64,000 nucleotides of DNA from Coleofasciculus chthonoplastes F2-STO-03 (GCA_040222015.1 JAVJWO010000193.1:32001-96000); one strand, 5' to 3'; positions 1 to 64,000 are shown, numbered from the stretch's first letter. Notes: a model not told the origin generated them from the letters alone. Translations and numbers: made by a program.

Positions 1-3000
1 CTGTAAAAAATTGAAACGCTAATGATAATTTTCCCTGGTGATATAGTATAATTGCCTCTTCAAATTTTTGCTTCGTTTGCTGCTTTAACCGTCGGCTATC
101 AACCGGATCAGTCTCAAACACCTCAAAGATAGGCACTAAATCCTTTTTACCTTTGACCTGAACTTGACCCATAAACCGATACTCATACTGGTTGGAATCA
201 TCCAAGTCAAATAATGTATGTCCACTCACCAGAATCGCCGCCCCATAGACTTTAGTTAAATCTTCCAGCCGGGATGCTAGGTTCACCGTATCAGAAATCA
301 CTGTACTTTCCATCCGTTGTTTTTCCCCAATCGTTCCTAGCATCAAACTCCCCGTATGCACGCCAATACCAATGGTTACTGGCGGATATCCAGCGTTTTG
401 GCGATCGCGATTATATCGGGCTACCTCCTGTTGCATCTCAATCGCGGCTTGCAAGGCGTCATCAGGGGTATGGGGAAACAATGCCATCACTGCATCGCCA
501 ATATATTTATCAATAAAACCCTGATGCTGGCGAATCACCGGACCGACTCGTTTTAAATACGCATTAATAAAGTTAAAATTTTCCTTGGGAGACATTTGTT
601 CCGACAAGGTGGTAAAGTTACGAATATCCGCAAACAACACCGACATCTCCTGCTGCACCTGATCCCCTAGCTGGACATCAACAATACTTTCACGTCCCAG
701 AAAGCGGAGGAATTCATGGGGAACAAAGCGACTATAGGCAGTATTGATTTTTGATAACCGCAGATGGGTTTTAATCCGTGCTAGCAATTCATTTTTCAGC
801 ACCGGTTTGGTGACATAATCATTAGCCCCCACTTCTAACCCAGCCACCAAATCAGACACCTGATTTTTCGCCGTTAACATCACAATCGGCATTTCTGACG
901 CCGAAAACTGCTGGCGAATTGCGCGGCAAACCTGATAACCTGACATTTTGGGCATCATCAGATCCAGGATAATTAAATCGGGTCTTAATCCCTTTTGAAT
1001 CTGATCTAAGGTTTCCATCCCATTCGTGGCGCGAATAATCCGATAGTTTTGGACAGAAAGGTGATTAGCAACGACTTGCAGATTAATCGGTTCATCATCA
1101 ACGACTAAAATGGTTAATTTTTGATTAGACGCGATCGTTGTCTCTTCCGGTAATGATGTCGGAAGTTGGATCGGGTTTGGTCGCACTTTGCTAATCAATT
1201 GGCTGATATTTAATGTCGGTTCTGGGGAGTTAGCACTAATGGGTAAGGTAAAGATAAATCGAGATCCCTGTCCCAATTCAGACTCAACCCGAATTGTACC
1301 ACCATGGAGTTCAACTAATTGTTTAGTAATACTCAAACCCAAACCCGTACCACTGTAAGATCGGGAGAGGGAGGTATCAACCTGTTCAAAGGATTTGAAA
1401 ATAGCCTCAAATTTATTTTCTTGAATCCCGATTCCTGTGTCCGCCACGGTGACTTCAATCTGGTTATTTCTTACCTGTGCGGATACGGTAACGAACCCGG
1501 ATTCAGTAAATTTAATTGCATTCCCCACTAAGTTATACATAATTTGTTGCAAGCGATTCTCATCCCCATCAACAGCAGATAAATTAGCTGGAATCTGGTT
1601 TTGCAGATGCAAGGATTTACCCATAACTAAGGGTTGACAAAGGGTAAGAACGACCTCAACAATTTGCTGAAAATCGACGGATGTACGTTGCAGTTGGATA
1701 TCTTGGTTTTTCAGTTTAGAGAAATCCAGGAGATCATTAACCAGATTGGAGAGGCGCTTTCCACTAGAGACAATCATCGCCAAGTTCGCAATTTGCATCT
1801 CAGACAGCGCCCCGGCTGCACCATCGATCAAGGATTCAGCAATACCAATAATCCCGTTCAGAGGCGTGCGGAGTTCGTGGGAGGTATTGGCGAGAAATTC
1901 GTCCTTGAGTTGGTCGAGGCGTTGCAGGGCGGCGTTTTTGGCTTCTAGTTCCTGAGTAAACTGGAGGCGATCGCGTTCAGCTTGTTTGCGTTGGGTGATA
2001 TCTTGAAACGCCGCGATCGCATAAATAATATTCCCCTGATCATCATAAATGGGTGTCCCCCAAGCTTCTAAGGGAACAATCCGATCCGGTTGATGAACTT
2101 CTACATCATCAATGATTGTTTTTTCTCCCCGCAATGCCCGAACTAAGGGTAAGTTTTCTGTGGGATATAACTTATCCGTCCCCGCGATATAAACCTGATA
2201 GGCTTGGGAGAGATTCTCAATTAATCCTTCTTTAGGAGCATCTAAACCATGTAATTCTAACCCCGTTTGATTCATATTAATCCATTTTCCCATGGCGTCA
2301 ATCACGCCAATTCCGACGGGAATCGCTTCTAGAATTTGGTTAAGTCTTCTCTCATTTTCCCGCAGCAGTACCGTTTCTTGTTCCTGCGCCCTAATTCTCC
2401 ACTGCACATAGCCGAAAACTGTACTGACTAAAGCCAAAACATACAAGGTGTAAGCCCATCCGGTTTTCCAGGGAGGCGGCGAAATAATCAGCTTAATCGA
2501 TGTCCCTTGTTCATTCCAAACCCCGTCATTATTTGACCCTTTTATTCTAAAGATGTACGTCCCACCATCGAGGTTAGTATAGGTGGCATAGCGTCTTGTT
2601 CCAGCCTGAATCCAGTCATGATCAAAGCCTTCTAATTTGTAGGCGTACTTATTTTTAGCTGGATTGCTATAGTCAAGGGCAGCAAATTCAAAGCCAAAGA
2701 AGTTCTCTTTGTAGGATAAGTGTAGTTTTTGAGTTTCTGAAATAGCGGTATCTAGTTTGACACTCTGGTTAAATTTCTGGAAATCTGTGATCACAATGGG
2801 CGGAATATGGGGATTATCCTTCACTTGCTCTGGATCAAAAAACGTGAATCCGTTGTCGCTGCCAAAAAACAGTTCATTGTTTGAGCTTTTGTAATAGGCT
2901 AACGTGTTACATTGATTACTCGCCAACCCATCATCAACATCGTAGTTTCTAATGGTTTCCGTTTGGGGATTAATTTTTGATAATCCCTTGACACTACTTA

Positions 3001-4927
3001 CCCAGAGATTTCCAAAGTCATCAGTTATAATAGCACAGAGAAAATCACTCTTCAGACCGTCTTTCTCGGTGTAGTGGGTAAAATTTTTATGTTCAGGATC
3101 AAATTTATTCAGTCCGGCTTCCGTGGCAATCCAAAGGGTTCCGGATTGGTCTTCCGATATTCCGACTACTCGATTACTACTCAAGCTATTTGGTTGATTC
3201 GGGTCATGTTGGTAATGGATAAATGTACCAGTGGCGCGATCAAATTGGTTGAGTCCTCCCCCATAGGTAGCAATCCAGAATCGATTCAAAGTGTCTTCAT
3301 AAATGGCTAAAATCTGATTTACGCTCAAGCTATTGGATTCATTCGGTTGATGAACCCAATGGGTAAATTTACCCGTCGTGGGATCGAATTGGTTGAGTCC
3401 ACCCCCAAATGTGCCAATCCATAAAGTTCCAGAACGGTCTTCATAAATGACTAGCACAGTATTATCACTGAGGCTATTTGAGTCATTTGGATCGTGGATA
3501 TAATGGACAAATTTTTCTGTGCGAGGGTCAAATCGATTTAATCCCTCATCTCCGCCGATCCAGAATTGACCCGAACTGTCTTGATAAATTGACCAGATAC
3601 TTTCACCCCTCAAGCTGTTGTAATCATTTGGGTTGTTGGTGTAATGGGTCAATTTCCCCGTGGTGCGATTCAGTTTATAAAGACCGCCATTATTCATACC
3701 TACCCAGACGAGACCCAAGTGGTCTTCATAAACTGCCCAAACCCCATCACCCTGTAAGCCATTGGGATTATCCGGTTCAATTTTGTAAGATTTAAATTTT
3801 TGTTTGGCTGGGTCAAATCGATTCACCCCATTTAACCAAGTACCAATCCAGATAGCACCTGTTGGATCAGCATAGATGGATAAAACATTATCACCACTTA
3901 AACTATTAGGTTGGGTGGGATTGTTGGAGTAATGCGTCCATTGTTCTCGCCGGGAATCAAGCAGGTCAACACCTTTACCCGTATAACTAGCATTCCATGT
4001 TCCTGAGCCAATCCAGAGCTGACCCCAACTGTCTTCAGTAATCGCACTTACGTTATCACAACTTAAACTGTTGGGATTATTGGGGTCATGAAGATAGTGA
4101 GTAAATTCTTGAGTGTCTGGGTGAAACTGATTCAGTCCACCCCCATTCGTACCAATCCATAAGACACCAGAAGCATCTTCATAAATTGCACTGATTCGAT
4201 TATCACTCAAGCTATTTGGATTATTCGGTTCATGGAGATAGTGAGTAAATTCTTGAGTGTCTGGGTGAAACTGATTAAGTCCACCTCCATTCGTGCCAAT
4301 CCATAAAACCCCCGCACTATCTTCATAAATGGTACTGATTCGATTATCACTCAAGCTATTCGGATTATTCGGTTCATGGAGATAGTGAGTAAATTCTTGA
4401 GTGTCTGGATTAAACTGATTAAGTCCACCCCCATCGGTGCCAATCCACAAGACACCAGAAGCATCTTCATAAATGGTACTGATTCGATTATCACTTAAGC
4501 TATTAAGATCATTGGGTTCATGAATATAATGAGTAAATTGCTCAGTTAAACGATCAAATCGGTTCAGTCCACCAGTTTGAGTCCCTATCCAGAGAAACCC
4601 TGATGAATCTTCGTAGAGAGATGAGACCCAATTATCCGACAGTGAATTCGGCTGTTCCGGCTCGTGTTTGTAAATTGTAAAATTGTATCCATCGTACTTA
4701 TTCACACCTTCTTGGGTACAAAACCAAATAAATCCTTTCCTGTCTTGTAAAACACAGTTTATCCCCACTAACCCATTGTCAGGCGGCAGGTGATCAAACG
4801 TCAGGTTCACAGCTTGAGCATACCCATGACTTGGGCAAATTAGTATAATTAACAAACTCAGCAGGAGAATTTGAAGCCCTCGGAGAATTTTGCTGCGGAT
4901 TTGGGAACCTAGGCTTCGGATGTCCAT
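1..4927 (-). CDS. Hybrid sensor: Reg_prop beta-propeller + Y_Y_Y + TM + PAS + His kinase + receiver + class III adenylate cyclase (3' end runs off the window)
   Basis: Segments translated by hand; start (MDIRSLGSQ..., ATG 4927), H-box and C-terminus checked to be in one frame. Motifs: signal-like N-terminus, repeated (S)LSDNxxxxIxEDxxGxLWIGT blades, [13 protein letters not shown]-box [16 protein letters not shown], receiver [13 protein letters not shown], cyclase [10 protein letters not shown] / [13 protein letters not shown] / [14 protein letters not shown]. Confidence 0.92.
4093..4524 (-). repeat. Three near-identical 144-bp (48-aa) propeller-blade repeats inside the sensor gene
   Basis: GATAGTGAGTAAATTCTTGAGTGTCTGG recurs at 4093, 4237 and 4381. 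Confidence 0.9.
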
Positions 4928-5074
4928 GGGATACTTTACGCATTCTTGGTTGAGATACCTAGCTAACGTTTAGCTTAACTCCAACTTAATGTCAGCAGGG
5001 GTCGCTCGTTATACCGGAGGTTAACGGGTGGGGAATGCTGACCCGTATAAAAGGGCGAAGCATCCGCTTTATTT

Positions 5075-6358
5075 TCAGGTTTGATATTCATAGCCATCAG
5101 CTTTGTGGATATTTGCTAAATATTTGGGATGGACATCAAAACGCTTATTTGGCAGCAGTAGCATGAAACTTGGTCTAAATCTGATAGCGATTCGTCCTGT
5201 ATGTTTACCTGTATATTTACCTTTTGGGATATCGGCTTTAACCATATTGCCCGTCGTAAATCCCATAAAAAATTTAGATTTTGGGGCATGACGTGCAGGA
5301 AAACCATATTTGTCAGGACGGCATCGTTGTCTAGTTCCGTGTCCTTTTGCTACAACTTTTAGAGGCTTAATTCCTCTAATTAATAACTGCTCAGGGGTGG
5401 ATGCTCCCACACAAGAAGCATCAGTCCAGTGTTGCTTTTCAATCCCTCTGGTTTTACGGTTAAACTTGGTGCGACCTCCTGAACCTACTTCTACGGGTAA
5501 GCCAGTTGATTGCAGTCTTCTGAATAACTCCCAGCGAGTAGCATTAACTGCAGCCGCATCTTTAAGAGGTGCTAAGAGGTGAGCTAGGACTCCCTTGAGG
5601 ATGTCAGGCTTCTTTTTCAGGAATTCTTCAACGGGTCTGTTCCCTTTAGCTTGGTTGCAAGAATGACAACTAAGACTCATATTACTGACTCGGTTTGAGC
5701 CACCCTTACTTTTTGCCAGAATGTGTTCAATCTCGAACGGAACATTTTTAGCGCCACAGTAAGCACATTTTCTGTCCCATTTGTGAAGTAAATACTCTTT
5801 AACTTCAAAACCCAATAACTCACCCCTTTGGTACTCAACCCCGCTAATTTCAGGATTTTGCATTTGCTGAAGGTCAAACCTTACCAGTTCTTGAGAGATG
5901 GCTGAAATCGGACAGAGTTCTCTAATCCGTCGTACCCAAGTTTCAATGTTGGCAATCCGACTCTCCAGCGATGGTGGTAGCCATCCGGTTTTACGGGTTC
6001 TGTTTAAGAAACGAGGCTGGCGGTAACGGGTTTTACGGTTACGGCGTCCCCTTCTTAATGACCTGCGAGCTAAGAGGGAATTTTTAATTTGTTGCCCTCG
6101 GTGTGAGATTTCCATGGCGTTTGTTACTCGCCCCGTTTCTTCTTGAACGATGGCAAATCCAGTTACTTTACTGCCAGGATCAATTTTGATCCGATGTGGG
6201 TGCGTGACTGATTCTTCAACGGTTCTGTCTTGCAGGACAATAGTAAATGGATAGCGCTTGAATACTTTAGCCCTCCCTTTGTTCAGTAATTCTCTTGCTC
6301 TCGCTGGATGCGTTGGGTCAAGAGGTTGTAGGTCTTTGTCTAGAACGAAAACTCGCAT
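5075..6358 (-). CDS. iscB: RNA-guided endonuclease IscB (PLMP, split RuvC, bridge helix, HNH)
   Basis: MRVFVLDKDLQPLDP (PLMP), KIDPGSKVTG (RuvC-I), RRSLRRGRRNRKTRYR, QELVRFD (RuvC-II), CAYC..EHI..SN..CHSCN (HNH), HWTDA (RuvC-III); start moved to ATG 6358. Confidence 0.95.
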   Translation of the reverse strand: MRVFVLDKDLQPLDPTHPARARELLNKGRAKVFKRYPFTIVLQDRTVEESVTHPHRIKIDPGSKVTGFAIVQEETGRVTNAMEISHRGQQIKNSLLARRSLRRGRRNRKTRYRQPRFLNRTRKTGWLPPSLESRIANIETWVRRIRELCPISAISQELVRFDLQQMQNPEISGVEYQRGELLGFEVKEYLLHKWDRKCAYCGAKNVPFEIEHILAKSKGGSNRVSNMSLSCHSCNQAKGNRPVEEFLKKKPDILKGVLAHLLAPLKDAAAVNATRWELFRRLQSTGLPVEVGSGGRTKFNRKTRGIEKQHWTDASCVGASTPEQLLIRGIKPLKVVAKGHGTRQRCRPDKYGFPARHAPKSKFFMGFTTGNMVKADIPKGKYTGKHTGRIAIRFRPSFMLLLPNKRFDVHPKYLANIHKADGYEYQT

Positions 6359-6631
6359 TACTTTGAGACTCTCATTACTGGTTAAGTTTGCCTCGCCTTT
6401 GATATCTTGGCTTTTTACACTCAGCACACTGCTCGGAATACCCGTCCTTGCTGGTTAATGCTGAACAACAGAGCTACAAACTGGCTTAAGTTGGCTAGAC
6501 ACGTATTCGTAGGTGTTATGACCGAGATATCGATTACCCTCGAAAAGCCTTTTATCGAGGGAGGCTGGTCAACGTAGGGCTTTTTCAAGCCCCCGTTATA
6601 CCGCCTAAGCGGTTAACGGCGGGTCGTTGAC
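6359..6631 (-). ncRNA. IscB omegaRNA scaffold (HEARO-like)
   Basis: Minus strand reads GTCAACGACCCGCC...GGGGCTTG...GTTGACCAGCC...ACACC...GCCAG...GCTCTG...CAGTG...GGCGAGG, the usual motif order upstream of iscB; the 3' boundary is approximate. Confidence 0.8.
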
Positions 6632-6736
6632 GCTCTACTATAATTTTCTCAGTTATAGCAACTTGTTCAAGTGAAACCTCAGAACGCAGAAACTCAACCC
6701 GTCTGCAAGGTTGAGTGGTTGATTATAGCTTATATA

Positions 6737-6836
6737 TAGCGTTTTCATTTGAATTGTGAACCCCACCCCTGCCCTCCCCTTGCTAAGGGGAGGGCAGGGG
6801 TGGGGTAATATTTTCATGAATCATCTGTAAACACTA
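6737..6836. mobile_element. TA-flanked MITE-like element with central perfect GC-rich hairpin
   Basis: TA-TAGCGTTTTCA ... TGTAAACACTA-TA ends; inner palindrome ACCCCACCCCTGCCCTCCCCTT-GCT-AAGGGGAGGGCAGGGGTGGGGT. Confidence 0.65.
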
Positions 6837-6981
6837 TATAGAACAGGTTACAGAACTTTATACTACGGTGTATTACAGTAGCCAGGAAAAAACCCTAATT
6901 CTTGTTGGTGCGTATTACATCGAGTCTGAAACCGCTGTCATCATCACTATTGCTGAACAGTTAGTAACCCAGCCAAAATAG

Positions 6982-7011
6982 TGTAGAGACGTGCCATGGC
7001 ACGTCTCTACA
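6982..7011. repeat. REP-like palindrome GTAGAGACG..CCATGG..CGTCTCTAC (also 30547-30576, 60234-60261)
   Basis: Perfect palindromes, three dispersed copies. Confidence 0.85.
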
Positions 7012-7073
7012 TTGCTATAGAGTCTCAGGAAGTAGTATTGGGTTAACTGGTGGGTAAGTAGAGCTGAACAGGT

Positions 7074-7292
7074 CTACACACAGGGAACTTCAGTATCATC
7101 GCCAAACTGTCGGGCGCGTTCATCAACTAGCAAGCGAGTAAAATTATCTTCCCCCCCTTGTTTGATCAACTCTTTCTGCTCATCTGTCAAATCATACTCA
7201 TTGAGTACAGAATCAGGATCACTACCGAACGTTTGCAGTTTGTTGGGATCTTGCGCTAAATCGGCTAACAGATTAAATAAAGCAGATGCCAT
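7074..7292 (-). CDS. Small acidic helical protein, LigA/borosin-binding-domain/NHLP-clan-like (putative RiPP precursor B)
   Basis: AGGAG SD upstream; 28 of 62 ungapped identities with 8713-8937; L-A-Q-D-P..P..V..YDLTDEQ..GG pattern; tail DDTEVPCV. Confidence 0.75.
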   Translation of the reverse strand: MASALFNLLADLAQDPNKLQTFGSDPDSVLNEYDLTDEQKELIKQGGEDNFTRLLVDERARQFGDDTEVPCV

Positions 7293-7412
7293 AATCCTTA
7301 TCTCCTGTGTCAGGTTTTGCTGTTCAAAGAACTATTTTACTTGCCAATGAGTCAGCGAGTAACTCGAGCAATATACCATATCGGGTTTATGGTCTGATGT
7401 ATCCCGGTTGAC

Positions 7413-8552
7413 CTAGGATTGACGTATTTCATTCCCCAAATACACAGACATGATTTCTCGACTCATCTTACCGTAGTCACCGTCGTACCGGGACACATCA
7501 TAGCAACCCAAGGGATTCTCGACTAAGTTAATCCGGCATTTCTCACAATAGCTGCAAGGCTGATCTGGGCTATCTTTTCCTTGGGCAAATTGTTGCACCA
7601 AGTCAGGGTTAGCAATGAGGGCGCGGGCTAACGTGACGCCATCGCAATATCCACCATGAATCACTTGACGAATATAGGTCGCCGTTTGAAACCCTCCTGT
7701 ACACAACACAGGGATATGAACCGACTGTTTAATAGAATGGCTTCTATCAATATGGTCTCCCTTAATATCCAAAGGGAAATGGTTGTTCGCCGCTTGGGGA
7801 TAGGGGACTTTGCTCCCCAGATGTAGCGCATCCGCTCCAGCTTGTTCAATCCACTGACACAGTTGTACAGAATTCTCGCGAGTATCCAACGCCCCAACTT
7901 TGACCTGGACATGAAAATCCTGTCCCACCTGTTGACGGATCATTTTCAGGGTATCCAGTAAAAAGCGCGATCGCTCTTTTAATGAACCCCCATACTCATC
8001 CTCTCGCTGATTGACCGTAGGACTAAGAAACTGACCGATCAGATTCACCGGAACTCTAGTTCCCCCTGATTCCAAATCCCCTAAAAGTCGTCCCGTTCCT
8101 CCACTCGTTCCATCCACTTCCACGCCGTCTAATCCCGCTTCCCGCGCCCGTCTAGTTGCATCAGCAAACCATTGCATCGTTTCTTGAATTTGCTCAAGGG
8201 TCATCCTTTGACTCAGATTACCTAAGTGAGAACCACCGTAGCTAATTTGTAGGATATACTTACAGTCCCATTTGTGGACCGCCTCAGCCACCTGTCGCCA
8301 AAATGGAATCGTGCGATCGCTCTCAATCGTGGCACAGTGAGGAGCCATGCGTCCTTGGTTATGGATGGGTGCAACTCCGGAAAGGATCGCTCCCACACCC
8401 CCCTGAGCAAACCGTTCTTCCCATCGGAGACGTGCAGGAGTCCCTAATCCATCAGGATCATCAAAATTTCCGTAAGTATTAGCGCGAAAGATACGGTTTT
8501 TTACCGTAAGATTCCGAAATTTCAACGGTTCAAAGATAATATCATTGACCAT
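7413..8552 (-). CDS. NADH:flavin oxidoreductase / Old Yellow Enzyme family, atypical active site, C-terminal Cys cluster
   Basis: IFEPLKFRNLTVKNRI, AGLDGVEV, QFLSPTVNQREDEYGGSL, ARALIANPDL, CSYCEKC..GC. Confidence 0.9.
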   Translation of the reverse strand: MVNDIIFEPLKFRNLTVKNRIFRANTYGNFDDPDGLGTPARLRWEERFAQGGVGAILSGVAPIHNQGRMAPHCATIESDRTIPFWRQVAEAVHKWDCKYILQISYGGSHLGNLSQRMTLEQIQETMQWFADATRRAREAGLDGVEVDGTSGGTGRLLGDLESGGTRVPVNLIGQFLSPTVNQREDEYGGSLKERSRFLLDTLKMIRQQVGQDFHVQVKVGALDTRENSVQLCQWIEQAGADALHLGSKVPYPQAANNHFPLDIKGDHIDRSHSIKQSVHIPVLCTGGFQTATYIRQVIHGGYCDGVTLARALIANPDLVQQFAQGKDSPDQPCSYCEKCRINLVENPLGCYDVSRYDGDYGKMSREIMSVYLGNEIRQS

Positions 8553-8566
8553 GAGCAGATGCGTGA

Positions 8567-8690
8567 TAAGCTGTTCGGCATTTAAACCTTAATGTCAATA
8601 ATAACGAAATCCTTGTTGTGTGAGCATCTTGCTCACTGCATTGAGCATCTTGCTCGCTACCCATTCCCAATTTAAATGCATGACAGCTTA
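8567..8690. mobile_element. MITE-like element carrying GAGCATCTTGCTC hairpins (partial relatives at ~11573-11632 and ~35020-35122)
   Basis: Imperfect terminal inverted repeats TAAGCTGTTCGGCATTTAAA / TTTAAATGCATGACAGCTTA. Confidence 0.65.
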
Positions 8691-8712
8691 CCTTGATGAG
8701 ATAAGAATTAAA

Positions 8713-8937
8713 CTACATAAACGAATTGCCCAGTCGTTTAGCTCGTTCTGCCAGCATCAGTTTAATATAGTTCTCAGTCCCCCCAACTCGGATTAAATCT
8801 TTCTGCTCTTCGGTCAAGTCATACTCCTCAATTAGAGCGTCTTTTTGATTCAGATATTTATCAAATATCTCTGGGTCTTCTGCCATATCCACCAATAGCT
8901 TAAATACAGCCGATCCGGGCATATTGGTTTGCTCCAT
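8713..8937 (-). CDS. Small acidic helical protein, paralogue of 7074-7292 (putative RiPP precursor A)
   Basis: Strong AGGAGG SD before ATG 8937 (MEQTNMPGSAVF...); shared SAxFxLLxDxAxDP..EYDLTxEQKxLI.GG..N...L...ERA...G. Confidence 0.75.
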   Translation of the reverse strand: MEQTNMPGSAVFKLLVDMAEDPEIFDKYLNQKDALIEEYDLTEEQKDLIRVGGTENYIKLMLAERAKRLGNSFM

Positions 8938-9058
8938 TGCCAAAAAACCTCCTTTTTTTTGCGACAAACACGATTTATTGATCAACAGTATCATAAATTT
9001 TGTTATTTCTGTAATTCTAGACGTTCCACCGAAACGTCTCTAATGTCCTTCCTAATCC

Positions 9059-10195
9059 TTATGCCAGTGGCAGATAAAATCGAAACGTACTACCTACTCC
9101 CAACTGACTGTCCACCTCAATCTCACCTCCTTGCAATTCCACCAACCGCTTCGAGATCGCTAACCCAATTCCCGTTCCCCCAGTGTTCGGATTGCGCGAC
9201 TTTTCCGCCCGCCAGAACCGTTCAAACACATGAGGAATATCCTCTGGGACAATCCCCATACCTGTATCCGTTACCGCAATCCATAACCGAGGCATTAGTC
9301 CTTTTCTCCCGTCCCGTTCTACCCACACCCGCACCGTAATCGCACCCGTTTGAGTATGGCGAATCGCATTCCCTAGAAGATTCACTAGTACCTGTTCTAA
9401 TCGGTCACTATCTGCCAATATCCGAGGCAATTTCTCAGGACAATCTAACTGCAATATGGGACTTTCTTCCAACACCTGATCTGCAAATTTTTGCACCAGG
9501 GATTCTAACAGGGGACACACATTCACGGGTTCAACTTTAATCGGCAGATAACCCGCTTCTGCTTTCGAGAGTTCCTGTAAATCATTAATTAATCGTTCCA
9601 ACCGTCGCGTTTCTTTTGCCAACTGCTGATACATCGCAGGCGTTGCGTCCATCCGTTGGGCAGCAAGTTCTTCTAAATAACCCCGAAGTACCGTCAGTGG
9701 GGTTCGCAGTTCATGGGTTAAATCACTGACTAAATCTCGCCGTCGCTGTTCCACATCTTCTAAACTCACTGCCATTTGGTTAAAACTGCTGGCAAGTTGA
9801 TTAATTTCGGGAATTTCACTGGGCGGAAGTCGTTTATCCAGCTTACCCGCTGCAAATTGTTGCGTAATGTCTTCAATTTGAGTTAGGGGTTTTACGATGC
9901 GACGAGACAACCAGTAACTGAGTCCCCCCGCCGCCGTCGTGCCAACAATAACCGACCAAAACGTGCCGCGATTCCATGCGGTTTGAAATCCTTGTAGTAA
10001 GGAAGTACGAGCAACGCGAAAGATGACACCTTTGCCTTCTAATTGTTGCAAATGCAAAATAAAGAAGCGCGGCGAAGACAATTTACTGATAATTAACAGG
10101 GAACCCACGCCGACAATCATCACCAATAAATGGGAGAGAAACAGGCGCGAGACTAAGGGTAACGATTTGCGGCGGCGTAAACCGGTTTTACTCAT
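9059..10195 (-). CDS. HAMP-domain sensor histidine kinase (BaeS-like)
   Basis: Two TM segments, HAMP, H-box [12 protein letters not shown]1/F/G2 boxes. Confidence 0.95.
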   Translation of the reverse strand: MSKTGLRRRKSLPLVSRLFLSHLLVMIVGVGSLLIISKLSSPRFFILHLQQLEGKGVIFRVARTSLLQGFQTAWNRGTFWSVIVGTTAAGGLSYWLSRRIVKPLTQIEDITQQFAAGKLDKRLPPSEIPEINQLASSFNQMAVSLEDVEQRRRDLVSDLTHELRTPLTVLRGYLEELAAQRMDATPAMYQQLAKETRRLERLINDLQELSKAEAGYLPIKVEPVNVCPLLESLVQKFADQVLEESPILQLDCPEKLPRILADSDRLEQVLVNLLGNAIRHTQTGAITVRVWVERDGRKGLMPRLWIAVTDTGMGIVPEDIPHVFERFWRAEKSRNPNTGGTGIGLAISKRLVELQGGEIEVDSQLGVGSTFRFYLPLA

Positions 10196-10486
10196 GATTA
10201 AAGAAGAATGATGTAACAACCCGTAAAAATGACCCGCTCGACCTAATCTATAAACATTAGAAACAGGGCGGGTTTACATCAGTTACAAGTTTTTGCTTGT
10301 ATTTTATGTCTATCTACTCCTCAACATTTCCCCCTCATCCCCTAACCCCAACTCCGGTCCCCTCGTTCCCCCCTACCCCCCTCGTTCCCCCTGCTACAAG
10401 AGGGGGGAGGACAGAGGATGCGAGAGCTTTTGTTGCAGGGGTGAGGGGTTGAGCTTAAGTTGACACGGGTGTTGGAGACCAAACCC

Positions 10487-11191
10487 CTACGGGGTGTCTT
10501 CAAATTTATAACCAACACCGATAACCGTTTTAACAAAGGTCGGATTACTGGGGTCTGGTTCTATTTTTTTCCGCAATCGGGCGACATGGGTATCAACCAC
10601 CCGTTCATCGCCAAAAAAGTCATTCCCCCACAGTTTATCAATCAGTTGAGTACGATTCCAAACTCGACCGGGTTGACTGATAAAGGTTGCCAACAGATTA
10701 AATTCTAACGTGGTTAAATCCAGGGGTTCTGATTCCCCAGAATCGAGTTGGCGACTAGCCGTATGCTGATCCACATCCACAGTAAAATGTTGGGTACGGT
10801 AGACAAGGGACTGTCCGCCATGACGCAAACTACGCCGCAATAGCGCCCGGACTCTAGCCACCAGTTCGGTAGGGCTAAAGGGTTTGACGAGGTAATCATC
10901 AGCACCTGTTGATAGCCCAATCACGCGGTCAATTTCCTCTCCCTTCGCCGTCAGCATTAGAATATACGGGTCTTTGGGTCCCGGTTTTTGGCGAATTCGG
11001 GCGCAAACTTCCAATCCATCCAATCCCGGTAGCATTAAGTCGAGAATAATCACATCCGGTTGCTGGGTTTGGAAGGCTTGCAAGGCGGCTAATCCATCGC
11101 GATAGGAGTAGCAGGTGAATCCTTCCCGTTCTAGGGTAAGTTGGATGAGTTTGGCGATTTCCGCTTCGTCTTCAACGATTAAAATATCCAT
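10487..11191 (-). CDS. OmpR-family response regulator
   Basis: ILIVEDE..DLMLPGLDG..KPF, winged helix RVVDTHVARLRKK..TVIGVGY. Confidence 0.95.
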   Translation of the reverse strand: MDILIVEDEAEIAKLIQLTLEREGFTCYSYRDGLAALQAFQTQQPDVIILDLMLPGLDGLEVCARIRQKPGPKDPYILMLTAKGEEIDRVIGLSTGADDYLVKPFSPTELVARVRALLRRSLRHGGQSLVYRTQHFTVDVDQHTASRQLDSGESEPLDLTTLEFNLLATFISQPGRVWNRTQLIDKLWGNDFFGDERVVDTHVARLRKKIEPDPSNPTFVKTVIGVGYKFEDTP

Positions 11192-11815
11192 ACAGGAACT
11201 CTGGCGACTGGACGTCACAGCTACACAAACTTTCGTCCGCCTGTGCGGACTGAATTATAAAGGGGGTAGTCAATCCGGATTTGGTATTAGACGCCGCATT
11301 GGGGATGGCTTTTGCCTGTGCTTGTTTCTACGATACCTCATCCCCATTCATCAGACGACAGCGAGGAAGCCCAACACTACTGCAAGGGATAGGGGAGCAT
11401 GTTCCAGATGCGCCATGGCGCGTCTGGGGAGAATAAATGAAATTAGATCTCGCGGCGAGCAGGATTGGGAAGCCCAAGTTTTGTTGAGGAGGGGTTGATT
11501 CATGAATCGTTGTTTTTGTCAAGACAAAACGAATAGGATCAGGGCGGCTTTTTTCGGCTTATTATATTTTTATCTCATCCTTGTAGTGCGAGCATCTTGC
11601 TCGCTACTAATACCCAATTTAAATGCATGATAAGTAGTCGGACAAAAGTTGAGTAAAGGGCGACCCGACCCCATTGAATGGACTGATGTTGTTAATTAGG
11701 TCAAGCGGGTCGCCCCTACAGGGGAATTATAAATGTTGCTTTCATCCGTTGCCGATGCGATCGCTAATTTAGATCCCCAACCTTCAAGAAGTCGAGGATC
11801 GGGTAGGGGAATGGA

Positions 11816-12721
11816 TTATAAGCCTAATTTCTCTAAAACAGGTCGCGTAGATACAATATGCTTACTCAACCCCAACTCCTTAGGCGGAATACCGAGCGCC
11901 AAAGCTACCAATTGCGGTAAATGCAATACAGGTAATCCCAGCTTACGCTCAATCACCTTTTCCACTTCCGGTTGACGAGAGTCAAGATTAAGGTGGCACA
12001 ACGGGCAAGGCGTCACCATACAATCTGCCCCGGCGTCAATGGCTTCTTGGATATTTTTTCCTGCCATTTGAAATGATTGCTCAGTCGCATAACTAGCAAT
12101 GGGCCAACCACAACATTGGGTTCGTCCCCGATAATAGACCGGAGTTGCGCCAACGGATCGGAATACATTTTCCATCGATTCGGGGTGAAACGGGTTGTCA
12201 TAGGGGATTGTGGTTTGTCCTCGGAGCAAATAACAGCCATAGAAGGCGGCACATTTTAACCCGCTTAGCTTTCGGGTAACCCGTTCTTGTATGGCGTCTA
12301 GTCCATAATCGGTGACTAACGCCCACAGCAAGTGCTTGACTTCGCTATTCCCTTTATAAGGAGAACACCCCTCTTTTTTCAGTAAGCCATTAACTTGATC
12401 AATATAGCCCGGATCACTCTGTTGAAAGTCCTTCAAGCGTTCATCCACATGACCAATAACCCCCTGACAGGTGCTGCAATGGGTTAACAGGGGTAGATTC
12501 AGTTCCTCCGCCAAGGTAATATTACGGGCATTTACGGTATCTTCCAGCAATCGGGAATCTTCCTTAAATGTGCCAGAACCGCAACAGGAAGCTTTTTTCA
12601 GTTCAATCAGTTCAATGCCCAAGGCTTGAGTCAAGGCGGCGGTGGATTGGTACAATTCTCGGCAAGCGCCTTGGGCGACACAACCGGGGAAGTAAGCGTA
12701 TTTTAGGGTTTGAGATGGCAT
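11816..12721 (-). CDS. hdrB: HdrB-like CCG-domain Fe-S protein (cyanobacterial succinate dehydrogenase-associated subunit)
   Basis: YAYFPGC, SCCGSG, CSTC, FYGC, QCCG, CPLCHLNLD. Confidence 0.88.
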   Translation of the reverse strand: MPSQTLKYAYFPGCVAQGACRELYQSTAALTQALGIELIELKKASCCGSGTFKEDSRLLEDTVNARNITLAEELNLPLLTHCSTCQGVIGHVDERLKDFQQSDPGYIDQVNGLLKKEGCSPYKGNSEVKHLLWALVTDYGLDAIQERVTRKLSGLKCAAFYGCYLLRGQTTIPYDNPFHPESMENVFRSVGATPVYYRGRTQCCGWPIASYATEQSFQMAGKNIQEAIDAGADCMVTPCPLCHLNLDSRQPEVEKVIERKLGLPVLHLPQLVALALGIPPKELGLSKHIVSTRPVLEKLGL

Positions 12722-13277
12722 GGCAGTTAATCTGGATGTCAGGTTCAATTATCCCATTGCTCATCCTAATGGGTAGCGTGGGCAATTTTGGAATTTTTGG
12801 TTGAGTAAAGGGCGACCCGATCCCATTGAGTGGATACAGGCGTTGATTGGTGCCGTGCGGGTCGCCCCTACACGAACTGTTGGGGATCGCCTCCACCCTT
12901 GATATACCGCCTTACTTTTCACGGGATCTGGAAAACCTCTCTCCAAACCTCTCTCCTGCAAGGAGAGAGGCTTTGAATTCTCCCCCTTCTGTGCAAAAAA
13001 AAAGTGAAAAGTCAGGATATACCGTAGGGTGGGCATTGCCCACCAACCTTAAGGAGTGTGTCTTTTGACTTAAGATGAATGCCACTGACACTGACTTTAG
13101 AGTTTGTAGTAAGCGCTGTCTTCGCTTCTGGCACTAAAGTGCCTACTACGAACCCAGCTTAAGTCAGTGACATTTGACTTAAGATGACAGGCTCCCGTCG
13201 GATAGGGCGCAGCATCATACCATAGAGAATTGGTACGACCTGTTTCCTTGCCAAAACGTTTGAACGCACCACCGTTT

Positions 13278-14072
13278 ATGTATCAAACCGATCCCCCCCG
13301 CCCTCCTCAGGAAACCCTACCCACCATGTATGATCTACCCAGTGAAATGGTGGAGGAACCAGGTTTGCCCGATGAGTTTCACCGACTGCAGGCTGACTTG
13401 CTGAGCCAAACTTGCCAACCCCCGAATCAGCCTATGGATCAAGTGTTTGTCGCCAGTGACTTGAACCTTTACTATGATCCGCGTCATCCCCGTTGGTACA
13501 AGCGTCCTGATTGGTTTGTTGTTCTTGGGGTGCGCCGATTTACCCAGCAACAGGATTTGCGCTGGAGTTATGTGATTTGGCAAGAGGGGGTTACGCCTTT
13601 GCTCGTGGTTGAGTTGCTCTCCCCCGGTACAACACCGGAAGATTTGGGGCAGACATTGCGGGAGGTGAACCAACCGCCGACGAAGTGGGAGGTCTACGAG
13701 CGAATTTTGCGTATTCCTTATTATGTGGTGTTTGATCGGTATGTTAATCAGTTTAGGGCTTTTTGTTTATCGGGTACTCGTTATCAGGAGTTATCACTAC
13801 AAAATCAGCGGCTGTGGTTGGACGAATTACAGCTAGGGTTAGGCATTTGGCAAGGGGTGTTTGAGGAGACTACAGGTTTGTGGTTACGTTGGTATGATCG
13901 GACTAATCGCTGGATACCTACACCCGCAGAGCAAGCACAGCAGGAACAACAACGGGCTGAGCAATTGGAAATGCAGTTAGAGCAGGAGCGTCAGCGAAGT
14001 GAGCGGTTGGCAGAACGGTTGCGGGGGTTGGGGATTGATCCAGATGCTTTGAGTGAGGATGACCTAGGATAA
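13278..14072 (+). CDS. Uma2 family PD-(D/E)xK endonuclease-like protein with coiled-coil tail
   Basis: LPTMYDLPSE..EPGLPDEFH, RPDWF, VVELLSPGT, ERLRGLGIDPD. Confidence 0.92.
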   Translation: MYQTDPPRPPQETLPTMYDLPSEMVEEPGLPDEFHRLQADLLSQTCQPPNQPMDQVFVASDLNLYYDPRHPRWYKRPDWFVVLGVRRFTQQQDLRWSYVIWQEGVTPLLVVELLSPGTTPEDLGQTLREVNQPPTKWEVYERILRIPYYVVFDRYVNQFRAFCLSGTRYQELSLQNQRLWLDELQLGLGIWQGVFEETTGLWLRWYDRTNRWIPTPAEQAQQEQQRAEQLEMQLEQERQRSERLAERLRGLGIDPDALSEDDLG

Positions 14073-14293
14073 TGATGTTGCTGACATTATACTGGGGAGC
14101 AAGGTTTCGCGATCGCGAGATGATGGATTGAGCCTTGAATCACTCGTCTGATTGGGTTAGCGAAAGTCGGGGCGGGTTTAGTCACATCTGGGTGTAACCG
14201 AAAAGATAGTAGTGAAACCCGCCCCTACAGACTCATGCACCGTGCCCTCAAGGGTTGTGAAGGGTCAATGCGCCACATACCGTGAAAAGTAAT

Positions 14294-15292
14294 CTAAACG
14301 ATCGCGCTTGTCGCCTGGAGATAAATTTCCGCGATCGCGATCGCCATGAGTACCCCGACTAAACTGAACCAACTCCCCAGAGTGCCGAGAGTGGTGATTA
14401 ATAAGACAATCATACTGGTGGCAATCAGGTAGGTGAGAGCAACTTGGCGATGAGTCCAACCGGATTGTTGAAGCCGCTGGTAAATGTGACTACGATGCCC
14501 TTTAAAGATGTTTTCTTGGCGGATCAGGCGACGGATAATAGTGTAGATGGCATCAGCGGTGAGTGGGAGGGTGACAGCCAAAGCAGACCAGGCTTGTACG
14601 GAATTATGGCTGTTGAGCAGGGCGATGGCGACACTGGCTCCCAGGACGGTGCTACCTGCATCGCCCATAAAGATTTTCGCGGGAGACCAATTCCACCAGA
14701 GAAAACCAAGGAGGGCGGCGGTAAGCAGCCAGAATAAGGGTTGGTTGAGGTATAGTGCTAGGAATGCCATCTGGAGGGCGGTGACGCTGGCAACTAGACC
14801 ATCTAAACCATCCATGAAGTTGTAGAAGTTGATTAGGGCGGTGATGCCAATTAGGGTGAGTGCGATCGCGATTATTTGACCGACTAGACCGAAGTTAGAG
14901 AGCCAGGGTAGGGGGAAGGAACCGAAACACGCGATCGCGAGGCTGGCGACAGACAGATGCACTAGGTAGCGTATTCTGGCGGGAAGCCCTTGGCGGTCAT
15001 CAATGATACCAATGATGGCTAGGGGGGTGAGGATGAGCCAGAGGAAGGTTGGGTTGGGGTTAATTAGGGGGTGGGATAGGAGTTGAGGGAAATAACTGGC
15101 GAATAGAGAGGCAATTAATCCCGTTATGGCAAACGCTAGGATGAAACCCAAGCCACCACCACGGGGAGTGGGTTGGGTATGGGAACTGCGATCGTTGGGG
15201 ATGTCTAGTAAGTGGTTGCTGAAGCGTCGTTTAATGAGATTAGTCAGGAGGATACTCGCCAGAAAACTGGCAGCCGCAAGAACAGTTAACAT
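14294..15292 (-). CDS. MraY/WecA-like polyprenyl-phosphate HexNAc-1-P transferase (WbpL-like)
   Basis: DIPNDRSSHTQPTPRGGG, NFYNFMDGLDG, FMGDAGS, HRSHIYQRL. Confidence 0.93.
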   Translation of the reverse strand: MLTVLAAASFLASILLTNLIKRRFSNHLLDIPNDRSSHTQPTPRGGGLGFILAFAITGLIASLFASYFPQLLSHPLINPNPTFLWLILTPLAIIGIIDDRQGLPARIRYLVHLSVASLAIACFGSFPLPWLSNFGLVGQIIAIALTLIGITALINFYNFMDGLDGLVASVTALQMAFLALYLNQPLFWLLTAALLGFLWWNWSPAKIFMGDAGSTVLGASVAIALLNSHNSVQAWSALAVTLPLTADAIYTIIRRLIRQENIFKGHRSHIYQRLQQSGWTHRQVALTYLIATSMIVLLITTLGTLGSWFSLVGVLMAIAIAEIYLQATSAIV

Positions 15293-15502
15293 GCTTGTCT
15301 ATTACACTTCTCACACACACATCTTTTACTATATGACCTATTCGTTTCCGGTGATTTCCGTTAGAGAGGTATACTTCGCACGGTCAAATTTGTCATTCTG
15401 AAAGGAGCGATAGCGGAGTGAAGAATCTCACGACTATGTTACGCTGTACTTCACTAAGCTCTGCATGAAAAAAGCTCAGTTTTTGACCGCGAACAGTATA
15501 CA

Positions 15503-16477
15503 TCAGCGCAAGGTTTTTGAGAGTCCTTCGTCCACTGTGTAGGGAGGTTCCCAGTTGAGGGTGTTTCGGATGTGGCTGCTGTCAACGATTAGGGAACCTA
15601 GCAGGCGGTCAATGGTTGAACTATTCAGAGGTAGGGGGCGTTTGGTGAATTGCTCGATGGTATCTCCTAGATGACCTGCTAGTTTGAGCAGGCTGGGTGG
15701 TACTGGGAGCAGGTGACAAGGGCGTTCTAAGTGGTAGGCTATCTTGTGGATTAGTTCGGGTGTGGAGAGATCTTGACCATCGCTAACCAGGAACGTTTGA
15801 TTTTTGGCGTTGGGGTGAGTTAGACAAGTCGCGATCGCATCAACGAGATTACCGACGTAGAGAAGGCTGCGGCGGTTATTGACTAGACCGAAGGGTAAGG
15901 GTAAGCCTCGATTGATGAGTTTAATTAGGCGTTCCATGTTGCCAGGGTTGCCAGAACCGTAGACTAAGGTAGGGCGTAGAATAGTCCATGTCATGCTGCT
16001 TTGGCTGGCAAGCTCGATTAGGGCTTGTTCGGCTTGGAGTTTGCTGCGTCCGTAAGGAGTATCGGGTTGGCAAGGGGAGGTTTCCGTGAGAGGATGGTCG
16101 CTTAGGGTTGCCATTGCACCGATGGAGCTGATAAAGACAAAGTGCTTTACTCCTGCGGCAATAGATTGTTTGACAAGGTTTGCAGTTCCTGTGGTGTTAA
16201 CTTTGAAAAATTCTTGTTCTTTTTCATGGTGATTTTTCTCTTTGGTAAAAATATGAGCGCTTCCAGCTAAATGAACTAATAAATTAATGTCTTTGAGAGA
16301 TTCTGTCCAGTCAGTTGTTTCATTGATGTTATCAATTACACTAATGTTTATCGATGGCAATTTTTCATTGGATATGTGACGTATTGCCAGCTTTACCCGC
16401 CAATTTAAATCTTGAAGTCTAGTGATTAAGTGACGACCGATAAAACCTGTTGCTCCCGTAACTAAGATATATTTCAC
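15503..16477 (-). CDS. NAD-dependent epimerase/4-reductase (WbpK/WbpV-like)
   Basis: TGATGFIG, YGRSK, NRRSLLYVGNL. Confidence 0.9.
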   Translation of the reverse strand: MKYILVTGATGFIGRHLITRLQDLNWRVKLAIRHISNEKLPSINISVIDNINETTDWTESLKDINLLVHLAGSAHIFTKEKNHHEKEQEFFKVNTTGTANLVKQSIAAGVKHFVFISSIGAMATLSDHPLTETSPCQPDTPYGRSKLQAEQALIELASQSSMTWTILRPTLVYGSGNPGNMERLIKLINRGLPLPFGLVNNRRSLLYVGNLVDAIATCLTHPNAKNQTFLVSDGQDLSTPELIHKIAYHLERPCHLLPVPPSLLKLAGHLGDTIEQFTKRPLPLNSSTIDRLLGSLIVDSSHIRNTLNWEPPYTVDEGLSKTLR

Positions 16478-16496
16478 TGGACCTCCAATTTTTTGA

Positions 16497-17579
16497 TCAG
16501 GGTGTTTTCTCTAACTCGTAACCTGATTCTAAAAAATAATTTTCGTCAATTTTAAGAATGTGAATACGGAAAAGTTGCTGAGTATATCCCCACGCATGAG
16601 CAATTGGAATTGTTGTCAACACTACCCAACATAGTGAGCATCTTTTAAGAAAACTTGGAAACTGACTATTTTCTCCTCGCCAAAATTCATCTTTACACGA
16701 ATCATAAAATTTGACATTAATTTGGATAGCCTCTATAATACAGAGAATGACTATCATAGCATCAAGACTAACAATATACGATAAGTTTCTAAAACTTGCC
16801 CAGTTTACTATAAAAAGCAATAAATTTATAACTAAACAATGAAATGGAAGATTACTGCGTTTTGGAAGTTTGTTAGGATACCGACGATTGATCAAACAAC
16901 ATCCTCTTCCGTATTTTACATACTGGTTCCATAAAGCTTTCCAGTTAGAACGCGGGAAATACCAGACTTTAATACTAGAACAGATATAAATAGCTTGAGT
17001 ATTTTTATCCAACAAACGCAAGTTAAGTTCTGTATCTTCCTTACGAGTTAAGTAATATCCTCCAACTTCTAGTAATGCTTTGAGCCAGAAGCAACCTAGA
17101 AAAACTGTATCTGCATATCCTGTATAATTAGGGTTACGGTACTTTGCTTTTCCACTCCCCAGAGGACTACGAGATGCCAGGGCAACCGCAAGCTGAAAAG
17201 GATTTTTAGCTAAAAATCGTTGGGCACCTCCAACATTTAAACTTCCAGAATATTGTAATGCTTCAACACAACGCTCAACGTAGTCAGGAGCATATTCGCA
17301 ATGAGCATCTACTCGTAGAAAAATATCTCCTTTAGATACTTGACTCATAAGCTGAAGGGCTGCTGACTGAATCCGCAGGCGGTTATCGAGTAGTTTTATA
17401 CGGGAATCCTCAAAAATTAATCCTTCAACTATTTGGCGAGTGTTGTCATTACTTCTACCATCTGCAATAATAATCTCTATTATCTCAGGATATGAAGAAT
17501 TCAGAAAGCAACGGATTACTTTTCCAATATGCTTTTCTTCATTATAGGTAGGTATGGCAATTGTAACTGTTGGATTCAT
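16497..17579 (-). CDS. GT2 glycosyltransferase (ExoA-like)
   Basis: IPTYNEE, DGRSND, RVDAH, EDTELN. Confidence 0.9.
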   Translation of the reverse strand: MNPTVTIAIPTYNEEKHIGKVIRCFLNSSYPEIIEIIIADGRSNDNTRQIVEGLIFEDSRIKLLDNRLRIQSAALQLMSQVSKGDIFLRVDAHCEYAPDYVERCVEALQYSGSLNVGGAQRFLAKNPFQLAVALASRSPLGSGKAKYRNPNYTGYADTVFLGCFWLKALLEVGGYYLTRKEDTELNLRLLDKNTQAIYICSSIKVWYFPRSNWKALWNQYVKYGRGCCLINRRYPNKLPKRSNLPFHCLVINLLLFIVNWASFRNLSYIVSLDAMIVILCIIEAIQINVKFYDSCKDEFWRGENSQFPSFLKRCSLCWVVLTTIPIAHAWGYTQQLFRIHILKIDENYFLESGYELEKTP

Positions 17580-17813
17580 GTAGACAAGCCCTAGAAAACA
17601 AGTTGAGTTAATTCTCTCATTTTGGCAAGCAATAACAGTACAATTGTTTTTAATTTTGGAACTGCCATAGACTTCGCAATATTCAATATTTTGTGAGCTA
17701 CCCTGCCTGAATGACGTATCAACATTTTAATTTTAACAGTATATCTTATTCCTGGACTTTCTGTATCCTTTGTTTTTGTAAGTTAGTTAATTAATGTTAT
17801 TCTACTTACCAGT

Positions 17814-19031
17814 TCAATATTTATATCGATTTGACAGATGAATCGATATCGCCCCAAAAAGTATATAGGAATCTTTGAGTTCACCTAACACATTCCAAAT
17901 AAGTAAGTAAAACAAGGTGTATAGAGAAAAAGCAAGCGCCCGTGAGTTATATGTATAAAAAATAATAATCATAGCATTACAGATAAACTGTATTAATATC
18001 ATGCTTAATATTATTAGTCCTGCGATACCTGCACAGATCCACACTTCGAGAAAAATGTTGTGAGGTATACTCTTAAATATAGCTTGATATGTCTGTAAAC
18101 CATGACCGAATAATGGTTTATCTAAAATTGTTTGAAATGTATCTCTATATATAACTATTCTTGGTTCTTCGCTTACATTTGTAAATAATCTTGTTAATCT
18201 GGATTCTAATATTTCAGAGCTTAAATTGGTTAATAAGTAGAACACCCAAAACATCAAGAAAATTAAGATTGTAATAAACTTAAATAACCTTGCTTTATTC
18301 AAGGTTATCAGAGATGAAAAAATTTTGGGTGTAAAAATGAATATAAGGTAGAATGATATAATTATAACTGGAAACAGTATTGATGCTCTTCCTGGCCAGC
18401 TTACTAATACTTTTAAGTTGATCAAGAAAACAGAAGCCCAACAAATTTTACTTATCAAGTTTGATTGGTTAAGAAATATCAATGCAAAACAGCAAACTAG
18501 GCTAGCTCCAAGGGGCATACTGAGGGGCGCATAATTTCTTCCTTGTAATATACCATCGATATTTATTGCCATCAATGACAAGATCACTCCCCATGCAATC
18601 TGTAGATAGATAATGATCGGTATATGTTCTTTTTGAGTAAAGAATGTTAAACCTAAAACAAATAGAAAGACACTCAAATACTGCAAAGCTGGCTCTAAGC
18701 TAAGCAGTACTATATGCTCGCTCCACAGTCCCGATGCTATTAAAATACTATATAAACTAAGCCATAGTAAAATAAAATCTCTTTTTTGTCTACTTAGCTT
18801 AATACTGGTAAAAACTAGGTTGATACGACTTGTGTTTGTGCAATTTAATAGCCCCGTAATGTACAAGCCAATTAAAGCAAATAAGTTAAATAAAGGGCTA
18901 GATATAGTAAAGTAAAGAGAAAAAAAAGATTTTACACTAGGAAGGTTGAGAACAAAAAAACTGAAAAATGATACGCATATAGAGAAAAAACTAGAGGCAT
19001 TGACAAAATTTTTTTTACTTTTCATAGTCAA
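17814..19031 (-). CDS. O-antigen polymerase/ligase-like (Wzy_C) membrane protein
   Basis: About 11 TM segments, KPLFGHG..PHNIFLE. Confidence 0.75.
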   Translation of the reverse strand: MTMKSKKNFVNASSFFSICVSFFSFFVLNLPSVKSFFSLYFTISSPLFNLFALIGLYITGLLNCTNTSRINLVFTSIKLSRQKRDFILLWLSLYSILIASGLWSEHIVLLSLEPALQYLSVFLFVLGLTFFTQKEHIPIIIYLQIAWGVILSLMAINIDGILQGRNYAPLSMPLGASLVCCFALIFLNQSNLISKICWASVFLINLKVLVSWPGRASILFPVIIISFYLIFIFTPKIFSSLITLNKARLFKFITILIFLMFWVFYLLTNLSSEILESRLTRLFTNVSEEPRIVIYRDTFQTILDKPLFGHGLQTYQAIFKSIPHNIFLEVWICAGIAGLIILSMILIQFICNAMIIIFYTYNSRALAFSLYTLFYLLIWNVLGELKDSYILFGAISIHLSNRYKY

Positions 19032-19047
19032 CTAAGGTTGTTTATAT

Positions 19048-19854
19048 TTATCTTCTTATTGAGTCAAAATTATAAATTTTATCAATGAACTTAATTTTCC
19101 GACCCCTGAAAAAAAAGTAAACTACTTCATAGCCTTTATCACCTAAAAAAACATAAGCAATTAGCTTTAAAAAGAACCTCGTTAAAACACTTACTTTGTT
19201 TTTGCGGAATTGCAAATTTTCACGGAATCTATCTAGTAAGTATTTACTGCTTGTAGATATTCCACCAAAAGAGCTAACTGATATATAATTATCGATGAAT
19301 AAAATATCATGCTTTTCTGGTAGATAACGAGTCCAAAGTTCACTATCAGCGCAATATTTAAACATAGTATCAAAATGAAATTTATCGAAATCTTTTCTTG
19401 CCATAAAGAGCGCTTGATGTGGTAATTTTCTGGAAGAAGGTTTGGTTTCTATAATATATTTAGTATAATTGCTAACGAATAAGTTTTTACCACAAATTGA
19501 TTTGAATGGTTTCCTCATCTCTAAAAAAGGAAGCTCTTCAATTGTTTTAGGCGAAAAAAAAACATCTCCTGCATTTAAAAAATTAACATAATCACCTGAT
19601 GCTAAATTGAATGCTTTGTTCATAGCTTCAAATATACCATTATCAACTTCACTCTTCCATATATTAATAAATTGATCATACTGTTTTATTATTTCTAATG
19701 TTCCATCTGTAGAACCACCATCTATAACAATGTACTCTATATTAGAATAGGTTTGCATTGCAACAGATAAAATTGTTTCTTCGATATATTTAACCGCATT
19801 TAGGGTTACCGTTACAACAGATACTTTTGGTAGGTAATTATTTGGCATATTCAC
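19048..19854 (-). CDS. GT2 glycosyltransferase
   Basis: VIDGGSTDGT, AMNK, FLNAGD. Confidence 0.92.
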   Translation of the reverse strand: MNMPNNYLPKVSVVTVTLNAVKYIEETILSVAMQTYSNIEYIVIDGGSTDGTLEIIKQYDQFINIWKSEVDNGIFEAMNKAFNLASGDYVNFLNAGDVFFSPKTIEELPFLEMRKPFKSICGKNLFVSNYTKYIIETKPSSRKLPHQALFMARKDFDKFHFDTMFKYCADSELWTRYLPEKHDILFIDNYISVSSFGGISTSSKYLLDRFRENLQFRKNKVSVLTRFFLKLIAYVFLGDKGYEVVYFFFRGRKIKFIDKIYNFDSIRR

Positions 19855-19921
19855 AATTAAAAATTGTACATAATAGATACTTTATTTTATTTAGATAATT
19901 AATTTATTCCAATCAAATATT

Positions 19922-20683
19922 TCAATGATGGATAAATAGACTATCCTGTTGTAGGATTCGTCCATTGGCGGCACTGTATAATTGTCCAAGTGAACCGGCA
20001 TACATAAATCCCCAGCTAGTCAGTTTCTCGTATATATCATAAAATAGTGGCTGACATTTGTATAGCTCATTGAAAGATGTTTCTACTATAATTATTTTTG
20101 CTCTTCTAATAGTTTTTTCTCCACCTTGCAACACTCTATCTTCATAACCTTGAACGTCCATTTTAATGCAAAGTGGGTCACAAATATTGATTTCTTCAGC
20201 AATAGTATCTAGTTTTCTGACCTCCACTTTGAGTGGCTTGCTATGAGCAGTCTGAGAAAACTCGGTTTTATGTAGTTCAGTCATCTTCAAAAGGGATGAT
20301 GATTGAGAAAAGTTATTTTCCTCCATTTCTAAACTTCCTTCATGATTTCCAACGGCTATGTTAAACCCTTTGAATTTATCTACATTTGCCATTCTGGATT
20401 GAAGCTTTGAAAAACAGTCAGGCAATGGCTCAAATGAGTAAATTTTAGAGTTAGGGAAAGCTGAATTAACCGTAACAGTGAACTGACCGCAGTTAGCACC
20501 AATATCAATAAAAGTTTTTATGTCTAGTGATTTAAACCAAGTTTGATTGAGTGATCTAAATATATGAATTGATCCACCTTTAAGCTTGAGCAATAATAAT
20601 TTTGGATTTTCAATTATGCAGGATATTCTTTCTATGTTTTGAGCGATCTTAGTGATTGTAGACATAGCTATGTGTGTTGTCAA
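19922..20683 (-). CDS. FkbM family methyltransferase
   Basis: IDIGANCGQF, SFEP, KMDVQGYE. Confidence 0.92.
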   Translation of the reverse strand: MTTHIAMSTITKIAQNIERISCIIENPKLLLLKLKGGSIHIFRSLNQTWFKSLDIKTFIDIGANCGQFTVTVNSAFPNSKIYSFEPLPDCFSKLQSRMANVDKFKGFNIAVGNHEGSLEMEENNFSQSSSLLKMTELHKTEFSQTAHSKPLKVEVRKLDTIAEEINICDPLCIKMDVQGYEDRVLQGGEKTIRRAKIIIVETSFNELYKCQPLFYDIYEKLTSWGFMYAGSLGQLYSAANGRILQQDSLFIHH

Positions 20684-20710
20684 TTTGTTATATCTTAGGC
20701 GGCTTATCTA

Positions 20711-22000
20711 TTACTTAGATTTATTACTTAGAGTATTGTAATTTTTCGCAAAAAGGCTTTTTGTCTTGTATAAGATTTTACGAATGCGACTGTAACCATA
20801 TTTATTTTCAGACATCCATATTGTCTTTGCTACTATAGAAGCTTCATAAACATTAGATAATTCCATGTCAAAAAGATTAATTCCTCTAGTATTAAAAAAA
20901 GTGTTAATTACAAACAAAATTTGTTTTGTTTTATAAAAAATACGTAACATTTGTAATGTATTAGATTGCAAGAAATTAAGTTTTATTCCATGTTTTTCAA
21001 GTATCAAATTTACCCATTTTTCTACTTCATCGTAGTGCTGATCTTTCGCGCTTATAAGTGCTAGGTTTAGTTGCTTATTCATGTTTATTTTTAAGTTCTT
21101 TCTATAGTGTAAAAATGTGGCTTGTAAATAAGATTCATATACCATTACTTGGAGAGATTCTGTAAACTTTTTAGTACATTCTAATTGAAGAGATTTGTGT
21201 ATAGGTATATTACCTTCTGAATAAAATTTTTGTACAGGAGAGTTGTAAGTATTTTTATTTTTGAAGTGTGATGTTCCTGTGCTGTGGTGGGAAGCACCAT
21301 TAATTGCTAATGGTTCATATAAGTAAAGATACTTGTCTAAAAACAAAGCTAATGCAATTGCACTATAAACATCAGGAATCATGGATTTATAAAAAATACC
21401 TTTAGCATCCTCTTTTTTTAACTTATTAATAATATCCATACTAACAAAGCCACCCTGGTAAAGCATTGGTAGTTGATCGTAACTAGCTGTCCCATTCATC
21501 ACTTTCAATAGCCACTTTTTACAATCTCTTATCTCATAACCTTTTTTTATTGGCACAGTAAAATAAGAATTGCGATTTGAGTTCAAGGATGGCCAGGAAT
21601 ATTTACATAAACTCGATTGAACAGCATATACATTATTATTATTTTGGATAATAGAACTTACTCTTGAGATTGCTGAAGGAAGCAAGGCATCATCATCACC
21701 AATAATGGTAACCCAGCCATCTTTGACATGAGATAAAGCAAATTCCCAATTATGAGACATACTTACTCGTTTGCCAGTATTCAGGTATTTAATGCGTGAG
21801 TCTTTTTGTTGATAACTTCGTATCAATTTATCGGTATGATCTTCACTGAAATTGTCGCTTACAATGATGTCGAGGTTATGATACTTTTGGGCAGTTACTG
21901 TTTTCAGACAGTGTTCTAGAGTATCTGGTCGCTGCCGCGTTGGAATTATTACAGAAAATTTAATTGCAGAATCCATGTTTTGTTGGTTTCTATTGTACAC
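20711..22000 (-). CDS. GT2 glycosyltransferase
   Basis: FSVIIPTR, VSDNFSED, IGDDD. Confidence 0.9.
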   Translation of the reverse strand: MYNRNQQNMDSAIKFSVIIPTRQRPDTLEHCLKTVTAQKYHNLDIIVSDNFSEDHTDKLIRSYQQKDSRIKYLNTGKRVSMSHNWEFALSHVKDGWVTIIGDDDALLPSAISRVSSIIQNNNNVYAVQSSLCKYSWPSLNSNRNSYFTVPIKKGYEIRDCKKWLLKVMNGTASYDQLPMLYQGGFVSMDIINKLKKEDAKGIFYKSMIPDVYSAIALALFLDKYLYLYEPLAINGASHHSTGTSHFKNKNTYNSPVQKFYSEGNIPIHKSLQLECTKKFTESLQVMVYESYLQATFLHYRKNLKINMNKQLNLALISAKDQHYDEVEKWVNLILEKHGIKLNFLQSNTLQMLRIFYKTKQILFVINTFFNTRGINLFDMELSNVYEASIVAKTIWMSENKYGYSRIRKILYKTKSLFAKNYNTLSNKSK

Positions 22001-22026
22001 CTAGTTTTAGCACCCATTTAAAACAC

Positions 22027-23550
22027 TTATTTTTCTATCCGTTTCGGTGGCGAAAGCGTTAAAAAAGAAAGAATAATTAACCAAGCCCGTTCCCTTACTC
22101 TGTTCGCGGCTAGGACTGTCGCGGTGCATGTGCATATTGAGGCTACGGCTAGCGTCGCCAGTTGAGGCAGAATTCGGACAGAATCAGGCAATATCCAGCC
22201 GATTGTAGTGGCTACAACCAAAGCAGCCAATAGCGGGTACAGAACATCCTGCCGATACCAGTGCCACTTCTCGGTTTTCAAAATGCGACGGTACATGAAA
22301 TGTATCCCAATCAAAACGTAGCCTAAGTTCAGGCTGACCCAGACCCAAGCAGCCCCCACAGCACCATAGCGAGGGGTTGCCCAAAAAATAGCCGGAACGA
22401 TCAGCAAAACAGATACAATGTTAATACACACCGTAAGCTTAGTCCAGCCATGGGCAAGTTGGGTTTGGTAGGGAATCCACATCAGACCATTGAGTAAATT
22501 GCCTAGTACCAGTAGTCTGAGCAAGGGAGCAGTGTTCTTAACAAGTTCGGGATTCTGAGTCCAAAGCTGGAGAAAAGTCTCCGAGAAAACTATAAGTACT
22601 AGGGCAGTACTACCCAAGGTCACCGTAACCAATTGTGCTCCTTGATGATAGGTACGAATTAGACCAGGGGAATCTTGTGTTGCGTATAGCTGAGTCAGGC
22701 GAGGAAACCAAGCCTGGGTAATTGGGGAAACCAGCATATACAAAGCCCCAGCCACTGATGCGGCTAGAGTGTAGTAGCCATAGTTAGTCAGCGTCAGCAG
22801 CCTAGCGAGAAGAATTTTATCAATCTTAGTCAGCAGTAGAGCCAGAAAAGTGATTCCCATCATACCCCCAGCAAATTGCCAAATATTACGCAGAACTAAC
22901 CATGAAAACCGACCCGGACGCTTGCCTCTGGGCAAGATGTTGTAGATAGTGAAGGCGAGAATGGAGAGAGTGGCGATTGAAATTAACCCTTGCCAAAGGA
23001 AGAATGCTTGGATTGTTGGTGAAACCCACGCCAGAATAGCCACTGCACCAAAACCACGCAGCGTTGCCATGACACCGTTGATGGTGTTGAATAGCACCTG
23101 TCGCTGTAAACCGACGATGCTGCTACGGTACAACCCTTCGATAAACCGTAGAGCCGTGACCATACCCATAATGCTAAACGCCTGAGCCACCACAGCGACT
23201 GGTAGTTCCTCTGCCCTAAGCCAAGAATTGGCTAGCCATTGAGAACTTAGGGCAATGACACCTGCGAATAAAATCGCAATCATTAATGCAATAGTTTCTA
23301 TGGTGCGTAGTAAATCCCGGATTGACGTTGCTGTGTGTTCGCCCCCTGTAAAGCGAGCCATCTCCCGCGCCAAGGTAGGGGTCATCCCCATATCGAGCAA
23401 GCTCAACCAAGCAGTCACCACTGCAAATAGACCAATTAGACCATAGGCTTCAATCCCGATAAATCGGATATAGAGGGGAATGAACGCAAAACCCATCAAG
23501 GCGATCCACCCTTGACCAAGGTAATTGGCGAGCAGGTTTCGTTTAAGCAT
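22027..23550 (-). CDS. wzx: Wzx-type oligosaccharide flippase
   Basis: 12-14 TM segments, LLDMGMTP, DKILL..YGYY. Confidence 0.88.
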   Translation of the reverse strand: MLKRNLLANYLGQGWIALMGFAFIPLYIRFIGIEAYGLIGLFAVVTAWLSLLDMGMTPTLAREMARFTGGEHTATSIRDLLRTIETIALMIAILFAGVIALSSQWLANSWLRAEELPVAVVAQAFSIMGMVTALRFIEGLYRSSIVGLQRQVLFNTINGVMATLRGFGAVAILAWVSPTIQAFFLWQGLISIATLSILAFTIYNILPRGKRPGRFSWLVLRNIWQFAGGMMGITFLALLLTKIDKILLARLLTLTNYGYYTLAASVAGALYMLVSPITQAWFPRLTQLYATQDSPGLIRTYHQGAQLVTVTLGSTALVLIVFSETFLQLWTQNPELVKNTAPLLRLLVLGNLLNGLMWIPYQTQLAHGWTKLTVCINIVSVLLIVPAIFWATPRYGAVGAAWVWVSLNLGYVLIGIHFMYRRILKTEKWHWYRQDVLYPLLAALVVATTIGWILPDSVRILPQLATLAVASICTCTATVLAANRVRERAWLIILSFLTLSPPKRIEK

Positions 23551-23603
23551 TATGCCTACTTGAGAATTCTAGCTTCATAACGTTGCAAAAACTAAGGAGG
23601 TAT

Positions 23604-24344
23604 TCAACTAACTCGTTTCAAGTAGCCATCGGGGGCAACTGTAATCAAAAGCTTGTGTTGGATGTTTTTATCGATTTTAAACTCAGGGTGGGTTTTGAGG
23701 TATTCCCAGACGGCAGTTTTGGGATTGTTCCCCTTACCCCAAGGACGATCAGGAAACATATCATCGGGTAAATCTTCAATGATGGTATCGAAGACAACGC
23801 AGTAACTCCCCACAGACGTTAATAGTGCATAAGCTTCTAGTTCAGCCAGAACGTGGTCGTGGGTATGATTACTATCCAGACAGACTAATATTTTATGCTT
23901 ATTCGCGGCTTTCTCCTTAACCAGATCAACAACTTCTGGGGCAATACTAGACCCTTCAATCATTGAGATGCGCTTAAACATGGGATGCGCTTCAATGGCT
24001 TCTCGGTTGTGGCTACGGATATCAATATCAATCCCTATCACCTCAGCATCTTGAGAACCACCACAAATAGCATTAAGCTCTAACATTGAAGCCGAAAAAA
24101 TAAGTGATCCCCCGTGAGCAATACCTGTTTCTATAATCAAATCAGGTTGGACAAACCAGATTAACTCCTGGGTAGCAATTATATCTTGAGGATACTGAAT
24201 GATGGGACGACCAAGCCAAGAAAAATTGTAAGAGTATTTTTGATAATTTGATGATTTTATGAAAGCATCCGTACTAGCCACTAGATTGAGGTTTTTTATG
24301 TTAGCCATGATTCGTTGACGCCGCTCTTGTTCAAATCGTTCCAT
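23604..24344 (-). CDS. CmcI (cephalosporin hydroxylase) family methyltransferase-like protein
   Basis: WLGRPIIQYPQD, IETGIAHGGS, LDSNHTHDHV. Confidence 0.92.
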   Translation of the reverse strand: MERFEQERRQRIMANIKNLNLVASTDAFIKSSNYQKYSYNFSWLGRPIIQYPQDIIATQELIWFVQPDLIIETGIAHGGSLIFSASMLELNAICGGSQDAEVIGIDIDIRSHNREAIEAHPMFKRISMIEGSSIAPEVVDLVKEKAANKHKILVCLDSNHTHDHVLAELEAYALLTSVGSYCVVFDTIIEDLPDDMFPDRPWGKGNNPKTAVWEYLKTHPEFKIDKNIQHKLLITVAPDGYLKRVS

Positions 24345-25404
24345 AATCCACAGTTAAATAATTGTATTGATTGCCAGTCATATCAATTATCTCAGACAAA
24401 TAGTTACTATTCATAACTAAAATGTCCGCCCCTTTGCTAAGGTGTTTCATTGCTTCCGTTGGGGAATAAACCTTAATTCCTGTAGCTGCTAAATACTTCT
24501 CTTGCTTGGCAGGGTTTATGTCAATAACAATTTTTAAATCAACTCCATGACGTTGCATAAATAAAGAAAAGATGACGCCCTTAGATGCACCTCCCCATAC
24601 AGCAATACTTTTAGATGCTTTATGTTTCAGTATCCTTGCATATTGACTGACTGTATCAATAAAATCCTTAGGAAATGTAATCACATCATCAGCATCTCTT
24701 TGGGGAACTCTGAGTGTACTTAGATCGGCTATCACATATAGATATTGTCCACCAAAAATATGCCCTACCTCATAAATTTTTTCAAACATTCTATAAAAGT
24801 CTAATTCTCTGAAATAATTGACATGCTCATAGAATATATCAAACCAAGCTCTATGTTTAATAATCCATTCAAAACATGGAACTTCAATGTAGATCTTACC
24901 ACCACCATTGGCATCACGAATTTTAGAGCAAAATCCAATTGGGTTTTGAGTATGTTCAAGGACATGCCTTAGTATAACGCCATCAAACTTAATTCCTATA
25001 TTTGGAGTGAAGTAGTCCTTGATGATAGAATTATTTGAGCCTTCGTAGGTTGGATCAATACCTAAAACATTCAATCCAGATTCTTGTAAAAGCTCAACAA
25101 AATAACCCTTACCACAGCCCACTTCAATCAATGAATGTCCTTCAAAGTGCTTTTCAATAAGTCTCTTAACAGAATTTAAATGCTCTCGAAAAACACGGCT
25201 ACCGGCTTGTTCATTCTGGTAGTCAGTATCATACAACATTAGTTCCGGCTGAAAAGCTTTATTAAAAACCAAACCTGTTTTTAGGCTTTGAACCAAATAA
25301 ATGTCGCCTTTTCCACAATTTATTGCTTCATATTCTGTATTAAACATCCGATTTTGAAAAACAGGTAGTTGTTCTACTCTGTAAATTTCTCGATAGTGCT
25401 TCAA
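24331..25404 (-). CDS. Class I SAM-dependent methyltransferase (C-methyltransferase-like C-terminus)
   Basis: EVGCGKG, RHVLEH, FYEHVNYF, WGGASKG. Confidence 0.88.
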   Translation of the reverse strand: MKHYREIYRVEQLPVFQNRMFNTEYEAINCGKGDIYLVQSLKTGLVFNKAFQPELMLYDTDYQNEQAGSRVFREHLNSVKRLIEKHFEGHSLIEVGCGKGYFVELLQESGLNVLGIDPTYEGSNNSIIKDYFTPNIGIKFDGVILRHVLEHTQNPIGFCSKIRDANGGGKIYIEVPCFEWIIKHRAWFDIFYEHVNYFRELDFYRMFEKIYEVGHIFGGQYLYVIADLSTLRVPQRDADDVITFPKDFIDTVSQYARILKHKASKSIAVWGGASKGVIFSLFMQRHGVDLKIVIDINPAKQEKYLAATGIKVYSPTEAMKHLSKGADILVMNSNYLSEIIDMTGNQYNYLTVDYGTI

Positions 25405-26243
25405 AATTCCTCCAGAAATCGATCAAGTTTTCTTCGAGTACCCCAAAATGCCATAGGTTCATGTTCAGGGTAAGGATAATAGCCAAGGTTTAACTGAATT
25501 TCCCAGCCATGAGTTTCTATCCAATATTCGACTAATCTGCGAATAGAGATAGGATTGCCTGAGCAAATATTCACAATACCTATATTTCTGGACTTTAAGG
25601 CAAGTTTTACCAAAATTTTTGCAATCTCGCTCACAGGTAAGTAATCGCGTAACTGCTCACCTCCTGACATATTAAATACATCATGTCTATTTTCAATGGC
25701 ACTTTTGAGTTGAGAAAAAAGCGTAGTTTGAGGCTGTCCATCACCGTACATATAGAATAACCTTGCCCAAGCCAACTTAAATGGTTGCTGAGATTGAAGA
25801 TATTCAAGTTGACAGCGCAAAGCATTCTTGGCATAGCCATAGGGAGTACAGGGACAGGTTACAAGTGTCTCTTCTAAAGCTCCTGATTGCATACCATACT
25901 CAAAGCAAGTTCCAGCAACAATAAGATTAGATAAGCCTGATTGTATCAGTTCTTTTAAGAATTGGTATTGGCAAGGCAATTCTTGTTCAAAGTGATGCAA
26001 AGATTGGTAATTAGGTAATCCTCCCCATGCGAGATGGATTAATATATCTGGGGAACCCAGTAAATTAAATAGGTCAGTCGGTGGCTCACATAAATCAACA
26101 GTAACTACTTTTCCAGCAAAGTCTTTGATGATATTGCTGTTAGAATCACGAACCAGTGCCACAACATCTACTGGATATCGGTACAGTTGGGCAAGAACAT
26201 GACGACCGATAAAGCCAGTGGCTCCAGTCACAGCCACCTTCAC
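25401..26243 (-). CDS. NAD-dependent epimerase / NDP-4-keto-hexose reductase
   Basis: VTGATGFIG, YGYAK; GTG start overlaps upstream stop (GTGA). Confidence 0.88.
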   Translation of the reverse strand: MKVAVTGATGFIGRHVLAQLYRYPVDVVALVRDSNSNIIKDFAGKVVTVDLCEPPTDLFNLLGSPDILIHLAWGGLPNYQSLHHFEQELPCQYQFLKELIQSGLSNLIVAGTCFEYGMQSGALEETLVTCPCTPYGYAKNALRCQLEYLQSQQPFKLAWARLFYMYGDGQPQTTLFSQLKSAIENRHDVFNMSGGEQLRDYLPVSEIAKILVKLALKSRNIGIVNICSGNPISIRRLVEYWIETHGWEIQLNLGYYPYPEHEPMAFWGTRRKLDRFLEEF

Positions 26244-27475
26244 TTTATCACCTCCAGTTGAGGAACTGCCGTTACAAACTGCCCACCCCACTCCCGAATA
26301 TACCCTAGCTGATTCATGACCTCAGTCTTCAGATTCCACGGCAAAATAACAATATAATCTGGTTTCATTTCTTGAATAGATAATTCTTCCACAATTGGAA
26401 TTCGACTACCGGGCATAAACTTCCCTTGCTTTACAGGATTACGATCCACCACAAACGATAGTAAATCCGGACGAATTCCTGCATAATTCAACAATGTATT
26501 CCCCTTTGCTGCCGCACCATAGCCAGCCACAACCTTTTCCTGACGTTTAGCCTTCAGCAAAAAAGTTAAAAAATCATCCTTTACCCGATTAGCTCGTTTC
26601 TGAAAACCCGAGTAAAAATCAGCATTTGATAAACCAACCTTTAACTCCTCATCCAGTAACCCATCAACACGACTTGTCAACGAGTGCGAACCCGAATCCC
26701 TATGCTGGGCAAAAACCCTCAAACTGCCTCCGTGGGTTGAATGTTCTTCAACATCAAAAATACTCAAACCATTCACAGTAAAAATCTGCTGAACTGCTGT
26801 TAATGATAAATAAGAAAAATGTTCATGATAGACTGTATCAAACTGATTTCCTTCAATTAATCTCAATAAGTGAGGGAACTCAAACGTGGCTACTCCTTGA
26901 GGTTTAAGCAACATAGCAAAACCTGAAACAAAATCGTTAATATCCGGAACGTGGGCTAAAACATTATTAGCCGCTATCAAATCCGCTTGTTTACCACAAT
27001 TGACTAACTTACGAGCAAGGCGAACGCTAAAGAAATCTTCAACAACCTCAATCCCCTTTCTCCTAGCTGCCGCAGCAGTGCTGGCTGTGGGTTCAACTCC
27101 CAAACAAGCAATATTATGATCTTTAAAATATTGCAGCAAATAGCCATCATTAGCTGCAACCTCAACCACATAACTATCACCATTGAGATCAAATCGACTC
27201 ATCACATCCGCTACATACCGCTCCGCGTGAGCCAACCAAGTCTGAGAAAAAGAGCTGAAGTAAGCATAACTAGCATCGAAAAGTTCCGCCGCATCTGTAA
27301 AATCTTCCGTCTGTACAAGCCAGCAATTTGTACACACCAAAACCCGCAGAGGAAACCACTTTTCCGAGGCGTGAAGTTGTTCTGGGGTTAAATAGGCATT
27401 GGATGGTGGCGCACTTCCTAAATCAATAAAAGATAGCTTCAATGTCTCATGACAGTGACGACATTTCATAGACAC
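26240..27475 (-). CDS. NDP-hexose 3-C-methyltransferase
   Basis: CRHC..CTNC zinc site, AANDGYLL, ANNVLAHVPD, YHEH, YGAAAKGNT. Confidence 0.9.
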   Translation of the reverse strand: MSMKCRHCHETLKLSFIDLGSAPPSNAYLTPEQLHASEKWFPLRVLVCTNCWLVQTEDFTDAAELFDASYAYFSSFSQTWLAHAERYVADVMSRFDLNGDSYVVEVAANDGYLLQYFKDHNIACLGVEPTASTAAAARRKGIEVVEDFFSVRLARKLVNCGKQADLIAANNVLAHVPDINDFVSGFAMLLKPQGVATFEFPHLLRLIEGNQFDTVYHEHFSYLSLTAVQQIFTVNGLSIFDVEEHSTHGGSLRVFAQHRDSGSHSLTSRVDGLLDEELKVGLSNADFYSGFQKRANRVKDDFLTFLLKAKRQEKVVAGYGAAAKGNTLLNYAGIRPDLLSFVVDRNPVKQGKFMPGSRIPIVEELSIQEMKPDYIVILPWNLKTEVMNQLGYIREWGGQFVTAVPQLEVIK

Positions 27476-28032
27476 ACCCCACCAAACTGAGAGTCATGAA
27501 TGAATGGATGGGCGCGATCGCGTTGAGATAATTCCATAATGGGTAAAGGCCAAGCAATATTGAGATCGGGGTCTTGAACGTGCAAACCTCCCTCAAACTC
27601 AGGTTGATAAGATGACGTATGTAAATATAGCAGTTCACAATCGTCTGTCAAGGTTTGAAAACCGTGGGCAAACCCTTCTGGAATACAAAGGCTTTTGTAG
27701 TTATCAGCCGATAAGACCTCCCCATACCAATGCACAAAAGTGGGCGATCCTTTTCGCAGATCCACCGCCACATCAAAAACCTCTCCCTGTAAGCAGCTAA
27801 CAATCTTTGCCTCAGCATAGGGCGGGTATTGGAAGTGAAGCCCCCGTACAGTTCCCTTCGAGCGAGTCAAGGAATGATTGATTTGAACAATGGTTTTGCC
27901 AAAACCGACGCGACTCAATTCATCGATGCAGTACATACGGCTAAATTCCCCTCGATGGTCTGAGTTCGCCTGTCGTTTGGCTACCAAGAGTCCTGATAAG
28001 GAAGTCGGTTGAAAGCTAAAGCGATTACTCAT
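27466..28032 (-). CDS. rfbC: NDP-4-keto-6-deoxyhexose 3,5-epimerase (RfbC family)
   Basis: DHRGEF, RGLHFQ, DVAVDLR, GFAHGF. Confidence 0.9.
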   Translation of the reverse strand: MSNRFSFQPTSLSGLLVAKRQANSDHRGEFSRMYCIDELSRVGFGKTIVQINHSLTRSKGTVRGLHFQYPPYAEAKIVSCLQGEVFDVAVDLRKGSPTFVHWYGEVLSADNYKSLCIPEGFAHGFQTLTDDCELLYLHTSSYQPEFEGGLHVQDPDLNIAWPLPIMELSQRDRAHPFIHDSQFGGVCL

Positions 28033-28035
28033 ACC

Positions 28036-29118
28036 TTATCGACCCTCTTGATAAGCAAGAATTTGACCTAGGGAATATTGCTGCATATCCTTTTCTTGCT
28101 GCCAGACTCGATACCACTCAACGGTCTGTCTAAGAGCTCGATCTAATGACCAATGCGATCGCCACCCTAAGTGAGTCCACGCTTTTGTCGTATCTAGGCG
28201 TAGGAGACTCGCTTCATGGGGATGAAAATTCAACTTATCAACTTTAATTTCGCCATATCCCCATAATTCAACCACCTGTCGTGCCACTCTCTCAACGGTT
28301 GCTTCATTGGCAGGGTCTGGACCAAAATTCCAACTATCAGCGTAGATTGCAGAAGGTTGGAGCCATAACTGCTGAGTGAGCATTAAGTAACCTGCTAAAG
28401 GATCGAGAACGTGCTGCCAAGGGCGTACTGCACTTGGATAACGCAAGAAAATTGGCTGATCTAGCATTAATGCTCGAATACAGTCGGGAATCAAGCGGAA
28501 TTCAGCCCAATCTCCACCTCCAATTACATTTCCCGCTCGAACGGTGGCGATCGCAGCTTGCTGACTTGCATCCGAGCCAGTTGTAAAAAAACTCGCTCGA
28601 TAAGACCGTGTGACTATTTCGGCACAAGCTTTACTAGCACTATAGGGGTCATGTCCGCCCAGTGGATCGTTTTCTCGATAAGGATAACACCATTCGCGAT
28701 TTTCATAACACTTGTCAGTGGTGACGTTAATAACAGCCCGAACGCTAGGATTAGCACGAACCGCCTCTAACAAATTAACTGTTCCAAGTACATTGACAGC
28801 ATAAGTTTCTACCGGCTCTTTGTAGGAATAACGGACTAACGACTGTGCTGCCAGATGAAATACAATGTCTGGCTGAACGCACTTCATTGCATCTGCCAAC
28901 CTTGCTCCGTTACGAATATCACCAAAGGTATTGCTCGCGAGCAAATCTGCAACTTGTGCTACTTCATAAAAACTCGGTTGAGTTGGAGGTTGTAAGGAAT
29001 AACCATGAACCTCTGCTCCTAGGGACTGAAGCCAAAGCGATAGCCATCCCCCCTTAAAGCCCGTGTGACCTGTTAGAAAGACTTTTTTATTCTGCCAAAA
29101 ATCAGGATTTATACCCAT
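28036..29118 (-). CDS. rfbG: CDP-glucose 4,6-dehydratase
   Basis: FWQNKKVFLTGHTGFKGGWL, TTDKCY, DPYSASK, RAGNVIGGGDW. Confidence 0.96.
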   Translation of the reverse strand: MGINPDFWQNKKVFLTGHTGFKGGWLSLWLQSLGAEVHGYSLQPPTQPSFYEVAQVADLLASNTFGDIRNGARLADAMKCVQPDIVFHLAAQSLVRYSYKEPVETYAVNVLGTVNLLEAVRANPSVRAVINVTTDKCYENREWCYPYRENDPLGGHDPYSASKACAEIVTRSYRASFFTTGSDASQQAAIATVRAGNVIGGGDWAEFRLIPDCIRALMLDQPIFLRYPSAVRPWQHVLDPLAGYLMLTQQLWLQPSAIYADSWNFGPDPANEATVERVARQVVELWGYGEIKVDKLNFHPHEASLLRLDTTKAWTHLGWRSHWSLDRALRQTVEWYRVWQQEKDMQQYSLGQILAYQEGR

Positions 29119-29882
29119 ACTTTCCACGGAGCACAATTCTCTTTCCAGAGTGATTCAAGATAATTTTTATCCCTCAACGTATCCATTGGTTGCCAAAAAC
29201 CCCTGTGTTTATATGCCAATAATTGACCTTTGCTGGCAATAATTTGTAAGGGTTCCCTTTCCCACGAGGTTTGATCGCCGCTAATGAACTCGAAAACTTG
29301 TGGCTCTAACACAAAAAAACCACCATTAATCCAGGCATTATCTCCTTGAGGCTTTTCTTGAAATGCGATGACGGCATCGTCTACAGAAAGTCTAATCGCT
29401 CCGTACCGTCCTGGCGGTTGTACAGCCGTTAATGTAGCCCATCGCCCTTTTTTTTGGTGAAGTTGAACTAATGCACGAATGTTAACATCAGCTACCCCAT
29501 CTCCATAAGTAAAACAGAAGGTTTGATCGCCAATATGCGATTGGATGCGCTTTAGTCGCCCTCCAGTCATCGTATCATCTCCTGTATCAACTAAGGTTAC
29601 TTTCCATGGTTCTGCTTGTTGACGATGCACTTCCATACGATTTTCATCCATATGAAAAGTTACATCAGACATATGAAGAAAATAATTCGCAAAATATTCT
29701 TTAATAATATATCCTTTGTAACCACAACAAATAATAAATTCATTGATTCCATAAAATGAGTAGATTTTAAGGATATGCCATAAGATTGGTTTTCCGCCAA
29801 TTTCGAGCATGGGTTTTGGTTTAAGATGGGTTTCTTCCGCTAAACGAGTTCCAAACCCACCTGCAAGAATTACAGCTTTCAC
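29109..29882 (-). CDS. rfbF: Glucose-1-phosphate cytidylyltransferase
   Basis: ILAGGFGTRLAEET, TMTGGRLK, FWQPMDTLRD. Confidence 0.97.
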   Translation of the reverse strand: MKAVILAGGFGTRLAEETHLKPKPMLEIGGKPILWHILKIYSFYGINEFIICCGYKGYIIKEYFANYFLHMSDVTFHMDENRMEVHRQQAEPWKVTLVDTGDDTMTGGRLKRIQSHIGDQTFCFTYGDGVADVNIRALVQLHQKKGRWATLTAVQPPGRYGAIRLSVDDAVIAFQEKPQGDNAWINGGFFVLEPQVFEFISGDQTSWEREPLQIIASKGQLLAYKHRGFWQPMDTLRDKNYLESLWKENCAPWKVWV

Positions 29883-29937
29883 GAGTGTCTTTAATGTATA
29901 ATTTTTTTAAACTATTTACTTCAATAAAGGTAGTCCA

Positions 29938-30260
29938 AATCGACGAAACTGAGGTCAAATCCAACTATAACACCCAAACGCAGCAGATCAACATCACCGT
30001 GCGATCGCCCGATACCCGTTTTCTCGCTGAAGCCGCCCCCCAAGTCTCTACCCTCCTCCTGTAGAAGTTTCCAGCCCCATTAGGTCACGCGATCGCTAAT
30101 AGTCTATGCCCCATCGAGCTATAAATCAACCAGCCGCAACAGATTCTCGAACAGCTAGACCAACCAATTGCTCAAGTTCGCGACTCCAACAGCATCGATC
30201 CCCAACCGATTAGAACCGCTCCCTAGTACAAATAATAGTACTGGATGCGATCGCCAGTTT
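29938..30260 (+). pseudogene. Degraded fragment of the wzz-like gene at 36837-37691
   Basis: Colinear with ~37123-37400 and ~37571-37615; internal deletion and in-frame stops. Confidence 0.85.
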
Positions 30261-30511
30261 TTCTCCAGCCAATAGGGGAGAGGCGGGCGACCCGACAAAT
30301 TGAGGGGAATGGAGTTTTCATTAGTGCCAGCGGGTCGCCCCTACCTGACCCCAGGTGTTTTGGCTTATCCCTAACGAGTGCGATCGCGTCCGGGGGAGAC
30401 TCCTATCTGACCAAATTTCATCCTTGCTCGTTTCCCCTTGCCAATACTACGGGCAAATCCATTAATTTTCTTGAGGAACCCGCATCTTTTGTTAACCCGG
30501 ATTCAATGGTA

Positions 30512-30613
30512 TAGCAACCGCCATGGCTGTTAGGACACATCATTTATGTAGAGACGCGCCATGGCGCGTCTCTACAATGGTGCCGAACGTCCTAATCGAT
30601 GTGTCTATTGCTA
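30512..30613. mobile_element. 102-bp MITE with TA target-site duplication
   Basis: Filled site TGG-TA-[TAGCAA..TTGCTA]-TA-ACTGG versus empty site TGG-TA-ACTTGG in the paralogous copy at ~32111. Confidence 0.9.
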
Positions 30614-30684
30614 TAACTGGGTGGGTTACGGCGGATTTATCATTGAATGGTTCATTTCCTCAATTTAATACCGCCTAACCCACC

Positions 30685-30792
30685 CTACGGGTCTGGGGAA
30701 ATATGTATCTTTTTGTAAACCGAACACAACAGTTGCAATTGCCTAATTTTTGCTAAAGCGATTAGGGGACTAGCATTAGAAACCACAATCAT
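30685..30792 (-). pseudogene. Truncated DUF3368 (PIN-like) gene, copy 1
   Basis: MIVVSNASPLIALAKIRQLQLL..SPDP*; ATG overlaps the UPF0175 stop; ends in a GTAGGGTGGG repeat. Confidence 0.75.
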
Positions 30793-31073
30793 TCTTCAGT
30801 TGTATTCAATAGGGTTTCTAGGAGATGTACCTCGGCAACTAAATCTTCTGGTGTTTGATTAAAATAAGGAACATTATATCGGCTCAAAAGCTGAATAAAA
30901 TCCCATTTAGAAATTCCGACTAATTCTCCACCTTTGCCTGAAGAAATCCTCCCTTCTCGAAATAACTCAAGGGCAATCAATTCTCGGATACGCTTTTCCA
31001 AGCCAGTTTACGAGACATCAAGTACCCTAAGTAAATCACGGGGTAAATTTAAACGAACCGTTAATTCGTCCAT
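30789..31073 (-). pseudogene. UPF0175 family antitoxin-like gene with nonsense mutation
   Basis: TCG TAA ACT here versus TCG GAA ACT in copy 2. Confidence 0.85.
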
Positions 31074-31166
31074 GTTTCAATCTTGATTATTTGCGATCAA
31101 ATTTTAATCGACGCTGGTAACATAAATCTACACCTAATCGCTACAGATGGTAACGGCTAACTGGGG

Positions 31167-31720
31167 TTATTGGAGCGACGCTCTAGATAATTCCTCAACA
31201 AATGTCTGATATTCTGGGGAACCGAGTCCCTCCTGTAGCACAGTCAGAACTCGCGACATGTCTCCCTGCAACAGTGACTGCACATCCAACCGTAACCCTG
31301 GCAAAAATGGACTACTCAACACCTCGGCTCCGCTCGGTGTTGACGCTGAGCGGAGCCGAAGCGTCAACATCCCCAACGAATCCGGTTGCTGCTGTCGATA
31401 CTCTCCCTGATCCAAAATATACCAGCGAAACGCTCTATCCTGCACCAACCACACCAAATACTCCCGCACCCCATTGCGCCGATAAGCCCGTAATTTATCA
31501 TGCAGATCGTAAGACGCACTACTGGCGGCAATTTCAACAATTAGCTCTGGCGCTCCTTCAACATAGTCATCCTCACTAATCCGCGATCGCCCCCCACTCT
31601 CTTCCTCTTATAGCGCCGCTCAAACTCAGCACGACTCAAGCGATCGCCATTCTCTAAAGCAGGAATTAATTTTTGGTCAAGACTAGCCGGATTCACGAGC
31701 GCACCTCCACTAAGCGTCAC
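31167..31720 (-). pseudogene. Uma2 pseudogene (about 214-bp internal deletion)
   Basis: Paralogue of 32682-33449 lacking the ~33120-33337 equivalent, giving a frameshift. Confidence 0.88.
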
Positions 31721-32184
31721 CTTCAGGATACTTTGTCACCAATCAAGCTCCCCCTTCCCACCCCTTCGGGGAAGCAAGCTACGCAGGGAAGGGGGCTGGG
31801 GGGTTAGGTTTTTCCAATTCGCCAGCAAAGTCCTCCAAGAAGTCGGGGATCTGTCTGTGTACCTCACTTACCTGAAAAGCGCTGTATGTAAACCTGCCCT
31901 GTTTCTGGAGTTGTTCATTAGTGCCAGCGAGTTGCCCCTACCTGACTACAGGTGTTTCGGATCATCCCTAACGGGTGCGATCGCGTCCGGGGGAGACTCC
32001 TCTCTGAACCCAAGTGCATTTTCATCCTTGTTCGTTTCCCCTTGCCAATACTACGGGCAAATCCATTAATTTTCTTGAGGAACCCGAATTTTTTGTTAAC
32101 CCGGATTCAATGGTAACTTGGTGGGTTACGGCGGATTTATTATTGAATGGTTCATTTCCTAAATTTAATACCGCCTAACCCACC

Positions 32185-32292
32185 CTACGGGTCTGGGGAA
32201 ATATGTATCTTTTTGTAAACCGAACACAACAGTTGCAATTGCCCAATTTTGGCTAAAGCGATTAGGTGACTAGCATTAGAAACCACAATCAT
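32185..32292 (-). pseudogene. Truncated DUF3368 (PIN-like) gene, copy 2
   Basis: MIVVSNASHLIALAKIGQLQLL..SPDP*. Confidence 0.75.
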
Positions 32293-32573
32293 TGTTCAGT
32301 TGTATTTAATAGGGTTTCTAAGAGATTTACCTCGGCAACTAAATTCTCTGGAGTCTGATTAAAATAAGGGACTTTGTATCGGCTCAAAAGCTGAATAAAA
32401 TCCCATTTAGAGACCCCCAATAATTCTCCACCTTTACCAGAATAAATCCTGCCTTCTCGAAATAACTCAATTGCAATCAATTCTCTGATACGCTTTTCTA
32501 AGCCAGTTTCCGAGACATCAAGTACCCCAAGTAAATCACGGGGTAAATTTAAACGAACCGTTAATTCTTCCAT
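32289..32573 (-). CDS. UPF0175 family protein (putative antitoxin)
   Basis: ELFREGRIYSGKGGELLGVSKWDFIQLL..VPY; ATG at 32573. Confidence 0.85.
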   Translation of the reverse strand: MEELTVRLNLPRDLLGVLDVSETGLEKRIRELIAIELFREGRIYSGKGGELLGVSKWDFIQLLSRYKVPYFNQTPENLVAEVNLLETLLNTTEQ

Positions 32574-32681
32574 GTTTAAATCTTGATTATTTGCGATCAA
32601 ATTTTAATCGACGGTGGCAACATAAATCTACACTACCAATTTCTACACCTAATCGCCACAGATTGTAACAGCTAACTGGGA

Positions 32682-33449
32682 TTACTGGAGCGATGTTCTA
32701 GACAATTCCTCTACAAATGCCTGATGCTCTGGGCAACCGATTCCCTCCTGTAGCACAGTCAGAACTCGCGACATATCTCCCCGCAACAGTGCCTGCACAT
32801 CCAACCGTAACCCTGGTAAAAAGGGACTACTCAACACCTCGGCTCCGCTCGGTGTTGACGCTGAGCGGAGCCGAAGCGTCAACACCCCTAACGAATCCGG
32901 TTGCTGCTGTCGATACTCTCCCTGATCCAAAACATACCAGCGAAACTTCCTATCCTGCACCAACCACACCAGATACTCCCGTACCCCATTGCGCCGATAA
33001 GCCTGTAACTTATCATGAAGATCATAAGACACGCTACTGGCAGCAATTTCAACAATTAGCTCTGGCGCTCCTTCCACATAGTCATCCTCACTAATCCGCG
33101 ATCGCCCCCCACTCTCTTCATCTAGCCGCAGCAGCGCATCGGGTTGCGGTTCGTTGTCTAAATCCAGGCGTACCGTCGCATTATCCGCTAATTCAACACC
33201 CGGTGTCCCAGCCACATAAACCCCTAACCAGGTCATCACTTGGCTATGGGGTTTACCGTGTCGGTTATAGCGTAGAGGCGATGCCACGTAAACCACTCCT
33301 TCAATTAACTCGGCTTTCTTGATATCAGGTATCAGAGAATAGCGTCGCTCAAACTCAGCACGAGTCAAGCGATCGCCATTCTCTAAAGCGGGAATCAGTT
33401 GTTGGGCAAGACTACCATAATTCACGATCGCACCTCCAGTAAGCGTCAC
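32682..33449 (-). CDS. Uma2 family endonuclease-like protein with 16-aa palindrome-derived insertion
   Basis: LENGDRLTRAEFERRY, EPQPDA, GAPELIVEIAASS, YRRNGVREY. Confidence 0.9.
   Translation of the reverse strand: MTLTGGAIVNYGSLAQQLIPALENGDRLTRAEFERRYSLIPDIKKAELIEGVVYVASPLRYNRHGKPHSQVMTWLGVYVAGTPGVELADNATVRLDLDNEPQPDALLRLDEESGGRSRISEDDYVEGAPELIVEIAASSVSYDLHDKLQAYRRNGVREYLVWLVQDRKFRWYVLDQGEYRQQQPDSLGVLTLRLRSASTPSGAEVLSSPFLPGLRLDVQALLRGDMSRVLTVLQEGIGCPEHQAFVEELSRTSLQ
32831..32886. repeat. In-frame palindromic insertion in Uma2 (also 31316-31371)
   Basis: Minus strand GGTGTTGA-CGCTTCGGCTCCGCTCAGCG-TCAACACC-GAGCGGAGCCGA-GGTGTTGA. Confidence 0.85.
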
Positions 33450-33969
33450 ATCTTCAGGATATCTTTGTCACACAATCAATCCTCTGCTCCATCCATTAGA
33501 AGAGAGGGTAGGCGACCCAACCGTCTGTAGGGGCGGGTTTTACCGATAACATGCTCTTCAAAACTGATAACTTATGTAAACCCGCCCTGTTTCTGGAGTT
33601 GTTCATTAGTGCCAGCGCCCCGCCCCTACCTGACCCCAGGTGTTTTGGCTCATCCCTAACGGGTGCGATCGCGTGGGGGAGACTCCTATCTAACCCAAGT
33701 ACATTTTCATCCTTGTTCGTTCCCCCTTGCCAATACTACGGGCAAATCCATTAATTTTCTTGAGGAACCTGAATCTTTTTTTAACCCGGAATCAATGATA
33801 ACTTGGTGGGTTACGGCGGATTTATTATTGAACGGTTCATTGCCTATATTTAATACCGCCTAACCCACCCTACGGGTCACGCTTGATTGGGGTCTATAGG
33901 ACGGCACATTTTCCCATGATATAAAATTACCTAAAATCTCCATGAAAGTCAATCCCTAATTCTATTTTT

Positions 33970-34104
33970 TTAGCCGCGATTACCATTTGTTACCCAAATA
34001 AAATCAGTAAGAGCTTGCTCAATCTGCTCCGATTCGGCTCCAAATTTGGCCAATAATTCTCGGTAAACGGTAGGGGGAATAAATACTTCTGCAGCCAGCT
34101 CTAA
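33970..34104 (-). pseudogene. Internal fragment of another DUF3368-like gene
   Basis: Hand translation LELAAEVFIPPTVYRELLAKFGAESEQIEQALTDFIWV..*; no start. Confidence 0.55.
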
Positions 34105-34292
34105 GCCTGACGCCCCACACCCGCACGCTTATTTTTCGGAGAGGGAAGCCCCACTAACGCGGCGTCTGACAGATCAGTGTAGGTCTGAATTAGCTCAATT
34201 TAGGTATTTTAAGTAGCCAATCGGAGTTTCCATTTACACGCTCTGTTCTAATTTCCATTTTCTCCTCCCCATTATCACAGTAGTTACGAAAA

Positions 34293-34745
34293 CTAACGAC
34301 AATCCGGCAGAAAATTTTGAGCCAAAATCTCTTCTATCTCAAAAGGACAGGATAAGGGAAATGCCGTCTCAGGAAGACCCGTTTCTCTACAGGCATCTCG
34401 CACAGCTTTCGGATACACCCTTGCCAATCCCTGCTCCAACTCGCCTCTTAAACTCGGACTATCTAGCAATAGGGCTTCAATTTCATCACGCTGATGATCA
34501 ATCGTCACTAGCCAACTTTTGCTTTGTTTGTCGGGTTGATATTGCCACTTGAGCAGGTGCATGACTAAAACCTGTAAGCGGCTGCGAAGTTGACGGAGGT
34601 CACGCTTGCCCATACTTTCTAGCTCTTCAGCAATATGCTCCACATCAATTTCGGACAAACAGCCTCGCCGCAGTAATTCTACATTTTTACGAATCCAAGC
34701 ATAGAAGTCCAGATCGTATTCAGCCTCTAGATTCATCGTTCTCAT
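34293..34745 (-). CDS. DUF29 family protein
   Basis: YDLDFYAW, EELESMGK, HLLKWQYQP, SPSL, CPF. Confidence 0.92.
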   Translation of the reverse strand: MRTMNLEAEYDLDFYAWIRKNVELLRRGCLSEIDVEHIAEELESMGKRDLRQLRSRLQVLVMHLLKWQYQPDKQSKSWLVTIDHQRDEIEALLLDSPSLRGELEQGLARVYPKAVRDACRETGLPETAFPLSCPFEIEEILAQNFLPDCR

Positions 34746-35148
34746 GCTCCAATCAATATAAATCTATTTTCTAGCCGTCGTCTAATCGGCACAATTCAAA
34801 TTATCGATCAGGCTGTATAAAATACTATTTTAGCTGGTATAAATCCGGCTGGGTATTTGATTTTCCTCTGGAATCAATGATAACTTGGTGGGTGACGGCG
34901 GATTTATTATTGAACGGTTCATTTCCTAAATTTAATACCGCCTAACCCACCCTACGAGTCACGGTTGATTGGGGTCTATAGGACGGTACATTTTCCCATG
35001 ATATAGATAGAATAATGGCTCTCATCCTTGTAGTGCGAGCATCTTGCTCGCTACCCAGTCTCATCCTTGTAGTGCGAGCATCTTGCTCGCTACCCATTCC
35101 CAATTTAAATGCGTGACAGCTTACACTAGGTCATCCTCTTCTTGACAA

Positions 35149-35940
35149 TTATCGCCATCCACTCTCTTGCAACAGGGTAGCCGCCCAAACAGCGTCATCT
35201 CCCTTGAGAGGGGGTACAGGTTCACTCCCATAATCCACAGCTAAGTCAAAACTGGCTCTGTCATAGACTTGGGTGAATAACTCCTGTAAATCCACAATGG
35301 GTTCCACATCGGTTGACGTCAAAGGTAGTGGAAAAACTGGAATTTTCTCACGAACCCCAAACCGATACAACTGAGCTAGGGGTCGTTTGTCGCTACGACT
35401 GATTAAAATATTGTAATCACTGCGTGGTCTTTCTCCCAAAATTAGCATCGGCTTTCCCCCCCTCAACAAATCAATTTCGACTAAATGGGTAAAACTGCCT
35501 AAAACCTCTAGGCGTTTGCGAGAATAAGCCTGACGTCCCACACCCGCACGCTTATTTTTCGGGGACAGGATTTCTATGGCTGTCACCACCGCCCCGGTTC
35601 CAATTTCTCGAATTTCTAAATAACTCTCCCTGACTTCTTCCGGTATCGGTATTTTAACCGTTACAGGTTCATTTTGAGTTAACACAGTCGCCGTTGATGA
35701 AGTCGTTGATGAGTTCTGATTTGGGGTTGAACGTCTAGACACAACAGCCACATCAGGAAGTCCGACTAACGCGGCGTCTGACAGATCAGTATAGGTTCGT
35801 TTTTCGACAGCGACTCGGTATTTAGGGCGCAGTTGTGGACCCAAAAAATCGGCTAGGTTCACGATTAACCGACTATGAACCTCCGCCCATAATTCGGAAT
35901 ATTCTAAATAAGGGTCCATGCCCGGAAAGGGAGAAGGCAT
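35149..35940 (-). CDS. DUF4058 family protein
   Basis: MPSPFPGMDPYLE, IEILSPKNK, HLVEIDLLRGG. Confidence 0.92.
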   Translation of the reverse strand: MPSPFPGMDPYLEYSELWAEVHSRLIVNLADFLGPQLRPKYRVAVEKRTYTDLSDAALVGLPDVAVVSRRSTPNQNSSTTSSTATVLTQNEPVTVKIPIPEEVRESYLEIREIGTGAVVTAIEILSPKNKRAGVGRQAYSRKRLEVLGSFTHLVEIDLLRGGKPMLILGERPRSDYNILISRSDKRPLAQLYRFGVREKIPVFPLPLTSTDVEPIVDLQELFTQVYDRASFDLAVDYGSEPVPPLKGDDAVWAATLLQESGWR

Positions 35941-36080
35941 CTGAATGACCTCAACGTAGGTATTTTAAGCAGCCAATCGGAACTTCCATTTACACACTCT
36001 GTTCTAATTTCAATTTATATCATCCTTCATCACCCAAATGGAAAGTTATCTCTTCCAATCCCCGTCCTCACGAAGTAGGG

Positions 36081-36548
36081 CTAGGTTGATGAACCTTCTG
36101 TCTCCATCTGAGAATTCGGCCAAAAGTCTTCGCACATCACCTGCTCGAAGGAAAACGGACAAACATCAGGAAACTGTTCATCGGGTAAATCCGTTTCCGC
36201 GATCGCCAAATCCCTGGCTTCAAGCCAACTTTCCTCCATCGCTTCATCTAAGCGGGATTTCAACCCTGGATTACGCCGTAGCAGCTTGGCAATCGCAGTT
36301 CTTTGCACCCGAATCGTCGCTCGCCAACTGTTCGTTTGTTTCCAATATTGAACTTGCCACTTCAACAAGTGAGCGATCAACTGAATCAATCGAGATTCTA
36401 GTTGATCGTAGTGACGATTCCCCAAGTCTTCTAACTCCTCAACCAGATGACCCAAATCCAACTGCTCAAACCTACCCTGACGGAGTAAATTCGCTTGATT
36501 GAATGCCCAACTATAAAAATCCCGTTCATAAAGGGCTTCTCCTGCCAT
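36081..36548 (-). CDS. DUF29 family protein
   Basis: LYERDFYSW, EELEDLG, HLLKWQ, NPGLK, CPFS; start placed at MAGEAL. Confidence 0.92.
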   Translation of the reverse strand: MAGEALYERDFYSWAFNQANLLRQGRFEQLDLGHLVEELEDLGNRHYDQLESRLIQLIAHLLKWQVQYWKQTNSWRATIRVQRTAIAKLLRRNPGLKSRLDEAMEESWLEARDLAIAETDLPDEQFPDVCPFSFEQVMCEDFWPNSQMETEGSST

Positions 36549-36836
36549 TTTATCCTCCCTGTTATCACAGTAGTTAAGAAAACTCATCCCCTCTCCCCTG
36601 GTGGGAGAGGGGCTGGGGGAGAGGGGGTTTCAGCTTAAGTTGACACCACCATGTTAGCTATGCCAGTCCAGTAGAACTCCATATCCCTACCCCATCAACA
36701 ATGGCACCAGGGTTGCTGATTTTCCATGTTAAGTCTAGAAAGATTTGATTGATATCAGCCATTGAATTCACTCTCATGACGCTACAGCTCGACGCTGTAT
36801 GCTAATGGTAATCATGCTTATCGGTGTAGGAGAACT

Positions 36837-37691
36837 ATGGAATTGACGCAAAATACAGAACTGAGAACGATTGAGGATGAAGATGAAATTTCCTTACTCG
36901 ATATTATTCAGTTTTTCCGCCGCAACTGGCGGTTTATGGCATGGGGAACCCTGGGACTATCAGCCGTCGCGATCGCTCTCTCCCTACTCATGCCCAAACA
37001 GTACCAGAAACAGCTCACCCTCTCAGTCACGCCGGTTCCTATCTCGGTGTCCGGTATCCCTGGCGTCGATATCCAGCAAGCCAGTAACCAAACCGTAAAA
37101 CTTTTGGAGAATCATTACGACAAAATCGATGAAACTGAGGTTAAACCCACCTATAACACTGAAACCCAGCAAATCGACATCACCGTGCGATCGCCTGATA
37201 CGGGTTTCTTAGCTGAAGCTGGCTCCCAAGTCTCTACCCTGCTCCAGCAGGAGTTTCAAGATACATTAGGTAAAGCGATCGCCAATAGTCTCTTCAGCAC
37301 CGAGCTGGAAATCACCAAACAGCAACAAGTTCTCGAACAGCTCGAACAACAAATTGCTCAAGTTCGTGACTCCAATATCATCGATCCCGAACGGATTAGA
37401 ACGACTCTCAGGCTGGAGGCGCTAGAGACACAACGGGCAGCTGTTCTGGCTCGCATTGCCAGCCTAGAATTTGATAAACAGTATCTCGAACCCGCCCAGA
37501 AGAATCTAGCGGAGTTTACCTCTCAAATTATTTCTATCCAACTCTTAAGCGAATCCAAAGTTGAACCGACACGCTCCCTAGTACAAATCGCAGTACTGGC
37601 TGCGATCGCTAGTTTCATGGTTGCCATCCTGGCTGCGATTATCCGCGATCAAGCCAGACGCCTCAAGGATGAGTTATCCCAGAAAAAGTAG
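36837..37691 (+). CDS. Wzz/FepE-like chain-length determinant
   Basis: DEISLLDIIQFFRRNW, N- and C-terminal TM segments, central coiled coil. Confidence 0.8.
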   Translation: MELTQNTELRTIEDEDEISLLDIIQFFRRNWRFMAWGTLGLSAVAIALSLLMPKQYQKQLTLSVTPVPISVSGIPGVDIQQASNQTVKLLENHYDKIDETEVKPTYNTETQQIDITVRSPDTGFLAEAGSQVSTLLQQEFQDTLGKAIANSLFSTELEITKQQQVLEQLEQQIAQVRDSNIIDPERIRTTLRLEALETQRAAVLARIASLEFDKQYLEPAQKNLAEFTSQIISIQLLSESKVEPTRSLVQIAVLAAIASFMVAILAAIIRDQARRLKDELSQKK

Positions 37692-37838
37692 CTACGCTTA
37701 GGGAACTAAAGTTCCCACTACGAACCTTTTGTGCAACTGATAGGCTTGTCTGTGGGGAACAAAAGTGATCCTAGCCAGGACGTTAAAGCCAATGTATCAT
37801 ACCTTGTTGCAGCCAGTATCGCCTTAGAGGTGCCGTTC

Positions 37839-39752
37839 ATGCCCCAAAAAAGGCTCTTTCCTTCCGCATATCGATTGGGACAACTTGGACTCGATGGATT
37901 TGTAGCTTGGTCAGCTTGCAGCCTTGCTTTTTGGTTCCGCTTTGATGGTCATATTCCTGCTTCTCACCAAACCATGGCTGGGATGCTTCCCCTCTTAGCA
38001 ATTCCCGGGCGTTTGCTGTTTCACACCATTTTTGGTCTGTACCGCCAAGTCTGGCGTTTATTTGGACTGAAAGATGCTACCACCCTTTGCCAGTCGATCA
38101 CTCTCTATTCCTTACTCCTTCTAGTCATCACTCGCTTACTGATTCCCCGCTTTACCTCCTTTTCGGGAATTCCCTTGGGTGTGGCGGTGATTGACTGGAG
38201 TTTTTGTGTGATGGGGATGATCGCCCTACGCTACGCCCGTCGTCGATTTGTCCTTTACCACCCACGCGATCGCACGGCTTCACCCAGAGATCCCCAGCGG
38301 GTACTATTAGTCGGTGCGGGGCGGGCTGGATCACAAATTGTCCAGGAAGTCAACCAAAATCGCCAGCTTAACCTGGAAATTCTCGGCTTTCTGGATGATG
38401 ATCCGACGAAGATTGGACGTAAAGTGGAAGGTATACCCGTTCTCGGTGCGACATCCCAACTTGTACCCATTGCCAAACGCCTCAACGCCGATGAAGTGAT
38501 AATTTCTATGCCCTCGGCTAAGGCGTCCCAAATCCGCAAATTGGTGGAACTTGCCCAAGGTAGCGCCCTGAAACTGAAAGTGTTACCGGGACAAGCCGAA
38601 CTGTTATGCGATCGCTCTCTGACTCCCCAAGCTAGACCCATCCAAATCCAGGATATCCTGGGACGCCCGGAGATTAAACTCGACTTTGCCGATGAATTTA
38701 ATCAGCAATTTCCCTCCGCGCGATCGCAAGTCTATCAGCGCACGGTTCTAGTTACGGGTGCAGGCGGTACGATTGGTTCAGAAATCTGTCGCCAGCTTGC
38801 TCGTCTCGAACCCCAACATCTCCTATTACTGGGACGCGGGGAAAATAGTATTTTCAACATAGAGCAAGAATTGCGCCGCGATTTCCCCAACCTGAAGGCG
38901 ACACCCATTATTGCCGATATTCGCCATCAACGTCGTATCCAGACCATCTTCCAAACCTGGCAACCTCAAATTGTTTTCCATGCAGCGGCTCATAAACATG
39001 TCCCCTTAATGCAGCATAACCCCACTGAAGCCCTGGAAAACAATGCTTTGGCATCGGCTCATCTGGCACAACTAGCGGAACAACAGGGTGTAGATACCTT
39101 TGTCCTCATTTCTACCGACAAAGCCGTTGATCCCTGTAACTTTATGGGTTTAAGTAAGCGGTTAGCCGAACTCCTGGTTAAAGCGTGCGCCGCCAAAAGC
39201 CAAACCCGCTTTCTTGTGGTGCGCTTTGGCAACGTTTTAGGGAGTCGTGGTAGTGTGATCCCAATTTTCCAGGCACAAATTGCCAGAGGCGGTCCTGTCA
39301 CCGTCACTGACCCCAATATGACCCGTTATTTCATGACCACTCCTGAAGCCTCTCAGCTTGTGATTCAGAGCCTTGCTGTTGGACAATCCGGTCAAACTTT
39401 AATTTTAGATATGGGTCAACCTGTAAAAATCTTAGACTTGGCACAACAAATGATTCAGTTGGCAGGTTTCATGCCAGAACTGGATATCCCAATTAAGATT
39501 ACCGGATTGCGTCCCGGCGAGAAACTGCATGAATCCTTAGTCTGTGCGACAGAAAAAGTCATACCCACCGCTCACCCCAAAATTTTAGCGGTTTCTAGTC
39601 AACCGCCAGCACCCTTATCCCAGCAAAAGGCGATCGCGACTCTCTTAGATGCGACTACGGCTAGCTTACCCCCTGACTGTCTCTGGAAAACCGCTCAGCA
39701 TTGTATTACTGTTCTGGAAGATTACCCAGTATGTAAACAGTCAGCAATGTAA
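37839..39752 (+). CDS. UDP-GlcNAc 4,6-dehydratase, membrane-bound (PglF/WbpM/CapD family)
   Basis: Four TM segments, VGAGRAG, TGAGGTIGSE, HAAAHKHVP, STDKAV, RFGNVLGSRGSV, GLRPGEKL. Confidence 0.95.
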   Translation: MPQKRLFPSAYRLGQLGLDGFVAWSACSLAFWFRFDGHIPASHQTMAGMLPLLAIPGRLLFHTIFGLYRQVWRLFGLKDATTLCQSITLYSLLLLVITRLLIPRFTSFSGIPLGVAVIDWSFCVMGMIALRYARRRFVLYHPRDRTASPRDPQRVLLVGAGRAGSQIVQEVNQNRQLNLEILGFLDDDPTKIGRKVEGIPVLGATSQLVPIAKRLNADEVIISMPSAKASQIRKLVELAQGSALKLKVLPGQAELLCDRSLTPQARPIQIQDILGRPEIKLDFADEFNQQFPSARSQVYQRTVLVTGAGGTIGSEICRQLARLEPQHLLLLGRGENSIFNIEQELRRDFPNLKATPIIADIRHQRRIQTIFQTWQPQIVFHAAAHKHVPLMQHNPTEALENNALASAHLAQLAEQQGVDTFVLISTDKAVDPCNFMGLSKRLAELLVKACAAKSQTRFLVVRFGNVLGSRGSVIPIFQAQIARGGPVTVTDPNMTRYFMTTPEASQLVIQSLAVGQSGQTLILDMGQPVKILDLAQQMIQLAGFMPELDIPIKITGLRPGEKLHESLVCATEKVIPTAHPKILAVSSQPPAPLSQQKAIATLLDATTASLPPDCLWKTAQHCITVLEDYPVCKQSAM

Positions 39753-39799
39753 CAGGGAATCGGCAACAGATAATACTTAATTTCAATGTATATTCGCTG

Positions 39800-41788
39800 A
39801 TGACTAAGATAATAAAATTTCATTTTTTAGCTTCAACGATTTTTCTGATTAGTTGCTTCATTCTCCAAGTTTTTTTTAACGCTCATAATGCCTTACCGTG
39901 GCTGAATGTATTCCTATTTTTAGTGATATTGATATCAACGGTGGTTCATCCTCTGTCTGGTATCGGTGTTTTAGTATTTTTACTTCCCTTCACAGCAGGT
40001 GTTTTCCCTCAAACTCAAGCCCTATTTAATATCGCCATTCCCATGACAGATATTTTGAGTTTAGATTGTATGATTGGGGTTTTATTCGGGCTATTTTTCC
40101 TAGATGTTTTTACCAACAGATTAAAAATTGATCGGAATAAAGACTGGGATCAAACTAGGATACTTGAATCCCTGTTAATTGCTTTTCACATTGTTATCAT
40201 TATAACCGTCGCGATCGCTATATCTCGCAATCTTTACCAGTCTGTATCTCCCTACTCTGTTAAAGGATTTTTCTACAATCTTGCTAATATCCGCTACCTC
40301 AGCTTTCATGATGACTATTTTCCGCTCAGAGATCTGGTTATTTTTACGGCTGCGATTACACTCAGCATCAGGTTACTCAACCTAATCCGCACTCCGTCAC
40401 AGTTAAAACAAAGTCTATTAATACCTCTGGCTATTGCGACAACTATTATTTTAGGTTATGCACTGTGGTCAAAACTAACAGGATTGGGTTACAACCGAGA
40501 CGGTGTCGCGCTGGGTGTCAACAGCTTTCTCCCCGATATTCACGCTTATGGAGGATATGCTCTAGCCGCTGTTCTGGGGGGACTCTATTATTTAAGCAGC
40601 ACTAATGTCTTGATTAAATGGATAGCCGGGGCTTTTTCATTAATGGCGGTTGTTGGAGTCGTTGTTAGTGCTTCTCGCTTTGCGATCGTCATGTTATGTA
40701 TTGTCGTTATTAGTTATTTATTTTTTGTTTTCTGGACTAAAAAAAGAGGTAATCTAACAACAGTTGTATTGAGTGTTATTTTAGTTTTCGGAACAGCTTA
40801 TTTAAGTGTTAAATTTGATAATAGAGAATTATTCAGCCGACTTTATTCAGTGTTACAATCTCAATCTTTTGAAGACTTCAACACTACCCTAAGTCAGCGA
40901 CCAGAAATATTTCGTTCCAATCTATTAATGTACAGCCACTATCCCATTCTGGGTTTAGGTAAGGGCATTTTTTATCGCCAAAGTTCAATTGCTGAGTTTA
41001 GCCAGTCTGATTTCTTTGCGACATATAATAATGGAGAAAATGCCCATAACTATTTTCTGCAAATCCTCGTAGAAATGGGTCTGGTTGGGTTGGTTATTTT
41101 TTGTTGTTTATTTCTTTACCAAGGTCTGTACCTAAGAAATCGATCCACGGAAATTATCACAGTACTAATAGTGGGACTATTTTCGGGAAATATCTATGGT
41201 CATTCCCTGTTGATACCTAACCTGCTTTTCTTACTGTTTATCTTGCTAGGAGCATCCAATGTAGATGAGCAACCAGAAAAATCAATTTCCCCGACAATCC
41301 GGCTTATACCGTTGCCTAAAGCTTGGCGTTATTTCCTTATAGCAATGACAACAGCCATAGTCGTCGGAGCGATTTATGAAGTAAAAACTAGCTATGGTAA
41401 ACTTCCTTTCCAATCACAGTTTTTCTGTTATAAACCTGCTGAATACAGCGATCGCCAGACGAGCGGTCTGTTTAAAGAAACCTATACAGTCACTGGAAAA
41501 TATCTCATGCTCAATTATATTGTCCATCATGCCGATGCTCAAAGGCGTCCTCTCACGATTGACTTCAACTTAGAACAACAAGGACAAACGATTGCTTACT
41601 ACCAACGCTTGATTAATTCTCCAGGTGAGTATCAGGAAAGTTTGGATATCTCTCAATTAAAAACAGGTTCTAACATTTCACTACAAATTAAAACTTCAAG
41701 GTGCTTCACACCGATGAATTTAGGAGTTGGCTTAGATAAAAGACCTTTGGGTATTCAGTTAAACAAGGTTTTGCAGGATAGCAGATAA
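39800..41788 (+). CDS. O-antigen ligase (Wzy_C) family protein with C-terminal periplasmic domain
   Basis: Multi-TM, SASR, PILGLGKG, NAHNYFLQILVEMG. Confidence 0.85.
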   Translation: MTKIIKFHFLASTIFLISCFILQVFFNAHNALPWLNVFLFLVILISTVVHPLSGIGVLVFLLPFTAGVFPQTQALFNIAIPMTDILSLDCMIGVLFGLFFLDVFTNRLKIDRNKDWDQTRILESLLIAFHIVIIITVAIAISRNLYQSVSPYSVKGFFYNLANIRYLSFHDDYFPLRDLVIFTAAITLSIRLLNLIRTPSQLKQSLLIPLAIATTIILGYALWSKLTGLGYNRDGVALGVNSFLPDIHAYGGYALAAVLGGLYYLSSTNVLIKWIAGAFSLMAVVGVVVSASRFAIVMLCIVVISYLFFVFWTKKRGNLTTVVLSVILVFGTAYLSVKFDNRELFSRLYSVLQSQSFEDFNTTLSQRPEIFRSNLLMYSHYPILGLGKGIFYRQSSIAEFSQSDFFATYNNGENAHNYFLQILVEMGLVGLVIFCCLFLYQGLYLRNRSTEIITVLIVGLFSGNIYGHSLLIPNLLFLLFILLGASNVDEQPEKSISPTIRLIPLPKAWRYFLIAMTTAIVVGAIYEVKTSYGKLPFQSQFFCYKPAEYSDRQTSGLFKETYTVTGKYLMLNYIVHHADAQRRPLTIDFNLEQQGQTIAYYQRLINSPGEYQESLDISQLKTGSNISLQIKTSRCFTPMNLGVGLDKRPLGIQLNKVLQDSR

Positions 41789-42326
41789 CTTCAAGATAGA
41801 TAATTGGCTCAGCCTTTTTTTTTAAGGAAATGAATAAAAAAAGTTGCTACTTCTGATCCAAAACAGACTCCTGTTTGCTCTGATTTAGGCTCAGTCAAAT
41901 AAGTACAAACTACACCCGACACCCGACTTACCCAAACCCAAAGTAGAATGGTACTGATTTAAGGCTGGTGGGCAATGCCCACCCTACAGTATATCAAGGG
42001 TTTTGGCACTGCCCAAATGCTTATCGAGCGTGCTACTAACCCTAAGCAGGATCTGTATGTAAGTCTTAAAGATGTTGGAACTGCACAGGGTAAGCAGGGG
42101 TCAGTAATGGTAAGACCCAAGGAGCATATTACCTTTGTCGGCTGGGTAACGCTTACGCTCTACCCAACCTCCAAGAACATTTTGTGTTCTGACATGCTTC
42201 CAAGACCTAGCGAGGTGCGCTAGGTAAGTTTATTTGATACTGTTTTAGTGTGGTGTGTGAATTGAACAGCGACGCGATTAGCGTGAGCTGATGTCCTCTA
42301 GAGGTTACTAAAACCGTACTGGTGTG

Positions 42327-43616
42327 ATGAGTGAGATAGCGATTTCATTGACAAATGTCTCCAAGTGCTATAAGCGCTATAACCGTCCCCTCGATAGACT
42401 CAAAGAAATAGTACTGCCAGGAAAGAGCCGCGCCCAAGCGTTTTGGGCATTGCGTGATATCAACCTGGAAGTCGCCCCAGGGGAGACTCTGGGCATTGTG
42501 GGGCAGAATGGTTCAGGGAAAAGTACCCTGTTGCAGATCATTGCCGGAACCCTGACACCAACGACAGGTGAGGTGTGGGTTAATGGTCGAGTTTCCGCCT
42601 TGCTGGAACTTGGAAGTGGGTTCAACCCAGAGTTTACCGGACGGCAAAATGTCTTTTTTAATGGTCAAATTCTGGGATTAAGTCGGGAAGAGATAGCAGC
42701 GAAGTTTGATAACATTGCCGCTTTTGCTGATATCGGTGATTTCCTCGATCAACCAGTCAAAACCTATTCTAGTGGCATGGTAGTTCGCCTCGCCTTTGCC
42801 GTGGTAGCGAATATCGATCCCACGATATTAATCGTAGACGAAGCCTTAGCTGTTGGTGATGCCCGTTTCCAAGCGCGTTGTATGAAACGAATTCGCCAGC
42901 TTAAAGAGCAAGGCGTAACCATTCTTTTTGTTTCCCACGATTCAGCCAGCGTTAAAATGCTTTGTACTCGTGCTGCCCTGATGAATTATGGTTCCCTCAT
43001 TGAAGTGGGCCAGCCCAAAGAGGTTATTAATCATTATACGGCGCTATTGAGTTCAGACAACCCCCGTAATTATAAAGAGATTCTTTCGCCTAAAGAAAGG
43101 TTAGAGTTCAATCATTGCCAACCGGAAACTTCATTAAACCGCACCCTACATGGATTACACGAACATCGACATGGGAATCAAATCGCCGTAATCAATGAGG
43201 TTAAGATTATCAATATCTATAACCGCCAAGTAGAGACAATAGAAACGGGTTCTCTGTTTAAGATTCAGGTGAAGTTAGCCGTTAATGCCAAGCTGCCTGA
43301 TCTGGTGATCGGTATTTCCATTAGAAACTTAATGGGGTTGGTTATCTATGGCACGAATACTCAAGGATTGAACTGTCAATTACCCCAGCTTGACAGGGGA
43401 CAAAAGTTGACTGTAGAATTTCAACTTCCCTGTAACTTACATAAGGGGATTTATACCGTAACCGTAGGGGTTCATTCCCAAGAAGGATTAAGTTATGATT
43501 GGATTGATGATTTAGTCGTGTTTGAAGTAATCAATGACAGTCATTGTGAAGGTATTGTTGATTTGCAAGCTGATGTCAAAATCAAAGCTGATGCCGTTTT
43601 TTGTCTAACTCCATAA
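42327..43616 (+). CDS. wzt: Wzt polysaccharide ABC transporter ATPase with C-terminal carbohydrate-binding domain
   Basis: GQNGSGKST, YSSGM, VDEALAVGD, Wzt_C. Confidence 0.93.
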   Translation: MSEIAISLTNVSKCYKRYNRPLDRLKEIVLPGKSRAQAFWALRDINLEVAPGETLGIVGQNGSGKSTLLQIIAGTLTPTTGEVWVNGRVSALLELGSGFNPEFTGRQNVFFNGQILGLSREEIAAKFDNIAAFADIGDFLDQPVKTYSSGMVVRLAFAVVANIDPTILIVDEALAVGDARFQARCMKRIRQLKEQGVTILFVSHDSASVKMLCTRAALMNYGSLIEVGQPKEVINHYTALLSSDNPRNYKEILSPKERLEFNHCQPETSLNRTLHGLHEHRHGNQIAVINEVKIINIYNRQVETIETGSLFKIQVKLAVNAKLPDLVIGISIRNLMGLVIYGTNTQGLNCQLPQLDRGQKLTVEFQLPCNLHKGIYTVTVGVHSQEGLSYDWIDDLVVFEVINDSHCEGIVDLQADVKIKADAVFCLTP

Positions 43617-43657
43617 TCTCAAGAAAATCTCCTAAATTTCCTCAATTTTTTTAACTA

Positions 43658-44887
43658 ATGAGTATGATTGAAGCCAATAACCCAGAAATTGATGTTGATG
43701 AGTTAATGGAGAAAGTTCGGGAAGAGGTCGCCAAACGTAACACTAAACCGTTCACAAAAGAAAATGTAAATCGGCAACCTACCCTTGGCATTAATCCTCT
43801 TCTTGCTCACCAGATACAAGCCTTTCTCAATAACGCCGAATCCAAGTCTCAAGTTCGCACAGAGTTTCCCGAAAAGCTGAATCGTTTTCCGTTTACACTC
43901 AGTAGACGATTACAGAAGTTCATTTTAAGACTGTATGCCTTTCTCTTCAAGGAACAACGCGCTGTTAATTTCTCTTTAATTCAAGCGCTAAGAGAGTCTT
44001 TTGCACTAAATCAGCAGTTGAGTGAGCAAATGGCGGCTCTTCAATCTCAACTCAAGTTGATGGATAAGCGTTATGAAAAAAATTACATCGACATCAAAAA
44101 TGATTTGGCTCAACAGCAGCAACTGATTAATTTTCTTTTAGATTTAGATGAGGTTAAAGATCAATTGCCTGCAATTTTGAAGTCCGAGCAACTTCAAAGG
44201 CAAAGCTTGATCAATCAAAATACAAGATTAGTTGATACGTTTTATCTTGCCCTAGAAGACAAATTTCGGGGGAGTCGAGAGGAAATTATTGAGCGATTAA
44301 AGGTTTACTTGCCACGAATTGCACAAGCTAAAAATGACACCAAAAACTTGCTTATTCTCGATCTAGGCTGTGGGCGGGGGGAATGGTTGGAGTTGTTGCG
44401 AGATGAGGGATATGTGGCTCGCGGGTTAGATATTAATCAGCTTATGCTCGATCAGTGTAAGACTGGGGGGCTAGACGTTATTGAAGCTGATGCATTGACT
44501 TATCTGAAATCTCAACCTGATGCGAGCCTAGGTGCAGTGACAGGATTTCACTTGATTGAGCATTTACCTTTTCCTGTGTTGATAAACTTGATTGAGGAAA
44601 GTGTCAGAGTTCTCCAGCCAAGAGGGTTAGTAATCTTTGAAACTCCAAATCCTCAGAATGCGTTAGTGGGAATGCATAATTTTTATATTGATCCAAGCCA
44701 CCTCAACCCCTTACCTAGTGCATTGGTAAAATTTATGCTAGAACACAGTGGATTCGATCAAGTAGAAATTATCAATCTTCATCCTTATGACGAATCGTTT
44801 AAACTGAGTGGTTCTCCAGTAGCAGAACGTTTTAATGAGTATTTCTATGGTTCACAAGATTATGCAGTGATTGGATACAAGCCATGA
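43658..44887 (+). CDS. Coiled-coil + class I SAM methyltransferase
   Basis: EDKFRGSRE, DLGCGRGEWL, HLIEHL, ETPNP. Confidence 0.88.
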   Translation: MSMIEANNPEIDVDELMEKVREEVAKRNTKPFTKENVNRQPTLGINPLLAHQIQAFLNNAESKSQVRTEFPEKLNRFPFTLSRRLQKFILRLYAFLFKEQRAVNFSLIQALRESFALNQQLSEQMAALQSQLKLMDKRYEKNYIDIKNDLAQQQQLINFLLDLDEVKDQLPAILKSEQLQRQSLINQNTRLVDTFYLALEDKFRGSREEIIERLKVYLPRIAQAKNDTKNLLILDLGCGRGEWLELLRDEGYVARGLDINQLMLDQCKTGGLDVIEADALTYLKSQPDASLGAVTGFHLIEHLPFPVLINLIEESVRVLQPRGLVIFETPNPQNALVGMHNFYIDPSHLNPLPSALVKFMLEHSGFDQVEIINLHPYDESFKLSGSPVAERFNEYFYGSQDYAVIGYKP

Positions 44888-47199
44888 AACCCCTTGCCAT
44901 CGTAACACCTTGGTTTAATAAAAATCTAACAGGAGGAGCCGAGCAACAAGCGTGGCAAGTGGCTACCCGTTTGGCGAGTCGGGGTCATAAAATTGAAGTG
45001 TTAACTACTTGCTGTCGTTCCTTTCATGATGACTGGGCGGTGAATCATTTCAAAGCCGGAGTTAGTCGGGAGAATGGGTTACTCATTCGGCGGTTTCCGG
45101 TGAGTCGTCGCGATCGCACGGCGTTTGATCAGGTTAATCGCGTTATGCTAAGTTTACCCCCTTGCCAACTTAAACCAGGGGTTAATCCGGTTAAATCGGG
45201 AGAATCAGCTGTTTTCGCATCAGCAAATATTAATTCCCCCAAATTGCTGAATTATTTGTCCAAGAAATCCAAAAGCTATCAAGCGTTTCTATTTATTCCT
45301 TATCTTTATGGCATAATTTTAAACGGACTTCCTCTTGTGTCCAGTAAGGCGTTTTTGCAGCCCTGTTTGCATGATGAGGTTTATGCCTATCTGCCAGAGG
45401 TTGCTAAAATTTTTCATCAATGCCAAGGTTTGTTATGGATTAGTGAGGGAGAATATCACCAAGGGATAAAGTTATATGGTTCTGGTATTATTCCTAAAAG
45501 TGTTGTCGTCAGTGCGGGTGTAGAGGTGACTCGACATGAAGAAAACCAAACAGAACCTGTCCTAAGTTTACAACTTGACAAAGAATTTTATATTCTTTGC
45601 TTAGGTCGTCGCGATAGGACTAAAAATACTAATCTATTAGTAGATGCTTATATAAAATTTAAGCAACAGTATCCTGAATCAAAACTTAAGCTGGTTTTAG
45701 CGGGTTCTGGTAATCAGTCATTTAATGACTCAGAACAGGGTGTGATTGATTTGGGTGTAGTGGATGAACCGGAAAAAGCAGCATTACTCACCCACTGTAT
45801 CGCCTTATTTCAACCCAGCCGTAACGAAAGCTTCTCCCGTGTAATCATGGAAGCCTGGTTTTACGGTAAACCTGTGGCGGCTAATCGAGACTGTCTAGCA
45901 ACAGCGATGGCGGTGGAATCTAGTCAAGGGGGTTGGTTAGCAGGGAGTGAGGTAGAATGGGCGGAATTATTTGCCAAAGTTGATCAGATGGGAGAGGAAC
46001 AACTGGTAAGCTATGGGACGAGGGGTCAAGCTTATGCAAAAGAAAATGCGGTATGGGATAAAGTTATTGAACGGTATGAATTCGCCCTAGGATTATCTAA
46101 ACCAGGCAGAGGTTTAAACGCGCTAACAAGACGCGGAAAGCTCAAGGAAATCCATCAACTTCTACCAAATTTAGCGTATGGTGACGCAATCTCAAATCAA
46201 GCACTAGCCATTCGAGATTATCTGCGTCGCTGCGGTTATCACTCCGATATTTTTGTTCGTTGTATCGATGAGCGAGTTGCCCATGAAGCCAAACTATTTA
46301 ACCCAAATGACATTAGTGAGCAAGCTGGGAGCATCTACCACCATTCAATTGGCTCAGAACTTACCGACTACGCGATCGCCCATTCCGGTTCTAAGTGCTT
46401 AATTTATCATAATATCACACCATCGGAGTTCTTCCGTCCCTATAAACCTGAGTTTGCTCAACTGCTAGAAAAAGGACGTGTTGAATTGAATAAATTGGCT
46501 CAACACTTTCCTTTATCCGTGGGAGATTCTGCCTATAATGCCGCAGAACTCGCAGCCGTTGGGTTTCATCAGCCAGGGGTGTTGCCGATAATCGTAGACC
46601 CCAGCAAATGGGATATGCCTGCCGATGCTACATTGATGGATCAATTACAGGATGGAAAATCAAATTTACTCTTTGTTGGTCGTATTGCTCCAAACAAATG
46701 CCAGATTCATCTAGTAGAATCATTCTACCATTACCTGACAATGGATCAAGCGGCGAGGTTAATTCTAGCTGGATGGGGAGATGTGAATGATCCCTATTAC
46801 TGTCACCTGTTGGATAGAATACAAGAACTCGGTTTAAAGGATTATGTTTTAGTGTCAGGGTTAGTTAGTGAAACTCAATTGTTAGCCTTTTACCGAACAG
46901 CACATCTATTCTGGTCGATGAGTGAACATGAAGGGTTTGGTGTGCCATTAGTGGAAGCAATGTGGTTTGATATTCCGGTTTTGGCATATAAGAGTAGTGC
47001 TGTTCCGGAAACGTTGGGCAATGGTGGTATCTTGTTTACTCGTAAAGACGAGCTAGTTCAAGTTGCCGCCTTAGCCAAACTGTTAATCCACAATCCAGTC
47101 TTAAGGAATCAAGTGATAACTCATCAAATTCAGAGACGTATATTTTGCTCACCGAAATCTGTTGAACTAAATCTTATAAATTTAGTGAATTCACTATAA
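44884..47199 (+). CDS. Two-domain GT4 glycosyltransferase
   Basis: GGAE..ESFSRVIMEA; GDAISN..EGFGVPLVEA. Confidence 0.9.
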   Translation: MKPLAIVTPWFNKNLTGGAEQQAWQVATRLASRGHKIEVLTTCCRSFHDDWAVNHFKAGVSRENGLLIRRFPVSRRDRTAFDQVNRVMLSLPPCQLKPGVNPVKSGESAVFASANINSPKLLNYLSKKSKSYQAFLFIPYLYGIILNGLPLVSSKAFLQPCLHDEVYAYLPEVAKIFHQCQGLLWISEGEYHQGIKLYGSGIIPKSVVVSAGVEVTRHEENQTEPVLSLQLDKEFYILCLGRRDRTKNTNLLVDAYIKFKQQYPESKLKLVLAGSGNQSFNDSEQGVIDLGVVDEPEKAALLTHCIALFQPSRNESFSRVIMEAWFYGKPVAANRDCLATAMAVESSQGGWLAGSEVEWAELFAKVDQMGEEQLVSYGTRGQAYAKENAVWDKVIERYEFALGLSKPGRGLNALTRRGKLKEIHQLLPNLAYGDAISNQALAIRDYLRRCGYHSDIFVRCIDERVAHEAKLFNPNDISEQAGSIYHHSIGSELTDYAIAHSGSKCLIYHNITPSEFFRPYKPEFAQLLEKGRVELNKLAQHFPLSVGDSAYNAAELAAVGFHQPGVLPIIVDPSKWDMPADATLMDQLQDGKSNLLFVGRIAPNKCQIHLVESFYHYLTMDQAARLILAGWGDVNDPYYCHLLDRIQELGLKDYVLVSGLVSETQLLAFYRTAHLFWSMSEHEGFGVPLVEAMWFDIPVLAYKSSAVPETLGNGGILFTRKDELVQVAALAKLLIHNPVLRNQVITHQIQRRIFCSPKSVELNLINLVNSL

Positions 47200-47216
47200 A
47201 ATCAAGGAGTTTATGA

Positions 47217-48629
47217 ATGAATAAAACAAAAAATAAATTCACAGTAATTACTACTTCATTTTTGATACAACTTGCAAAAACAATAAAATTAATTTTAAAT
47301 ATTTACTTCAGCAAAAATACAAACCAATCAATAAATTCAGAAATAATAGAAACAGAAGAAGATTCAGACAAATCAAATGATATCACAAGTAAGATTTATA
47401 GCCTTAGTCCTGACTATTCTATAGAGCAGTTAGACGCAATTTACAACACAATAATTTTAAAGCAAAGCTTTTATAATTCAGAGTATAGTCAAAATTGGGA
47501 AATCACTCCCTATCGGGCTATGGCAGAGATGATAGTTACCGTAATAAATCCAAAATCGCATCTGGATATAGGATGTGGCATAGGTTTATTAGTTCAAGCA
47601 ATGCGAGATAAACAGGTCGAATCTTGTGGATTAGAATACAGTGAATCTTTAGTTGAACAAGCAAATAGTTCTATACGTCAATATATTAAAAACATTTCAA
47701 TAGAAGAGATGATTTTAGATTGGGAAAACCATTTTAAACAAAAAGATGTAATTAGCTTAACAGAAGTTTGCGAGCATTTACCAATTTCTATCCTTGAAAA
47801 AGTTTTTTCGCTTTTTAGTCAAAATCATAAAGGAGCCATCTTTGCAACCATTCCTTCCTATGGACTTGATTCTACCTTTAAACATGGAATAAAAGTAAAT
47901 CCAGATACTCCATCATGGCTAAGAGATATGCAGGAAAATATACCCTTCAAAAATATTGTTTTAGAAAATGCTTTGCCTCATCATGGACATATCACACTCG
48001 CATCTTACAGATGGTGGACTGAATTTTTTCTTTATTATGGATGGTCTAGAAATAGAGACTTGGAATTTTCATGTAACCGTAATTTTAAGCACACACTCAT
48101 AACCTATAACTGGAATCCTTATATTCTTGAGCCAATCGTTGAAATAGATCGAGTTAATGAATCGATAAAATCAGGAAATGGTTTAAATTTGGGTTGGTAT
48201 GACTACGATGATGATGTAAAAGGTCGTTGGACTGACGGTTTCGCCAGAATTGTTTTCAAGAACAATTCATCTATTTATGGCATTAAACTAAAATTATCAA
48301 CTCCTGATATAAATATTATACAAGATTGGGAATTATGCTTAAGAGTGGATAGCTTAGCTAAAGATTATAATTATAAATTTATTTGGAATCCATGTTTAAT
48401 AAGTAAACCCATAGAAGTTCCTCGAAAATCAGAAACTGAAGTTGAAGTTGAGATTTTATTGTTTCCTTTCAAATCAGTTGATGTTGAATTGCCGTCTTTA
48501 CCAAACTGTTGGCGACTCAATATCATGTCATCAAAATTTTCTCCCAAAGATTATGATTTAAGCCCAAATGTAAAAGAATTAGGAATTGTAGTTCACTCAA
48601 TTGAAATATTAGTAGACGATAGACTATGA
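47217..48629 (+). CDS. SAM methyltransferase-domain protein with C-terminal beta domain
   Basis: LDIGCGIG, EVCEHL, GWY..RWT..ELGI. Confidence 0.75.
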   Translation: MNKTKNKFTVITTSFLIQLAKTIKLILNIYFSKNTNQSINSEIIETEEDSDKSNDITSKIYSLSPDYSIEQLDAIYNTIILKQSFYNSEYSQNWEITPYRAMAEMIVTVINPKSHLDIGCGIGLLVQAMRDKQVESCGLEYSESLVEQANSSIRQYIKNISIEEMILDWENHFKQKDVISLTEVCEHLPISILEKVFSLFSQNHKGAIFATIPSYGLDSTFKHGIKVNPDTPSWLRDMQENIPFKNIVLENALPHHGHITLASYRWWTEFFLYYGWSRNRDLEFSCNRNFKHTLITYNWNPYILEPIVEIDRVNESIKSGNGLNLGWYDYDDDVKGRWTDGFARIVFKNNSSIYGIKLKLSTPDINIIQDWELCLRVDSLAKDYNYKFIWNPCLISKPIEVPRKSETEVEVEILLFPFKSVDVELPSLPNCWRLNIMSSKFSPKDYDLSPNVKELGIVVHSIEILVDDRL

Positions 48630-48632
48630 CCT

Positions 48633-49808
48633 ATGAAAGTAGCCTTTGTTGTTCAACGTTGCGGATTGGAGGTTAATGGGGGTGCAGAATCACATTGCCT
48701 TAAAATTGCCCAACGGATGTCTAAGTATTGGGATTTAGAAATTCTAACAACTTGTGCTTTGGACTATATGACGTGGCAGAATTACTATTCACCAGGAGTA
48801 TCAAACGTCTTGGGTGTCAACGTGCGGCGTTTTCAGGTAGCCAAACCTAGAGATGTTGTCAGTTTTAATAAGTTATCTGATAAAATTTACTCTCGGCTCA
48901 AAACAGTCTCACTAGAAGAACAAGAAGCGTGGATGCAAGCGCAAGGACCATGGTCTCCTGACCTGATAAACTATGTTAAAGCTTGTCAAGATGAGTATGA
49001 GGCTTTTATCTTTTTCACATATTTATATGCGACGACTTACTTTATATTACCCTGGGTCGCTGAAAAAGCGTATTTAGCACCTTTAGCTCATAACGAGTGG
49101 ACTTTGTATCTGAGTATGTGGGATAGGTTATTTGAGAAACCTCGCGGTTTTATCTTTAATGCACCGGAAGAACGGGATTTGATACAAGCACGCTTTCCTT
49201 ATGCTAACTGTAAAGGACAGATTGTGGGAGTGGCGGTAGAACCCCCCGATAGTTATAGTGCAGCAGTGTTTCGGCACAACTATAAGATTGATGAGCCATT
49301 TTTGTTGTATATTGGCAGAATCGATCCGTCTAAGGGATGCGAGGAGTTGTTTCGCTATTTCATGGAGTTGCGATCGCAGGAAACAAAACCCAGAAAGTTA
49401 GTCTTACTAGGAAAGCCAGCTATGCCGATTCCCCAGCATCCCGATATCCTCGCGTTGGGGTTTGTGGATGAGCAAACCAAGTGGAATGCACTTGCAGCTT
49501 GTGATATTTTAGTCATGCCATCGCCTTATGAAAGTCTTTCCATGGTATTGTTAGAAGCCTGGGCAGTCGGTAAGCCGGTTTTAGTTAATGGGCAATGTGA
49601 TGTTTTAGTGGGACAGTGTAGGCGGGCGCAAGGGGGAATTTGGTATAAGAATAAGGATGAATTTATTGTAGCTGTAGGCATGATCCACAACTCCGTCAGC
49701 TATCAGTTAGGATTACAAGGGCAACGCTTTGTTCAAAGCCATTATGTTTGGTCTCAGATAGATTCTGATTATTTAAGTATAATTCCTCAAAATGACTGCT
49801 CTAAATAA
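48633..49808 (+). CDS. GT4 glycosyltransferase
   Basis: GGAE, GRIDPSKG, ESLSMVLLEA. Confidence 0.92.
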   Translation: MKVAFVVQRCGLEVNGGAESHCLKIAQRMSKYWDLEILTTCALDYMTWQNYYSPGVSNVLGVNVRRFQVAKPRDVVSFNKLSDKIYSRLKTVSLEEQEAWMQAQGPWSPDLINYVKACQDEYEAFIFFTYLYATTYFILPWVAEKAYLAPLAHNEWTLYLSMWDRLFEKPRGFIFNAPEERDLIQARFPYANCKGQIVGVAVEPPDSYSAAVFRHNYKIDEPFLLYIGRIDPSKGCEELFRYFMELRSQETKPRKLVLLGKPAMPIPQHPDILALGFVDEQTKWNALAACDILVMPSPYESLSMVLLEAWAVGKPVLVNGQCDVLVGQCRRAQGGIWYKNKDEFIVAVGMIHNSVSYQLGLQGQRFVQSHYVWSQIDSDYLSIIPQNDCSK

Positions 49809-51171
49809 AATCAACAAATTATACCGCACGAAAGTCAAACCATTTGCTGCCTTGATCATTGCCTTAATTGTATTTATTACATATTTTTACTATGCTTTGG
49901 TAAGCCATAGAACTCCCACAGGTGATGAGCCTCATTATGTATTAGCAACTATCAGTCTAATCAAAGACCATGATCTCAATCTACTTAATAATTATATCGA
50001 GCAAGATTATCTAGATTTTGCTCAATATGCTACTTTAGACATGCATGCGCGAGAATATCAAAAAGGTATCTTATTTCCTGTACACAGCTATTGGTTTAGT
50101 TTATTGCTCCTCCCATTCTATCTAATTGCTGGACTGCCCGGTATATACTTTTTTCTGGCTTCGCTTTTAGCGGTTAGCATATATCTAATCAATAAAATAA
50201 TGTGTTTTCTATTAGCCCCAGACAAACAGTACTTGGCTTACGGAAGTTCTTTAACCTTTGCCTTTATTGTACCTTTTGCCAGTTCTTCAATTACCATCTA
50301 TCCCTCCGTCCCGGGTACAGTATTAGTTTTACTGAGCTTATATTTTTATTGTAAATTTTTGAGGACAGACAAAACCGTTTATTTGGGGTATTCGCTATTA
50401 ACCATAGCTACGATAGAATTTTTGCATCATACTTATTTAATTATTTCAGTCGCCTGGGTTATTTATCTAGTTTTAAATTATTATAATAGACTCAGTAAGC
50501 GTATTTTTTTTGCGGTTGCACTCGTATACCTCGTATGGATAGTGACTCCCTATTTTTGGGGAGGAGATATATTTGTAGGTTCCCAAAAGGGTAATTTTAT
50601 TAATCTCCAAACATTCTTTAATCAATTTGCTTATCATAGTTTTAACCTTGAAATTGGGCTAATTTCCAATTCCCCTGTCTATGCCTTACTCGTTATCATT
50701 CCGATAATTTTAATAGTTTTAAGTAAACGAGTCAACCTATTATCTATCAAAGCATTACAGCTATCCTATGTCTCTCTAGTCTGCTTTTATTCCTTTGTCT
50801 GCTTACATCAAATAACGCCAGGAGAGTCACCAATTGCCCGATATTTTGTACCCGTGTTACCCCTAGTATTTATTAGCATAGTTTATGCTATTTCCCTGAG
50901 TTATTTTACGGAATTACTATTTTGTATTTTAGTAGCATATAGCTTTCTAATTGGTATCGTAATTTTTGATACTAGATGTAATGTATTATCTTGCCATAGT
51001 TGGATTGTAGAAAGATTACAAGAATGGACGGGGAGCAAACTACTCTTTCAAATTAGCTATTTTGATGACTATCAATTAGCTGGTATTTTTATTTTTAGTG
51101 GATTCCTCGCGACTCTAGTTGTGAATCAATTATTTTTGTCCGCTAAAAACTTTTTAAATTATCAGCAATAA
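49792..51171 (+). CDS. GT-C-fold (PMT-like) membrane glycosyltransferase
   Basis: TGDEPHY after the first TM, many TM segments, ARYFVP. Confidence 0.7.
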   Translation: MTALNKINKLYRTKVKPFAALIIALIVFITYFYYALVSHRTPTGDEPHYVLATISLIKDHDLNLLNNYIEQDYLDFAQYATLDMHAREYQKGILFPVHSYWFSLLLLPFYLIAGLPGIYFFLASLLAVSIYLINKIMCFLLAPDKQYLAYGSSLTFAFIVPFASSSITIYPSVPGTVLVLLSLYFYCKFLRTDKTVYLGYSLLTIATIEFLHHTYLIISVAWVIYLVLNYYNRLSKRIFFAVALVYLVWIVTPYFWGGDIFVGSQKGNFINLQTFFNQFAYHSFNLEIGLISNSPVYALLVIIPIILIVLSKRVNLLSIKALQLSYVSLVCFYSFVCLHQITPGESPIARYFVPVLPLVFISIVYAISLSYFTELLFCILVAYSFLIGIVIFDTRCNVLSCHSWIVERLQEWTGSKLLFQISYFDDYQLAGIFIFSGFLATLVVNQLFLSAKNFLNYQQ

Positions 51172-51204
51172 TTTTCATCACCAGTACTACCAATAGAATT
51201 AAAC

Positions 51205-51897
51205 ATGAAACTATCAGTGATCATACCTTGCTATAACGAAGTAGGAACCATTGGTAAAGTTATTGAATCGGTAAAAGCATCTCCCGTGAGAGATATTGAA
51301 ATTATTATAGTTGACGACTGTTCAAAAGACGGTACAAGAGAACTCCTACAATCAAAACTAGAAGCCCAGGTTGATCGTGTCATTTACCATCGAAAAAATC
51401 AAGGCAAAGGAGCCGCTTTACGCAGCGGATTTGCTGCGGCAACGGGAGATATTGTAATTGTTCAAGATGCTGATCTAGAATACGATCCTCACGAATATCC
51501 GATAATGATCAATCCTATCCTTAAGGATAAAGCCGATGTTGTTTTTGGCTCGCGCTTTCAAGGAGGTAGACCTCACCGAGTTGTGTATTATTGGCACATG
51601 GTAGGCAACAAGTTTTTAACCACCTTGTCAAATATGCTCACGAATATCAATTTAACCGATATGGAAAGTTGCTATAAGGCATTTCGACGAGAGATTATTC
51701 AATCCATCAACATCAAAGAAAATCGATTTGGCTTTGAACCCGAAATAACGGCAAAGGTGGCGAAAACGAATTGTCGTATTTACGAAGTTGGCATATCCTA
51801 TTATGGTCGAACCTATAAGGAAGGTAAAAAAATAGGATGGAAAGATGGGGTTATAGCCATTTATTGTATCCTGAAGTACAATGTTTTCAGAAATTGA
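51205..51897 (+). CDS. GT2 polyprenol-phosphate glycosyltransferase (DPM-synthase-like)
   Basis: [32 protein letters not shown]. Confidence 0.93.
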
Positions 51898-51941
51898 AAT
51901 TTTTCTAGTAATTTTTTATTGTGATTTTGGGTTACTGTATC

Positions 51942-53756
51942 ATGAATGTATTCAGGGAATTAAATAAATTTAACTATAAATTGAATGAAATTTCTCCAAA
52001 AGTAAAATGCATGATTATATTTTTTATTAGCTTGACAATTTATTTAATAAATGATCGGACAATTAGCTCAGGTGATACCGTCCCTAACTCACTGTTGGTA
52101 TTTAATTTATTAGAAAATAAAACCTTAAACTTTGATGCATTTAGAACCAGCTATTTTGCCAACGGTGGTTCTTTACATTATTCTTTTGTAGAAGCACAGA
52201 ATGGACATTTGACATCGGTTTACCCCATAGGTGCAGCAATTTTAACGTCACCTATATACGTAATTTTTTATGGTTTTTTAAAGCTGTTTCATGTTTCCGT
52301 TGAATTAACGCAGTCAAGTTTTGAACCCTATAGATTGTTTTTTGAAAAGCTGGCAGCAACTTTAGTAACTGCCAGTTCTGTTGTGGTCTTTTACTTAGCC
52401 ACTAAATTGAAATTTAGCGAAAAAATTGCAGTTATTTCAACTTTCATATTTGCTTTTGCTACAAATACATGGATGACGAGTTCTCAAGGTTTATGGCAAC
52501 ATGGATCATCTAACTTAGCCGTTATCGTAATTATATTCTGTTTGCTCAAAGTTAATCATACGACTGTTCAAAAAAAGAAATTTTCATTCTTAATTGTTGC
52601 GGGAATAATGGAGGGATTGTTGCCGATAATTCGTCCCACAAGTACATTATTTTTAGTCGCAGCTTTAGCATACTCTGTGGTAATAAATCGATTCAATACT
52701 TTGTTTTTTTTGTTAGGAATGCTGTCAATATCGCCAGGTTTAATGTGGAACAGTTACTACTTTAATAACTTAACAGGAGGATATTCCCAGGTTGGTCGAT
52801 CTTGGTATTCATTTACTCTCGATACTTTTTTAGAATCTTCATTAGGTACTTTAATAAGCCCCAGTCGGGGTGTTTTAATATTTTCTCCAATCCTCATCTA
52901 TTCTTTTATCGGAGCCTACAAACTATTTAAACATAGATTTAGGAAAGATGAGCAATTAATACTATGCATGACGACTGCCGTTATACTATTATTTTTGAAT
53001 TATTGTTTTTATCTTGTGTGGTGGGCTGGACATAGTTATGGTCCAAGGTTCATGACCGATATTATGCCTGTTGCTTGCTATCTCATAAATTACTCTCTGA
53101 TTGATGTCAGCCAAAAACCTGTTATTTATAAAAAGAGAATTTTTAGTTATTTTGTATTTTTATCACTGCTGATGTTTTCGTTATTTACTCAGATTGTAGG
53201 CGCATTTGGTCATAAAGGTTTTGATTGGAATGGTTATCCTCTCAACATAGATACCTACAGATTCAGACTCTGGCAACTAAAAGATAATCAGATAGAAAGA
53301 CACGCCAATGCATTATTCCACAGAATATTTGCTCCTCCTGTAAAGACTAACAAATATATCAATGGTTTGAGTGGAAGTATAGAAGCGATAGAATTTGCTA
53401 ATCAAAAAACTACAAATAAAAATTTGATTCTGTCAGCAAAATCAAAAATTTTACTAAAAGCTAAAGTAAAAAATACAGGGTATTCTCAATGGTTTGGCTA
53501 TCAGTCAGCGATTCGTAAAGGAGAAACCCGCGTCAGAGTTGTTTTCTACGATATCCAGAACAATTTAGTCAAAGAAAGCTACTTATATGTATCAGGTTTA
53601 GTCAGTCAAGGCGAGACAACCCAAGCAATTGGAACGGTTATTATTCCTGAACAACCAGGAGTATACAACATGGTTTTGGAATTGGTTTCTGATCATAACG
53701 TCATGTTTCCAGAAAATCATGGAAATCCCTATAATTTACAGGTTGTGGTAAAATAA
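51942..53756 (+). CDS. GT-C-like membrane protein with C-terminal Ig-like domain
   Basis: SSGDTVPN, SQGLWQH, SPSRG..FSP, WWAGHSYGPRF, KVKNTG..W..PGVY. Confidence 0.7.
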   Translation: MNVFRELNKFNYKLNEISPKVKCMIIFFISLTIYLINDRTISSGDTVPNSLLVFNLLENKTLNFDAFRTSYFANGGSLHYSFVEAQNGHLTSVYPIGAAILTSPIYVIFYGFLKLFHVSVELTQSSFEPYRLFFEKLAATLVTASSVVVFYLATKLKFSEKIAVISTFIFAFATNTWMTSSQGLWQHGSSNLAVIVIIFCLLKVNHTTVQKKKFSFLIVAGIMEGLLPIIRPTSTLFLVAALAYSVVINRFNTLFFLLGMLSISPGLMWNSYYFNNLTGGYSQVGRSWYSFTLDTFLESSLGTLISPSRGVLIFSPILIYSFIGAYKLFKHRFRKDEQLILCMTTAVILLFLNYCFYLVWWAGHSYGPRFMTDIMPVACYLINYSLIDVSQKPVIYKKRIFSYFVFLSLLMFSLFTQIVGAFGHKGFDWNGYPLNIDTYRFRLWQLKDNQIERHANALFHRIFAPPVKTNKYINGLSGSIEAIEFANQKTTNKNLILSAKSKILLKAKVKNTGYSQWFGYQSAIRKGETRVRVVFYDIQNNLVKESYLYVSGLVSQGETTQAIGTVIIPEQPGVYNMVLELVSDHNVMFPENHGNPYNLQVVVK

Positions 53757-53863
53757 TATCTTAAATTAGCAAACATCTATTAAATTAGATAAAATCGGGT
53801 TAAAGCAATGAAAATCAATACTACATTTTTTTGAACAACCCCCCAGTAAGTTGATGACTATTT

Positions 53864-55015
53864 ATGTATCACATTGGAATTGATGTTACTCCTCTATCCA
53901 GTAAACCCAGTGGGATCAGTTTTTACGTGGCCAACCTAATCCGTTATCTTTATCCTCTCCAATACCACAAAAATTTTCAACTTGCATTAATTTACCAACC
54001 TAGACTCAGAAACTGGCTACGCCGCTGCCGAGATTTTCCCAACTCACTTTCTAGCTATTCAAACCGCTATTTTCTGCCTTTACCCGTTAGAATTACTAAC
54101 ATTATTCTTGATTACTTTCCCGGCATTTTCTCAAGCCATCTCGGACATGATCTGGACTATCCCACAATTGTACATGGGACGAACTATACCATTTTTCCTT
54201 ATCCGAATACTCTAAAAGTCATGACGATTTATGACCTTACCTTTATTAAATATCCTGATTATATTGATTCTGTGGTTAAGACCTATTCAAAGCGCGTACA
54301 AAAATGTTTAACTTGGACTGATTTAGTGATCACAATCTCCGAAAGCTCCAAAAATGATATTATAGAATATCTCAACGTTAATCCCAACCGCATCCACGTC
54401 ACGCCCCTAGCCAGCCGCTACTCTTCTGATGACCTATTTATTCCATCCAACCCATCCGTTAACTACGACTTCTCCCACCCCTATATTCTCTTTGTCAGCA
54501 CCATCGAACCGAGAAAAAATGTCACCACCCTAATTTCGGCTTTTAACTATCTTAAACAAAAACATAAAATCGAGCATCATCTAATTATTATTGGTCAAAA
54601 AGGCTGGCATCACAAACCTATATTTGCCGCCATTGAAAACTCTCCCTGGACTCATCATATTCATCATCTGGACTACCTTTCAGATGAACTTGTCGCCCTT
54701 TTCTACTCTAAAGCTGATGTCTTTGTTTATCCCTCCCACTACGAAGGCTTTGGTCTTCCGGTTCTCGAAGCCATGACCCTGGGCGCACCTGTGGTTACCT
54801 CCAATACCTCCTCTCTTCCGGAAGTCGCTGGAGATGCAGCCCTTCTCATTGACCCTAATGACCCAATCCAATTAGCTGAGGCTATCTTAAAAATTATCAG
54901 TGACACCCAATTCCGCCAGGACTTAATTCAAAAGGGCAAAGCAAGAGCTAAACTATTCTCTTGGGAAAGAACGGCGAAAGAAACCCTAAACGCCTATAAA
55001 TCTCTACTCAGTTAA
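53864..55015 (+). CDS. GT4 glycosyltransferase (mannosyltransferase-like)
   Basis: [21 protein letters not shown]. Confidence 0.93.
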   Translation: MYHIGIDVTPLSSKPSGISFYVANLIRYLYPLQYHKNFQLALIYQPRLRNWLRRCRDFPNSLSSYSNRYFLPLPVRITNIILDYFPGIFSSHLGHDLDYPTIVHGTNYTIFPYPNTLKVMTIYDLTFIKYPDYIDSVVKTYSKRVQKCLTWTDLVITISESSKNDIIEYLNVNPNRIHVTPLASRYSSDDLFIPSNPSVNYDFSHPYILFVSTIEPRKNVTTLISAFNYLKQKHKIEHHLIIIGQKGWHHKPIFAAIENSPWTHHIHHLDYLSDELVALFYSKADVFVYPSHYEGFGLPVLEAMTLGAPVVTSNTSSLPEVAGDAALLIDPNDPIQLAEAILKIISDTQFRQDLIQKGKARAKLFSWERTAKETLNAYKSLLS

Positions 55016-55041
55016 TAAATTCTTCAATCAATTATTCAACC

Positions 55042-56199
55042 TTGTCTTCTCCCCTATTAATCAACCTCTCCATCCTCTTTTCCCAACCCACTGGCATCGC
55101 CACGTATGCTGCCAACGTATTCCCCTACTTAAAACCCCTGAATCCCACTCTGCTCATTTCACCCGTCGCGTCAAACCACTTCCCCCTCGCCTCTAACTTT
55201 CACAGCTACCCTGTTCCCGCCAATCTCAGCCCCGCCCACGGAACAAAAGGACACTTCCGTCGCCTGTTATGGACTCAACTCCAACTTCCCCGCCTCTACC
55301 AAAGCTTAAACTCTTCCCTCCTCTTTTCTCCCATCCCCGAAGCCCCCCTTAATAGCAAGTGTCGCTATGTGGTAATGGTTCATGACCTAATCCCACTACG
55401 CTTTCCCAAACCTAACTCTCCCCTCACCCCCTACTTCCGTTACTATATCCCCCAAGTCCTCACCCAAGCCCAACACATTGTTTGTAACTCCACCGCCACC
55501 GCCAGAGACATTACCGACTATTACCCCATCCCCGCCACCAAAATCACGCCCATTCCCCTAGCTTACGACGCCAACCACTTTCGCCCCCTCTGCGCCCCTC
55601 TGCGTCAACCTCTGCGCCCCTCTGCGTTTCAAAACAATCCCAATGAAGCAACTCCAGCTAACGATAACCCCTACTTCCTCTACATTGGACGCCATGACCC
55701 CTATAAAAACCTACACCGACTGATCAACGCCTTTGCCACACTTCCCAACTGCGGCGACTATGAACTGTGGATCGCGGGGTCAAGTGACAAACGATACACC
55801 CCTAACCTTCAAGCCCAAGCCAACCACCTCGGTTTAAACCATCAGGTTAAATTCCTCAACTATGTTCCCTACAACCAACTGCCCATACTTCTAAATAACG
55901 CGATCGCACTTATCTTCCCCAGCCTCTGGGAAGGCTTTGGACTCCCGGTTCTAGAAGCCATGGCGTGTGGGACTCCCGTAATCACCTCCAACCTCTCCGC
56001 CCTCCCCGAAGTCGCAGGCGACGCGGCTATCCTAGTGAACCCCTACAACACCCTGGAACTCACCGCCGCCATGCACTCTATCGCCACCGACAGCCAACTG
56101 CGATCGCGCCTTAGCACCCTCGGACTTCAACGTGCCCGTCAATTCAGGTGGGCAAAAACTGGACAGAAAACGATTGAAGTCCTGCAAAACTATCTTTAA
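55042..56199 (+). CDS. GT4 glycosyltransferase (mannosyltransferase-like)
   Basis: [21 protein letters not shown]. Confidence 0.93.
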
Positions 56200-56287
56200 A
56201 AAAAAAGAGGGATTTACCCTCTGTTCAAACCAAAAAAATTCTTGCCCAAAAAATTCTTGGATGTATAAACCTGTCCTGACGCCGGAA

Positions 56288-57259
56288 TTACTCTTCCGTC
56301 GCTGACACAAACTCTTCTTCTTCAATCCCCTCTTCTTGAGATTCAGGATTAACGCCTTCTTGTTGTGCCAGCATCTTCTCCCGATACTTCTGAGCCATTT
56401 CTTCTGCCTTATCGTAGACTTGATCCCGATTGTTGATCATATCTCCCGGTTCAGGTTCCAACTGCTTTGTTGACAGCGAAATCCGACCGCGTTCGGCATC
56501 CAAGTCAATGATCATCACTTTCAATTCATCATTGACATTAAACACACTATGAGGCGTGTCAATATGATCATGAGAAATTTCCGAAATGTGGAGCAATCCG
56601 CTCACACCACCAATATCAATGAACGCACCGTAAGGCTTAATACCCCGTACTGAACCAACGACCACTTCACCAACTTCTAAACGGTTCATCTTGCGCTCAA
56701 CCAAAGCGCGACGGTGAGAGAGAACCAAACGGTTTCGGTCTTCGTCTACCTCTAAGAATTTCAGTGGCAGTTCTTCGCCAACTAAATCTTCTTTCGGTTT
56801 GCGAGTGCTAATGTGGGAACCGGGAATAAAACCTCGTAGCCCTTCAATGCGAACCAGCGCCCCACCTCGGTTTGTGGCAAAAACCAAAGAACGAACGGTC
56901 GCGTCTTCAGTTTGAAGCTGGCGCACCCGCTCCCAAGCCCGCATATACTCAATACGCCGAATGGAAAGGGTGAGTTGTCCATCTTCATTCTCGTCAGTCA
57001 AAATGAAAAATTCTCGCGTTTCATTTGACTGCAAAACTTCTTCGGGAGCGTCAACCCGATTAATTGACATCTCCTGTATGGGAATATAAGCGGCGGTTTT
57101 AGCACCAATGTCAATCAGAGCGCCTCTTGGCTCCAGACTGAATACTGTACCTGCGACAATATCACCAGGGCTAAAGTGATAATCATATTTGTCGAGGAGG
57201 GCGGCAAAATCGTCGTGAGTGAAGCCAATATCTATTGTATTTGTGTTCTGACTGAGCAT
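56288..57259 (-). CDS. rps1: 30S ribosomal protein S1
   Basis: GFTHDDFAALLDKYDYHF, three S1 domains; start placed at MLSQNT. Confidence 0.96.
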   Translation of the reverse strand: MLSQNTNTIDIGFTHDDFAALLDKYDYHFSPGDIVAGTVFSLEPRGALIDIGAKTAAYIPIQEMSINRVDAPEEVLQSNETREFFILTDENEDGQLTLSIRRIEYMRAWERVRQLQTEDATVRSLVFATNRGGALVRIEGLRGFIPGSHISTRKPKEDLVGEELPLKFLEVDEDRNRLVLSHRRALVERKMNRLEVGEVVVGSVRGIKPYGAFIDIGGVSGLLHISEISHDHIDTPHSVFNVNDELKVMIIDLDAERGRISLSTKQLEPEPGDMINNRDQVYDKAEEMAQKYREKMLAQQEGVNPESQEEGIEEEEFVSATEE

Positions 57260-57425
57260 GTGCGTTGTGTTTCCTTGTTTAATCTCCGTAATGACTATGC
57301 CTCCTGTCGATGTACTCGCACGTCGGTATTGTGCCACCTACACCTACATTGCTTTGTCTCAACCTAACCTTATTTTAAAAGATTTAATAAAGTCCAGACA
57401 GGTAATTATAACTCAATCTGGATTA

Positions 57426-59144
57426 CCGCTCATTCGTGTATGGACAAAACTACCCAAAGCTAGATAATTTGACCATATCGCATCCTAGCGGCTAGATGCT
57501 ATTGCCTGTTCAAAGTGCCTGACGGCTTGCCTCTGACTCGATCTGAGTTACAGACTCAATCAGAGGCTTGACCTTGAACTCCCAGTTAGAGACACTGTAG
57601 AAGTCATGGCGTGACATCCCAGTGAGGACTTTATTCAGTTGGTTGATCCCGCTCCATACGTGCTTACGCGGATTCACTCCGAGCAAGGCGGTTATGGAGC
57701 GGGGTAATCGTTCAGACAAATTCATGGCTCTACGTGCCAATACTAATGCGGCAGCTTCATCGCTCCCCATACCATACATTCGAGCATATTTCACCAAAGC
57801 TAAGAAGCTAGACCATGCTGGATTACGGCGAATGACTTCAATTCCTGCATTCCCACATTGCAACACTAATTGCTCTATAAATCGACTGTAGGCAAAGTTT
57901 GACAACATTCGAGAATACTTTTTACCACGCTCACGTAATTGTGTTTTTTTAGTGTTGAAGTCGAGATTCTCAAAGCAAATTGGCACTCCAAAGTACAAAG
58001 CCAGATTTACCAATGAATTGCAAACATCCGCAATAATGGCGATGGTTTGACCGCGCCGTTTAGAACTGACATCAAACGATAAACGTCCTTTAGTAACCAA
58101 ATTCCCGTCATGATCTACCGCAGCATAGCCAATAGATTTTGGATTGATGTCAATCCCAATACAACCATATTGCCGAGGTTTGGTGACTCGCTTCGGTACA
58201 CTCAGGTCAACTGTGACTGCCCAAAACCAGCGCAAATCCTTGGCGTAGAATCGGTGCGTCATTGCCACGCCGTAGCGGATTGGCGTTTGATATCCGGTCT
58301 TCTTATTCGTAGTGAATCCAGGCGTTGACAATGCTTGTTCTAGTTTGTTCTGACCATAAGGAAACGGATCAACCGAACATTCTAATATCTCACCATACTT
58401 TGTTTTTAGGCATTCTGGAACACGGAGCTTGAGGGTAGCACCATCGAATTGAAAAACCTGATTACCACAGGTTTCACCTTTGGAACCGAGAAAGAGGCAG
58501 TCAGGTTGTTTACTGATAGTGACTTGAATCGGAGCTGTTTTTAATGCTGATATTTGACTTTCTAGGTGCGTGATGTATCGCTTTTTGTGATGAATAGCAA
58601 ATCGCTTACTTTGCCATGAGGTTCTGTGCGTATCAAGGTAACAGAACAGTTTTAGATTTGTCGATTGTTTTTTGTTTTGCCACTTGCCAGAGTAATGCTT
58701 ACGAGAGTCTTTTAACGACTTTTCAGCCCTGCGTAACCAGTCTTTAGCCGATTTGAGCTTGCCTTCGAGTTGCTTAATGTGGTTGACATGGCATTTCTTA
58801 GCAGAGTCAATTTTCCCATCTGCATCTGCAATCACCGCGCCGGCTTGACGCTTGTTGATTTTGAAAGTCTGTTGAATTAGTGTGTTTAGCTTTGATTTGT
58901 TGCTGAAACCTTTAAGACGCTGATTGACAGTGAAGATCAAGGCAAACCGATAAACCTCGCTGTAATCAGCTATGAAATTTTGCACAATGACAGGCAATTG
59001 ATCGGTTGCGTAAGTCTTCATAACCATTCATTTTCTTGAGATAAATCATCCATAATGCTACCAAGTTAATGACTTACCTCAATATATAGACGTTCCGGGA
59101 GTTTTGTCTAGTTCTGGGTAGAAATTACCGAACAGCTTCTAACC
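57426..59144 (-). mobile_element. Non-autonomous IS607-type TnpB element
   Basis: Left end AGGG/GTTAGAAGCTGTTCGG; right end ..GAATGAGCGG; shared subterminal repeats CTACCCA.A.CTAGA / GACAAAACT.CCC inverted at the two ends; no tnpA. Confidence 0.7.
57510..59027 (-). CDS. tnpB: TnpB-related RuvC nuclease lacking the zinc finger
   Basis: IGIDINP (RuvC-I), FENLDF (RuvC-II), NPAWSS..KY..SDEAAALVLARR (RuvC-III). Confidence 0.85.
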   Translation of the reverse strand: MVMKTYATDQLPVIVQNFIADYSEVYRFALIFTVNQRLKGFSNKSKLNTLIQQTFKINKRQAGAVIADADGKIDSAKKCHVNHIKQLEGKLKSAKDWLRRAEKSLKDSRKHYSGKWQNKKQSTNLKLFCYLDTHRTSWQSKRFAIHHKKRYITHLESQISALKTAPIQVTISKQPDCLFLGSKGETCGNQVFQFDGATLKLRVPECLKTKYGEILECSVDPFPYGQNKLEQALSTPGFTTNKKTGYQTPIRYGVAMTHRFYAKDLRWFWAVTVDLSVPKRVTKPRQYGCIGIDINPKSIGYAAVDHDGNLVTKGRLSFDVSSKRRGQTIAIIADVCNSLVNLALYFGVPICFENLDFNTKKTQLRERGKKYSRMLSNFAYSRFIEQLVLQCGNAGIEVIRRNPAWSSFLALVKYARMYGMGSDEAAALVLARRAMNLSERLPRSITALLGVNPRKHVWSGINQLNKVLTGMSRHDFYSVSNWEFKVKPLIESVTQIESEASRQAL

Positions 59145-59240
59145 CCTGTTGAGATCGAGAATTACACAAAACTTTATAAAGATAGATTATCCTAAATCGC
59201 GAACTGATCAAACTGCTGTCTGCTAAGGATTGGGCGTCCC

Positions 59241-59813
59241 TTACTGTAAAACCTGTTGCTCCTCTGAGGTGGGAATAACCAGGGAGGCTGATGTCTCCGA
59301 ATCATCAGACTCGTTGGGGATAGCGGGTGGTATAGGCGACATCCCTGGCTTGTCTAGTTCAGCATTATTTCTGAGATGCTCTAGGGTTTCGATAAAATCG
59401 CGAATGCCCTGAAACTTCCGATAAACTGAGGCAAACCGGACATACGCTACTTCACTCTCGTGTCGTAGGTAGCGCAGGACTAACTCACCCACTTCATCAC
59501 TGGTGACATCCCGCCCATAGTGCTGCTGAACTTCAGCTTCAATCTCATCGACTATCGCTTCTAGGCGTCGTTGGGAAACTCCTGTTTTCTCACAAGCTCG
59601 CACCATTCCCCGTAATAACTTAGAACGGTCGAAAGATTCTCGCTTACCATCCCGCTTCAGAACAGTAATCGGCACAAATTCAATCCGCTCATAAGTCGTG
59701 AAGCGATGTTTACAAAGCAAACACTCCCGACGACGCCGAACACTTTGTCCTGCTTCTGTTGAACGAGACTCCAAAACGCGGCTGTCGGTGTGCTGACAAT
59801 AGGGGCATCGCAT
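59241..59813 (-). CDS. nrdR: Transcriptional repressor NrdR
   Basis: MRCPYC..SR..RRRRECxxC..FTTYE, ATP cone, AYVRFASVY. Confidence 0.97.
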
Positions 59814-60025
59814 AATAGCAAGTCTTTTCCGACTGGTTAAATACAGAAAATTGAGCCGATACGAGTCTATCTAATGTCCTCCTGCTCAAATCCCTGTCGG
59901 CAAAAGTAATCAGATAGACTCATGTAGGCTCAGGGTATCCTAGAAAGCTGATCAAATTCACGATTAATCATAATCATCAGGGAGACGATGGCGCTCTTCC
60001 GGAGAGAAGACAGCGCCACAGGGAT

Positions 60026-60121
60026 CTACTTTTCAATCCGAGGCGGTTCCCGGAACGCGATCGCAAAAAACAGAACGCCTAGAGCGCCAATCAAAACAAA
60101 GATATAAATGAGGCTTTCCAT
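60026..60121 (-). CDS. psbT: Photosystem II protein PsbT
   Basis: Hand translation [31 protein letters not shown], directly downstream of psbB. Confidence 0.97.
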
Positions 60122-60190
60122 GTCACAACTTACCCAATTATCTGCTGTACTACCAGTTTACCTTGCTCAGTCAACCAGAATAGCGAAAGA

Positions 60191-60220
60191 GGCAAAAGAA
60201 AAATTAATTTTTCTTTTGCC
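60191..60220 (-). terminator. Hairpin between psbB and psbT (terminator or transcript-stabilising)
   Basis: Perfect palindrome GGCAAAAGAAAAATT-AATTTTTCTTTTGCC. Confidence 0.5.
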
Positions 60221-60280
60221 CTCAATGATTATGGTAGAGACGCGCCATGGCGCGTCTCTACGAGTAGGGGTCTGAAATGT

Positions 60281-61810
60281 TTAGACCGCTTCTTTCTTCC
60301 GAGTGGTCTTATCACCCACTTTCTGGAACAGACCGAATTCGACTTGTTCCTCTAGGTCAGCATCAACCCCAGCAAATACATCTCGGAACAGAGTCCGGGA
60401 ACCATGCCAGATATGACCAAAGAAGAACAACAGAGCAAATACCGCATGACCGAAGGTGAACCAACCTCGTGGACTGGTACGGAATACCCCATCCGAGTTT
60501 AAGGTTTCACGATCAAATTCAAACGGTTCACCCAGTTGAGCTTTACGGGCATACTGCTTAACAACAGCAGGCTCTTCAATGGTTTGACCATCCAAAAGAC
60601 CACCGTAGAATGTCGCTGTAACACCAGTTTGCTCAAAGCTATATTTCGACTCAGCCCGTCGGAAGGGGATGTCCGCCCGAACCACACCATTGGCATCCGT
60701 CAAGACAACCGGGAAGGTTTCAAAGAAGTTGGGCATACGGCGCACCGTCAATTCCCGACCTTCGCCATCAGTAAATACTGGATGACCTAACCAAGCTTCG
60801 GCAATACCATCACCCTTGTCCATCGGACCAGTGCGGAACAAACCGCCCTTAGCTGGAGAGTTGCCAATATAGTCGTAGAACGCCAGCTTCTCCGGAATCT
60901 GATTCCACGCCTCTGAGGGGCTGACTCCGTCTGCCATCGCCATTTCCACACGGCGATCAATTTCTTCCTGGAAGTACCCTTGATCCCATTGGTACCGGGT
61001 TGGACCAAACAGTTCAATCGGCGTAGCCGCAGAACCGTACCACATCGTACCCGCGACCACAAACGCCGCAAAGAATACAGCAGCAATACTGCTAGATAGT
61101 ACGGTTTCAATATTCCCCATCCGCAGCGCTTTAAACAGTCGCTCTGGGGGTCGAACGGTCAAGTGGAATAACCCAGCAATAATTCCGACAATCCCTGCGG
61201 CAATATGGTGAGCCACAATACCACCCGGGTTAAAGGGATTAAATCCTTCTGGACCCCAGGCTGGGGCTACAGGTTGAACACTACCCGTGAGACCGTAAGG
61301 ATCAGACACCCACATTCCTGGACCAAACAGTCCAGTCTGGTGAAACGCCCCAAAGCCAAAGCAGAGAAGACCAGATAAGAACAGGTGAATGCCAAACATT
61401 TTTGGCAAATCCAGCGCCGGTTCGCCCGTGCGAGGATCTCTAAACAGTTCTAAATCCCAGTAAACCCAATGCCAGCAGGCGGCTAAGAACAACAGACCTG
61501 CCAGAACAATGTGAGCAGCGGCGACGCCTTCAAATGACCAAAAGCCGACATCTGTCGCTGTTTCGCCACTAATACTCCAACCCCGCCAGGAGTCAGTGAC
61601 CCCTAAACGCGCCATGAACGGCATCACGAACATCCCTTGACGCCACATGGGATTGAGGACTGGATCACTCGGATCAAATGTGGCTAGTTCGTATAGAGCC
61701 ATCGAACCAGCCCAGCCTGCCACGAGGGCAGTGTGCATCAAATGCACAGCAATCAGACGCCCTGGATCATTCAGGACGACTGTATGTACTCGATACCACG
61801 GTAGTCCCAT
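60281..61810 (-). CDS. psbB: Photosystem II CP47 protein
   Basis: [19 protein letters not shown]..., full length 509 aa. Confidence 0.99.
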
Positions 61811-62117
61811 CGACTACGCTCCTCCTAGAGATAGAGTTTCTACTTTGACGCTTCTTTTGAATCAAGATATTAGAAATTGATCTTACCCGCCTAAAAGCGT
61901 GAACTGATGACCTTTTTCGGTTATCCTTCATGTTCCAAACAGCTAGGCGGGTTAGTCTTTGACTTTAAAGAAGTGTAACTTTTCTTAGAAACGATTGCAA
62001 GCAGGGGGAAAGTTTTTAGTGTTGACCCTTCGCTTCGGAAAGAGGGCATGGTATGTGAGTTACTCCCTCCCCTAGCTCCTCTGCTCCTCTACTCCGAGAG
62101 CTACGCGATCGCTTAAA

Positions 62118-62453
62118 TCACCCATCGCTAGTTTCTGAGGAGAGATTCAAAACACTCGGCGTCGTGGTTAATCGCTCAACCACTTGTTCTGCACTCATCA
62201 AGCGTTTGAGGACAACTTGACCAATAGTTTTTGTGGATTGGGGTGAAGCATCCGGTGTCGGTTTAACTTCTACCATCAATACCGCATCCTCAACCCGATA
62301 TAGCCATAACTTTTCCCCCTGTTCCAAGATGCAAAGGTTGAGACGGATGATTTCGGGTTCCCGTCGCCAAGCATTGACATTCCAAAGTCCTCCAAACTCC
62401 CAAACTCGTCCCACAGTCCAGCCATCGGATAGAAAAAAGTACTTTACAGACAT
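62118..62453 (-). CDS. Conserved cyanobacterial hypothetical protein
   Basis: KYFFLSDGWTVGRVW..TIGQVVLKRL; protein-like composition, upstream of psbB. Confidence 0.75.
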   Translation of the reverse strand: MSVKYFFLSDGWTVGRVWEFGGLWNVNAWRREPEIIRLNLCILEQGEKLWLYRVEDAVLMVEVKPTPDASPQSTKTIGQVVLKRLMSAEQVVERLTTTPSVLNLSSETSDG

Positions 62454-62728
62454 TTGTATTACATTTAGGAAACTGGTGTTCTAGTGCAGCATGGCAAAAG
62501 TTGTTTTGTTGTTTTAGTCTGTATTGATAATAGGGGAGATGGGGAAGATAGGGTAGATGAGAGAGATGGGGAGTCGGGGCGAGTTGAGTCGCATTCCTGC
62601 TGAGACCACGATAATAGTGAAAAGAACCCCTCCATACAACCAGGTTTCCTGGAGCGAACCGCAGGGTCAAAACTTTACCTTTCCCATTTTGCAGCAGGAT
62701 CAAACCAGAGTAGCTTGGAGGCTGGGCA

Positions 62729-63898
62729 GTGAGTCTGGGTAAATGGATTGGCATACTTGTTTTTATCATTTCACTATTTGTTTTGTGGCAAATTCGGCAG
62801 ATTCTCCTGCTTATATTTGCCGCAATTGTGATATTTAATGCCTTAAATATTCTGGTAGAACGATTCCAGAGATCTGGAATTCAGCGATTTTTTGCAGTTC
62901 TGCTGTCGCTTTTTCTCCTCCTGTGCATTCTGGTCGGATTTTACTTCCTAATTGTCCCTCCTTTTACCGAACAATTTTTACAACTGAGTGAGTTAGTCCC
63001 TCAAGGTATTGAACAATTAAGCAAATGGATAGAAGCTTTAGAAGCCGATATTTCCTCGGAATTACTCGATCAGTACATCCCAGATATTAACCAATTACTG
63101 CAACAGCTTCCTCCCTTGATAAATCGGGTATTAGGGGGCGGATTCACGTTTTTCAATAATGCTTTGGGTGTCCTCCTGAATAGTTTGCTTGTTTTAGTAT
63201 TAACACTAATGCTCCTTGCCGATCCTCACCCTTACCGGAAAAGCTTTGTTCGCCTTTTTCCGTCATTCTATCGGCGTCGAGTTGATGAAATTTTGCAGCG
63301 GTGTAATGAAGCATTGCGAGGATGGCTAGCCGGCATTCTGTTTAACATGGCAGTCATTTCATTGTTAAGTTTTTTCGGCTTACTGCTATTGGGAATTCCC
63401 CTGGCACTGGCACAAGCTACGTTAGCGGGGATTTTAACATTTATTCCCAATCTTGGACCCGTAGTGAGTGTGATCCCACCCATTGCGATCGCGCTGCTAG
63501 ATTCGCCATGGAAAGCCATTGCTGTATTGATTCTCTATATTGTGATTCAGCAGGTTGAAAGTAATTTACTCACACCTTTAGTCATGGCGCAACAGGTATC
63601 CCTGTTACCCGCTATAACATTGCTAGCCCAGTTATTTTTCGTCACCTTCTTTGGATTTTTAGGGTTATTGTTAGCCCTTCCCCTAACAGTAGTGGCTCAG
63701 GTTTGGCTCAAGGAGGTTCTCGTTAACGATATTCTTGACAAATGGCATCATCCGAGTCACAAGGATGCTCAACCTGTGGCAACAACGTTTGCTGTCTCTC
63801 CCACTGCTGATATGGTAAGGGATGAGGGAGATGGGGGAGCTGGGGGAGCTGGGGGAGCTGGGGAAGCTGGGGAAGCTGGGGAAGCAAATGACCAATGA
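62729..63898 (+). CDS. AI-2E family transporter
   Basis: Multi-TM, FIPNLGP, QQVESNLLTP, LALPL. Confidence 0.92.
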   Translation: MSLGKWIGILVFIISLFVLWQIRQILLLIFAAIVIFNALNILVERFQRSGIQRFFAVLLSLFLLLCILVGFYFLIVPPFTEQFLQLSELVPQGIEQLSKWIEALEADISSELLDQYIPDINQLLQQLPPLINRVLGGGFTFFNNALGVLLNSLLVLVLTLMLLADPHPYRKSFVRLFPSFYRRRVDEILQRCNEALRGWLAGILFNMAVISLLSFFGLLLLGIPLALAQATLAGILTFIPNLGPVVSVIPPIAIALLDSPWKAIAVLILYIVIQQVESNLLTPLVMAQQVSLLPAITLLAQLFFVTFFGFLGLLLALPLTVVAQVWLKEVLVNDILDKWHHPSHKDAQPVATTFAVSPTADMVRDEGDGGAGGAGGAGEAGEAGEANDQ

Positions 63899-63934
63899 CC
63901 AATGACCAATGACCAATGACCAATGACCAATGAC
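63832..63934 (+). repeat. Six 9-mers TGGGG(G/A)AGC followed by about seven AATGACC STRR-type heptamers
   Basis: Read directly; spans the transporter stop codon. Confidence 0.95.
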
Positions 63935-64000
63935 GAATAACAACTTTTTATCGTGCGAACCTTAGCTGATATCAATGATAAAATTCACCATCGACGAGCT

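Follow-up and report, generated by a model that had tools for sequence, protein, structure and literature searches.

What does a flavoenzyme of the OYE family do when its gene stands between those of two small, mutually similar peptides? The question is raised by a 64,000-nucleotide stretch of DNA from Coleofasciculus chthonoplastes F2-STO-03 (GCA_040222015.1 JAVJWO010000193.1:32001-96000), the whole of which is here called the window. The answer favoured below, with a probability put at about 0.6, is that one peptide and the flavoenzyme (OYE*) are parts of a RiPP-type signal cassette, consisting of precursor, maturase and cognate receptor ectodomain, that is swapped as a unit, in the manner of quorum-sensing pherotypes, and in which OYE* would oxidise a Cys-X tail to give a signal for the adjacent receptor. 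If a YcaO-assisted variant of the chemistry is counted in, a precursor-maturase-receptor cassette is rather likely.

Table 1. Features of the locus in window coordinates, from left to right
Feature	Position	Strand	Description
Sensor, 3′ part	1-2677	(-)	Y_Y_Y, membrane segment, PAS, HisKA, HATPase, REC, adenylate/guanylate cyclase; follows genus; ends 73 bases past the left edge
Sensor, 5′ part	2678-4927	(-)	Signal/TM segment and Reg_prop beta-propeller ectodomain, codons 1 to ~750; exchanged, cassette-specific half
IscB + HEARO	5075-6631	(-)	IscB 5075-6427, HEARO RNA 6381-6631; intact mobile element between peptide B and sensor
Peptide B	7074-7292	(-)	72 aa; BBD-like five-helix leader (4-63) and flexible tail GDDTEVPCV; putative precursor
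OYE*	7413-8552	(-)	379 aa; single-domain FMN/[4Fe-4S]-type TIM barrel; putative maturase
Peptide A	8713-8937	(-)	74 aa; BBD/LigA-like leader and tail GNSFM
Response regulator + histidine kinase	9059-11218	(-)	Conserved host flank genes marking the locus; outside the exchanged block

The preliminary description of this DNA gave three co-oriented genes in the order peptide A, OYE homologue, peptide B, and all three lie on the minus strand where it had placed them. The ungapped likeness it saw between the peptides, 28 identities in 62 positions, runs over residues 3–64 of peptide B, and the best of 20,000 shuffles reached 16 identities (mean 9.3). The SD sites are there too, an SD-like AAGGAGG 7 nt 5′ of peptide A and AGGAG 5′ of peptide B; none is evident 5′ of the OYE* gene. 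Peptides A and B are the sole members of their family in their own genome.

Peptide B is modelled as five helices followed by a loose tail (pLDDT 86.5). Its top fold match is SonA, both in Foldseek (probability 1.00, E 0.12, rmsd 1.9) and in VIA-align, where the score is modest (Z 7.0, 52 residues aligned, rmsd 1.9); fungal borosin-binding domains (BBDs), LigA (Z 5.8) and DesB (Z 5.4) come next. The resemblance of the peptides to the BBD and LigA, proposed in the preliminary description, is borne out since the four best fold rows, which are all that exceed Z 5 and have modest scores, are all of the BBD/LigA type. Sequence models respond faintly. Pfam LigA is matched weakly by both peptides (E 7e-4 and 3e-4; 20–21 bits, under the 25.3 cut-off), and the Os1348 NHLP and IniB-N models match peptide B weakly and far below cut-off (16.4 bits against 40 for Os1348), which leaves it under all NHLP cut-offs. 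Leads from the ESM Atlas all stayed below 0.9 and pointed to clusters that were unnamed or of LigA type. No LigB was found in any of the loci listed. Many distant LigA-like peptides with a terminal Cys occur in metagenomes (P0134-P0151 and others), without names or gene context.

The enzyme between the peptides has the OYE fold (PF00724, 155 bits; Foldseek matches to OYE/DCR with TM ~0.7) and is nearest to the DCR-type Fe-S flavoenzymes without having their FAD domain, as the chain ends at residue 379. A homologue search gave 12 proteins of its kind (372–390 aa, 62–79% identity, the named ones cyanobacterial) and a large parent group of ~440 aa and ~45% identity, within which OYE* is nested as one clade on a long stem (SH-aLRT 100 in a quick tree of 39 rows). 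Q102, the R195 region and the TGG and AR motifs are invariant, and the Fe-S cysteines C333/C336/C339/C350 are kept, all four being invariant in 76/76 proteins when OYE* and parents are taken together. The active site has been remodelled. The parental motif ELHGANGY has become EVDxTxxGxG plus an insert (~13 residues) and N170; His is replaced by D147 and Tyr by N170 in 12/12 members, against His and Tyr in 64/64 parents, and with the Asn lost as well the parental active-site trio is replaced throughout the clade. Three loops, of ~23, 13 and 44 residues, are deleted relative to the parents. Comparison of the 12 with the 64 shows T26, Y27, N29, Y105, T149, K248, H267, E337 and R340 to be newly fixed, and a new invariant polar set is made up of T26, Y27, N29, Y105, D147, T149, N170, K248 and H267.

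Because the catalytic Tyr and His are replaced, OYE* is unlikely to be an ene-reductase. The proton-donor Tyr is described as invariant in OYEs in PMC6502838, and catalysis by OYE* is not assured because that residue is absent. Oxidation would have precedent by analogy within the family, the same source describing trimethylamine and histamine dehydrogenases as oxidising their substrates with electrons leaving via the cluster (PMC6502838). Judged by its codons, OYE* is under strong purifying selection: dN/dS is 0.08–0.10 (finite in 8 of 10 pairs and saturated in 2, with 0.084 for the unsaturated G091-G332), and a decaying pseudoenzyme was rejected on this ground. Individual copies are damaged, with frameshifts in both OYE* and the sensor of G269 and one stop in the OYE* of L129, which may be cassette decay or assembly errors. 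The genome of the window also has a long parent OYE (L033 7601-17939, G000:C134), whose operon includes a lipoxygenase-like gene and three cytochrome c-type proteins, labels that were read from the sequences. A phylum-wide search (401 genomes, 4 candidates scored in each) met OYE* in its own genome alone and missed the parent OYE of that same genome, so absence elsewhere is not implied.

Is the association of peptide and enzyme a constant one? The peptide profile matched 32/401 genomes of the order, seven of them at E < 1e-25 (G000, G091, G203, G269, G320, G324 and G332), and OYE* adjoins the peptide in 7/7. One metagenome contig has the same arrangement, making 8/8 loci (L001 and G324:C411 are one contig and were counted once; a match in G054, E 4e-18, has neither ORF nor OYE*, is probably a remnant and was left out of the counts). 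Synteny of the peptides with this OYE clade, on which the first proposal hung, is thus conserved; at parent-OYE loci the peptide was found in 0/3 scanned (L002, L033, L038).

The tails fared differently from the leaders. A conserved leader with a variable core had been proposed from NSFM and DDTEVPCV, and that layout does not hold: 11/12 OYE*-linked peptides end in Cys followed by V, L, I or F, the Cys usually being their sole one. The Cys of VPCV, named at the outset as a possible site of modification, has become the likely target from its retention across this family. Peptide A is the one Cys-less peptide among the 12, and its counterpart in G324 ends GDVCL; it is probably a duplicate that has lost the reactive Cys, whether as helper, competitor or decaying copy.

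Other enzymes go with other tails. [LM]KAP tails are found in 5/5 peptides paired with the TIGR03975 RiPP radical-SAM C-methyltransferase (matches of 674 and 657 bits, cut-off 282), ThcOx-paired precursors have Cys in the tail in 5/5, and BBD-type peptides with DPGPDP tails include two near borosin-type methyltransferases. That a single leader family serves three families of enzyme, with a separate tail for each, is the usual RiPP pattern.

Several of these sets merit recording in their own right. At L073, L074, L075, L076 and L077, BBD-type [LM]KAP peptides with the radical-SAM C-methyltransferase stand before the same receptor family and form an undescribed sister cassette. At L090, L120, L121, L122, L123, L125 and L126 it is an NHLP precursor with a ThcOx/SagB oxidase that stands there, with YcaO in cis in two, and G373 has an NHLP precursor before the receptor and no enzyme adjoining. 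In many genomes (L056-L072) DPGPDPxPDPD-tailed BBD-type peptides lie between TPR proteins and Ser/Thr-His kinases; the borosin-type methyltransferases near such peptides are in G178 and G171, that of G171 being frameshifted.

The resemblance to SonA invites the reading that the peptides are split-borosin precursors methylated by an enzyme encoded elsewhere, with the OYE a bystander, and the DPGPDP-tailed distant relatives beside borosin-type methyltransferases would fit it. Yet two half-length queries found no methyltransferase of the PF00590 type in the window's own draft genome (as control, the G178 homologue was found at 73%), one query found none in any of 5 draft OYE* genomes, none is in the locus, and the peptide is linked to OYE* in 8/8. 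A borosin methyltransferase acting in trans was accordingly rejected as a candidate after the search of the own genome and of 5 OYE* genomes. The preliminary description had named such an enzyme elsewhere as a danger to its proposal; none turned up genome-wide, and this reading is largely refuted, with hardly any probability left to it.

Binding of the leader to the enzyme is predicted. Modelled together with peptide B, FMN and a 4Fe-4S cluster, OYE* gave a complex score of 0.75, against 0.01 for the best control; the three runs gave 0.01, 0.76 and 0.75, between-run agreement is at least 0% and partner pLDDT at least 64. The mark applied to such scores is reached by 116/157 solved and 2/215 mismatched pairs, a rough guide only, as own alignments and ligands were used here. 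The confident interface in the model puts leader residues 3–46 on OYE* 336–376, a surface mostly conserved in the parent clade too. As to entry of the tail into the FMN site, the model does not place the tail, which is outside the confident contacts. The model supports docking of the leader on OYE* and does not separate a substrate from a subunit.

A subunit is what the peptides would be if they were permanent small partners of OYE*, as LigA is for LigB, with the complex converting a small metabolite that the receptor senses and with the Cys tail as a structural or redox arm. LigA and DesB are among the fold matches, the helical bundle is modelled on the Fe-S module with its tail unplaced, and a parent OYE in a lipoxygenase operon would make small-molecule chemistry ancestral. 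Against this, the same leader family is found with three peptide-modifying enzymes that are unrelated to one another and have a separate tail each, and what replaces the OYE* cassette ahead of this receptor family is in the other cases a recognisable RiPP precursor/maturase pair. Permanent subunits are on these grounds unlikely, and a peptide that is substrate rather than partner is preferred.

The main evidence for that preference comes from a gene that the preliminary description did not mention, a hybrid sensor kinase of 1666 aa that starts at 4927 on the minus strand and runs off the left window edge. It is directly 3′ of the OYE* cassette in 5/5 loci where that DNA is assembled. A search with its ectodomain gave 17 matches in 16/401 genomes, 4 of them at contig edges (it missed G365, which was in the sample); where upstream DNA was available, a precursor of RiPP type stands ahead in 13/13, whether or not its enzyme is there too. 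The OYE*-type ectodomains have a mark of their own at window positions 4718-4756: in 5/5 the first blade has two Cys (C58 and C70 of the sensor) and is shorter by a deletion of 2 residues, features absent from the other 11.

Between close relatives the slot before the sensor changes its contents. In G365, a congener of the window with flanks at 92–96% DNA identity, the slot holds a KAP peptide and a radical-SAM enzyme, and in G424 the window's locus has an NHLP precursor ending FRACF with a ThcOx/SagB oxidase. A second genus has peptide and OYE* in G091 and G332 and peptide and radical SAM in G195, G211, G282 and G295, both kinds behind the same Ser/Thr kinase gene. No cassette was found at the locus in four other congeners of the window, nor in five of the second genus.

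With the cassette changes the outer half of the receptor. The window's sensor and that of G365 share 57% identity in the ectodomain, 90% in the kinase core and 96% in REC; for G091 against G195 and G211 the figures are 51–52%, 93–97% and 98–99%, and in all three sensor pairs, from both genera, DNA identity jumps near codon 750. The ectodomains of 16 sensors form three clades by cassette (support 100/100, 100/99 and 100/99), and both genus groupings are rejected (p-AU 5e-33 and 1e-4); the kinase plus REC part, alignable in 9 of the 16 rows, groups by genus, with the cassette clades rejected (p-AU 2e-53 and 8e-85), all of these groupings having been named after the congener identities had been seen. 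The independent congeneric swaps are two only. Precursor, maturase and receptor ectodomain thus co-vary over a conserved kinase half, as in a pherotype. To judge from the genes, peptide, enzyme and outer receptor half are exchanged as one block, and such an exchange would mark, at the level of genes, a chemical language specific to strains. It is this exchange of the ectodomain together with peptide and enzyme that chiefly argues for the peptide being substrate and its product the signal.

The same comparison bears on whether OYE* is a catalyst at all. It might be a flavin/Fe-S protein without catalytic activity, which retains the peptide and redox-gates its release or thiol state, an unmodified or disulfide-linked tail then being the signal; the replacement of the parental His, Asn and Tyr in 12/12 suits this, as does the extra Cys pair that the other 11 ectodomains lack. 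But a new invariant polar set has taken the place of the old, dN/dS is ~0.09, and the equivalent slot in other cassettes is always filled by a catalytic maturase family, so that such a role for OYE* is improbable.

If OYE* is a maturase, does it act alone? No borosin methyltransferase or YcaO had been seen nearby, which is true of the window and fails just outside it, a TOMM YcaO being encoded ~3–5 kb beyond the left edge on the same contig. OYE* might then stand in for ThcOx, with a YcaO in trans making a thiazoline at the Cys and OYE* oxidising it to the thiazole, the product still being the receptor ligand. ThcOx cassettes whose precursors have the same Cys-X ends (FRACF, VICA) precede the same receptor family, one of them at this very locus in G424, and 5/7 OYE* genomes have a TOMM YcaO. 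However, in G091 (99% complete) and G320 (100%) none was found with TIGR03604 or PF02624, 3/3 ThcOx genomes tested have one, the YcaO next door has its own precursor and amidohydrolase and occurs in congeners without the cassette, and OYE*-type and ThcOx-type ectodomains form separate clades. The ThcOx-like role is thus unlikely, and YcaO-independent chemistry is favoured because two near-complete OYE* genomes yielded no YcaO and the three ThcOx genomes did.

The neighbouring set (L042 3603-9062, just left of the window) is of interest in itself. It comprises a Dyp peroxidase, an NHLP-like peptide ending GLFGIIRGT, the TOMM YcaO, the amidohydrolase and a Ser/Thr-His kinase, and looks like a second signalling-type RiPP set. 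It also contains remnants of a further YcaO and amidohydrolase, which match those of the congeners at 97% and 89%, the intact genes being only 65–73% alike, and the corresponding precursors of congeners end YIPLTSC, YIPCSSC or YIPTTSS. Remnants beside intact genes point to a second cassette swap.

Within the window, the mobile IscB/HEARO element has not been seen at this position in other OYE* loci; its one other copy in the genome has 76% DNA identity. A short dispersed repeat occupies 8564-8690, between peptide A and OYE*, with 140 genome matches of at least 50 bases. On the other side of the cassette, the flanking histidine kinase (9059-11218 region) was matched in 40/52 family genomes. A promoter scan found 3 against 7.5 expected, not above chance. 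Only minor parts of the stretch were covered by RNA runs; a 587-nt contig from a related strain (run X1) spans 6916-7525, with peptide B and the 3′ end of OYE*, and leaves the middle of OYE* uncovered, and transcription cannot be read from such contigs.

The cassette reading can be set out as a sequence of steps. Peptide, enzyme and ectodomain move as a unit and give way as a unit to other such sets, as sequences and trees show. The five-helix leader is predicted to dock on the Fe-S and C-terminal helices of OYE*. The short tail might then reach the FMN site, opened by loss of the three lid loops, where its Cys-hydrophobic end would be oxidised, and the [4Fe-4S] cluster would hand the electrons on to a carrier, for instance ferredoxin. 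The reaction favoured, tentatively and for somewhat under a third of the cassette reading, is a YcaO-independent two-electron oxidation in which the Cys thiol forms a ring with the last residue, whose carboxyl group is either kept (−2 Da) or lost (−46 Da); for the remainder OYE* would perform other redox reactions on the same Cys. A host protease and exporter would free the tail: neither was found in the cassette, no dedicated exporter is common to the OYE* genomes, and the NHLM transporter passes its cut-off in only 2/5 of them. Finally, the product may bind the beta-propeller of the adjacent kinase and set its phosphorelay and cyclic-nucleotide output.

If this is right, RiPP chemistry gains a new enzyme fold, pointing to a new kind of peptide-modifying enzyme, and the BBD leader is extended beyond borosins (PMC8429565 gives the BBD as not seen, as of 2021, in other RiPP classes). 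There would be a testable candidate for peptide cell-cell signalling in cyanobacteria, with strain-specific dialects; many orphan RiPP mini-clusters of cyanobacteria would acquire a function, and orphan beta-propeller sensor kinases would acquire ligands. The chances are evenly balanced for the broadest form of the claim: that mat-forming filamentous cyanobacteria have an undescribed family of peptide-signal pherotypes, a single receptor scaffold taking now one RiPP chemistry and now another as its partner, and that OYE* is the first OYE-fold RiPP maturase, a YcaO-independent redox enzyme acting on a C-terminal Cys-X, of a new RiPP class with a BBD leader. No description of a peptide/OYE*/receptor cassette was found in the open literature; subscription chemistry journals were mostly outside the search, and an earlier mention is possible.

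How does the cassette compare with what is known? OYE* shares the TIM barrel and the four-Cys Fe-S motif with other OYE-family Fe-S flavoenzymes, namely E. coli 2,4-dienoyl-CoA reductase (1PS9), the trimethylamine and histamine dehydrogenases and BilR/BaiCD; it differs from them in having no FAD/NAD(P)H domain, in its replaced catalytic Tyr and His, in the three loops lost relative to its parents and in its tie to a peptide. The place before this receptor family is otherwise taken by TOMM/NHLP systems with ThcOx/SagB and by systems with TIGR03975 C-methyltransferases, some of which share the Cys-X end, whereas the OYE* cassette is without YcaO or nitroreductase-fold oxidase and has a BBD-type precursor under all NHLP cut-offs. 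In staphylococcal agr groups, enzyme, precursor and the 5′ end of the sensor-kinase gene co-vary and the kinase half is conserved. In Bacillus ComQXPA, as described in PMC6334282, comQ, comX and the 5′ end of comP vary together, and the present locus is like it in that enzyme, precursor and 5′ sensor-gene end vary together over a conserved kinase half. No part is homologous to either system (Pfam/NCBIfam matches showed no ComQ/ComX/ComP or AgrB/D/C homology beyond the generic kinase core): the leader is of BBD type, an Fe-S flavoprotein takes the place of the prenyltransferase, the receptor is a Reg_prop/Y_Y_Y hybrid kinase with cyclase or SpoIIE-type output, the host is a Gram-negative phototroph, and whole enzyme families (OYE*, B12 radical SAM, ThcOx) rather than alleles of one are exchanged. 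With the split borosin SonM/SonA, as PMC8429565 and bioRxiv 2024.01.09.574750 present it, the cassette shares a precursor of ~70 aa, a five-helix BBD leader, a short C-terminal core and a leader that carries the enzyme contact; it differs in the absence of an alpha-N-methyltransferase from locus and genome, in the OYE-fold partner, in the conserved Cys-X end and in the linked receptor. In its way of working, then, the cassette resembles the ComQXP and agr pherotypes, and its leader resembles that of borosins, but it is a member of neither.
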